This document shows, piece by piece, positions 1-64,000 of a DNA stretch of 64,000 nt (positions within the stretch are counted from its first letter, which is position 1; each line of letters starts with the position of its first letter). This DNA comes from Psilocybe cubensis (taxonomy: Eukaryota). Below the pieces are notes generated by a model. That model had not been told where the DNA came from and did no database searches. It saw nothing but the letters and a program-made list of their open reading frames with translations. The position numbers were made by a program, and so were the translations under genes. The stretch covers positions 1,922,001-1,986,000 of the forward strand of contig CM038998.1 of the NCBI GenBank assembly GCA_017499595.2. Direction: 5' to 3'.

Positions 1-1320
1 AGGCGGTGAGTCAACGTGTCTCTGACGCATCTGCTAGATATTCAAAATATTTTATGGTAGCTCGAGGAAAAGAAGAAATTGGACCAGCTTCGCAAAGAAA
101 AAGAGGAAGAACGTCAGCTCCAAGAACTTCAGAGACTCCAAGAAGAACAGACAGGCAAGAAACGTACCGAAAAGTTGGAATGGATGTATGCAACTCCCGC
201 GACTGGAAGTAATCAAAATCCAAATGATTTAGAGGATTATCTCCTGGGAAAGAAACGGGTCGACAAAATCTTGACCGGAGACGAGAATGACAAGGTAGTC
301 AGACTTCTTCGTCCTTGTAATATGATAAATCTCATTCTGTGTTAGGTTGGAGCATCCCATAAAAACTTCATTGCCGTTCAAAACGCCAATACTTCTCGCG
401 ACATTGCTGCCAAAATTAGAGAAGACCCATTATTGGCTATTAAACAGCAAGAACAGGCTGCGTATCAAGCACTCTTATCCAATCCTCTCCGCCTGGCAAA
501 GATGCAGAAGGAACTAGGAGTTAAGCCCAAGAAAGACAAAAAGGAAAAGAAGAGGGCAAAAGAGGAACGAAGGCGACTGAGACATGAACATAAGCACGGG
601 CGCTCGGGTTCGCGTAGTCCGAGAAGAGTTGACAGAGACAGATCGCCGCTCTCAGACGATTACCATTCCTCGAAACATACTCGAAGCCCACGTCGCCGTT
701 CACGTTCACGTTCACCCTCATCTTACCGCCGGCGTGACGATAACTATTCTGAAAAACCCCGGAGGTATAGCCCCGAGGTTGAACGAGGGCGAAGCAGAAG
801 CAGAAGCAGAAGTCCCCGACCTCGTCGAAGAGACGACTCAGAAAAACGCTATCGCAGCGGTCGATCGCCGTCTGTCGAGCGTTATAACTCACGACAAAAT
901 GGCAGGCATTATCGCCAGTCATCGCCATCTCGATATAATGCTTCTGTCAAGCGAGATCGTACCCACAGTCCGCGACCCAGGAGTCCGCCTCCTAAACGCA
1001 TTCGTTCTGGACGTTCACCCTCTCCTACCAGCATTCCTCCGCCTCGAGCATCTAGTAACAAGTTTGACGAAGATCGGGCAGCTCGGCTTGCTGCTATGTC
1101 CGCTAATGCCACAGCGATGTCTGAAGACAGACAAAAACGCCTGGCAGCTCTGCTGGAGAAAGAGAAAGCTGAATTAGAAGCCGATGAGCAAGCCAGAGCC
1201 AGGTCAAAGGGTATGTCTGGGTATTTGAGTCAGGAACAGAAACGAGTGTTCGGTGGGTTGGGAGGACTGGAGGATAGGATCAAGAGGGGACGAGGCGGCA
1301 TGGTTGTTGATGCGGACTAA
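1..1320 (+). CDS. CWC25: Pre-mRNA splicing factor CWC25 (5' end outside window; exons 61-294 and 346-1320)
   Basis: Spliced translation [24 protein letters not shown]...KLEWMY...[10 protein letters not shown]...[20 protein letters not shown], then an RS-rich tail; GT-AG introns 6-60 and 295-345. Confidence 0.9.
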
Positions 1321-1573
1321 AGATGAACATATGTATTGTTATAATACTTTTTCTGTAAGTACTGGCGCTTCAAATCGTGTCAAAATCCAATGCTAAGGTG
1401 AACGTGTAGTGATTGTCGTTCTATGCTCTCGCTGTGGCGTGGACATGTATTTGTATCTGTAATTCCTACCGGCCCGTTGAATTATACTTTATAATCTCCG
1501 CCGCTACTTTCTTTCTTTAAGTACAACTTGTGCTCAAAGGTACGACCCTACCTTCCGCTCTACTCTAACTGTG

Positions 1574-3608
1574 ATGCCTCCCCGTCGCGCGCCGTCTCTC
1601 GTGTCAGTCACACAGTCAAGGGCCCCGAGCCCTAACCCCCCTGAAGAGGACGAGGTATGCATGTCTAGTGTGAAGGCTCTCGGGTTCCACATAAGCAGTT
1701 TCGTTTTCTCCAGGTCCTGTTCTTTGATACAGTCGATGAACTCCAACAACACGTAATTTTCCCCCAGAAAACACCATATATGCGTGTCTAACTGACGTGT
1801 TTTCAAGGGAATCAATATGCAGGATATCTTGAAACTCAAGGTGGAATTTCCTCAGCAATTTGTAGCATCATAAACTAATATATCTGTGCATAGTCTGCCT
1901 CCATCAATACAGTTTCTGGGGTTAACATGACTACTCGTCGCCAAATGTTAAAGATTAAGGTCATTTGGCCGCATATATTCACAGTCATCATGGATTGTTG
2001 AACCTATCAATAGGGAATGTCAGAAGCCAAAGTCGAAAAAATTAAGGTATTTGCAACCTTACTTCTTTATATCTGCTGAATGATTACGTTCTGAACAGGA
2101 GGCAGCACATAAAATTCTGGTTTGATCTATCCTTTGAATTTTTGGTAGTTTTCTCCGGTTTTCAAATTTTCAATATAGGGTTCGTCATTTGCCACTGGCG
2201 TTGAAGTGCAAGAAAAGCGCAAAAGAGTAAATATTATTAGCACCGGCAGTAAACTGGTGGATGGTATTTTGGGAGGTATGCATATACTCTCTCAAATTAT
2301 TGGGAGTGTCTAACAGGTGAGCGTCCACTCAGGTGGTTTGATGTCCCAATCCATATCAGAAGGTAATTTGGATATTATGACCTATTAGTAAAACCCCTAT
2401 GCTAATACCGTATACAAAGTATATGGCGAATTCCGTACTGGAAAGACTCAACTTGCTCACACCATGAGTGTGGTTGCTCAGCTTCCGGTTGAGCTTGGTG
2501 GGGCCTCTGGGAAAGTATGAATTAGCCTTGTGAACATTGTCTTACGATTAATGTTTTCACCAGGTCGCATATATAGACACAGAAGGTAGTATCCAGTACA
2601 TTTAGCTACGCCATCGCTAAAAGGAGTTTAATACAATCCAGGGACTTTTCGACCGGACAGAATTAGATCAATTGCTGATAGGTTTGGCGTCGATGGAAAT
2701 ATGGCTCTCGAAAATATCCTATATGGTGTGTAGCTCTCACCATATAGCTAACGCGCGTTATTTGATTGTTTTATAGCCCGTGCCTTTAATAGCGAACATC
2801 AGGAAAGTATAAATTCGTCAATTCTCTCCTACAAAATGCCAACGGGCAAGTTCTCTAGATGGAACTCATCAATGAGTGTTCACTACGATTCGCAGAAGAT
2901 AAAGACTTTCGCCTTCTCGTAAATTTATTGGATACTAAAAAAGTCATAAATGCTGAGCTTTTTGCAAGATTGTGGACAGCATTATGGCGCTCTTTCGCGT
3001 CGATTATTCCGGAAGAGGAGAATTGAGTGAGCGGCAGCAAAAAGTAACATATAACTTGGAGTTTATGTTATATTTTATTACTTACACTTTAAATTTAGCT
3101 CGCACAGGTAAGTATCCGCAAAGATTATTCGAAAGTTGCAAATTTCTTACTATATGCGTATCAGATGTTGTCGAAGCTCACTAAGCTTGCCGAGGAGTAT
3201 AATGTCATGGTTTTCTCTCTGTTTTCGGCTTCAAAATTCTAACTGTAACTGGCAGATTTGTATCCTCCTCACGAACCAAGTACAGTGTAAGTACAAGGGA
3301 TCGTCGTTTACTCAGACTTCAGTGCTTAAGTGTTTAAAAAGCGGACCCTGGTGCCACAATGACATTTGTGGCAGGAGGTGCATTAAAACCGATCGGGGGT
3401 CACATTTTGTCCCACGCATCTGCTACTAGATTGTTTCTTCGCAAAGGTCTGTCTAAGATTCAGATGGCATTGAAGCCGGTCTCCCAGGCTTACACACTCC
3501 CACATAGGTCGAGCAGAGGAACGAGTTGCCAAACTTGTTGATAGCCCCGACAGACCCGAAAGCGAGGCGTCCTACAAGTTAGACGAAGGAGGGTGGGCTG
3601 ATGTCTGA
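1574..3608 (+). CDS. DMC1: Meiotic recombinase DMC1/LIM15 (19 exons, ~348 aa)
   Basis: Hand-spliced: Walker [24 protein letters not shown], Walker [39 protein letters not shown]; exon lengths sum to 1047 nt. [15 protein letters not shown] and GGHILSH favour DMC1 over RAD51. Confidence 0.93.
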
Positions 3609-3955
3609 AACTCGGTGCCGTGCTGATTGATCTTTTCACCAACTTGCTCGGCGCCTATGTTATTCTATTAAGTTTGAAGCAAGGACCAATGTGTACCGGT
3701 GGATCCCAGTTTAGGTGTCCACTTGGCTACCACGTTCGCGATGTACATTATCAAGAAACATGAATCCATCTAAATTTGGAGCACCGCTTGACAGATACAA
3801 ATTGTACATATGGATGCTCCAGAATGTGCACATGGCGAATGTCAACTTATCAGTTATTATTAGGACCCTGCGCATGTTGTATAGAAGTCTGGCAACATAA
3901 AATGCGCTGTCGATTTGCGAGCATCTGAGTACGTCCTACTCTACTCTACTCCAAG

Positions 3956-5169
3956 ATGGTCAAGCCCACTCGATTGGCAGCAATCTTATTCTGCGGCTTC
4001 GGTGTTGTCGTCAGTGGCGGGTTGGCGGGAGATGCCTTGATCCCAAATACATTTCCAGACTTGACATCATGCCTTTCTGAAACCTCCTTTTTCTCGTGCG
4101 AGAATACGACGGCAATTAAAAATACTTGCTGCTCACCGACTCCTGGTGGACTGGTCTTACAAACCCAATTCTGGGATACATTCACTGGTTTCGAAAGACA
4201 AGGCCAAAAACTTCCGAAGGGGAGCTGGACTATACACGGTTTATGGCCTGATAATTGTGACAGGTGTGTGTCCCGGCTGTGAAGCTATGCCCTATGTGTT
4301 GAAAGTGTAATTGGAGCTCTTTTGACTCCTATTGCGATCTATCACGTCAATTTGATCGTGTACCTTCGCCTGCCACGCTACCTGATGGCACGCCAGTACC
4401 ACCTTACAAAGGTCCAGGCGTTGACACCTTTATTAAAAGCTTCGGAAGAGAAGACCTTCTGGATTTTAGTGAGCGTTGCATTTACAATTATAGATGGTAA
4501 ACGACTTACTTACATAGTACCCAAGTGAATAAATATTGGGTGGCTCAGGGATCAACCAACGCAGATTTTTGGGCACATGAAGTATGTTCTAAATTGCATT
4601 CAGTGTTAGTTTAAAACTGATGACGGAACCAGTTCTCGAAACACGCAACTTGTACCTCAACATTTGACGTTGCATGCTACGGCCCCAAATACAAAAAGCA
4701 CCAGGATGTTGTGGATTTCTTTGATGCAGTCATAAGAGCATTTCACCATTTCCCGACTTTCGATATGCTTGCAGCGTACGTATTAGCTGTTATGAGGATC
4801 AATACCATCGTTCATGGGATACTTTCACAGTGCTGGTATCACGCCATCTAACAGAACGACTTATACGTTGTCACAGCTTCAGACAGCCATCAAGATCCAA
4901 ACCGGCAGCATACCATTTTTCGGATGCACAAACAACGGTACTGTTCTTTCGGAGGTCTGGTACTTCAATCACGTTTTTGGAACGGTGAGTCTGTGCACAG
5001 CTTGTGTTATGTTTCTGGTCATAACGCGACGTTATGTCAATTTGACCATCAGGAACAATTTGGAACCTACAAAACGCTTGATTCTACGACACCTTCAAGC
5101 TGCTCTAGCAACTTACCCATTAGATACCTTGAGCGCACACCCACCTCGGAACATGAAGTTCGTCGATAG
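3956..5169 (+). CDS. Secreted ribonuclease T2 family protein
   Basis: Signal-peptide-like N-terminus; CAS I WTIHGLWPDNCD; CAS II FWAHE|FSKHATC across an intron; Cys-rich. Confidence 0.93.
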
Positions 5170-5220
5170 TTATGAGTTGGGTTAGTTGATTGTGAATTGG
5201 TTGTGCCAATCCAAGTTCAA

Positions 5221-5365
5221 ACGCGTCGTTCGGGAGCAATAGTAATTAGTTAATTGACGCGACCCACGTGATATACGCGACGCGAATTGAACCAAATAAA
5301 GAATAACAGTTGGTCGTGAATGTTTTTGGTTCGAGTTTACGGACAACACTGTTTCTCTTCCGCGT
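5221..5365. promoter_or_regulatory. Cluster of MCB-like ACGCG cores plus a CACGTG E-box upstream of the sirtuin
   Basis: ACGCGT 5221-5226, ACGCG 5257-5261, 5275-5279 and 5280-5284, CGCGT 5361-5365; CACGTG 5265-5270. Confidence 0.5.
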
Positions 5366-5371
5366 CAAAAA

Positions 5372-7146
5372 ATGACTGTCACATTGGACTTGGAATCCGC
5401 TCAAACTGATGCTCAAACACGTAGGAGTCTCTCTGACATCTCACTTGCCGTTGCAAAAGGAAAGAAAATCGTTGTTGTTACTGGTGCGGGTATCTCTTGC
5501 TCCTGTGGTATTCCTGTACGTTGCCATCCCATCCGTTTACCAGTAAAGCACCGAACTATCTCTAGGACTTCCGCTCATCTGACGGCCTTTATGCCATGGT
5601 TAAAGAACAATACCCAGACGTCGTTTTGAAAGGCCGTGACCTTTTTGATGCTTCTCTGTTTCGCGATGCCACATCCACAGCTGTATTTTATACCTTCATC
5701 TCCCAACTCAAACGGTCCATCGATAAAGCAGAGCCCACCCAAACACATCAATTTATCAAGATCCTGGACTCGAAAAAGAAACTTTTACGATCCTACACAC
5801 AGAATATCGATGGGTTGGAAGCCCGGCTTGGTCTATTGGGGTCCTCGTGCCATGAAGCAAAGTCTAACGGCAAAAGCAAGACTAAAATTCGCACGAAGGA
5901 TGTTCGTAATGTTCAACTCCATGGAGACATTCACCGTGTGCGATGTGTGGCGTGTTCTGCAGAATTTCCTTGCGAAGAAAAGCATCTTGTAGTATTCGAG
6001 CAAGGGAATGCACCAGAGTGCCCCGAATGTTTGCTACGTTGTATGTTCGAATTTTCAGTTTGCTAGTATAAGCTTCTTAATTTCCTTGCTCTAGCTGAGG
6101 CCAGGGCCGCAAGGTCAGCCCGTCCTATCCGCGTTGGCACTTTGCGCCCTGGAATTGTTTTGTACGACGAATCACACCCACTTGGGGACGACATTGGCGC
6201 CATTCATACTTTCGATCTCGGTCGTAAACCAGACATGCTCATTATCATGGGAACTTCACTGAAAGTACACGGGCTGAAGAAACTTGTAAAGGACTTTGCC
6301 AGAACTATCCATTCGTCCACCACCTCTTCTACAGCGTCGAGTTCCAAGAAACCTTTCAAAGTCATTTTCGTTAACAAGACAGCACCTGGTGCTGAATGGT
6401 CGGATATTATTGACTATCACATCTCTGGGGAAACAGATAGATGGACGAGCAAAGTAATTGAAGACTGGAAAAAGATGAGACCAGCCGACTGGGAGATTCA
6501 ACAAACTCTGATAGAAAATGAATGCGACACTTCAATGACAAATGGGCTTAAACTTGGAAAATCTCTTCTGTCGACCAAAGTGAAGACCAAAAAGGCAGCT
6601 TCCGGGCGAGAAAATATTCCCATTTTACCCCCCGACTTGACACAAAATGTACCTACTCGAAGCGAAAACTTGAAGCCTGTCCCTCCTCTCTCTCCCAGTA
6701 AACGTCAGCAAAAATCCTGCCACTACAACGATGTGGAATCGAGTCCCTCAAAGCGCCAGACATTGTCCGTTAACCGAAATGTAATACCTCAAGAAGAGCG
6801 GAAAATGCTTTTTGCAGAAGCTACGAATAAATCTTCTGTGATTGCCAAAGATCCCAGGGAATTGTCGCAGATGGACATCTCACTATGCGATTTGCGCCCA
6901 CCGAGCAGATCTCGTAAAACTTCGACAAAAGATCGAAATGTGAAGAGCGTCGAAACATCAGCGATGGACATCAGCAAGCTTGACTTGTCAATGCACGATG
7001 CTTCGATATTGTTATCTCCGACCAAAGTACCATCCAAAGCCAAACGTCCTGTAAAGCAGCATACAGTAACTTCAAGACCTGTCCGACGGTCCGCCAATGT
7101 TGGTGCAGGCAAGCGTGTCTCAAGGAAGCGGCCAGAAGTTGTATGA
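5372..7146 (+). CDS. NAD-dependent deacetylase, sirtuin of HST3/HST4 type, with long basic disordered C-terminus
   Basis: GAGISCSCGIP|DFRSSDGLY, YTQNIDGLE, QLHGDI, CxxC...CPEC zinc motif, RPGIVLYDE, MGTSLKVHG. Confidence 0.88.
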
Positions 7147-7337
7147 TGTTTTGGTTTCTTCCCTTGGTCAGTGTTGTATTTCTTTATGCTCTCGCTGTTG
7201 AGATGCATTGTAAATTATTTCTTTTGTCTATTTGTGTCGTATTGTGGATTCCTCTGTGCATTCCAAATAATCGATTAAAGTAAAAGTGGACTAGTCGTTA
7301 GCAAAAAATACGTGAGCAAGATAAAGTGGACGGGTTT

Positions 7338-8013
7338 CTAATCAGTAATAAGTTCAGAAACACTCCAATCCTCAAAGCTGCCATCAGGAAGGTATCGTCG
7401 GATAATGAGTGGGATTTTGCGTTGGGAAAGTTCTTTAATGGCAATTTGCAGAGCATCTGTTTCGCCATCTAGTGGGACAAGAACAGGAGCGTTCATACTT
7501 ATAAAAAGGAGATTCAGACCATGGTACATATTGTGATTAAAGTACACGAACCTGATTTGCAGCGCTCTTGTGCCTAATATCCGTGCTCGTTCGTATTTTG
7601 TTAGATATGGCGTCGTTATACGAATTTTGTTGGGTTGACGCTCTCCAGAGATTCCAGCACCACCATTTGTGTCATCTCCATTGGCCATTTCTTGGTCACC
7701 GTCGGCCCCATGGGCACCGCCATGGGCTGCATCTTCGCCCAAAGGCATACCATCTTCGCCTACCTCCGCATTTTCACCGTCTTGCTCATTCGCGAGAAGG
7801 TCATAGCCTTCATCCTACGAGGGCAGATATATAATAAGGGCAAGAATGCGTCGAGATACCAGAATAACATACAAAGGCTCCATCGTTATACCTATGCAAG
7901 TTAGGTCAGAACAAGACTGGCGGAGGCATCTCGAATTCGAAGACATACCCTGGCCCTGCTTCGTAGTCATAGTCATCACCGGCACGTCCTCCATCGTAAC
8001 CATCATCAGACAT
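7338..8013 (-). CDS. RPB6: RNA polymerase I/II/III shared subunit RPB6 (RPABC2)
   Basis: Acidic N-terminus; [31 protein letters not shown]...[22 protein letters not shown]. Confidence 0.96.
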
Positions 8014-9027
8014 TTGTACAAACTTTGCGGGTGTATGTGATGAGAGTAATTTGTGAAGTGCTTTGCAACAATGTGACGTGACAAGATTTGCTATTTGTGA
8101 CGGTTCGGGGAAAGTGACGAAGCTGAAGCGTTATACACTAATGGTGGCATACATTGCCATATCTACTGCTAGACTTGAGAAGCAACTAGCAATGACGCGA
8201 ACTTGGGAACTCGAGCGTTGACTTGAACGACCACGAAGGTTCCTCGCAGCCTTCAAACTGGTTCCAATGCTGACGGTCACATGAAGTACAGTGAAGAGAT
8301 GTGGGATTGCGTTCGCCTTTTTGGATTGCGCGACTCCTCGTCGCTGACTCCGCGGGCGACATACCGGAGAGCCTGGGACCTCTTTGGACAGTTGAATTTC
8401 GGGACCGGTCTTCCTATGCCAATCATTGGAATTTCCTCCTCGGGGACGCGAAAGAGCTTCCTTTGTCCAGTGCAACCCAATTCCCTCGTTCAGAAATTGC
8501 CATCAATGGCAGCGTACTTCCTGGAGGCCAATTAGTTCGAGATCTCAACTTGGCTGATGTCCTGGCGGTCAAATAGTCTGACGCGCATATATCCATGTTC
8601 ATGTGTTCTTCATGTTGCGCAGAATCGAAACATCCTGTTCTGGCGCGAGCCACTCGCCTGAGTGCCTCCAGCCAGTTATTTCAACTGCCCGGATATTCTG
8701 CAGAGCGAGTATTGCGAAGCAGTGACATGACAGCAAGCTAAGGAGAGATATTCGATGATCAGATGGCGCTCGACGAGATCGTCGATGAGTTGCCCCTCTA
8801 CCCATCCCTTTCGGGTCCATTTGGCAGCGTCGGGGGCCGTGGAACGTGGCAGGAGGCGCATACATGTTCCATCAGCGCATCGATTAATTAATGTGCCAGA
8901 CTGGTGTTGTATTATTTCGATATTTCGATGTTTTACCTGTTTCTCGTAATTACTCCAGCTCCATTTGTAATGTCCAATCTCCCCTTCCTTTTCAACAAGG
9001 ACATACTTTTCTGCATTTGCTTTTCCG

Positions 9028-12000
9028 ATGCCCCCAGAGCCACGCCTTTCTCCCGCCTGGACTCCATCGTCTAGTGCTCCTCTTCTCACCCCTGTCGCCA
9101 AATCCTTCACCATGCAGCTCACTGACCCATCCGACGTTAGCTCGACAACCAGCAAGCACAAAGAAGACAAACTGCCGCATGACGCCAGTGTCTTTGTAGG
9201 AAGGTTCGTATCATTGCTGCCTTTAGTCGTCAACCATGTCATCCTCAGTTTATGTTCGCAGCCTTCCATCCAATATGGACCAAGGCGACCTGACTCGTCT
9301 GCTCATGGATCATCTGTCGGAGCACACGCAAATTAAGAATATCAAGGTCGTGCGAGATTCGAAAGGTGGTGTCTGCGCTTTTGTTCAATGCGAGGTTTGG
9401 CCCTTTCTGGTGATATTCTTCCTCAATATTTCAACATATATGCGCTTTAGAATGCCCAATCTGCAACGTCTTTGATACAAACTCTGCACTCCAGTGTCCC
9501 CAGACCTTTTCTTGGACGCATATTGCGGTACGAACCCGCCCGGGCCTTTAGATCTTTAATTATTTCTTATCGGTGCGCTCTGCTTCGCCTTTCTCGTCCC
9601 CCTACGCCTAAATACAGTCATTGTTAGCGAGCCAGTTCAGTATATGACTTCGACTGGCGCCAATATGGCTTTTATTCGTAGTGAGGTCAAATTAGAATTG
9701 CCAACCGCCATGAGAATCTGGAAGCATAGAAACTCTAGGTACGCATACATTTTACTCGTCAAGTTCATCCGAAGCTCACTTTGTCAGATTTCACAATATT
9801 TTATATAATGTAGAGGCTATACAAGCGGCTGAAGCATCTACCAGTAAAGCTTCAGATGCTACTACCGAAGATGATGTCTTTCACCTTCATCCTCTTAAGT
9901 TTGATGAAAATGTGAGAGTAAACCTGACTCACAATTTCTTTCTAACAAGCCTGTATAGTCGTTACGCAGTCTAGCATCATACTTTGGCCCTCTTGAAAAA
10001 TTTTCACCGCTGCAGGTAGCAAATGCGAATGGTTAGCCTCCCTACCTTTTGTCTCTTTGATGTTTAACAAACATCTTGTAATATCATAGACATTGACCCT
10101 CAGATGCAAATCCCGTTCGGGTCGTACCCAGAGCAGCACAGATCTCCTCGTTTGCCCTCGATGGATGATTTATGCTGGGAAATTAAATGGGAGCACCGCG
10201 ATGATTGTGTCAGCGCTTTAATGGTGAACCTTCCCCTTTTCTTTGCAATGATGATCACTCAACTGGTTTACAGACGCTTAGAAGAGTACCGCATCTCACA
10301 GTGACTTGGGCTCATCAGCCTAACACACCTGGACAAGGATTAGGCCTGTCAGGTCATCGCCATCCTTTCCAATCATACTCTCCTCACAACAATCGTCACC
10401 GCCCATTTGTTCATCAATTGCCTCCCCATCATGCACATGCCAACCATTTTCAGCAGCTCACATTCTCGACTGGAACCATCATCGGCCATCCCAAAACCTA
10501 TCTTGTGGGGCCGATGCAAAGTGCAAATGACCATGATCCCGAAGTAATGCATGAATCTTGGGCCGATGAATCTGATTCCACTGTCACACGCAATGAGATC
10601 AATTCCTGTCAACCTGGAGAGAGTGGTCATATTTCTTCTCCAGTTGCAGAAGGATTGCCTCCCGTTGGTTCGGTGCGCGAAACCGCCACTGGCAAGGACA
10701 CACAGGAGAACACTGACAAGGTTGAACCAAAATTGCCAACACAACAAGATCAATCAAGGTGCTTGACTTAATTTCATTACCGCTTTTCCGCATTGATGAC
10801 TTTGTTTAGGGAACCCTCCACGCAAGATGTTAACTCATTTGATCAAGATGGCCAAGATCTTTTTATACCTCCGACACCTGCTTTGGATTCATCCACTATT
10901 ACCCCAATAACGCCGGATTCCAAATTTCCTACAACACCAGCTTCTTCTACAAAAAATTATCATTATCCCGCCAAAGGCTCTGACTACAAAGAATCCTGTG
11001 GCTCATCCAAAGACAACCGACAAGAGCGAGAAATTGATCCAACTACCTTGTTTGTTGGTGGTTTGGAAATGTTCGGCCCCGGAGCATGGAATGAAGAGAA
11101 AGTCAAAGCCTTCTTTTCACGATTTGGAGGTTTAGAATATGTCAAAGTCGTTCGTCCAAGTGAGTTCTTTCTTTGCTTGTGGTACTTATGTTCCTCTGAT
11201 TACACGATTTAGTGAATTCATGTGCGGCCTTTGCTTTTGTGAAATTTAACAACACTGAAGCTCCTGCTCGAGCCGTGCTTGAAGAGGTCGGTTACACTAT
11301 TTTCATTTTTTTCACTCATCGATTAAATGGGTTCTATAACTAGCACAATCGCGTCTACGAAGGCCGGGCCATGCGAGTGCAGTTGCGGGACTGTAACCCA
11401 CCAAAAAACAACTGGAAATACAGTCGTGGGCGTGGTGGACGCCCCCACCAACATAACTTTGGAGCTCCGAGACGAATCAACTACAGACCATCATTCAGTT
11501 CTCTGGAGAGGCCCTCTTTCCCCTTGAGTCAGGATAAATACAACTTCTTAGAGGTCGGGGTAGGCTCTAAGGTTCAGAATTTACCCCCAATTCATGGTTC
11601 ATCTCAAATGGTCCGACCTCCTGGAAACGATACATCCTCAACATGTAATGCCTCTGAATCGTCTTCTGTAGACATTTCTTCAATCAGCAGGAATAGCCCT
11701 CCGAGAGAAAATTACCGTGAATGGTACGATGACGCCGAGTCTTCTGTGCACACCCCAGAACCGTCTTTGGGGTCTTCAGCATCCACTAACGCACCTGCTT
11801 TCTCGACTTCTCCATCATACGGGTATCCAGTACCAAATGGCCCTTACTTTTCGCCGCCTTCCTGGGTACATTCATATCCTCCTCATGTACCCTATCAAGT
11901 CCCTTATTATACTGGGTATTCAATGTATCCTCCAACAGCGGTCCAGCCACCGCAGGTTCTGGCTAGCCCTCCTGGATCGGACATCGGAGGTCCTGCAGCA

Positions 12001-12678
12001 GGATTACAGAACAACTGGCCGCCGGTAGGGATGTACACTGTAGGTCATGCATATTTCTACCCTATAACATCTTCTTACCCGCTTATCCAGCCTTATATCC
12101 CATATTCTACCATGCCCTCCAGGACACAGTTGGCTGAACAAGGTCAGCAGCAGGCTCATGTGCCTCCACAAGCACCGGTCGTCCCAACGGGCTTCATCCA
12201 GAACGAACAAGGTACACTTATTGCTGTTTATCAGCCTGAAGCCCTTGATCAGTATCTTGCGGGTGCTACACCTATGCCTGCCAGCGGCGTTGTCTCTACT
12301 CAACAAAGGTGGGAATATACTGGTCCTCAGTTTGTTGACCCAGGAATCACAACATCCAGTTCTTTCGCCCCGCAACACAATCGCCCAAAATCAGCCGGAT
12401 TGCATATTCCTCCGCTTCGAACATCTGTTACACCACCTCGTGAAATTGATATCAACGTTAGCTCACCTCTCTATCGCCGACAAGGCCCTGCCAGACGTGA
12501 ATCCCAGCAAACACATGGATTCAACAGGCCCCCTAATCATCAGAGGCCCTTTCACAATGGTCGTCCCGCTCGAGCCCATATGCACTTCCCTGCAAATATC
12601 AATGTAACGGACCTCGGACACGCTTCTGCACAGCCGACAACATCTGGAGACTGGAATAGATGGAATAATGCACGTTAA
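9028..12678 (+). CDS. Multi-RRM RNA-binding protein, Rim4-like, with low-complexity P/S/Y/Q C-terminus
   Basis: RRM ASVFVGSLP...IKVVRDSKGGVCAFVQCE...GRILRYEPARAFRSL; later RRM IDPTTLFVGGLE...AFAFVKF...HNRVYEGRAMRVQLRD. Confidence 0.75.
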
Positions 12679-14704
12679 GATTCTGGTCTTCTACTTCTGG
12701 CGTTTTCGTTTGAATTACCATTGTCATAAGCGACATAATCTTTCATTCTATTCTAAAATCACGCTTGCCTTCTTTTGTGCAGGATGCTGTACCAATATGG
12801 ACAGTTTTATCAATATCAAAAACCCTTCTAAAATTATTTCTTTCTATTACTCTTATATTTCTAGGAAGATTGCATGTATAGACCTCGTCTTTGTCGTGTC
12901 TAACTTCCGCCGCACTCAATCCTTAAATATATATATATATTCTGCCAGTGTGTGTGGCACATAATTTGTATATTGATTCGACATGGTTGAAGTTTACCAA
13001 ACAACTGATTGAAAACAAAATTTAGGAACAAGGCATTCATTGTCCAAAACATGTGTGGTAAATTGAACAAATTACCTTGATAAGAATAGACCACATAATC
13101 AAAAGGGCATGCGCACCAGAACGACAGATAGAGGAGAACTTGGCAAACAATGGCGACATCCCGGTTTCCTTTCGATGTTATCATCAAAAAAGGTTTCTGT
13201 CCAATGTTGCACTCCACTCTTTGGGTTTGCGAGGGAAGGACCGAGGTGAACTGTAGCGATAGTCTATGTACCGATTAACATTGAGGAAATGTAAAGTTCT
13301 GGACCATTCCGCCGAAAACGGCGGTTTTATACATTAGAGAAGGCATGCGTAGTGGAGAACATACGCGTCAATCTTCGCGGGTTTCCTCTGTTTTCAGTGT
13401 TTTACACCATGTCATATGATGGGGTAACAATTTTTTGATTTTTTTGGCCCAAGTAACTGCTTTACGAATGAAGCAATAAAAATTCACAGAAGGAGAGTGA
13501 ACGGGCACCCGCATGGAAGCAAAAGGCAGGCGGTGGAAGAGAGCAAGAGAGGTGTATATAATTTACCAACACAAGCTTTGCCAAGGACGCCTCGATGCAA
13601 AGACGCCGAGCCTCCCTTGGGGGAGCCCGTCAAGCTTCTTGCCCAGTGCACACTGCATATACAAGCTTTGAGCCAGTGTGAACCTCGGAACGGAATACGA
13701 AGCGGGAATATGAACCGTTTTGGGGTTGCCATGGGCGCGATCCAGAATCCAGGCTGTCCACCTGCATGCAATTGAAAGAACATAATCTAGATGAGAACTG
13801 TCTCCAATTGTTCTCGTTGCGTGAGGTGCCGAAATTCGTCAAACATAATTCCACACTGTTCGATAGATAGCAGTATTCCAGTATGCCGGATAGAGGCAGT
13901 ACAATTCTGTAATGATTGCCACCGAGAATCCCAAGAGATTGAGTTGCTCTTCAAAGATCCAAATTGGATAGACATTTAATATTGGGAGTCGATAGGTACC
14001 AAGAACACCGGCAGTGGAGCTACGCTCTTTTCCATGGGACTTTGCTCCCGAGTAGTAAGTCTATTGGGTTTTATAGAGTCATTTGCATAGAGAGAGCTTG
14101 GAAGCCCTTGGTCATTGGACAGATGAGACTTTATTCAAACAACTAGGTGACAGGCATGCCTAAAATTGTGGTTAGCCATTCCTGTCAATGGAATATAACC
14201 TATCTGCAGTAGCTGTACAGTACTTCGAAGGGGTCTCAAGTTAGATGCCCGGTACACTGATACGGTATTTTGTAGAGAGGGCAGTGGGAAGCGTCGGTAA
14301 CGCTACATCGAAGAGCTTATTTTTAGTAACGATCGATCGACCAAGGAATAAAAAAGACATGCGGATCGACAAACAGATCTAATTTTAGATCCCATTTTTC
14401 CCCACTTCCTAATTAATTGCAATAGGGAGACCGGTTTATTTGTGCAGGACAAATTATAGTGTTACAAAGACTACGGTGGGAGGTTTCAATGAGGGTATCT
14501 AGAGGTCCGTGTAAGGTAATGAATGATAAGTGGTTTGCATATGGTATATCTTGAGCAAATCATGAGAATCAGGTATGAAGGGGTTAACTATGAAAGCTTA
14601 CCGCATAATCATAATGGGACGTCAAGGTCGTAAACGGAAGGGGGTACACAGTCAATGAAATAGAAAGATAGGCGTGTCGTTTTTTACAATACATGTATTT
14701 GGGG

Positions 14705-16332
14705 CTATCGCTTGTTCCCCGATATCCAAGAAACTTGCACACTGCCAACACCCGCAATGAAAACCTTGGCCCGAATCCGGCAGACCTACACGACCTTGTC
14801 AGAAATGCTATTGCAAGTAAATTTCAAGAAGCGTACTGTATCAGCCACTTCGGGGTCGCGAAAGTCAATTTGTAAATCTCCATTAGGCATCCTTGAGATA
14901 TTGCGGATATCGCCAAAGCTCTAGACGACGGCCAGCAGAAATGAGAACAGACCACAAAAAATGAATCAACAATTCATACCTCGCACCATCGCTTGATACC
15001 TTCAAACTTGCGAGTTTCGGTAACGCTCACTCCACTAACGATTAGCTTTTTCTTTTTGCGATGAGTTCTTGAATTTAGAGAGGAGAATTTAACGCGATTG
15101 AGTGAGCTACTGGACGGGTATGGGATCCCGCTTCGATTCGGTTCGTGTTTGTTGAAGCGATAGACGGGAGGGGGGTCAAGATCATCCTCGTCATCGTGAT
15201 TCTCATTAGGCGATGACTGATGCTTCAGAGCGAGAGGAATGCGCTGAGTAGCCTTGCCTTTTCCAAGAGTTGCACTATTATGCTCGTTTTGATTCGGCCC
15301 ATCTGTCTGCGGAGATGACAATTGAACGGAAGAAATTGAAGCGGAAAACATTTTGGACAATGTTTTCGAGGATTTCCGCTTCCGCACGCGCAGAGATTCG
15401 AAAACAGATATTTTTGAAGGTGATGTGGGGGCGACACTTTCCAGAGTTGTAGTCGTCCGAGATGTGTTCCACGTTGTATAAGTATCACCGGAAGAGACGC
15501 TCGGACGCGAAGGAGCACATTGGATGTCTGATCCGCCTACTGAAAGCTGAGAAATAGATGATTGAGGGAAATGGCCCAACACACTGGGACGCCATTTCGC
15601 GGGGGCGGAAGCGCGTGGATTGGTGGTGGCGGCAAGGTGATTTGAAGCACTAGTGGCTATGGTGCCCAAGCTAGATGAGCGTGTATGCTGCTGCGAGATT
15701 GCTGTGTCTACGAAAGAAGGTGGACCAGTGCTTGAGCGTGGGGTACGCGGAAAGAGGGACAAGCGAGAGAAAGCGCGAGAGGCTGCTGCTTCCATGCTAG
15801 GTGAAGAGGGAGCGGAAGATTTTGGGGCGCGGGAGAAAGACAGGTTGAGGGTTTTAAAAGACGGGGTTATGGAGTGGCGGGGGGATTTATGAGCACTCCG
15901 AGAAACGGGGGTAATGGGAACCTGAAATGATGCATGATGAATACAATACTTGGACTGATAAATGAAGGAGCATACCTGCTGCAAAGGGTCTTGGACTGTT
16001 GTTTTGTGTGGAATGTCGTCATCATCAACAAGGTCATAACTGAGTATGGATGCAAAATCATCCTCGGGCTCTGGCTTGCGCTCAAAGGAAAAGCGAGGCA
16101 GTTCTGGGTAGGCGAGATACGGACTTGTGGGGGACGAGCACGAGTGGGTGGGGGCGAACAGGTCATCGTCTGAGGGGGGGACATCAACATCAGCGTGTAA
16201 CTGCTGCTCTGTGATCCATTTGTCGAGCATGCTGGAGCGCCTATGCCTGCGGGTGTTGTTTGGCGGGATGTAAGGCTGCACGCTAAAGGGATCCTCGTCG
16301 GCGGTGGTATATGGCTGGTCGAGGGCGTCCAT
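14705..16332 (-). CDS. Ser/Pro-rich hypothetical protein with C-terminal RRM-like fold
   Basis: 452-aa ORF plus two small 3' exons giving KKKLIVSGV...IKRWCE|SFGDIRNISRMPNGDLQIDFRDPEVADT|VCRIRAKVFIAGVGSVQVSWISGNKR*. Confidence 0.72.
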
Positions 16333-16502
16333 GGCGGGGAGGAGAGGAGGGGAGATGGGGGACGGAAGAAAGGACTATTTGAAGGACATGAGGGAGAGTG
16401 AAGAGTGGATCGCTGCTTCTCAGACGCGTCGTGTTCGGAATCAACATAGATTTTGCTATATTGGGACTCAACCACTGCAACGAGGCAAGACATTCATCTA
16501 AT

Positions 16503-17401
16503 TTAGCCCAGCGATTCTACCACACCCTTCACAATATCTTTGAACAGTTTCCCCGTCGCTGTCTTTTCATATCGTTCAAGCAGCCGGAATACACCCCCAC
16601 CGTCCTCACCAACGCCCCCGTCTAGCACAGACACAAGTTCCGTGTCCACAGGCAGCGTTCCAAGGAATCGCAGTCCTTCTTTCCGCGCCATTTCTGACCC
16701 GCCTCCTGTTGAGAAAACGTTGCTGACTTCCCCGCAACATGGGCACGCATATCCACTCATGTTCTCGATAAGCCCAAGGACAGGCAGATTTACGGCACGC
16801 GTGAACGAGAGGCACTTCATCGCGTCCATGAGGGCCACGGCTTGCGGTGTCGTTACAATGACAGCTGACAGTCGAGAATGTACCCCCGCCATGTGTTCCA
16901 TTAGAGAAAGATGTTCGTCCGATGTCCCTGCCATGTCCGTCAGCACAAAGAACCATGTATGTTCCAAGGAATGCATTCACCAGGGGGTGTATCGATAACA
17001 AGGTAATCAAGCTCGCCCCATCTCACATCGCTGAGGAATTGTCGTATCATTCCGTTCTTTTTGGGTCCCCTCCATACTACAGAGTCGCCCTTGTTCTTCA
17101 GCAGGAAGCCTACGCTCATGCAAGCCACTCGAGCACTCGGCCCGTCCGCATATACCGGCACCCAGCCGTCGCTGCTTTGGTGAACACCCTGATCGTCGAT
17201 TCCAAACATACGCGGGATCGACGGTCCTGTAAGATCGACATCCAGAATACCCACTTTGACATTCGGTGAGGATGCCGCCAAGTTGAGCGCTAGCTGTGTC
17301 GACACCGATGACTTTCCGACCCCCCCTTTACCAGCTAGGACTAGTATGATATGTTTGACATTTTGCAGGCGCCGCGTCACCGCTGTCTCTTGTAGTGCCA
17401 T
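16503..17401 (-). CDS. CFD1: Cytosolic Fe-S cluster assembly factor CFD1 (NUBP2)
   Basis: [10 protein letters not shown]-loop, [42 protein letters not shown]; lacks the N-terminal Cys cluster of Nbp35. Confidence 0.92.
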
Positions 17402-17690
17402 CGTTGAAGTAAGTTATAGAGCATGTCGGGCTGTCTTTCTTCATGATTACGAACCAAACAAAATCATTCTGAGATTGTGTATTTGTCATCCTCGACTCAA
17501 TTTCAGATGCCCAGTACTTACTGGCTACATCGAGGGGTAGCAATCGTTAGTGTGAGAATAATATACAAGGCCGAAATTAAGGCTACATCATAAGGCATAA
17601 CAAGAACCTGATGAATGACAGTAGATTCTGCCACCACTCAGGTAGACACCGCCATCCAAAGACAAACATGGATTTGAAAAACCGTATCCG

Positions 17691-19037
17691 TCAAACGGCA
17701 AAGAGCTCGGGTTTTAGGTGCTGAAAACATGGTGGATATGACGAATATTTCATTCAGTTTCTACAGCACTCACCACTTTACACAGCCGAGCAGCGAGTCC
17801 TGCAAGCTGGACAAGTGTCCCCACACCCTCCAGAATTCTCATGTGTGTAAAGCCGATTTCCTATTGAAATCATGAGCATTTAAATATAAATATAAATAGA
17901 TGATATTACCTTGATGTACTCAAGCTTGGTGTATTCGGGCATTCTATAACACATTAATTCACTTTCGACTGGTGTGTGCGGCCACTCACTCATCAAATGT
18001 CTTCACAACCCGGAAAATGGTGACAACAATGTCCACAGCACTATATCCTTGTGTCCATAGCTCATTCAACCTATCCACAGCGGTGTCAACGTCGCCTTTC
18101 AGGCAAGCCCGAATGGTGGCCTGTATGATAACGGGATGCGGCTGATCGCAGACTTTAAACACGTTGTCTCCAGAGACGAAGCCAAAGCCAGAATGCGTCG
18201 ATTGCAGGTTGTTGATCGCTTGCCGCATATCACCTTCTGACGTGAAAATCAAAGCAGTCAGGCCGTCATCGTTGTATTCGACCTGAACAGGAAATAAAAA
18301 AATATGTTCTAAACTATAAATTGACTGTGCTCACTTTCTCCATTTCGCAAATCTCCAGCAAGCGTTTCAATATTTCTTGGTCTTTCAGTTTGGCATATCT
18401 CAGGATGGCACATCGACTTTGTATAGGCTCGATGATTTTGTTGCTCATGTTGCATGCAAGACAGAAGCGGGTGGTATTGGAGAATATTTCCATCGTACGA
18501 CGTAGCGCTTGTTGAGCACCCGGTGTCATGCTGTCCGCCTCGTCCAAAATGACAATTTTATGCCGACCTGGCGGGAGCGTCACTTTCTTTTGGGCAAATG
18601 CCTTGATTTTGCTCCGGACCACATCGATGCCACTGTTAAGAGTTAGAGACCAGATATAAGAGGTGTAAATGCTGCATACCGTTCGTCAGACGCGTTCAAT
18701 TCCAGCACTCCCTCTTTATACGCGTCACCGAGAAGCTGGTGGGCTAGACAGTGAATACTTGTCGTTTTCCCAATACCTGGAAGACCCTAGAACACGGTAA
18801 ATGGCGGAGTTTTATGGTAAGTGATACAAGATGCTCACTGAGATGATGATATGGGGACAATTTCCATCCCGGGCAATGATTTTCAACCGTTCAATCGTGT
18901 CCTGGTTGCCTACAATATCGTCAAGTAGCAGAGGCCGGTATTTTTCGACCCTGTCGATGGTCAGAAAAACACAACACAGATTAACGGGTTATAGCTCACC
19001 AAGGAAGCTCGTAAGGTACATCTGCCGCCTTGTTCAT
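17691..19037 (-). CDS. RFC4: Replication factor C small subunit (yeast Rfc4 / human RFC2 type)
   Basis: [68 protein letters not shown]. Confidence 0.93.
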
Positions 19038-19211
19038 AATGTTGTTGAAAGGTCGTTAATTGGACGACACCGTGACGTGGTGAAGGCGAACAACGCGCTC
19101 CGTCACAACTGTGACAATATCATTTCGAGACAAATGGGGAAAAAGAATTGTCGTGTTTGGTGTTCACCTTGGCAGCAAATATTCTCTTCCGACAAACTAT
19201 ATTCACCACAA

Positions 19212-20792
19212 ATGCTGTCAACGCATTTCGTGAAGACCACTCGGGCATTACCTGTTCATCGTAAGCTAACTGTCTGTCGTACCGCTATTCTTCCCTTGTT
19301 GACTGTAAACATGAGGCCAGCGAGTCTCTAGATGCACTTATTCTACAAAACCTCCGACCAGTGAGCTTCCTCAACCTCGCCTGGATTATCGCAGCATTTC
19401 CGAAAACGTGACTTCCAAATCACTGAATGCTTTGAACCGGAAAGCTGCTATTCCCAATGATGCCGTATCTTCTGTCGCAAGGGCCTACAGTGAACTGAAG
19501 CGGATATCGAGTGAGCTGAACAGTAAACGGAACGCACGTTCGGCTGTAGGAGAACGAGTGAGGCGCAGCTCCGATAGTGCTGAGAAGGAGGCTGCGTTGA
19601 ATGAGGCCGCAAATCTCAAGAAAGAGGTGAAGGACCTGGAGGCGGCGCTCGAGACGGTAGAGCAAGAATGTCTACTCTCCGCCCTTTCACTTCCAAACGA
19701 CACACATCCCAGTGTTCCTCTGGGCCCAGAATCTGCCGCGACCGTCCTTTCGACTCATGGGCCCCCTGTCTTGCCCTCCAATCCGAAAAGGGATCATGTA
19801 ACTGTCTGTGACCATTTTGGGCTCCTTGATCTTAAGAGTGCCTCAGTGGTTTCAGGAACTTCGTGGTACTATCTTCGTCATGAAGCTGCCCTTCTGGAGC
19901 TTGCCCTGACAAATTATGCTATGAGCATTGCTGTGCAACATGGTTTTACCCCTATGATGACTCCGGATGTTGTCCGTTCTGATATCGCCGTTAGATGCGG
20001 ATTTCAGCCAAGAGATGACTCCAACCCTCCAGTATCTCACATGTACCACATATCACCCACCAATCCCTCGTCTCCGGAACTTGTTTTAGCTGGAACTTCC
20101 GAAATTCCGTTGGCAGGCACATTTGCCAACAAAGTCTACTCTTCACTGAGTCTACCTCTTAAAATTGTAGGCCTTGGCCACGCCTTCCGTTCAGAGGCCG
20201 GTGCTCGATCGGCTGACACTCGTGGCTTATATCGCGTACATCAATTTACTAAAGTTGAACTGTTCTCCGTCACAACAGATGATGCCAGTGAAAACATGAT
20301 GGAAGAGATGTTGTCCATACAAAAGCAAATACTCCAAGGGCTCAATTTATCTTTCAAGTCCGTTCAACTCTATTCTTGATTATTGGTCATCTACTTACCA
20401 CATCTACTCACAGGGTTCTTGACATGCCTACAGAAGAATTAGGTGCTAGCGCATATCGGAAATATGATATTGAAGCGTGGATGCCTGGACGCGGTTCATG
20501 GGGAGAAGTATCATCATTGTCAAATTGCACCGATTATCAATCTCGCCGACTACACATTCGCTATCGCCCTCAAGGAGGCGTTACTGACACGCCATTACCG
20601 CGCCTTCCTTTTGCGCATACATTAAATGGCACTGCGGCGGCGATACCCCGATTAATTGTTGCTCTCATTGAAAACGGCGTGCAATTCAACGACAAAGAAG
20701 AGATTACAGGAATACGACTTCCTCACGCGCTTAGGCCGTTCTGGATCAAGAGTGGGGTGAGAGATATCATACGATGGGACGACACTGATTAA
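19212..20792 (+). CDS. Seryl-tRNA synthetase, probably mitochondrial (Dia4/SARS2 type); first-exon junction uncertain
   Basis: N-terminal coiled coil, [17 protein letters not shown]...[55 protein letters not shown]; basic presequence-like start. Confidence 0.9.
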
Positions 20793-21057
20793 TATTTCTG
20801 AAACCATCTTATTCGCCAAACGTATATACCTTTGCACTTGACCTGTCACGGTCATATTCAACGGGCAATAATTACTGGATGCAAATGGGTAAAGATGGAG
20901 CACAATGTCATAAATTATGTATATATGTAAGTCATCAGTAAATTCAGGTCTTTCCAAAGCGAGAGAATAATTCGTGTGTCAAAGGCATAGTAAGTTCCGC
21001 ACAAAGCTCCAACTACAACCAGATAAATCAAATCACTGTGCTTCACAGCCAGTATAA

Positions 21058-22871
21058 TTATGTATCCGCGAAAGGATCCGCGAACGGATCAAGTTCTCGG
21101 GCTTGGCCCTTTGTTGGGGGAGTATCTTCGTTATCTGATACCGTAACGTACGCCCGTCTAGTGGATGGGCCAGGGTTTCGTTTATGGGTCTCCTCGTCGG
21201 AAGATTCATAATCACTATACTCTGACAAGGATCCCCGATGGTCAGGTATTTCCTGTTCGTCGTCCGAGAGTGTAGAAGGTCGCATAGGTGCCGGAAGTTT
21301 AGATGAAGCCTCACCCAGAGCTCCAAAGCTCAGGTCCTCTAAATCGGGGTGGATATGTACAGGGTGTTCCTCGATGCGCTGTTTCCCTTTGGCGGTACTA
21401 TCAAAATTGGGAGTGGTATTGCTTGACGGTGAGCTGATTGTGGTTGCAGCTAATGTTGATGTAATGGTTCCTGTACCGTCAGCCTTGGAGTCCGTGAATC
21501 CTGTTAATGATTCGTATGTTTCAATCGCAGACATTAACCGGTCGTTTGTTTCAATTAATGTCCCAATGACTTCTTCGTTTTCGACCAACTGATGCGAAGT
21601 GTGTCAATAACCCGGTCTTGATAAAACAGGGTGACCTCTACCTGTATGTACCGTACCACAGCTTTGCGAGCCTGTTTTGCCTTTTGGAGGCACTCCTGAA
21701 CGCGTTCATTCGTTTCCAAACTGTCGGTATCCAGGTTAACCAGCTACAAAAAAAATCAATAGATGTAACTAATTGAATGACATGGAAGGAACCTTACAGT
21801 TATCGCATTTACTAAATTGTTCGAGGCTTGAGACGCATCCACAATACTGGCGAGTACGACCGCCTTGTGCTGCACCGATCTTTAACGCCGATCAAGGGAA
21901 ATAAAAAAGAGATACACACTTTCTCAAACTCGAATGGTTCCCTCTTCTTTTTATTTCTTTTTTCGGCTTCGAGTCTGGCCCTTTCCTCTTTTTCCCTCTT
22001 TTTCTTTTTCTTCGCCTCCCTTTCCTCGGCCCACTTTTTCTCTTCAACCGCTAGATTATACCCCATCAAGTTTGCTAGCTCCTGGTGGTTCACGTACTCA
22101 TCTCGCCGGGGCTTAGACAGATTTGTGACAGCAGACATGGAAGGGTCATCTTTATATTGCTCTTGCCAAGATGCAAGAACCAGAGAAAGTTTCTTCTTCA
22201 CTCGCCTGTCCGTACTCGGGTCGTTCAAGAGATTTCTTATGGTATCTGTCATCTGTCCATCGGCAAAGGTACCTTTTTTCGTTGGTCAAGTTTAGAAGGC
22301 TTATATTCTCTGACCCTCAATTATTTGCAGCCCAACTCACTTTGGAATTTCTGGCCGCAATTCTCGACGAGAGCTTTCAGGATCTAATCGGATCGGGTTA
22401 TATCGAGCGTACCATGTGAGGATGATCTAGAATACATACAACCAACGCACGATACTGCTGATGAGCATTGCCATGCTTGAGCTTCTTCCTCAGCGCTCGC
22501 GATGCTTCAGCAGGCCTGAAAGATAAGAAATATCGAGTGAGAAGATCTATTAATTGTCAATCAGGGAATTTGCAAACGACAGACCCTGAAGCTTGGAGCT
22601 TAATCGAATCAACTAGTTCGGGTATTCTGGAGAAAACGTGTCGCACAGGCAAGTAAGAGATTAAGCATGCCTGATTATATTACGGTATACGCACCCATCG
22701 TAGGCCTCTTCCGCGATGTTAGCCGATGTTAGGATTTCCACCCAATCTGTGATAGAAGACTAGATGTAGACCACCGATTATCAAACTAGTATAGCTGCGG
22801 GCAACTATTAATCCACGAACATGTGGCTTCTCTCTGCCAAAGGCATGTCTTGCAAAGCTCAGGGCCGACAT
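21058..22871 (-). CDS. VHS/GAT-domain trafficking protein, LSB5-like
   Basis: KPH|SSITDWVEILT, EASRALRKKLKHGNAHQQYRAL, ALVENCGQKF, GAT segment IGTLIETNDRL, acidic tail ending DPFADPFADT. Confidence 0.8.
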
Positions 22872-23099
22872 AAGGATGATAGAGATGAGAGACGGATGAA
22901 GAGGAGCTCGGATTTGCGGTAACCGATTCCGTCCCAGAACTTAAGGGAAAGGATTGCGATACTAAGTAATGAGATTATGTAATAACGACGTAAACAACAT
23001 CAGGTGCATGAATCAGGCGTGAATACATAAAATCGTCAAGTCAAGTACAAGGACAAGAAGTTAAAGAGTTAAGTTAGCGGATATAATATGTTTGCGCAT

Positions 23100-24433
23100 T
23101 CATGACGCGTCACCTGCACTCGACGCGTTGGGTCCATCGTTAATATTGCCGTTCATCGATTGATGGGCGCTGGGTGTTGGTTGTATCTGGGCGGATGTTG
23201 GCCCTTGATTCCTGGAGAGATTGAGAACATGGCTCATGGTATGTTGGGGTGATATTCCCATTGGACTTTCGAGATAGAGCCGGATGAGGATGCTTTCCAG
23301 GGCAGCTGTGCTCGCGACGGGGTATTCAAAGGCTCGAGCGTGATCTCGTATCGTTTGGAATAGGGTCGCCATATTGTCCCATCGTTCTTGGGGAAGGGAC
23401 TGTCCCTGGTTTGGCACCGGCTGCTGGTTTTGGAGACCAAAAGGAGTGACAGCAGAGGCAAAGTTGTATGGCTGGGCAGGCTGGGGAGTGAAAGGCTGTC
23501 CAGGCAAGGGAGCCAACATCGAAACGGCAGAGTTAAAGGAGACACCTGGGACGGGCTGCTGCTGTTGCTGTTGCTGTTGCTGTTGGTGGAGATGAGTGGA
23601 TTGATGAGGGATCATTGCTGAACTGCTGGACGATGCCACTTGTTGTGATGGCTGCTGCTGCTGCTGCTGCTCTGATGCGGCCACACTCTTGTTGCGGCCG
23701 CGTTCTTTTTCACTCTGAACAGCGGCTTTGCGACCACGACGCGTAAATGGCAGGTTGGCAGGGCCAATCTCATGAGAGTGGGCGGATATGTCTGTACAGC
23801 TGATCAATTGACATCACAAGGGATCGCCAATTAAAGGAACGTACAGCATGCGCGTACTTCCTCGGTGTCGAAATAGGTTTTGTAGCTTATTGAAGCCTGA
23901 CAGCCTTGTCCCTCGAGCTAGCGATGAAGATAAGCGACGAGACAGACGAGGAAACGAATGTACTGGGCCAGACCTTGCGACTGGGAACCTTGCGAACACG
24001 GTCCGGATGTTTCTTGACATACTTTTTGCGACCACTACGGGAATGCCTTGCACAGACGAGCTTTGTGTGGTCTTTGAAACGAGGAGGATCTGCCTTGCTG
24101 CCGTGGGTATCACCCTGGGAGTGGCGATAAGAATGGAGGAAGAAAGATGGAAGAAAAGAGACGGACCTTGACAAACTCGACACAGTGACGCTCCTCCTCT
24201 GCGGCACGCCAGTCCTGGAAGGCGGCGAGGTTTGGAAAGACGAGGGTATAGCCGTCGTCGGAGTCGCCTGAACCGTAAGGCTGCTTGGCGGGAGTGATAG
24301 TAGCTGGAAAAGAGGAAGGTCAGGGTTGAAGAAAGAAAAAGAAAAGAAACGGACGGGGAGGCTGCTGGGTTGACTGTTGCTGAAGGGGCTGATGGAGGGG
24401 AAGCTCTCCCAGGCGAAAATGCTGAAAGCTCAT
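23100..24433 (-). CDS. Putative transcription factor with WRKY/GCM1-like (FAR1/Aft/MULE-type) C2H2 zinc ribbon and Gln-rich region
   Basis: Hand-spliced [26 protein letters not shown]...[14 protein letters not shown]...[22 protein letters not shown]...[18 protein letters not shown]; poly-Q tracts downstream. Confidence 0.68.
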
Positions 24434-24532
24434 TTTGACGACAATTCGCGCTGGTCGTTCCAAATACATCCCGTTTTCGAGACAATTTTGATAATTCTTC
24501 CTTGTCACTGTCACGTCACCCTCTTTTCTACC

Positions 24533-25705
24533 ATGACTTCCTCCCTCAGAAACTCAATCCACAGGCGCAACCACAAGGAGCGCTCACAGCTCGCCCACAG
24601 GGCAAAGCTTGGTCTCCTCGAGAAACATGCCGACTATGTCAAGCGTGCTCGCGACTACCACTCCAAGCAGGTCCGTCTTCTCCGTCTCAGGCAGAAGGCC
24701 GCAGAGCGCAACAAGGATGAGTTCTACTTTTCCATGCTCAAGGAGAAGACAAAGGTCCGTTCCCTCTTGCCACCCCCGCACCTCCACCCCACTCATCTCT
24801 CGTCTAGGGCGGCGTACACCACAAGGACAGAGGAAACGTAGCACTTCCTACCGATATCGTCAAAGTCCTCAAGTCCCAGGACGAGAATTACGTTCGCACC
24901 ATGCGCACATCAGGCCTCAAAGTATGTCACTCTTGCTCAAATCTCACATCCATCCTGATCTTACAAATCACTCAGAAAATAGACAAAATCAAAAATAATC
25001 TCATGGAGATGGCGGATTTGCTCCATACCCCCGCCGAAGAGATAGACGAGCCAGACCTGGATGAGCGCGAGTTGAAGATCCTGCAAGCCGCTCGCATTCT
25101 CCACACCTCAGGCAAGGCTTCTCGGAAACGAAAGCATATTTTGTTCGCAGAGTCTGCCGAAGAAGGTCATCCCCATCCAGTCTCCATTTTGTCTGCTCAT
25201 ACTGACTGATTTCTCAGCTGCCCGTTTGTCTGCAAAGGGCAAAGGCAAGGAGACTATCCAGGATCCAGCCGAAGAATTGTCACATGAGACGCTAGAAGAG
25301 GTCGACTTGGGATGGAAATCAACAGAAGCCAAGAAAAAGTCAAGGCGAAAATCTGCGGATAGTGCAACGGGCAATCAATCAGAATCCAGCCTCTTGACCG
25401 AAACTGTGCAACGAGATGTGGAAAAGCGCCGCAAACTGCTCAAAGAACTTTCCGCCAGACTGGATCGCGATCGACAGTTGCGGTATGCAGAACGTGAATT
25501 CGAGATGCAGCGACAACTGATGGGAAAGGGTGCCCGAAAGAAGATACAGGGTGTTGAAAAGGTCGAAGGAGACGAAGAGGAAGAGGAAAATGAAGACGAA
25601 ATCGACGCACGAAAAGGCAGGAGAAGGCAGCCTGCATCGAGACAAATAGATGAAGAAACTTACCGACCCCGAGTTTACAAATGGCGTTTAGAACGTAAAC
25701 GTTGA
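24533..25705 (+). CDS. UTP11: U3 snoRNP / SSU processome protein UTP11
   Basis: [40 protein letters not shown]...[10 protein letters not shown]...YKWRLERKR*. Confidence 0.95.
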
Positions 25706-25799
25706 AACTGGGGTTTCCTTCCAAAAGTATTTTTGCATCTTGCTCTTTGTATCCGTGATAGATTCCAATGTCCAGGTGTATGTAATTATTAATCAAGGT

Positions 25800-27338
25800 T
25801 TATGATAGTAAAAATGGTCCAAATGTCGATGCAATGAGCAGCGCAAGCCCTGTGAGTAGATAATTGTAGATGCTGAAATGGTGCAAAGTGGTTCCCCCGC
25901 TTAGAGGTTTTGAAGTAACACCTGTGGTTCCGCTGCTTCCCGAGTTGGATGGCCCATTGGAGGTTGCAGGGGTGGCAACTGGAGTAGCAGGATTATACGG
26001 AACACCGTTGATGTCGGCTGCCACTTGGAACACAGAACCACCGCCATATTCATAAAACTGCGTAGACGCATGAGTGTGATTTAAATCTTGGAGTAAGTAA
26101 TGAAAAGACTGACATCAACCAACAAAAAGTTGGGTGGACGACCGTGATCGGCAACACAAGTATCAACATGCGCGCCGAGCGAACCGAAACCAGATGCTGA
26201 ATTCGTCCGATTCGCATTATCAATGTCTGGGACAGGTTGCCCGAGGAGCATTTTATCCAAGAAGTGGTTAATGAGAAACATCTGAGAGGTAGGATCGCCT
26301 TTAGTTCTGTTGACATTACAGTCGAAATTTGGGTCGACCACATTGAAGGCAGTTTCCCAGATATTGGTGAATTCTATAAAGGCAGAGATCGTTCAAAAAT
26401 TTGGTACGTTGACAGATGACAGTAAAACATACCATCAAGAAGATACGGAACAGAGTTGAAATCTGCAGCATTATCCAGGAATGTCAAAAGTCGTTTTCCA
26501 GAGTCTATCAGAGAGCCTAGCGTAGGCCATTGAGACGCTGGCAAGGTCAGGGAAGGGGGCGCATAGGAAAGTTTATCAAGCCCTACGGCCTGGAAAACAG
26601 GGGCATAGCTTGAAGCAGGTAGATTATCGATATTGACGATCAATAATGAGAGGACTATGGAAAGAGTGATGAGGAAGATTCGGTAATGATGCAACAAGCC
26701 AAATACCTTCATTAGGGTTCGAATCCATCCATTGTTTAACTGCCAATTGTCACAACGTCTTGAGTTTCACAGCATCAACAAGACGTGATTGTTTTACCTG
26801 TCGTCAAATAATCCTGCAACGTGCCACCATCATAGAGGGACTGTTGCAAAATATCCGTGAGATTTTCGAAACCCCAATGTATGGATTGTACTGACGCAGG
26901 AAGTATGGCACAGCCTAATCACTCCACTCTCGTTATGGGCTTGCATCTGAAGCATTCGAATGCCATCGTTCAGCTGTTGCGTGACTGCAATGGCGTTCAG
27001 CCCCCTTTCCGCATTTAGTCCCATATTTCAGAATGTTGATACATACTGGGTTGGTCTTGGTTGGCAGCGACTGCAAAAATTCGAAAAATGAATTCATAAA
27101 TGAGGATGCGTTACGTTAGACACAACTCACGATTGTTGACGCCAATTGCATAGGAATCATGAGCACCCACGAAAGTGACATTTCCAAAACTACGGTTGCA
27201 GAGTTCTGCATGTCCATTGCATACAGTTGCACGACGATTGAGAGCTTCCGACGCCAGCGTCGATCCAGACAGAGCATGAGTTAATGATGCAGTAGAAGCA
27301 AGCGTAAGCACAGCGAGAGATGTCAGAGACCGGAACAT
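25800..27338 (-). CDS. Secreted, probably GPI-anchored PI-PLC X-domain-like phosphodiesterase
   Basis: Signal peptide, CNGHAELCNRSFGNVTFVGAHDSYA, QQLNDGIRMLQMQAH, LINHFLD, PNFLLVD; S/T/G-rich stalk and hydrophobic C-terminus. Confidence 0.85.
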
Positions 27339-28602
27339 TCTAGCCTTGCTAGTTAGTAAAGAGACCAATTGAAAGAGCGTAAGGTAGTATCGTTGGAATG
27401 CAAAGCAAGTTTAGTGGTGTAGATGTGGTGGACAAGAGTCAAGGCACACTTCAAGCCGGTGAAGAACGCCAGCGCCCAAGAGAACTTTAACTGCGGCGAC
27501 TTGTCCCTCGGAAGTAAATTAAAGTCATCACGTGATCGACCTGACATTGATGCTGATACAGATGTTTGACTTGAATTGAACACGAAAAACATAGACATTT
27601 AGATTAAGAAAGACAATAGCTAAGGAATACATGGCCTCTGATACATTTATAGTTGGAAATCCCGCATTGAAGACATGATTATTTAGGAGGTGGTTCGGGT
27701 GGTCTGTCCGCCAAAGGGCTAGAATCCAGACATGCGTGCTTGACGTCACAAACGCGGAGAGTATGAAAATGATCAAATTGTGATCCTCAACATGTGTATA
27801 GCCTGGCGACGCAATCCGAAGTTACGGGCATGGTAGAGCTCATTTTCTCCATACACCTGGGTCATTTGAAGTAGAAATGTGTCGAAAGGTGATTGATGGG
27901 CATCGGGATACGCGGCATTTTCCCTGCCGCCTTCTTCGTACCATGCCTGACAACCACTGACCCTACATCTACCCAAGGACCAATAAGTCGCAATGAGCCA
28001 CTAACAGGCGTGAATACACGCTATCTCTGGATAGAGCGTTTGGAAGTGGATAAACTGTGGAGAGACAGGATAAGCTTGTATTTTTAGACGTGGTTAGCAA
28101 CCAACATGACAACGAGTGAAAGTTGAGCTGCAAGATAAATCTGGTTGAAGGGATTTGCACGATTAAAATAAGTGATGAATGTCGAGGAAATGAATGGCTA
28201 ACAGGATGAGAAAGTCAAAGGAATATAGAGTGGTTGTGTGGAATAGGAGGGGATTTGAAAAAAGGAGATTGAGGGAGATGGGGAAGAGGTAACCGAGTGT
28301 GAGATAGAAATTGGCCGTTGTTGTGTCAGGGGATGGCGACGGAAAGGGAACGAGATGTGGCATATGGTTTATAAGGCACAAGGTTAAAATCCTAAGCCCA
28401 TTTTCCCTTTCCACCACTTCTTTCCCCTACAATTTCTTGCTCTTGCCAAAGGCAGTCGCCTAGTGCGCCAGAAGACTACGATTGCCCGACACTGGTGTCG
28501 TTTTCTTTCTTCTACTGCGTCTGAAATACTTTGATAGTCTCAAGCCCTCAACGCGTCCATTCCTTGTTCATTTCTTCTTTGCTTTTTAATTTGCTATCCA
28601 CC

Positions 28603-30088
28603 ATGTTCTCCAGATCAATTCTTCTTGCCCTCTTAACCTTTGCCCTCGCCGTCCAGGCTGACCCCAATTTCAACAAGTTTGGTAACAACAACAAGTTTGG
28701 TAACAACAACAAGTCTGGCAACAACAACAACAACAACAAGTTCGGCAACAATGGCAACAAGTTCAATCAAGGAAAGAATCCTTTCCAGACCACACCCGCC
28801 GCCGTGGCTAAGTGCACTGTATGTCCTATTTCTGTCCTTTGTGATAGTCGCCCATTGTGCTAATTATAATTCCAGACCACCAACACTGTCCAGCGGACTG
28901 TCACTGTGACAGCTCGGGGCGCTGTAGCTACCAATGTCGGGAATGGGAATGGCAATAACGGTAATAACAACAACGGCGGCGGCAACAACAACGGCGGCGG
29001 CAACAACAACGGCGGCGGCAACAACAATGGTGGCGGTAACAACAATGGTGGCGGTAACAACAACGGGGGCGGCAACAACAATGGTGGAGGTAACAACAAC
29101 GGCGGCAACAACAATGGCAATAACAACGGTGGTGGAAATCCTCAGACGTCGTTGTGTAAGTTGGATTTGATACTTTTCATTGTTCCAAACACTGATTTTC
29201 TCTGTGCTCTCAGCACTTGATCCTAAGGTGATCGCGACCGGGTTCTCGAATAACGGCCAAGACGTCCCAACACTAGGACAGGTCGCGTCCTTGACCTCCT
29301 CGAACAATTTCATCAACTTCTGCTTGACCGTTCCCAACCTTCCTATCACCAATGGCAAGCAGATTACAACAGGTTCTTGCAATCCTGCTCCAATCGGCGT
29401 CATTCCTTCCATCGATAACATGCCCTCTTCCAAGTTCGTCTTCCCCCAGAACTTTGGCACCATCAAAGCCGGTACTACGTTCGATATTGAGATGGCCATT
29501 CAGAAAATGCAGACCGGCTTTTTCGTTAATGCTCAGGCGAACTACTTTGCTGCCCCGCAGACTCTTAACAATCAAGGACAGATCCAAGGCCATTCGCATG
29601 TTGTGGTTGAGCAACTCACCTCGCTCACACAAACTACTCCCACGGATCCCCGCAAGTTCGCGTTCTTCAAGGGTCTCAACGCTGCTGCTGTCAATGGAAA
29701 GCTGACCGCAACTGTCACTGGTGGACTGACTCCTGGATTCTACAAACTCTCGTCAATCAATTCCTCGTCTAACCACCAACCTGTGATCGTCCCTGTTGCC
29801 CAACACGGATCTCTGGATGACGCGATTTATGTAAGAGACATGCCTTCATAATCTATTTTAATATTTCTCATTTTTGACCATTTTATTTAGTTCACGGTCA
29901 CTGCCGATGGGAAACCATTGAATGGTGGAAATGGTGGAAATAACTTTGCAGGAGGTGCTCCAGCTGCTTCTCCTACAACGTCAGTGAAAGCAGCTAAGAC
30001 TACGTCTTCTGCGAAAGCCAGTTCTACCTCAAAGAACAGCAATAAAGGCCGACGAATGAGTAAAAGGGCTCTCAACCGTCTATCATAG
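28603..30088 (+). CDS. Secreted protein with Asn/Gly repeats and a conserved fungal extracellular domain of unknown function
   Basis: Signal peptide MFSRSILLALLTFALAVQA; domain SLTSSNNFINFC...NGKQITTGSCNPAPIGVIP...YFAAPQ...GHSHVVVE...FAFFKGLN...NHQPVIVPVAQHGSLDD. Confidence 0.85.
28939..29139 (+). repeat. Coding tandem repeat: 18-bp unit encoding NNNGGG, seven full copies (28966-29091) plus degenerate flanks
   Basis: aacaacaacggcggcggc-type units with synonymous variation. Confidence 0.95.
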
Positions 30089-32748
30089 GTATAAACTTCC
30101 TTGATGGAGCACGACTATTATTATTATTTTTTGTAGATGCAGTGGAATGAAGGTGGCTCCCCGTCATTGCATGACCAAGGCGACTGCTTTCTTCCCTTTT
30201 ATTTCCACCTTACGATTTTCCACTCGCTTGTAGTTGTGTCGAAGCATCTTCTGCGATTTTGCTTTATACAATTCTGTCATTATACCAATTCGCGGAGTAT
30301 CCGAAATATTTCCATCTACTTTGTATGTAGCATTTATTTTTTTTCTCTTCCGTCCCAGGATTGGACTCCCTGCGAGTTGAAGATCTTTCGTTCTAGCACT
30401 GTTTAGTCTTTCTTTAATCTACCCTCAACATTGCCTGAGCGATGAGGCTGAATGTCGAAACCATTGCGATTGTATATTCAAGCTGGTCGTCTGATAATGT
30501 ACCTGGGGCAGTGATATTACTATGGCCTATGGGTCGGTCTGGGCTCCATTGTCTCTGGCGTGCTGGTAACCGGGGCCAATATTCATTCGCTTCAAACATT
30601 GAGCGCTCGCTCACGCCGAAGGCTAGATGTCGGCTTTTCCAATGCCCAGCATTGCCTCGAGATGATGCCAAAAGCATCATTGTATTGACAAGAACAGCAG
30701 GGACGATTTCTTATCATCCTCTTTCAGATTCTCAAATAATAACCATGTACTGTAACGCCAGGGGGGAGCTGTGAATGGCCTGAAGTCGGGGTTTGTCGGC
30801 CCCTCGAATCAGCGATATACATCAAAGCATTTTTACAACCGCTAGGTATGGCTAATCCGTGATTTGCTGATTCATGAACGTCGTACACTGGTCACGAATA
30901 ACCAATGTCATTCTCAGCATTTGTCCGGCGGAACGAAGGACCGTCCTGTCGTTGTTGCTTATACACATGACCCGCGTTTTAAACATTTCTCTTCTCTATT
31001 TCAGAACGCAAAGGTCATCAGAGAGGTGTTCCTCATGAGCCCTCATGGCGTATCTCATAGCCTTGGGCATGATTTAATAAATCCACGGATGAACTTGATT
31101 GCGTGGATTAATCGTCCAGCGAGATCAGGTCTGATCAGGTCATTTAATAAGTCGTAATCAAAACGCATAACATCCGATTGGTGATGGGCGTTGTCTACTT
31201 ACACACATCATGCTGAGTTTGAAGAAAATAGTGCTCGGGCTTCCGGTCCAAGGATCCACCATGAGGACGAGGGCCTGAATGGTAGGGGAGGTATCCCCGT
31301 CTGCAAGAAAGCCGGCGATGCACATGCCATTAGAACGTTTGTTGTATTTGTTTATACAGTCAGATGGAATGGGAGAATCAATCATTGCGTACGGGTTGCT
31401 AATTAAAAATTGTTTTCGGCCAAACATTGAAAGCTGAAGTTTCAGCAAACGTCGACAATGGGAATGGTGTTTAGTAGATGCATCGTAGAATGGAGACATC
31501 GTTGTATTCGGAGTGACGAATGTTTACACACTTTTAGCTTGAGAACTAGTTTACTAAGGCGTCAGCATGGGTAAAATATGAAAGAGGAGTTCTAGGACCC
31601 ACCGTGTGGCTCATTGACCTACTACAACGACAAGTCCCAGAATAATGCAGACGAGGTATGGTCAATGTACACACGAAATAAAAATACTAGAGTTCTGCCA
31701 GTAGAGGCACAGTTGGAGAAGAATGGAAGACGATAAGGCTTTCTCATCTGTATCCGGGTACAGCGGGAAGGACAAGGTAGGGTGGAAACGAGATTGTCCT
31801 AAAAGAGGTCCGACAACGCTTGTTTATGTTCCGCTCACCGTGACTTCTCTCGGAGACTGGCATGGGAGCTGCAGGATAAGTGAGAGAGGCGTCCAGGTAG
31901 CCTGGTAGGGATAACAATTTAAAAGCATATTAATAAATGGACATGGCATTGAGATTTCAGGTGGCGCATCAGGCTCGAGTTAGCATATCTCCAGAAGTAC
32001 GAGTAAAGTTGCACGGCGACAAAAATACCTATCATGGAAAGGACACCAAGGCGACTATAAGGACAGCACTGGCATATCAAAAGAAGAGATTTAATTAGAA
32101 AGGTGAAGACCTCTGACACATAGTTTATTGCAATTCTGGTTTCCCATTGCCAGAGAGATTGGGCCGAGGATGTTGACTGGGTCGGACAGCGTGCTGATGA
32201 TGGGTAGAGAAGTGCGTTGCACGAGAAATACGTGCGCCAAGCGCCTATTTTGTGCTATTTTGAGGATCGGGACGTCGGATGGATGGGAAAAGAAATGGTC
32301 TGAAATGCAATCGCTGGACATAGTGGCGGCATGTAGGCACTATTTTTGAACATGGCGGTTCTACTTTTAGAACTGTGTCGTTGAGCGTCCAAGTCAAAAG
32401 TGACATACATACCCCAAAAAGGGAAGAATCCCGGTGACCTCGCTAATCAACAAGGCACAACATACACCTGTGATATTGATGACATCAATGTTCGGTATTC
32501 CGGTTCTGTAAATACCGGCCTCTAAACGTCACTCTGTGGTTGCAGAGAAAGACACAACAGTCCTCGAGTTTGTCTCTTCAAAATACTATTGAATAGATGC
32601 TAAGAAAGTTTATTCTTCGTTCTAATTTTGTGTCAAACGGGCCAATTTTAGTAATAGGTCGTGTGGCCAACATTTAGAGCTTGAGAACATTCGAATATCA
32701 GTTCTTCTTGTTTTACCACCACCACCACCACATTCATAGCCCATACAC

Positions 32749-33758
32749 ATGCCTCGCGTTGTTCTGGTCACAGGTTGCTCTACAGGCGGCATTGGCTATG
32801 CACTGTGCGTACTTTATTTGATTTCTCATGTCAAAAGTGGATTGGAAAGAGTGCTGACAACATGAAACCTCTTCAGTTGCGAAGAATTCGCACTTCAAGG
32901 GTGCAAAGTGTATGCCACGTCGAGAAACATCTCCAAGATTGCCGATTTTTCCAATGAAAATATTGAGAAACTTGCTCTGGACGTGAATAGCGATGAGAGT
33001 ATTACACAAGTGGTTAAACATATCCTCGAAGCTGACGGAAAGATTGATGTGGTTGTCAACAATGCCGGGGTCACTTCCCCAGGTGTGTCTCCACAAAGTT
33101 TTCCTTACGGAGGAACCTGGAGGTCTAATGAGAATATTTTCAAGGACCGCTTGTCGAAGTACCCATCGAACAAGTGAAAGAGGTGTTCGAAACAAATACC
33201 TTTGCGATCTTGCGTGTCTGTAAGGCAGTCGTGCCGGTAATGGCGAAACGTGGATCCGGCACAATTGTTAACATTGGATCTATTGTTGGAGAGATGTAAG
33301 TGATTGGTTTATCTTGGTCGATAGTTGATGCTGATAGTGAATGACCTAGATCGACCCCATGGTCTGGCATTTACTGCGCCTCGAAGGCTGCTGTCAATAC
33401 CCTTAGCGAAGTCTTGTCTATGGAATTGCAGCCACTGAACATCTCCGTGCTCCACGTGGCCCCTGGGGCAGTCCAGTCGAATATTGCCAATAACGGGGCA
33501 AGCCGATTCAGTCTGGAGCCTGGTTCACTCTATACCGACTATATGTCAGATATCCTGAGGCGTATCTCTTCGAGTCAAGGGCCCAATAGCATGCCGAGCC
33601 AAGTGTTTGCTCGAAAGGTGGTTGGAAATGCGCTCCGCAAGTCTCCACCAAGATACATGACGTTAGGGGGGAATGCGACACTGTTCAAAGTGTTCAAATG
33701 GCTTCCTCGGAGCATTGTCCTGTATCTCCTATGGAAAGCGTATTCGAAGAGAGGGTAA
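32749..33758 (+). CDS. Short-chain dehydrogenase/reductase, AYR1-like (1-acyl-DHAP reductase family)
   Basis: VVLVTGCSTGGIGYAL, VVVNNAG, IVNIGS, catalytic YCASK. Confidence 0.85.
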
Positions 33759-34203
33759 TGCCGGTGAATTTTCAATTTTCCCAGCTTGGTTGCAGCATCT
33801 GTACAAGCTCTCAATTCACGATTTCCGAGAACTCTGGAGAACGTCTGGAGACTTAATGGACTTAACCGGGATCATGTAGAGGCAGATTTATAGATTTATT
33901 GTTCGTGAGAAATGTCAAACACATCGCAAAGGCTAAATAGAATTTGTTTCCGACAACGCCCGCCATCGGGATCTCACAATGAAAAATTGAAGGGGAGGAT
34001 ACGGGAAATGCTGGCGGATTTAATTGATGAAAGAAAAAGGACAGAGATAATATTGTTTATTGTGATTGTGCGATCGACGAGGGCGGTTGTGTTGACAAAG
34101 GGGAGATAGCACCGCCACAATCAAAGTTGAATGGTTGATTGACAACGAAGACAAACTTGGACAGCTGTGATCACGTACTGTGCATGCTTAACCTTGAACG
34201 ACG

Positions 34204-34895
34204 ATGTCGCGCTATCCCGACTACCTGACGCCGAACACGACGCCGTTGAAGCTGACCAAAGGACAAAAGTCACGGGCGCGACGGGAGCCCTCTGGGGTAT
34301 TTTCGCTGTTCCAAGCTCCGCAGATCCAGCAATTCAAGGAGGCGTTCCAGCTGATAGACCACGACAAGGACGGGTGGGTGAACGAGAGCGACCTGAAAGA
34401 GATATTTGCGAGCCTGGGTGAGTGCAGATGCAGATGATATATGAAAAGAGAGCTGATGGTAGACAGGAATCTCGCCATCGAAGCAAATGCTGGATGAACT
34501 GCTGAGCGCGCGACCTGGAGGCGACACGCGAACAGAGACGGGGAACGAGCGAGGAATCAATTTTACAATGTTCCTGACGATGATGAGCGAGCGGCTGTTT
34601 GAATTTGACACAGAAGGAGAGCTGCTGGAGGCATTTGGATCGTTTGACGAGAACGACGCGGGGGTGGTGAAAGTAGAGGAAATGAAAAAGTGGCTGAGCG
34701 AGGTTGGAGAGGGAATGGACGAGCGGGCGGTGGGTAGAATTGACTGGACTGAGAGAGAGAAAAGGGACTGACAATGGCTTCCAGATTGACCGGCTGCTCA
34801 AGGGCCCCTTCACCGACCGAGTTGGGAATTTCAACTACCGGGAGTGGGTAAAGGTACTGCGGGTGAATGACGCGGAGGAGGAGAATACATTTTAG
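34204..34895 (+). CDS. Myosin regulatory light chain (EF-hand)
   Basis: SGVFSLFQAPQIQQFKEAFQLIDHDKDGWVNESDL, INFTMFLTMMSERL, LLEAFGSFDEND, FNYREWVKVL. Confidence 0.9.
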
Positions 34896-34904
34896 ATAGA
34901 GTAG

Positions 34905-35087
34905 CTTGGCGTCTGTTTGTGTAACTGCCAAGGCCACTGGGCCGGGATGAAATTCGCGGGAATCCAGTGCCAAGCATGCCCCCGAACGGGAGTCCCCGGG
35001 GTCCCGATAACGGCAGAGGGTTTGGCCAAGACTCTCTTGGCCTTTGCTTGGCCTCCATCGATCGGACACACTTGACACTGGCTTGGC
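34905..35087. promoter_or_regulatory. Cluster of seven PacC/Rim101 consensus sites (GCCAAG) in the pacC promoter
   Basis: GCCAAG at 34927, 34969, 35025; CTTGGC at 34905, 35036, 35047, 35082. Confidence 0.8.
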
Positions 35088-35113
35088 AATCAGAGGTTTA
35101 AAACAAGATCACC

Positions 35114-37402
35114 ATGTCTCCCTTTTCTCCCCACCACGCCAACAAAATGTCGCCCGCTCTCCCCCCGTCCCCCTCCGCGTCCCCCGCCGCTCACCCGACT
35201 GACTCTCCCGCCGACAACGACGCTCCCCCGCCCCAGGAGCCCCAGACTCACCGCTGTCTCTGGGGCGACTGCGAGCATGCCTTTGTCGACCCCGAGACCC
35301 TCTACAACCATCTCTGCAACGACCATATTGGCCGCAAGAGCACAAACAATCTCTGTCTCACCTGCAACTGGAAGGACTGTGGCACCACCTGTGCAAAGCG
35401 CGACCACATCACCAGCCATCTCCGAGGTGAGTATATGCGCTTTTTTTCTCTCCTTGCTCACCCCGCAAACCGTCCCCAGTCCACACTCCGCTCAAGCCGC
35501 ACGTCTGCGAGGTATTTCTTTCTCTTCCTGTCGTCCCCCCTCCGTTCTGATCAGCCCTCTTTAGATCTGCAAAAAGTCCTTCAAGCGTCCCCAGGATCTC
35601 AAGAAGCATGAAAAGATCCACACCGAGGAGCATCACCAGCAGCACAAGCATTCCAAGGCCATCACCGTCGTCGATCCAGCCTATGTCTCCCGCGTTCGTG
35701 GCGACTCGGCAGCTCGCTCCGTCTCCAAGCCAGGCTCCAATGGTCCTCTCAGGCAGTCCAGCGTCCGTCCAAAGTCTCATTCCGCTTCGCCCTCCGATGG
35801 TGAGTCTTCTTATTCTGCGCCGTCGCCGTCCTCACTCAAGGCCCCGTACTAATAGCTGCCCATTTTGCCCTCTTACCCACGCCCTCTCCAGAATTAGGAC
35901 ACCCATCTGCACATCCCCACTCTCACCACCACCAGCATCAGCACCAGGGCTCGCACGAGCTCTTCATGCAGTCCAGCCAATCCATGTCCTCGTGGGATGC
36001 CCTCAGGCCAGACGCCGTCGCAACCGGCTCAAAGCGCTCTCATGATTACAACGTGGACGATTTTTTCACGGACATGAAAAAACGTCGAGTCAATCCTTCC
36101 TATGACCCTCGTTAGTTGAATCATCCGTCTAGCCTCCCATTTGCAGATCCCTCTAATGTCTGTCCATCAGGTATGGCGGAACGTCTCAACCACATCGCTT
36201 ACCAACAGGGCGGTGGTGGTCCCCACCATTCCAATTTTAATCCCCGTTCCGTCTCTCTTGACATTCGCACTCCCGAGGAGCTCGCCGCCGTCAACGAGTT
36301 TCTTGTCACCCTCGGCCGTGATGTCTCTGGCGCCAATGGTCGCCAGCAACAACCCTCTTCTCATTCCTCTTTCAGTAACGACAATTATTTCGACAGCAAC
36401 AATCTCAGTCAGCTTGGTCTCACTGGTATGCCTGGTATGCCCCCGCACAACTCCAACTTTTCAGAGTCCTCGTATGGTGCCAGTAACAACAGTTCGCTCC
36501 CACCACCACCGCCACCCCAGCATTACAGTTCTGCCTATCATTCGTCCCGCAGTCACTCGTCTGTCCAGCCCCAGCCCCAGTACAGCAACAACATGTACAT
36601 GAATGAGCCCTCCCTGTCCTACCCTGGTGAATACGGCTCGTCGAACTCTGGACATCGCTCGAACCGGAGCCACCACCCCGGATCTACCAATTCGTTCCAG
36701 AATCCTTATGCACATGCCCATCATCCGACCCCTCCTCTGGACAACAGTTCTCCTCATTCCACAGTATCGACTCCTGTCACGATGACCCCTCCCCAGGTGC
36801 CACTGATGATGCCTCCATACGATGGTCTCCGCCCCTCCCGTGGCGCACCCCAGCCTGTAACTCTTTCGCCCCCAGAGTATGCGCAAAAGAATATACGCGC
36901 TATGATCCAGCTCAAATCCGTGCCGACGATGTCGCGGCCTGTTCTTCCGCCTCCGCCCGTTGAGCGCAAATTGCCTTTACGCTTACACCAGGCGCCGGTG
37001 TCAGCTTCCTCATCGTCGTCGTCCAAACAGGGATCATTATATCCCCTTTTGACATCAGGGGATATTCAGTACAAGCTCCCGCCCATCAAACAGATGTACA
37101 GGTCGCCGTCACCCCCTTCGCCTTCGCGTGAATCAACACCAAGCTCGACACACTCGTCACCCCTGTCGCAGACGACCGTGCTCCCTGGGATTCGTTCTAT
37201 TGCATCGGGGGGACATTCTCCCGATTCGGATGATCTGACTCACGAGATTGGCCGCATCGAGCTGGACCGCACCAAGGATATTCCTCAAGAGGAGCGCAAG
37301 CGCCATGCTAAGCTCATACTTGATCTCCTCGTCTCCATCAATAAGGACTTTAAGAGTCGCTACCAGCATGGATCTTCCGACGTTGAGATGTCTGTTGCAT
37401 GA
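35114..37402 (+). CDS. pacC: pH-response C2H2 transcription factor PacC/Rim101
   Basis: Three zinc fingers CLWGDC...[27 protein letters not shown]...[40 protein letters not shown]; YPxL motif (SLYPLL, 37040-37051). Confidence 0.95.
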
Positions 37403-37776
37403 ATTATTAAATAAATTTTTTCCCAGCCCTTTTGCCGTTATGTGTTGTTTTTCTTTTATTATTCTCTTGTCGTTCCCTCTCTTGTTGCATAATTACTTTT
37501 TTTTTTTTTTCAGATCCGTTATAGCTATCCCAAAACCACGAGTATATGTACTGTATTAACCTGATCCTTTGACGCATGTCTGTACCTCACCCTTTTTTGA
37601 ACACTTGCTCGAAAATACATCCTGTTGGCGTACAAAGTTTATCCGAGATGACAATTGAATGTGAATTTGGATTTGCTATCACAAGCTCCTATCACGTAAT
37701 AAATTATGTGTTTTGTACAAACATCATTAAGTAACCTAAAAAGAAAATAAAAATGAAAGGGTACAGAGGTAATCAA

Positions 37777-40700
37777 TCATGTCCGTTTCAATGTCAACTT
37801 TATTTTGGGACCCGAAGCGGACGGGGTCGCAGGAATGATATCATCGTCCAACGCTGACATGGGAGGACTGGTCGCCAGTGGCGAAGGGACGGCTGCAGGG
37901 TGGCCAAACACGGGTGGAAGTGGGCCTCGGTTGAACCCCAAGTTTGGCAGATTGGTGGGTTGTGGGCTGGGAGCAGAACCGGACGGTGTCGACGGTACTG
38001 CGCCGCTATTAAATTCAGCCCAACGAGGACATTTCCTATTCGTTTCTATACAGGTGTGAGAGAGTTTGGTCAAGTCTAATAAAATCTTTTATGTGAAAGA
38101 AAACAACATACTCATATGCCCCATCTGACCACAATGCCCACATCGTCGCTGTTTAAAAAGACACAAGCGTTCAATGATCTGAAAAAAAATGACGAGCAAC
38201 TAAACACAGGTTATGGCATACCGTCGTGTCCGGTTTGACAGGTCGGTTGAGCTGCATGGGAGTCCCTCCCTCTTTGACTATCTTTGCATTCTTACGATGC
38301 AACCGCCGTTCTTGATTCTTCTTCATGCGGGCGATTTCTTCCTCAAGCCTGTCAAACGCGTATTAAACGTTGATGAAGCCTTTTAAGGAATAGGTCATGG
38401 CAAAATACCTCTTCTTAGCTCGTTTATCTTTGTCGGCATCTCCAGTGGGTGCCAGCGAATCGGCAAGTGTCGCCTCTTCTTCCAGTGCTTGTCTTCCCCG
38501 CACATACGCCCTGATAACAGCTGGGTCTCTAATAATTTCCGTCTGCCATACACCGTCAATCTGCAACATGACCTTTAGCAAGCTTAAAATAATAAAATAG
38601 ACTATGAGAACCTACAAGTCTCTTTATCCTTAGAACGCTTTTACTTCCGTCAGGTCCTATACTACCTTCTCTCTCGCGTTCTAAAGAGGAACCTCGACTG
38701 GGCGCGGGGGAGGCACGGTTAGACGGCCCCGAAGGACCCGCGACATGCGAAGATTGTGTCGGCGGTTTCTTTGCATCCTTCTTGTCTTCCTCATCTGACA
38801 ACTGTGGCTCATCTTTACGACTGAGAGAATCGAACTGCGCTTTCCATATGCGCTCGATTTCCGACTTGTAGATGAGTTGCTGTTCGGCAACATTGTACCG
38901 GTGGGCAGATTTGGGCCTATTTTCGGCTTCCGCTGAGGAGATAAAGAACACATGAGCGTTGAGACATGCGGGTGAACAGCGGCGGAGGACACTGTACCCA
39001 TTTTCTGCTCGTAATCTTCGCCCGCTTTAACGAAAATATCCTTCATTGAGATCCTGATGAAACTAAACGCTTCACCACGACCAGATGGATCTCCTTCACC
39101 GTGGAGTCGGAGCATGGCCTTGGCTTGTGTGGCAAATAAGAAATTTTTTGTTGTGATCCAGGGGGCCAACTGTTGTTCGATAGAGAGATTGGATTCATCC
39201 CCTTCAGCAACATCAGCAGCATGGCTGTATCCTGCATCTTGCAGATGTCGTTGTCCAACCTGCATACTTTCTGTGAGAACAACTTGCTCGGGGCCTACCA
39301 TCTTCAGCATTTCTGCGTCCGTGGGAACCGTCCAGTTAGGTTTCAGACGCCAAAATCCTTGGTGAGGGCCACGTCGATGATATTCCATGAATTCCTAACC
39401 GTGGTATTAGATGTAATGATCTTCTGATTGAAAGTAAACATACCTTGAGACGTTGCCGCATTTGTAACTCGTTCTGGTCCGGAAAATATTTCATTAATCT
39501 CGATATTTTCAGACGTTCCCCTTGACTTTTCTTCAGTAGCTTGAAAGCGATAATTTGTAAACGGTATTTGATCGTGTTGGTTATTTTGCGTGAATGGGGC
39601 CCTGGAACCTCAGTTACAGGATACGTCTGACCAATGACGAAAAGATTTTTGATTTCTCGAAGGTAATATTTTGTATCACCCTTGATAGTGTTTCTACTCA
39701 AATGTCAACACTCAATACTCACGAGTATGGGAATGGCTCACCTTACGACAAGGAAATCAGTCGGATAAGGCTTGTGACGGAAGAGGGGCGCTCTCATGAG
39801 ATTGTTGTAGAGCGCTGGGATTGTCTGACCAGGATATACATATCCAAATTTCATAAATGGAGATTCGTCTTGAGGCTCTAGGACAAATGGGAACCCAAGA
39901 TCGCCCTGCAAAGCATGAACAAATATACGATGACCAGCCACGACGGAAGCATCTTACTTTTGGAACATGCTCATCTTTTTCATCTTTCTTGCGATAATAG
40001 TTGACAAGAACACTTCCCATGCCAAAGTTAGGTATGATTGGAGGATGCTCTTCCTATTCGTGATTTAATACTTTCTTTAACAGCATGACGAGTACACGGA
40101 AAGGAAGACATACAGAATATTCCCAGAGAACAAAATTCGACGTGTCGCGAAGACTGAGATCGCTCGTTTTCCGCAATCCTTCTCCGACGTTGCCACCTTT
40201 TCCAAGTTTCCGACCGGCCTTATCTTTCTTCTTCTTCGCAGTTCGCACTTTAGAAAACCGCAGTTCAATGTTCGAGGGAAATTGCAAAGCTGGACGATGA
40301 AATGATCGAGCTTCTTGTTTCGATAGCCGAGTTTTGTACTGAAACGCAGATGAGAATGAGCATAGATTTCAAAACGTCACTTACAAATGGCAACTGCAAT
40401 TTTTGAGCCGGATAGGCATGCTCCACAACAAGCTGGCCAAATGTTTGTCGCACACGATGCTTCCCACCATCTTTGGCCACCTCATAGAAGGCGTCGTTGG
40501 AGAGATTAAATTTATCTTTAACTTGGCCTCCGTCTGCCCTTAGTCTCTTCCTTGGACGGACCGTCTCCGCTTAGCAAAGTTTCAGTAGATGAAAGATGTA
40601 GAAATCCATATGATCCTGACCTGGTCTTTCTTCGGGTGTCACATCGTCTTCGTGATTGAATTCTAATTGTGTAAAGTCACGGAAGGGGGCTTTAGGGCTC

Positions 40701-41635
40701 CAGATAATACTTTGAGTCCAAGAACCAGATTCCAAGGCTTTATTGATTGGGGTTGTTAGGTCTTTCTCTTGACTGGGTGCTGTAAGACTTTGGGACGAGG
40801 CATTGTGGTTATTTTCTGGACCATAAACTATTTGATCTTCCCAGTTAGAGAGTAGTACCAGATCGAAAGTGCGGTCATCCAATGGCATCATGACGGGCAC
40901 GCTCGTATGCTCGCGTTCCTGGAAAACGATTTATAATAGACATGTATCCAACAATGGGATTACATACTTCTAAAGCCTTTCGAAGATCAGCCTCGACATT
41001 CCCTGACGAGACGACCTCTTCTACTCGTTTGTTTTCTACCTGTCGTTTGGCATCACCCACGACAGCGTCTAGGAAACCTTTCGGGTTCTCTCTTTTGCGC
41101 GGATATACGGTTTCGACTGGGTTATGGCAATATAAGTTAAGATAATATTTCGTTCCGCACATATCAATTACTGACCTTGATATGGACGCTTAGACAGACG
41201 TGACTTTCGAACGGCATAACCCTTGAACAATTCGCTGAAGTCCAGAATTTTATCTTTCTCGAAAGCAGGAAAGCGTTCATAAACGCTCTTGGGACGCTCT
41301 ACGAGACGCTTCACAACACGGATACGCTTCTGTTTCTGACGCAGTCCGCCTGGAGAGTGGACCTCTTGTTTGATAGCCGTGCCGTCCTCTTCCTCCTCCT
41401 CGCGCATCTCCCTGTCTATCTCATCCTCCCAATCCTCGCCTTGTTCTGGCCCAACAGCATCGTCTTCGTCCCATTTGTCGCTATATATTTGGCTCGAGTT
41501 CAAAGCTGGAATTCCAGATATGCCTAGTCTGTTGGTAAGCTGCTCCCCCACCGGTAAAGCGAGGTCACCAAGAACATGGTTGATTGAGAACCCAGTCAAA
41601 GCTGAGATAGCATCGTTTTCATCCTGGGCGGACAT
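37777..41635 (-). CDS. TAF1: TFIID subunit TAF1 (fungal type, no bromodomains seen)
   Basis: EEHPPIIPNFGMGSVLVNYYRK, LYNNLMRAPLFRH, EVPGPHSRK, LAPWITTKNF, LHGEGDPSGRGEAFSFIR, YNVAEQQ, zinc knuckle RRCGHCGQMGHM|KTNRKCP. Confidence 0.94.
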
Positions 41636-41880
41636 TGGAAGACTAAGTATAGAGTAGTGGTATACTTTTGGATAGAGGAGCAAAAATCAGCCTCCCATGG
41701 ATGAAGTGCTGCAACACAGAATTGTGGTCGATACTTGAGCAAGTTACTAAAGTAGTCTATTACTGGCACAACCCTCGGAGCCTATAGCACAACACGAACA
41801 AGCAATGAGCCCATCAATGAACCCTGTTGGCAATATTCCCTTCAACTTCGCCTACTACATTACTAGGTTCACTATATGCC

Positions 41881-43013
41881 ATGGATTCACATATACAACA
41901 ATCCATTGAGGTGGTTTGCCTGTTTTTACGAATTCATTGAAATAAACTTTCGCTGAAACTGTCGATTTGAGGATTTACACCGACACTTTAAAAACGCAGG
42001 TTCAGATGCTCTATTCCGTATCCTGCCTCAAAAGGCGCAAAAATCTTTGTTAACATCAAGTGATACTTCAATCTAATTTTATTTTTTACCAGATAATGTG
42101 GACTTGAAAGCTTTATTTGCTGTGCCTAGCTCACGACAAAATGTTATTTGTATACTAGGAGTATCCACGGCGTAATCCAGGAAATTCAAGACCCTGCCCA
42201 TTCGCTCTGCAATAACGCATACACCTCTCGAAAAAAAAGGAAACTATCAGAATTATGCGCACACACAGAAAACGATGGTAATCTGGTTGGCATGGATGTC
42301 ATTAATGCGCCTGAAGCTAGAGAATGTCTCACCCCCTTGAATCCGAAAACACTGGACATGGTTCTCAAACGCGAATGTGATGATTTGGTTCAACTTATGG
42401 TTGGCTGCCGTCATAACCCATGTATAATTGTAATCTAACCGCCCGCACCACTTCACCAGGATGATGCTAAAATTTGGCTGGTAATCTCCTCCCCGAGGTA
42501 TGATCATCTACAGTGTATTCCGCTCATGATTCCGGATGATTAACTGGCAATTTTGTTGCAGTACTTCCGTCGCCGGTGACACTTCGCCTTCATGCATACA
42601 TGATGTTGACCTGGTTACTTACTAATTCTAGAATTTGAAGACGGTACGCACACAATTCCCCTCCAAGAGTGTAGCCAACAGAATGTTCAGATATCCTGGC
42701 CGAGTTCCATCGTGCTCAGGAATCTGCCCTCAACATCCGCGATTCTGCCCGAAAATATTATCTTGAAAGAGGCAAGATATGCTCGAAATTAATCAAATAC
42801 CCTAGCGTGGAGGATTTTAAAGTAACCTTTTACAGCTCTTTTCTTCTACCTTACTCGTCAATTAGCATCTGAATCCTTTACCTTTACCAGCATGCTCTCA
42901 AAGAGTACGACGAACAACGTGTTTATCTGGCACGCCAACACTTGTACGACATACGAAATATATATGTCGTCCTCAACGAGATGATAAAGCGCAGTCTTAC
43001 CGTGGGCACTTGA
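41881..43013 (+). CDS. Proteasome activator PA28/REG (11S)-like protein, divergent; about 9 exons, ~218 aa; C-terminus uncertain
   Basis: Hand-spliced MDSHIQQSIE|DLHRHF...ILPQK|IM|SIHGVIQE...LKRECDDLVQLM|DDAKIWL...DILAEFHRAQESALNIRDSARKYYLERGKICSKLIKYPSVEDFK|HALKEYDEQRVYLARQHLYDIRNIYVVLNEMIKRSL; exons sum to 657 nt in frame. Confidence 0.75.
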
Positions 43014-43086
43014 TTTCAATTTGAACATGGGTGGCTAGCACCCAAAGTGTTATCGTTAATAATCGCATGTATTCCACTGTATAATA

Positions 43087-44778
43087 TCAGACTGAAATGG
43101 TTTTAAAAATGTTGAAACCATCTGCAGCCGTGCTGATAACTGATCCTGGTATTTGCGGATGCCAATGAATTTCTTTGACATCTCTTTGTCCCTGATGGAC
43201 GAAAAGTAGCTGCGGCGGGACTTCACTCTCTCCATTGAAAGATTCGCCCATGCCTGCTTCGTCGTCATCTTGTTCGACAGCAAGGTCCCACAGCGTGACT
43301 TGATCGTCTGCACCTCCGGCTGCGAAAGTGGATTCTTCAGTTGGGTGCCACTCGATAGATGTGATGGGTGCTTTGTGCCATGTGAATGAGGCAACAGGTG
43401 CTGGGTCGATGGATTTTGTTCTGTAAACTTAAGGTAAGTATCTGAATGGATGAGAGCAGTCACAAAGCTTACCCTGATTTCTGGACATTTCGAAGATCCC
43501 ATGCCTTGATCGCTCCTTCGTCACCTCCACTGACTATCAGGTAACTTGTTAATTTATTCCAGCTGATGACATTTACATCGCTGTCATGAGCGGTCTCAAT
43601 TCCAGCTACACTTTTTCGTCCTTTGGTTCGCACATCCCAAAGTCTGATACTGCGGTCTGCTGAGCATGAGGCAAATACTGTTGGTTCGGTCGGACTCCAC
43701 TGCAGATCTTCAATACTCGATGTGTGAGAAATGAACGGCTGTGATAGAGCGTTGAATCCTGAAGGTGTGGAGGTTGTCAAGAAGATTTTGGAATGCACGT
43801 CGCCTGTCAATAACCGAAGAGATGAAGGTCCGGATGCAGCCCAGTCCATTGCAAATCCTTCGGCCATGCCATGTGAGTTTATTGTAAACACAGGAGTTTG
43901 TGCGCGAGTTTTATCGTAAGTGTAGCCGGGGACGTCAAGCGATTCAATTAAACGACGAATGTCCCATATGTGGACTTTTCCGGTGTCAGCCCAAGTTGCG
44001 ACATGATATGGTTGTGATGGAAGGGGATAGGACGATGTTGGCTGAGCACGGATTCTGTTCACACCACCGACATGGGGGATTGATCGGTATTCAAGAATGG
44101 CATCTTCATCCAAATCATCGTCGTCTTCATCGTCTTCGTTTTCGGAATCCGAATTGTCTAGAAACGATAATGTTCGAGTCACATTTTGTATTGAAATAGG
44201 AAGGACTCACTTACTGCCGTCCTTTTGCGTTCGGTGGAGAGAACTCATTTTGCATACTACGACCTCGTTTTTGTTTGCTGCATCAGCTTGAGTTCCTGCG
44301 ACAATATAAGCAGTTTCAGGAAACCGTTTTCGTTGGTCTCCGAGGTTGTCTTTTAATATATCAAATGATAAGCAGGGCCAGTTAACGCTCATGGAATGAC
44401 GCATGATATAAACGGAATCGTCAGGTTCAAGAATTTCGTCTTTTCCCAAGGTATCTCGACCAGGAATGAAGACCTGATGTGCTTGAGGCAATTCGTCTGA
44501 TTCCTCGATAGCGGGGAGAACCTCATCAACATCCATTCCTGGGATATATAAACATCATTGAGTGAAAAGGTCATTGAAAAAAGTTGACACTTACCATCGT
44601 CGTCGTTTCCCTCGTCGTTTCCGTTCACTACCTCTTCGTCGCTTTCGATATCATCCTCCCAAGCATCCTCAAATTCCCCCATTTCATCCATAACAACATT
44701 TTCTCGTTTAATCCCATCTACAGTAGCTTTTAAAAAAGGCTGCCCTGTCTGAGCTTCGCTCGCAGCCCGTTTTGACAT
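43087..44778 (-). CDS. RRB1: Ribosome assembly WD40 protein RRB1 (GRWD1)
   Basis: Acidic N-terminus, WPCLSFDIL, YIVAGTQA, GGVNRIR, EGFAMDW, SHTSSIEDLQWSPTE, QLLFVHQGQ, FNIFKTISV*. Confidence 0.93.
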
Positions 44779-45236
44779 TTTTGTAGGGAAGATATGAGTG
44801 ATCCTCGTTCTGTGCTCAAGACCGACTTTTTTTGATTAGATCCACGTGATCACAACTGGATCTGGATGGGCTTGTTCCCCATATAGACTGGGATCATCAA
44901 AACTGTGAGAATTTCTACTTTCGGCGAGGAAATATGATTTCGAATTCACGAATTTACTTTCCCTAACGCCAATCGAATAGCGCGTATTCGCTGAGAATGT
45001 CACCGACTTGAGACGAGATTTCAGATTGCATGCATATGTATACGTTCTACTTGTTTAACACGCGTCTACGCCTCTGATCTCACCTTGTGGAGCTCTGAAT
45101 CGAGGTCTTGAAATCGTTTTCAAATTCAAAGTAATCGTGCGTCAATTGCCAGCGGATATGTGAAATCCTGTGAAATCTACGTCGTTTGGTGACAGTCAGC
45201 GACACCCCTTACATTGCTTTTCATCTTTCTTTTATC

Positions 45237-45992
45237 ATGTCTATTAGTGTGACTCTTCCGGACAGGTTCGTGTCTGGCTTTTCCTCCCGATGCTGATAGT
45301 ACGTCCCGTTGACAATCGATAACTACAGCTTCGGCTATGTGGGTGCCTCTCTTCTTTCAACGGTTTTCCTCCTCTTGGGACAGGGCTCCACGGTCGGGAA
45401 ATACAGAAAACGAGCTGGAATAGCCTATCCTCAGATGTATGCGGAAAAGGCCCAAGCAGACGCCTCCAAGGACGCGTTCCAATTTAATTGTGCTCAACGT
45501 AAGTGCAAATTTACAATTTTCGTTACATACCGTCCAACTTCTTTGAAAAGGTGCTCATCAAAACACACTCGAATACATTCCACTTGTATATGCCATGTGA
45601 GTCGTTATCGTATCAAAGGTTTATTAGCGTTAATGTTATCACCGACGGCCAGTACCATAATGACCGGTATCAAGTACCCCATCTTCGCTGCTTCGTCGTG
45701 CGCTCTGTGGACCTTGTCTCGCATTTCATACTCGAGAGGCTACATTCAAGGCGGCCCAGAGAAGGTACATGCCTTGCTACTACTTTTTCTCTTATTTATG
45801 ATTGAACAACATCAACTGAAATAGCGCGTGAATATTCTCTATCTTCTGGGCACTGTCGTTGGAATAATTGGTAGGAGAGCTCGATCTCTATATGTGAGCC
45901 TATTTAAGTTGTTCAAACCAGGTCAAACTGCTGCTGCGACGTATGTTGTTGGTAGCTGGGTGTATGCAGACCTCGCGGCAAAGTTCTTGTAA
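45237..45992 (+). CDS. MAPEG family membrane protein (microsomal glutathione S-transferase 3-like)
   Basis: VGKYRKRAGIAYPQMYA, FNCAQR|AHQNTLE, SRISYSRGY; multiple hydrophobic helices. Confidence 0.9.
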
Positions 45993-46337
45993 AAACAACG
46001 CAATGCAGTCTTTTCAAGTGTGGGAACGATAGCCAACTGTCTGATGTGACCCTGGTAGTTCCCTCAGACAGACGTTTTTTGATGTCCGTATAGTAGTTTT
46101 TGCATTTCGATTCAACTATAGTACGGAAAGGTAGTCATTCTACCTGTGACTGAGTGCGTGACCAGTGTGTTTAATTACCCCGTAAGGTAATGCCATTCTA
46201 GCAACTCGGTAAGGCTGCTTAAATAAAGCATTCACCGTCGATTCACCGAGCATTGGCCTCACCTTCTTCCACAACCACCCATCGACTATATCACAAAGAT
46301 AGTTTCCCTTTACGTGAACAGATTGTAGTCTAGCTCG

Positions 46338-47847
46338 ATGCCTAAAGCGTCTTCCAGAGCGCCTCTCCCTACTTCTTCATCCGATTTTGCTTTGCCATCG
46401 ACCTCGTCAAGTCCTGGCGCTTCGTCGTCCTCTGTTACTCTAGATGACCCCAGTTTTTTGTTCAATCGTCTACGGCGGTCAAGTCTACTTCAAAAGTCTA
46501 CGTATCTTGCCGAACCTGGTCGGTTACACAGTCCTTTGGCTTCTTCTTTCACCCTTCACGCCAGACGACGAAGTCAGAATGCAGTGATATCAGAAGAGTC
46601 AGAAAGCGACAAGGATAGGATGATGACAGACTCTCCAAATAGCTCAGAAACGCATACTCCGCCTCTGAAACTCGGTACAAACAGTGAAGAGGATCTTACT
46701 TCTAAGCCAGCAATCAGACAGGTGCCATTGACCCCGCCGCGACGGAGGTCTTCAGCCAGTATTGATGCCTCAGATATGCCCACCATATTTAACCGCAGAC
46801 TCTCTTTTCCAGTGAGTGTAATTTTCTTTTTTTTGTTCATTTTACGAGGTTAAAAGTATGTTCTGTAGCTTAAGCAACCACGTATATTGAATCTTTTGGC
46901 GGAGTCGCGTCCTGAAGAAATTGAGATTAAATCGGAGGCTGCTTTTCAAAAATTAGTAGCATCCGTATCTGAACTACCAGCACAACCACGGACACCACGG
47001 GCACTTGCTGATCGTGGGCGCTACCCAGAAGAAGCGGTGCATGAAGAAGTTACAAGAGAAGAAACTCCTAGTGATGATGAACTGGAACTGGACGAAGGCC
47101 CCTTTGCGTTCTCAACACCGTCAGGAACTCAACCTATAAATATAATGAAACCACGCACTCCAGGGGGCAGCATATCAGGAAGTATTAACGGTGATGAATT
47201 AGGTATGAGCATATCAGAAACATCGTCGAGTCTCGGTGCAGCAGCTATGGACATTGATACAGCAGTGGGTTCTGTTATTATTTTCTTGTATTATTGTTCC
47301 AACTTCTTTCAAGCCTTTGGGTTCACCGTTATTGCCATCTATGGGGCCAATCACCCACTGGAGATACACCCCGCCTCCTACAACCAGTGCTGTTCGATCT
47401 AACAAACGTAAACGTACGGATATATGTCGTCATTCTCTAACGAGTTTGTTCTAATCCCCTTTCACAGTTGAAGATCGTTTCGACCCTTATCCAAGCAGCT
47501 CAAAGAGGCGGGCAGTGTCTCCATCCTTACAGTATCTTCGTGAATCGCATCAACAAACAAATTCCCCCATTTCCAGGGGTAGTAATCCCCGACATCCTAT
47601 CGCTATCCCGGTTGCTACATCTACTGCAAGCTCGGCAGCTTCATCACCTACAATCTCTAGTGCTTATCCTCCATATCCTCGTGGCATCAATATCACTTCT
47701 AGTCCTACACTTAGAGCAACAATGACTATGCCTAGTCCCATCCTGCGTCCTTTGTGCCGCCGTCGCGATGAAGAAGATGAAAGAGAGATAGAAGGGGCAG
47801 GGGAAGCTGTTGGTAGCCTAACAATTGGGTATAACCTCTTCGCATAG
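46338..47847 (+). CDS. Ser/Pro-rich disordered hypothetical protein
   Basis: Long ORFs joined by GT-AG introns; charged motifs LKQPRILNLLAESRPEEIEIKSEAAFQ and NKRK...EDRFDPYPSSSKRRAVSPS. Confidence 0.7.
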
Positions 47848-48415
47848 CACGTGTGGCCTGAATTGACTAATATTTGCAGCGCGGGTGAATATTTTCAACC
47901 GCTTGAGGCCCTTGCTAAAGACAAATCATAAAGCAAATGGCTTGCCTTGTTTCATTTATTTTCTCCATAACATCATCGAGGTTCAATTGGGTTATATATT
48001 CGAATGCCAATGTAATTCAGTAACCATTTTGTATTTGTAACCACTGCTAGTTTTTCGTGGCTTGTAACACACTTCTTGTCGTATTTTGACATAAATCGGT
48101 AATGTGTTACAATTTTGTGATCTGAAATTGAAGTCATTGAGAGCTCTATTATCGACTTCTCACTGGAAGCAAACACTCTGGATTGAAAGAGATAATGAGA
48201 GAACTGGAACGTGGCACGTGGCAAATTCCATCAAACTGATCCCAATTTGGTAACGGCAAAATCTGGAGATCCACACGAGTTTTGAATTTAACACATCTCA
48301 TCACAAACGCTCCATCCTCGCAGGTTCTTCGTGTTTATCTTACACAGAACCTCTATCGTGATCAAACCCTTCACAAATCCCACCAAAAGGCTGTGTGCGC
48401 CACGAGTTTACCACG

Positions 48416-49631
48416 ATGAATAGCACACAAAAGCTGACGAAGAAACAGAAGAAAGGACTTGCATTCCGCGAACGCAAGACAGGAAAAGGACAAACCAAAA
48501 ATGCCGTCGTCGATGACATGGAAACTAATGCAATCCCTCTCATGGAAGACCAAGATCTCGCTGGCTCTGACAGCTATCCGTCTGAAATTCCAGGAGGTGA
48601 CGACGAGACGAAAGGCAAAACAACAAACGTCCAGAACAGGGTTGAAGGCGAGCCTAAAGAAGGCAAAGTGGGGGCCAAAGGCAAAGGCAAAGGCAAAGGC
48701 AAGGCAGAGACAGAGACTTCTATTGTGGCCGTGGAAAAGATGAAGGGTCAGCCGAAGAAGCGGAAAAGAAGTGATGAGGATGAGGCTGAGAAGGATGGGG
48801 ATGAAAATCTACAGGACGGAGTCAAAAAAAAATCAAAACGCAAGAAAGTTGACGGCGACAAGGTCATTGGCGGAAAGGCTGATAAACCAACTAAGCAACG
48901 ATTTATTCTTTTCCTTGGTGCGTCCCGTATTTTATTCTTTTGTGCCTTTGCATTCATTACGCTTTTCAGGCAACCTGAAATATACCACCACGGAAGAAGC
49001 TATCAAGGCTCACTTTGCAGTCTGTGGTAAGTTTCTTGGTTTTATTCATTAGTAATTTCTTGTACCAAAGTCTTGATAAATTCTTGGTAGACCCGCCACC
49101 GACAATACGCCTTCTTACCCCCAAACAGACCACGCCAGTTTCTTCACAGAGACCGAAGTCGAAAGGCTGCGCATTTTTGGAATTCTCTCATCGGAATGCT
49201 CTTCAGCAGGGCTTGAAGCTTCACCAATCTATGCTTGACGGCCGCATGATCAATGTAGAGCTCACTGCTGGTGGGGGTGGCAAGGGAGAATCACGATTGA
49301 TGAAAGTTAGAGAACGAAACAAAGCTCTGCTAGGACAACGCGTACGTACCATTCCGTTAATGATCTCAGAGACTATATTTACTTGATCGTGCAGGAGGAA
49401 CGCATTGAGAAAGAGGCGAAACAAGATAATTCCTTCCCAAATCTACCCAGCAAACCTCAAAGGTTTTCTGCCACCTCCGGTTTGGAACAGAGACCCACTA
49501 GTCGGAAAACATGGACTGTTGGTGATATTGATGACGGCATAACGCACAGAGGTGGAACACGGCATCGAAAAAAGTCAAAAGCTCCTTCGAAGACATGGGG
49601 AACGGGGGTAAATGCCATTCCAGTTGGATAG
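48416..49631 (+). CDS. NOP6: Nucleolar RRM protein NOP6-like
   Basis: KLTKKQKKGLAFR, Lys-rich region, RFILFLGNLKY, KSKGCAFLEF, GRMINVELTAGGGG. Confidence 0.8.
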
Positions 49632-49765
49632 TATGTGGATATATTGAACCCATTCCTACTCTACGGTATCGCTCTGAAAATATGGATATTTGATTAAATG
49701 TAATGTCCGTGATAACGAAAAACGCCCCATAAATATAAGCGTGAACCTCATACCACCTTCAGCGA

Positions 49766-51090
49766 TCATGATACGAGAATGAAGACAAGGAACTGCGCGC
49801 CGTCCATGAGCAAGCCTTGTGCTTATGCAAGAGGGAATTCACTTACAAACACGATGAGAACGCCAAATATCTTGAGCATCAACCAGCGATTGCTTGAGAT
49901 ACTTGCGTAGTATTTTAGAAGTTCCCGCTGAGCACCGCTCACATTTGACATGATATCATGTGTATCGGCGTCAATGCGTTGGACTGTTTCCCGTTGCTCC
50001 GCGACCATGTTGGCCAGTTGTGTAAAAATCTGTCCCAGCTCGGCGATAGTTGTCTCAATGGATTCAATCGCGGTTGATCGTTGTTGAATATACGAGTCCT
50101 AAATTTCAAACGATCAAAAAGAAACTCTCAACCAACCCAACGGACGTCATACCTGCTGCTCTACAAGTTGCATTTGCATGAATCCGTTTCTAGAGCTCCC
50201 TCCACCCTCCTCAGCGGAGTTGAGATCCAGAGATAGAACGTCTCCATTTTGTGGTGCCCTGCCCTTGCCCTTTTGGTCATATGGATTTGAGCTTCCATCA
50301 CCCATAGGATCATTACGCTGAGGGTTATAAAGCACTGTAGCAATGTCAGAAAAAGTTGCGTAATGTCTATACAGGAAGGTGCATACGAGAAGGGGCCTGA
50401 TTGGCAGCGGACTGTGCGGTATACATAAATTGCTCCGTTCGATTTTTGGATTCTTTCATGTTCTGCCGACAAAGTAAGTTCGAGAAAATATTCCACATGC
50501 GTCGAGACATGCCTGCGTCCGAAGCTCTAGCACGTCTTTAAATGTCATACTCGTGGTTGCGAGTTTGCCTTGAAGCATCATTACGATGTTGTTATTATGT
50601 TCGTCTATCATTTTGGCCTCCGGGGTCGTTGAGGATCCATGTCGTTGTTTAACATAAGTCTGAAGTGCCGCTATCTGCTTGTTGATATTGGCAATGTCTT
50701 GTTTTATGATGAAAGTAAGCTCCTACAAGTGAGGATGAGCTTGAGATGGTTGGAAGTCTTGGATAATGTGCATACGCTGATTTCGACCGGCCGGTCGTCA
50801 AATAGTGTCTTTCGTTTAGCCACTGACATAACATAACCAGGTCAGAAATTATACCAGAAAAATCAGGAAATTGAATTACATTGCCCCAGCTTGTTCAGTT
50901 TGATCGTAGTTGCACTGATATCCTTGCCAATAGACGAGGCCATTCGAGAAAACTCGCCTTTCGCCCCGGATTTAGTATTGGCTTGGAGCAGACGCTGCTT
51001 TGCCTCTGAAGCGCGATTTCCAATAGCAGTCCTGCTGCGTATTGAGTCTACGCATGATTTGAATTCGTGAGTGCGGTCTTGAATGGACAT
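49766..51090 (-). CDS. SED5: Golgi t-SNARE syntaxin-5 (Sed5)
   Basis: MSIQDRTHEF, AKRKTLFDDRPVEIS, SNARE motif IESIETTIAELGQIFTQLANMVAEQRETVQRID, C-terminal TM; one GC-AG intron 50463-50512. Confidence 0.95.
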
Positions 51091-51255
51091 TTAAAGGAGA
51101 ATTAAGGAGCTGAATGGAAAATGGTATTGACAATGACAGGAGGGCGGCAATGGCAATTGTAACGTGGCGCACGTGATTATACGCGTTTTTGGATGGACGC
51201 CAAGGACCCCTGAATCACGGCTCGGAATCGTTGCTCAGAGCCGAACTCTTCATGC

Positions 51256-52833
51256 ATGCTTGCCTCATTTCGTCGCTCCTTCGCTTCATTTCCTAAACGC
51301 TCACTCGCAATGGTCTTCTCAAAACCCCAGCCTGCATCCAACTCACGCGTTCTCATATTCGGCGCCGGAAACTTTGGCTCCTGTTTGGCATCCCACCTAG
51401 GAGACTCGCAACATGAAGTATTCATGTGGGCTCGAGAGGAGGCGATCGTAAACCACTTCAATCTGCACCATCGGAACCCTATGTATCTTACTGAACATAA
51501 TTTTCCCTCTAACATCACTGCTGTGGGTCCAAATATGCCAGACAAGGACTTTATCAACAACGTCGATGTCCTGCTTTTTGCCATTCCCACACAATTTTTA
51601 AGGTTGGAGAACACACCTTCCTATCACATGTTCTAATGGAATCTTAACACAGGGCGACATTGACAACACTGCGCCCATCCCTCGACCTCAACAACCTTCC
51701 GCTTATAATTTTTGTCAACAAGGGCATTGAAGTCGGTACAAATGCCTTGACACTGGAAATCATCGTAGACACCTGCGGTCCCGAAGTTGCAAATGCAGCA
51801 ACATTTATCGTATGTCGGCGTCGCCCCAATATTGCCGCATAATCACCTGACTTTTGATGGCCAGTCAGGCCCTTCCTTCGCGAAAGAAAGTAAGATGTGG
51901 ACAAATATGTCTCCTACTGCAAGCTGACCAGCGGGCATAACAGTCGTCGAACGCCAGCCGACCTCTGTTTCGGTGGCTTCACTCACAGAGCGAGAAGCGG
52001 TCAAGGCCGCCACCTTGTTTCATCAGCCACACTTTCGCTGGTTTGTTGAGCTCCACGAATATAGTGCTTGGCTAATTTTAGTGTTGGCAGCTACACCGGC
52101 GTAGATCCCATTGGACTTGAGCTCTCTGGCGCATTGAAGAATGTATACGCCATTGCATCTGGAATGTCGGACGGACTTGGTTATGAGAACAATACGAGAG
52201 CGAGTCAGTCCTGAAAACATTGTGGCTTGGGACATCAATAACCATTGCAACAGTGATCATCACCAGAGGACTATCAGAGATGACCTGCATCGGAACAGCG
52301 TATGGGGCCTCCCCTTTAACCTTCCTGGGCCTGGCTGGTGTAGGAGATCTGTTCCTCACCTGCAGCTCGTCGAACAGTCGCAACTACACCGTCGGTTACC
52401 GACTGGGACAAGGGGAGAATCTGGACGTAATCATCAAGACACTCGGAAGTGTTGCAGAAGGAGTCCCGACCACAAAGGGCGTCAAAAAGATCATTGAAGA
52501 GCTGGGGATCAATGCACCAATTGCGAGCTCGGTAAGTTTGTCAAAGCTTATGACGGGAATAATTGGGCTGACTGCTGCGGGGATGCAAAGGTATATGATG
52601 TCCTCTTTAACGGTATGTTTCTCGGAGTATGCATCTCCGCGCTGGCAGGGCCTGATATTGTGTTGTATTACCCAGGGAAAGACACGCGCGCGGCTGTACG
52701 CGAACTGATGGAGCTACCTCCGTCGAAGGAACTGGAATTGCCTGCCACTGCTGGAGGGCCAGCGCGACGACTGCTGGAGAAACTAGGACAGAGCACAGAG
52801 AAACTGACGGACATTATGCACCCACATCTGTAA
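51256..52833 (+). CDS. NAD(P)H-dependent glycerol-3-phosphate dehydrogenase, GpsA-type motifs
   Basis: [64 protein letters not shown]. Confidence 0.9.
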
Positions 52834-53062
52834 AATACATACTACCTACTATACAAATTGCAATATAGACTTTTACTTGGACTATATTACCGAAACCGGA
52901 TAAGGGAATGGTCACGTCACAAAGATCGATCTGTTTGTGCCCACGCTTTGATTTTTTTTTTCGCTGACTATTCCGAACGCTCCGGGAAGCGTGAATCACT
53001 CATTCTTGTCCTCTCCCACTTCCAACTCCTCCTTCTCCCGACCACCGCTGCCCCGTAGCCAA

Positions 53063-55236
53063 ATGGTTTCCCCTCTCTGGAAGGCTGCTTCAGATGGTGA
53101 CCTCCAAAAAGTCCTCGAATATCTCAGCGAGCCCTCTGCCGTTGATATAGAGCTCAAGGGTGCGCTCCGTCCTCCATGATCGCTTCTCTTTTGCCAATCC
53201 ATTCACCTTGTCTTTTTTTCTTTTCGACCACAGATCATACAGGCGCTACGCCTCTCATCGAGGCCGTGAGGAACGGGCACATCGAAGTCGTTCGCGTTCT
53301 GCTCGAGAAAGGTTCGTTTTACGTGACACGTACGTGTTGTCCTGCTTAATGTCTCTCTCTTCAGGCGCAGACCCTTCCAACTCGTCCAGCCAAGGGCGTC
53401 CAGAGAATCACACCTCCGACCCTGCTATTTTAGAGCTCCTTCACGCCGCTCAGAATAAGCCAGCTCCGAACGGGATCCCTTCTCCTCAGCCTGCCTATCC
53501 TGCTGACGGCCAGGAAGACCCTGAAAAGCGCTTTTACGCGCCCCCGCCTGCAGATACATACATGTATTATCCTACCATTAATCCCTCGTTGTCCACCGTC
53601 AACGAATCTGGCGTTTTCTATCCCTCACATCCGCCAGCGGATTCTGCGAACGGCATGGGAAACCTCCCGCCCCCCGATGTCGCCAGGTTGATACCCTGTA
53701 GGTATTTCCCTGCCTGTCGGTATGGTGCGCAATGTATGTTTGCGCACCCTCAAACGCCTTACTTCCAGCCAGGTCCGATGCCTCCAGTCCAATACCCTCC
53801 TTTTGACCCAATGGGTCATCAATACATGCCCCAGTATTACCCATCACCCCCTCCCTTCCAGCAGTCACCTGCCGGTCATCCTATGTCCCCAATGTCCCCA
53901 CCTCCGGGACCGCCCATGATGCATGCGCGTACTCCGTCCGAAGTCATCTCTCCCTCGATGGGCCACTTCAGCCCAAGTGGTCCCCCTCCTCCACCTATCC
54001 CCTATGGCCCTATGTCGCCCCCAGTGTATTCTCATCCCGGTCAAGTTCCTATTTCTATGCCTCCGATTTCTCCCCTACCCGCTTTGCATCCTCATGGCCC
54101 TCCCCCTCCCCCTCCTCACTCTGTTCCACAGCCTCCTTCTAACTTATATAATTCGAATTCTTCTGTACCACCTTTCTCTTTGCATCAAGATGCACCGGCT
54201 CCTTACCCTGTACCGGTTCCGCCGACTAACGCTAATTATCCTGATGCCCCAAATGGCGTCCGACCAGACAATGCTCCAGTAGAAAATTATAATGCTCATT
54301 CCAACCACCGTGAAGGTGCTAATAATCACAGACGTGGTTCCGCCCGCCGACCATCTTTCAGTTCTCGGAAACCACCTTGCCTATTCTACCCTGCTGGAAG
54401 GTGCAAAAACGGGTAAGTTTGTTTGGCCAAGGCGATGATTACAGTGACTGATAGCATGTCCTAACCTCAGTGATGATTGCCGATTCCCTCATGTACTCAA
54501 TGAAAGTGGAGCCGCGCCAGTCCATTCTGGATTCCCCGCTGCAAGAGGGGGCGCGCCCCGGCCTCGTCCTCAGGCAAATGGGGTTAATGGTGTGGCACAT
54601 GTGGAAGCCAGGCTTAATAACATGTCCATCCAAGACCAAGAAACTCCTAGACAGAAGAATGGGGCAGAAGGGTCGAGTCGATCGCATTCCAGTGATGCTG
54701 GAAACCGGCCCAAGTTCCACCAAGGCTCTAAGCATCCTAACACAGGTGCTAATAACAAGAAGGCAGCGGCAGTTAGACAACAACAACAACAACAGCAGCA
54801 GCAGCAGCAGCGACAACAACGCGTTCCCAATGCCGATGAATTCCCTGTCCTAGGCGGCTCTACAACTCCTACTCGCGTTCCAGGAGTAAATGGTATTGTA
54901 AACGGACACAGCGGCCCTACCGCTGCTCAAGTTTTGCAAGCCCCTCCACCTACTCGTAAGGATGGCAGCAAGGAGTCCAGCACCCGCGGCGCAACTCCTG
55001 ATCCTGTTCGAGTCAATGCCTCGAAAGTAAGTTACTTGAGCACACAAGCCAATTCCCAAATTGATTCCCCGATTTAGGATAGCAAGCAAGAGTCTAGTAC
55101 TCCTTTGGAAAACTCAACGATTGCTCAAGATCAACCTACCACCAGCAATGTCGCTAAAGCTCCTGTTATGACTTTTGCCGCTGCCGCCACCTCTGGTGCC
55201 AACGAGGTCTCCAAAGAGGTCTCTGTCTCCGCGTAA
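53063..55236 (+). CDS. Ankyrin-repeat plus two CCCH zinc-finger protein, Pro-rich, poly-Q
   Basis: SPLWKAASDGD, GATPLIEAVRNGHIEVVRVLLEK|GAD; CRYFPACRYGAQCMFAH; CLFYPAGRCKNG|DDCRFPH. Confidence 0.82.
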
Positions 55237-55406
55237 ACCGCCTAAAAATGTTATGCTCGTCGAGCTTGTTACTCCGATATGACACGTTGATGGACTGTAC
55301 ACTGCTTTCTATCTCTACCCTTTGGCTTAACATTTGATTTATATCTATTCGTCCGCCACGCTTTCCTATTTTCTTCCTCTGTGCCTCTCACTTTTATCTC
55401 TCTGTG

Positions 55407-55407
55407 C

Positions 55408-55445
<38 letters not shown>
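55407..55445. repeat. (CT)n microsatellite in 3' intergenic region
   Basis: About 14 uninterrupted CT units, then one interruption and further CT. Confidence 0.9.
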
Positions 55446-55724
55446 GGTTGTAACTTTGCATCTGCGTCTTTTCGCTCTCTTTCTTCATCTTATATTTTTT
55501 GTTTGTCATCATACAGCATAAAACTTTACCAACTTCATCGTATTTTCTCTGTAGACACATCTCTCTTGGGCTCTGTCACTCTTTACATCATCGCTTTCTA
55601 CATTGACTCTGCTTCCATCCATACATCAAAAACCATAAATGTCTATTCCTACATCATCGTTGTTATCTTTTTATTACATAGCAATGTCACGCTATGCCCC
55701 CGTATTGTATTTGCCCTATGCTAA

Positions 55725-58541
55725 TCATGCAGCCCATGTCAATACATTCCTCATCTCCACTCCCGGTTTAGTTGTAACTTCTCCAATTTTGTATACCGCA
55801 GAAGGCCCCGTTTTAAGAGCATCCATGACCTCATCGACGTTAGTGGGATCAACAATAAGAACCATACCAATGCCGTTATTGAATGTTCTGGCCATTTCGA
55901 GAGGGTCGACGTTGCCTGTCTTCATCAAGAAACGGAATACAGGAGGATATTGCCATGTTGATGCGTCAATAAAGCAACCTAAATTTTTCGGCAGCACTCG
56001 AGGGATATTTTCGATGAAGCCTCCCCCAGTGATATGTGACATGCCCTTCAGGAGGCCGCGCTTTGCGACAGGAAGGATTTGGGAAATGTAAATCTGCGTG
56101 GGGGTGAGAAGTGCTCTGCCCAACTCTGTGCTTGGGTCCCATGGACAAGGTGACGAGTATGTCAGACCTGACATGGCCACAATTTTTCTAATCAGCGAAA
56201 AGCCGTTTGAATGCACACCAGATGAGGCAACGCCAAGCACGATGTCGCCTGCTTTAATGTCTGGACGAGGAAGAATCAGGTTTCTCTCCACGGCTCCCAC
56301 GGCAAATCCGGCAAGATCATAGTCGCCTAGAAGTGGAGAAGGTCAAATTTGATAATACCAAGTCAACATTCTCTCTGCACCTTCTTGGTACATGCCAGGC
56401 ATTTCAGCTGTCTCTCCTCCAATGAGGGCACATCCAGCCTGTTTGCATCCTTCGGCGATACCTGTTACTACTTGTGTTGCGATTGGGACGTCCAGCTTAC
56501 TACAACCGTAGTAATCCAGGAAGTACAGTGGCTCGGCACCTTGCACGAGGAGGTCGTTGACCGACATGGCTACCAAGTCTATGCCTAAGCGTCATTGATA
56601 AGTATGAATCGTATCTTACAGACGGCGAAAGGCATATTACCAACGAGATCATGAACCCCGACATCCACTGCTAATCTTAACTTTGTGCCAACGCCATCTG
56701 TGCCGCTCACTAGAACGGGATCCACAAACCCTGTTGCTTTAAGATCAAACACTCCACCGAAGCCACCGATTTCAACATCAGCGCCAGGTCTCGACGTGGC
56801 ACGTACGAGGGGTTTAATGGCGTCAACAAGAGCATTACCAGCATCTACTGAAACCCCAGCCTGAGCGTAAGTCAGACCGGTTGACTTTGAAGTCAATGCC
56901 CTGTGCTAGTGTCAATATAGCTGATAACACGAATAGTCAAATTGCTCTTTACCGATGGCCAATATCGCGTCGGTAGGTCTTGCCGTCGAAAGACACACCA
57001 TCAACGCCTTTGTAAGCAGCTTCTAAAGCTTCTTGCAGGGTTGGTGCGAAGGCAGTGATGGCAAGAACACGTCCACCAGAGGTAATGATATCTTCACCAG
57101 ATTTTTTAGTTCCAGCGTGGAAGATAACAACGTCTGTAAAAGCATGAGTTGTGGGCATTGACTACTCGATGCTCAGATGTGCACGAACTGGGTGGGATGC
57201 TCGATATAGTGATTGTCTTTCCTTTTTCGTAATTCTCCGGGTATCCTTTTGAAGCGAGGATGACAGTAACTGCCGCACCCTCTCTGAACTTAATTGGAAC
57301 AGAGTCAAGTCGGTGTTCGGCACATGCCTTCATTCCGACATAAGTATTGATCTGGCATTAGATATTAAAAGTGACATACGAGTAACAGAGCCGCCAGATC
57401 AACGCCGTCATCCAGAAGAAGCATAAGAGCCTCCGTTTCGGGATCTCCGAACCGTACATTGTATTCAAGTACTTTGGGTCCAGACTCTGTGAGCATAAAC
57501 CCAGTAAATAGCATGCCCATGAATGGGAAGCCTAAAACATAGGTAAATCAAGGATTATATGTATATTCATTTTCCGAACGCATACCTTCTCTCCTCATTC
57601 CGTCGATAGTTGGGCGCAATGTCTCCGTCATAATCCTCTGCAACACATCAGGTGTCGCAACTGGAGCTGGAGCATAAGCGCCCATGCCACCTGTATTAAG
57701 TCCAGTGTCTCCTTCTCCTATACGTTTATGATCTTGAGCTGCCGGCAGTGCGACGACGGAATAACCATCGGAAAGCGCCAAAACTGATATCTCCGGCCCT
57801 GTTAAAAGTTCCTCCACAACGACTTCGTTTCCTATAGCACTATAAGACACGGAGAAATTTTTTGAATAAACAAACATATTGTAACCGTACCGGCATCCCC
57901 GAAAACGTTGTCAACCATGATCTCCTTGAGTCCAGCGATTGCCTCCTCCGTACTATCGGGAATCAGTACACCTTTACCTCCAGCAAGTCCGCTGGCCTTC
58001 AAAACAACTTTATGTCCGCATGTCTTGACATACTCGATGGCTGCATCGATCTCCGAAGACTGGAAAGTTTTGAATATGGCCGTTGGGATATTATGACGGG
58101 CCATGAAATCTTTTGAAAAGGATTTTGAGCCTTCCATTCTCGCAGCCAGTTGGCTGGGGCCGAACACAGGGATGCCAACTTGAAATTTTTTAGTGAAGGT
58201 CAGAGATAATAATTAGTATGAAAGACCTTTGCGAAAGTAGCCTTCTACTCCATCTACCAAGGGCTGTTCAGGACCAGGTACCACTAAATTGATCTAAGAA
58301 GCGTAAGAGCTCATTTTCAAAGTGATACAACAAGATTGACCTTGTTTTCTAGAGCAAACTGGACAAGGCTTGGGAAATCGTTAGGCGATATGTTTTCTAC
58401 ATTTGAGGTTTTCGGCTCCTGGGCTGTTCCAGGATTACCGGGACAGACATATATGTGGTCGAGTATCGGCGACTTTGCAAGTTTCCAAGCCAGAGCATGT
58501 TCTCTTCCTCCGCCACCAATGACCAGAACTCTGACAGACAT
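55725..58541 (-). CDS. ADE5,7: Bifunctional GAR synthetase / AIR synthetase (Ade5,7)
   Basis: [93 protein letters not shown]. Confidence 0.96.
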
Positions 58542-59091
58542 TGATAAGATGAAAAAGTTGAGCACGTAACTGATCGGACGATCGCTTTATTGAGCGATGC
58601 TCATATGCTCCGAAGAGAGATAAACAACAGTAAATACCATCGCGCACTCAGTCCTCGACTTTGGACGGACTCGGACTCGGAGGTGTGTGGGCGTTGTAAA
58701 TTAAACACGATGACGGGAACGGCAATTATGCGAAGCACAGGTCAGAAACACGAGTCTAACACGCGTTTACGCTATTTCATGATGAGATCCCATATGTCGT
58801 GTTCATTTGATTGTGCGGGGTAGAGCATGTTCAGGGTGTGGCTATATCAATAAAGGAAGGATCTGCATCGACCTGCGCCAGAGTCCGTCATCGTTGGCCG
58901 TAGCACCGAGGACATCCAATCCAAGTTCGCAGCCACGGTGGACTCGGGTCTTGAATTCATGTCAGTGATGCCTGCAGGACGGCACGTGCCACAAGAACAG
59001 TCCGAGTTCGAATTACCGACTTGGGGGACACAGGCTCCTTTTTCTCCGTTCTCATTTCATTTATACACGCACATCACTAGTGGCCAGGGGG

Positions 59092-62000
59092 ATGGCCCTC
59101 TATCGCAGTCCCGCTGTGTCTACAGTGCCCTATGTCGATGTAAGTCATCGCCATTTGAAACGATCAACTACTCATTGCGCGTAGTCCCCAGGTTCCGAAT
59201 ACCCCGCAGGCGCCGCGCCAGACGACCAACAAGCATTCTATGAGGACATGGAACGGAGAGAAATATTGGAGCGTAAACTGTCCAAACGCAAATCGAATTC
59301 GGGCGGTTCAATATGGTCGCGCAAATCGCTGAAGCGTTGGACAATCACCCCACCTCCTGTTCCGCCAGGCTCCTCAGACCTTCCTCGAGCAGCTTCAAGT
59401 TCAAATTTGCAGATTAGAAATGACAACGATGAAGCGATGATTGGTGGGCAACAAAAGGAAAGACCTAGACTGAATTCTTCGAGCTCTGTCATTGCAGACA
59501 GCAGAGAGATCCCGCCATTAGTGGATACGAGTGCATGGGCAGCTGTCCCTTTGCCCGCCTTCAAGGTTCATTATCCTCTCCACAATCCTTTTGGTCCGCG
59601 CAGATATAGAAATCATCATCTCATCCCTCCCTCTCAAAAGCGACCCTCTATGCGTCCGCCGACCTTCTTCTCGCCATCATTTCCTCCAATGCACACAAAT
59701 TCCGCTCCCGAAAACTTGGACGATGACAGGCCTGAATCCAGCAATACCAATGCTAACTCACCTTTGCCTACTCCAACTTCTTCACAGACACGTGTCGCTG
59801 AGGGCACAAAACCGAGGTCGCGTAAAACATCCCAAACAGCCCCGGACAATGTTGACCTCCTCGATGTGACGGACCCTTGGGGAACCAATTGGCACCATCA
59901 GTCACCTTATGATATCGGTCAAACTACAGCAGCTGTCTCTGATTCTTATGATGTATGATAATTTTTTGTTGTTACGACTGATGTATCGAGGCTCATTTCC
60001 GTCATAGATCCCAAATCGAACACGGCGGGCCAGTATGACCGCCATGCATACTCGTAACAAATCAGTCGCACCTTCCCCACTTTCTCAATCCACATCCGCT
60101 GTACACTTACAACCATCTCAGCCAGAAATTCAAATACCGCGAAAATTAAGCAAGCGTCGTACTCCCACTGTCGATAATGTATTCCATCCCCAACCCCCAG
60201 AAATTGACAGAAAGACGACTTCTGCTCCTGTAACTCCCATCGAGCGCCGGTATGTAGCACCATCGCAAAGCGACAATCCTGCAGAATCGCTACCAAAGCG
60301 AATGTCTGTTGTACCTGCACCAGTGTATTCTACTCTCCATCAAACCCCCAAAAAAGAAAAACGGGGAAGTGTATTGAATCGTTTGGCAAAGAAGTTTAGT
60401 TTGTTGAGGAAGCCTTCGGAAGACAATTCTCCTTCGACCGATTGGTGGCACCATATTGATAACCATGAAATCAAAGGGTATACCAATGCATTTGACGCTC
60501 CTGGGGATCAAGGCCGCAAGTCTCCTCAGAAATCCGCCCGCGAGTCTGTGAAAAGAGTACCACCCCCTTCTGTGGATAATTTGGTAGACCCTCCAGCCGC
60601 ACCAGCAGAATCTGTCCAAAATATTGATCGCTTGTCTGTCGGTTCTATCGAAGCGCCATACTCAATGGGAAGGCTTACTATTACCAATCCTGATCTCATG
60701 CCGGATAATGAGAAACGTTCCTCCTTGGCCAATGAACCTCCTCCTCCTCCACCTGAGAAGCCAAAGGATAATGTGCAACTTTCGCACCCAGCTTCAGATA
60801 GTATGATATCACAGGGTCAAACTGCAAACACTGCTACTATGCATGATGTACCGCTGCGTTTTGACAAACCTTTGCCACCTCCACAGTTGGCTACGCCTGA
60901 GATGTCACAGCTTCGATTATCTGATGTGCGAACTGCACAGGCTTTGGAACAACTACTCCCATCATTGTCTCGAACAAACTCGCCAGTTAGTAGGCCAGCT
61001 GAACTTGTATCCCAGCCTAACGAGTCCTCTGCGATAGTAGAAAATAACCATCCTAGTACAGGTGACAAACCTGCTGTTCTTACTGTTGATCAAAGCCAGA
61101 TTGCTTCTCCAGCTCCCATTGCCGATAAGGAATTACAAGAAACTCCAAAAAAATTGGCCTCTCAGCCTACTGACAAAGACAAGCCCACGCTTATTAGAGA
61201 GTCAAGTGTTATTACGGAAACTACACCAGATCGGAATAAGACACGGTCGCCATCAGTAACCCCTCAGAGCAAAAAGGAAACGCCTAAGAAGACCTCATCT
61301 CAATCACAACCTGCTCGCAATGCTGAAGGTAAAACAAGTCGGAACCTTGCTACGGAGGGCTCTTGGCAGGACCCCTCTGCAGAGGCGTCCACTTCGACTC
61401 AGCGTCCAAAACTGAGCCAGGCCGAACCTCGCGTAGAGTCTGGTCCTGTGGCTGCTGTGCCCTTCCCGACAACCCAACGCCAGACAGTGAAATCTTTGGT
61501 GCGAGAGTATGAGGGTTCGCCGCTGTCGACATCGTCAATGCTCGCAAATCCACCTACGCCATACGACCATCGAGCTTCAATAGCTTTATCCGACTCAGCT
61601 CCCCCAACCTTGCCTCCAAAAAGCATATACGAAGGAAAAACCCAGCACAACCGTTCTCCTACGAATGCATCGCCTAGTCGACAAACGGAAACGTTCAAAT
61701 TGGTGCGAAGCTCTTCGGGTAATGTTTACGCGTCGAATCAAACTATCACTGCTGCCGGACAGCAGTGGGAGGTCGTTGAATCGGTTGAAGTCAAAGCAAA
61801 GAAAGAAAAATCGTCGACTAAACCTAAAGAACAAGAGCGCAAATCCAAAGACCATGAATCCAGAGGGAAAGAGCGCGATCACCGACCACGAGAGCACGAG
61901 CGTCACTCGAAGGATTATGAGTACAGGGCCAGGGATAAACGGAGATCACGCGAATATGACCGTTGGTCGAGAGACCATGACAGGGCTAGAGATGACTACA

Positions 62001-63844
62001 AGTATCGGGATGATTATAGATCAAGGGAAGACCAGAGAACTAGGGAGGAACATTTGGTGCGAGAAGAGCGTAGACTGAGGGAAGAAAGAGCAAGAGAACG
62101 GGAAGAACGTCGAATCAGGGAAATCAGGGAAGAATACAGATTGAGAGAGGAGCAAAAGATGCGAGATGAACGTCGGGCAAAAGAAGAGCAGAGAATTCGG
62201 GAGGAAAGGAGGGCGCGAGAAAAGGAGGAACAGAGAGTAAGGGAATGGGAAGAACAGAAGGCGCGAGAACGAGAGGAACAGAAGGCACGGGAACGGGAAC
62301 GGGAAGAGCAGAGGGCGCGAGAACGAGAGGAGAGGAAAGCACGAGAACGGGAAGAGAGGAAAATACGGGAATGGGAGGAACAGAGGGCGCGTGAACGAGA
62401 AGAAAAGAGGTTGCGAGATTGGGAGGAGCAGAGGGCTAGAGAAGAGCGGAAGGCACGAGAGCGAGAGGAACAGAAAGCACGAGAACGAGAGGAACAGAAA
62501 GCGAGAGAACGAGAGGAACAGAAAGCGAGAGAACGAGAGGAACAGAAAGCGAGAGAACGAGAGGAACAGAAAGCGAGAGAACGAGAGGAACAGAAAGCGA
62601 GAGAACGAGAGGAACAAAAGGCACGAGAACGAGAGGAACAGAAAGCAAGGGAACGAGAGGAGCAAAAGGCCAGAGAGCAAGCAGAACAAGAGGCTCGGGA
62701 GAGGGAAGCTCACAGGTTGCGAGAACTGGAAGAGCAAAAGGCGCGCAAACTAGAGGAAATGAGGATAAAGGACGAGGAACGCATCAGAGATGAACGACGA
62801 CGCAAGGATTACGAGCGCAGGTCCAGAGATGAACAAAGATTGGATGATCACAACCGTACTGCCAAAGAGTACAAACCTCAATCCAAGGATCATGATCTCG
62901 TCAGTCGTCGAGAACCAGTCAAGGAGGCCAGTCACTACCAATCTTCTTATCAATGGCCCTCACAGCAACCTCCATCATACCCTGCAGAGTCATCCAACAA
63001 GAGGTCGAATGGCATGGTCGCCTCTCACCATCATGGGGAGCGGTCGCGACACGATGATTTCTCTCACAGACCCAATGATCACCACGGGCGCAACGTCGAC
63101 AAGCGGCCTGTCAGCGATACCTCTTCTTCTTCTGACTACTATGGTACCGTACTAGTCAAATCAGACCCCGTTGATATCCCTTCTCAATTTTCTAACCCCC
63201 CACAACTGCGTTTGGAACGAAATCCATCTCTCACTGCTAGACCTACCTCCCAACTTCCATCTGCCGCCGAAATGAATGCCGTACGAGCCAAGGAGTCCTG
63301 GGAAATGGAACGTCTTTGGAAAGCGCGGAGTATGTACGGTTTTGAGCCAAATGCTCAGATAACGGACTTCATTCCTGGCTCTAGCTCGAGCAGCTCAAGC
63401 AGAAGCGACGACATTCACACACAAAGCGCCGTATATGGCTCTAGTCATACAGCTTATGTCGTTCAGACGCCTTTCCAAGGAAATCTAGGGACTCAGATAT
63501 ATCACTCAATGCCTACCGGTCCACCTCCTGTTATTTATTCTTCACCATCATCTATACCCAGTATCCCGGACAATCTTTCTTCTTACGAACCTTATGATCA
63601 TGTTTATCGATCTTTCACCGCCGCGGCGACGCCCTCTGACTATCGATCACCACCAACTTTACCTCGGCCAACATCGGACTATCGACACTCTACCACGGTA
63701 TCTAGGCCACCATTGAACAATCCTCTCCCCGAACCACCACGAGAATCACAAATCGAGCTGAGCGGTTTGAAGAACGCCAAAGACAATGATAAGCACTCGA
63801 GTGACTATTGGACGAAGTATAATGGAATCACGACCACACATTAG
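59092..63844 (+). CDS. Large (~1550 aa) disordered Pro/Ser-rich protein with E/R/K-rich helical repeat; exons 59092-59139, 59185-59952, 60008-63844
   Basis: In-frame GT-AG joins of the 236-aa and 1269-aa ORFs plus a 16-codon first exon. Confidence 0.78.
62450..62665 (+). repeat. Coding tandem repeat: 24-bp unit encoding KAREREEQ, nine copies
   Basis: aaagcgagagaacgagaggaacag-type units; central copies nucleotide-identical. Confidence 0.95.
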
Positions 63845-64000
63845 CATCCACGCATTGTTTAAATTCTTTCATGGGAATTCCCATTCACTGTTGTTTTAAT
63901 GTTCCCCGACATGTATACCTACCTTTACCTATATATAGCTTAACACTATTCTGTACAGCATGGACTTGACACTTTATTTTATACCTAAACACCATTTTTT

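Follow-up and report, generated by a model that had tools for sequence, protein, structure and literature searches.

Can a well-known meiotic gene still make its protein when one of its introns begins with GA, where the canonical dinucleotide is GT? The question is raised by the window, a stretch of 64,000 nucleotides of the Psilocybe cubensis genome (GenBank assembly GCA_017499595.2, contig CM038998.1, positions 1,922,001 to 1,986,000 of the forward strand), which carries the recombinase gene DMC1 near its start. All positions below are counted from the first letter of the window. The sequence-only reading of this DNA had claimed that DMC1 requires a GA-AG intron and had put forward three interpretations: a splicing switch keeping the gene unproductive outside meiosis, a sequencing error, or a sterile allele. 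We weigh these against RNA contigs, genomic reads from other strains, the gene models of related fungi and the known natural GA donors.

The DMC1 gene

The gene is made of many short exons separated by introns of 49-61 nt. The parts of the gene model that matter here, apart from intron 12 itself, are the following.

1574-3609, + strand: DMC1 coding sequence, split by 18 introns into 19 exons and encoding 348 aa, with the stop codon TGA at 3607-3609; joints taken from the RNA contig of run X10
2564-2585, + strand: micro-exon 10, 22 nt; 17 letters between the two sides of joint 2517->2640
2777-2802, + strand: exon 12, 26 nt, encoding ..ARAFNSEHQ and ending in CAG; joints 2724->2776 and 2800->2857
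2859-2918, + strand: exon 13, 60 nt, starting ATG GAA CTC (MELINE...)
3099-3107, + strand: micro-exon 15, 9 nt, encoding LAQ; X10 and X11 each have CTCGCA between the two sides of joint 3043->3162
3204-3255, + strand: intron 16, 52 nt, donor aat/GTCATG, matching 2/7 consensus positions (the weakest, jointly with intron 3)

The frame of 348 aa is open throughout and contains the Walker A motif GEFRTGKT. Its translation is 90.8 % identical to model P0093 over 348 aa, 89.8 % identical (gaps included) to the Psilocybe cyanescens model P0041, and 80-91 % identical to fungal proteins named dmc1 among the matches listed. A protein search with 3338-3460 kept 303 of 320 candidates at E <= 0.001, and many Agaricomycete DMC1 proteins are among the 120 matches listed. 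The Pfam Rad51 family (PF08423) is matched by the relatives P0041 and P0121. When the single exon 3344-3451 was compared with PDB, the eight best distinct sequences were DMC1 (E 1e-9 to 4e-9) and RAD51 chains appeared from 5.5e-6 only, out of 49 distinct sequences matching at E <= 1. Judged by these similarities, the gene is a full-length DMC1, nearer to DMC1 than to RAD51.

The exon structure comes from RNA. Among the 15 sequencing runs found, 12 hold part of the gene, and four of them (X6, X10, X11 and X14) were compared over 1400-3800. A contig of X10 (record 2, 1240 nt, depth 48.4) spans 1509-3736 and lacks every one of the 18 introns, and we therefore treat X10 as derived from RNA. Leaving aside intron 12, its joints comprise 12 listed GT..AG joints and two double joints that bridge the micro-exons at 2564-2585 and 3099-3107. 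Intron 16 is the sole intron whose joint is missing from the X10 joint listing, and its bounds were fixed by length: placed at 3204-3255, it makes the predicted spliced length of 1509-3736 equal to that of the contig, 1240 nt in both cases. The earlier description of the other 17 DMC1 introns as GT-AG is thus borne out by the X10 joints together with the length-fixed intron 16. None of the tiny exons at 2099-2119 (21 nt), 2564-2585 (22 nt) and 3099-3107 (9 nt) is missing from the RNA contig.

Intron 12 is removed exactly from the mRNA

The features of intron 12 and its surroundings are these.

2803-2858, + strand: intron 12, 56 nt, GA...AG, phase 0, 39 % G+C; excised exactly in the X10 RNA contig
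2800-2808, + strand: 5' splice site cag/GAAAGT, in agreement with the consensus at 8/9 positions, the sole deviation being at +2 (A2804)
2804, + strand: A at intron position +2, T in canonical introns; found in the window, the X14 raw reads and the X6 contig
2807-2808, + strand: GT at +5/+6 of the donor hexamer; its use would truncate the product, and the joint is absent from the X10 contigs (contigs drop rare forms)
2849-2850, + strand: upstream AG, a possible alternative acceptor; no such joint among the RNA contigs
2857-2858, + strand: AG acceptor in use, from the X10 contig joint

The 5' boundary reads CATCAG/GAAAGTATAAATT at 2797-2815, where exon 12 ends AGC GAA CAT CAG, and the 3' boundary reads CAAGTTCTCTAG/ATGGAAC, ending at 2865, where the intron closes with TCTCTAG. 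In X10 the joint 2800->2857 skips 56 nt, and two letters fit on either side of it. There are thus three equivalent cuts, namely 2801-2856 (AG..CT), 2802-2857 (GG..TA) and 2803-2858 (GA..AG). None of them starts with GT, and only the cut 2803-2858 ends in AG, which gives the joint 2802^2859. The segment is thus lost from the mRNA exactly and in frame in one X10 contig, as a U2-type GA-AG intron would be. The letters are as the sequence-only reading had them, and the need for a GA-AG intron at 2803-2858 that it deduced is now supported by an exact joint in RNA. Intron 12 is real, is excised correctly and yields a full-length 348-aa Dmc1 mRNA.

Every other way of processing this region is predicted to break the protein. 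The computed proteins are cut short, to 212-266 aa, whether the intron is read through or GT2807 is joined to one or the other of the two AGs close by. GT2807 joined to AG2858 is computed to shift the frame and to stop after ...NSEHQENGTHQ (215 aa), and joined to AG2850 it is computed to end in ...NSEHQEIL followed by a stop (212 aa). The claim of a 'competing GT' at 2807 therefore stands as far as these broken products go, but the dinucleotide is no special decoy, because a GT at +5/+6 exists in every GTAAGT donor. Neither a retained nor a cryptic form of intron 12 was assembled in X10, where the depth of the bin is that of the exon alone; contigs, naturally, drop rare forms. The second RNA run, X11, begins at 2863, downstream of the intron 12 junction, and the junction 2802^2859 is read from one RNA contig, a kind of data that hides rare isoforms. 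The letters of the intron offer little else that is distinctive: a strict YTRAY branch motif is missing from intron 12, which is one of 9 among the 18 introns without it, and no unusual RNA fold was found around intron 12 (z = +0.77; 151 of 200 shuffled sequences had folds no worse than that of the real one).

The A at +2 is in the DNA of several strains

A single deviating letter in an assembly might be a sequencing error, and this had been one of the interpretations proposed. X14 consists of raw genomic reads, 547 of which aligned, with a depth of 14.6+12.4 (~27x) in the bin 2777-2857. Differences in X14 were listed from 5 % of reads upward; 14 places were listed, none of them between 2694 and 2957. 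The raw-read check at 2804 thus shows no T and no difference at all from the window. The X6 contig covers 1901-3800 with five differing letters, each of which falls at another listed place, so that A2804 is kept there too. The A at +2 is thus found in genomic DNA, both in raw reads and in a contig, and the error interpretation is rejected. Counting the window, A2804 is in at least three independent data sets (two of three coded organism labels).

These data sets are not copies of one strain. X14 shows ten fixed departures from the window over the aligned stretch, and X14 and X6 share five fixed differences from it in the coding region (1703, 1890 or 1900, 2957, 3250 and 3379). Because of these shared and further fixed differences, we regard X14 and X6 as haplotypes independent of the window. 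X14 is heterozygous at 1413 (14/29 reads) and at 2559 (22/44 reads), as expected for a dikaryon, and is an independent strain, probably with two nuclei. In intron 18, the X6 contig lacks 6 nt at 3456, and so do 12 of 16 reads of X14. X10 has private synonymous changes at 2448 and 2694 and hence is not the window strain. Its mRNA combines the two haplotype groups as a mosaic: it agrees with the window at 1900, 2110 and 3379 but with X14 at 3661. As both groups in this mosaic have A, parsimony gives X10 A2804 as well, and it is very doubtful that the X10 strain carries T at this position. The exon variants among strains comprise four synonymous changes and one non-synonymous (S54A), and such an excess fits a gene under constraint. 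The A2804 allele is common to several strains of the species.

Donor strength and a possible mechanism

How does the donor compare with its neighbours in the gene? Donors were scored against the published consensus AG/GTAAGT at the seven positions outside +1/+2. Intron 12 scores 7/7, and the median of the other 17 donors is 4/7 (one at 7/7, two at 5/7, seven at 4/7, five at 3/7 and two at 2/7). With 8/9 donor positions in agreement and an AG at its 3' end, the intron fits the major spliceosome; the GAAAGT donor is unlike the U12-type donor motif. We consider it very probable that intron 12 is a genuine U2-type intron with a GA donor, in which the change at +2 is tolerated and removal is exact, giving full-length Dmc1: a rare exception of a known kind.

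Such an intron could work as follows. Most likely, a single base change at +2 struck a donor that was otherwise perfect with respect to the consensus (cag/G-AAGT), and splicing would tolerate it, since U1 and U6 find every other position that they read intact. U1, and later U6, would then pair with the donor in the normal register and so place the cut before G2803. Mutagenesis in yeast and mammals has shown that A at +2 chiefly slows the second splicing step, and by analogy splicing of intron 12 may be somewhat inefficient. No tissue-specific gating of the intron would be involved. The gene models of relatives suggest that the GA is of recent origin.

Gene models of relatives and of P. cubensis

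The relatives' set comprises the 44 models of >= 200 aa from the 120 matches listed of 303. The exon 12/13 junction (..NSEHQMELINE..) is unbroken in 26 of them: 20 are NCBI genome annotations, including those of Psilocybe cyanescens and P. cf. subviscida, and six are jgi/lgn entries that are possibly transcripts. Ab initio predictors usually take only GT or GC donors, and for this reason the donor at this place is probably an ordinary one in the annotated species, unless the intron is missing there. In four of the 18 other models exon 12 is replaced by unrelated residues before MELINE (P0067, P0091, P0097 and P0105, from Pisolithus tinctorius, Lentinula raphanica, Mycena albidolilacea and Marasmius crinis-equi); the remaining ones skip the exon 12 region or lack it. 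The bypass in these four species may reflect failure to predict a tiny exon, or a non-canonical donor there too. A search with 2752-2919 for predicted proteins reading on from exon 12 into the intron gave one candidate and none that scored. A metagenome scan for NSEHQME or YGE[FY]RTGK matched 594 stretches, 514 of which were confirmed. The 80 retained of these 514 are unbroken over ~850-1050 nt (intronless genes or transcripts) and mostly 45-64 % identical; being without introns, they can give no view of intron 12.

The public model of the species itself illustrates the consequences of the GA donor for annotation. A protein search with exon 1 gave one match among 15 candidates, P0121, a dmc1 protein of Psilocybe cubensis with 193 aa. 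Up to residue 166, where exon 9 ends, it matches the window protein without a difference; exons 10-14 are then left out, and the 9-nt micro-exon and exon 16 follow directly before the model runs into intron 16. Its tail is 100 % identical to window 3162-3239. P0121 reaches only positions 1-63 of the 244 in the Pfam Rad51 profile, and most of the ATPase core is gone. This detour is of the kind that predictors make when a GA donor is impassable: DMC1 is mis-modelled because predictors that take only GT or GC donors cannot pass the GA. Comparative studies of meiotic genes could thus wrongly score DMC1 of P. cubensis as defective. The correct gene has 19 exons and encodes 348 aa, which is the main practical result of this work. 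The locus also provides a GA-AG intron that is natural, verified and part of a well-known meiotic gene, and a simple substrate for understanding how the fungal spliceosome tolerates A at +2.

Intron 16 and the neighbouring genes

If any DMC1 intron is spliced inefficiently or conditionally, the one with evidence for it is intron 16. It is retained in a low-depth contig of X11, record 5, which is unbroken over 3202-3286 and yet lacks introns 17 and 18, and it is also retained in the public model P0121. The product of this retention is computed to be truncated at 282 aa.

The upstream neighbour, at 61-1320 on the + strand, is a two-exon gene for the pre-mRNA splicing factor CWC25 (Pfam PF12542, E 1e-11 and 9e-11). 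Its RNA contig ends at 1501 and the DMC1 contig begins at 1509, so that the two transcription units seem almost abutting, with the proviso that contigs cannot show true ends. The downstream gene, at ~3956-5000 on the + strand, reads ..WTIHGLWPDNCD.., which we take to be the active-site motif of RNase T2; a 39-aa piece of it (4146-4262) gave no match in Pfam. Among the matches listed, a Rad51 domain and a ribonuclease T2 domain are joined in one model, P0089 of Agrocybe chaxingu, which suggests the same order of DMC1 and RNase T2 genes in that species. Rfam, run on 1-8000 and on the whole 64-kb window, gave no family at gathering score.

Alternative explanations

One might speculate that the GA donor is a deliberately weak site, productive only in basidia, for example through a U1-associated factor such as the Nam8/TIA-1 orthologue, and that elsewhere the transcript is left unspliced, or spliced at GT2807, and degraded. 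There is a precedent in budding yeast, where Mer1 and Nam8 gate meiotic introns with non-consensus donors (PMC3082912); the role of Mer1 had been stated correctly in the sequence-only reading. A review of Agaricomycete development describes the Nam8 orthologue as highest in meiotic tissue, and its authors put forward meiosis-specific splicing in basidia as a hypothesis (PMC10282164). Gating would also be in keeping with the fact that every alternative product is truncated, and with the depth of the DMC1 contig relative to the neighbouring upstream gene, which is ~0.5 in X10 and 0.05-0.07 in X11 (~7- to 10-fold, contig depth being a poor measure of expression). Yet, this gap between X10 and X11 fits plain transcriptional control. 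The sole contig over intron 12 is fully spliced, with no retained form assembled, and the only retention seen is that of intron 16, which is canonical. The yeast sites are degenerate at several positions, whereas the donor of intron 12, apart from +2, agrees with the consensus as well as any in the gene. Moreover, a chance GA hit is plausible, given ~35 such sites in an Agaricomycete genome with no functional enrichment among the genes concerned, or ~0.7 % per gene of this kind (PMC11590231). We thus regard meiosis-gated splicing of intron 12 as unlikely. The narrower proposal of a conserved, selected site, limited at the second splicing step and yielding product in basidia alone, with their high level of the meiotically induced Nam8/TIA-1 orthologue, strikes us as decidedly unlikely; if true, basidiomycetes would have their own counterpart of the meiotic splicing control known from yeast, with the recombinase itself as its target. 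On present evidence, intron 12 does not reveal a new regulatory mechanism.

A2804 could be a null allele that disables DMC1 in the window strain, X14 and X6, and the strain behind the X10 mRNA could have an ordinary GT instead. Since mRNA lacks the intron, the letter of X10 at 2804 is indeed not observed, and the private changes at 2448 and 2694 mark X10 as a different strain. But A2804 is in both divergent haplotype groups, of which X10 is a mosaic, and X14 has no second letter at 2804 though it is heterozygous at 1413 and 2559. Nor is there any other lesion in the gene, whose exon variants are four synonymous changes against one non-synonymous. Mushroom strains propagated by spores depend on meiosis, and this general consideration also speaks against a null allele. 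The earlier proposal of a sterile allele thus becomes very improbable in view of a full-length, correctly joined mRNA and an otherwise intact gene, with the base of X10 at 2804 assigned by parsimony only. Alternatively, the joint itself could have been made by template switching of the reverse transcriptase or by contig assembly. Two letters (AG) are common to both sides of the joint, and template switching has been named among the sources of apparent GA-AG sites (PMC7072748). However, a 2-nt repeat is very short for template switching, and the joint restores the conserved ..NSEHQMELINE.. that is unbroken in 26 of the 44 relatives' models. It also keeps the 348-aa frame open within a contig that has 17 ordinary splices, and an artefact is in our view extremely unlikely. 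A GA donor spliced exactly by the major spliceosome remains our preferred explanation of these data.

Frequency of GA donors and comparison with known systems

The statement that rare GA-AG introns occur in fungi, made in the sequence-only reading, holds: the manually curated annotation of Ganoderma lingzhi, also an Agaricomycete, has 35 GA-AG sites, or 0.038 % (PMC11590231). In that study, the genes with non-canonical sites show no functional enrichment, and automatic models broke where such sites were not recognised, the worked example being AT-AC (PMC11590231). At the Ganoderma rate, 18 introns at 0.038 % would give a chance of about 0.7 % for a GA donor in a gene like this one. A GA donor in some gene of every genome is thus rare, yet expected. 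Human introns have 14 GA donors among 222,263. In plants the share is ~0.01 % (PMC10668435). Literature searches gave no match for Psilocybe cubensis DMC1, and those on GA-AG introns in fungi gave none about DMC1, judged by title and abstract.

The Mer1/Nam8 introns of Saccharomyces cerevisiae resemble our case in combining a meiotic gene with a non-consensus donor, but DMC1 is missing from the targets listed in the abstract of that study (PMC3082912), and its donor in P. cubensis deviates at +2 only. The GA donor of FGFR is used efficiently by the major spliceosome and has a GT within a few bases (PMC7072748). There, however, the GA acts as an alternative donor and needs a canonical site 6 nt upstream (PMC7072748), whereas in DMC1 the nearby GT lies downstream, inside the hexamer, and the GA is the only productive site.

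In Eurytemora affinis as well as in Oikopleura dioica, GA donors come with an obligate AG at the exon end and an A at +3 (PMC5714493, PMC7072748). Both letters accompany the GA donor of DMC1. The GA/GG introns of these animals are constitutive, are needed for the full-length protein and break automatic models (PMC5714493, PMC7072748). Yet, they make up 3-12 % of introns and reflect a genome-wide shift in donor recognition (PMC5714493, PMC7072748), in contrast to 1 intron of 18 in DMC1 and to the ~0.04 % that would be expected by analogy.

The GA-AG introns of Ganoderma lingzhi are of the same fungal class and have the same dinucleotides, scattered and rare as here (PMC11590231). That study gives counts and a validated random sample, with no DMC1 case in the passages concerned (PMC11590231). 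Intron 12 of SYMRK in Trema orientalis is also a single-base, lineage-specific GA donor in a conserved gene (PMC10668435). It differs in being a plant intron, in deriving from an ancestral GC and in having its function established by genetics (PMC10668435), whereas the function of DMC1 is deduced from a correct mRNA. The Trema donor had been suspected of disabling its gene, and the gene proved fully functional (PMC10668435).
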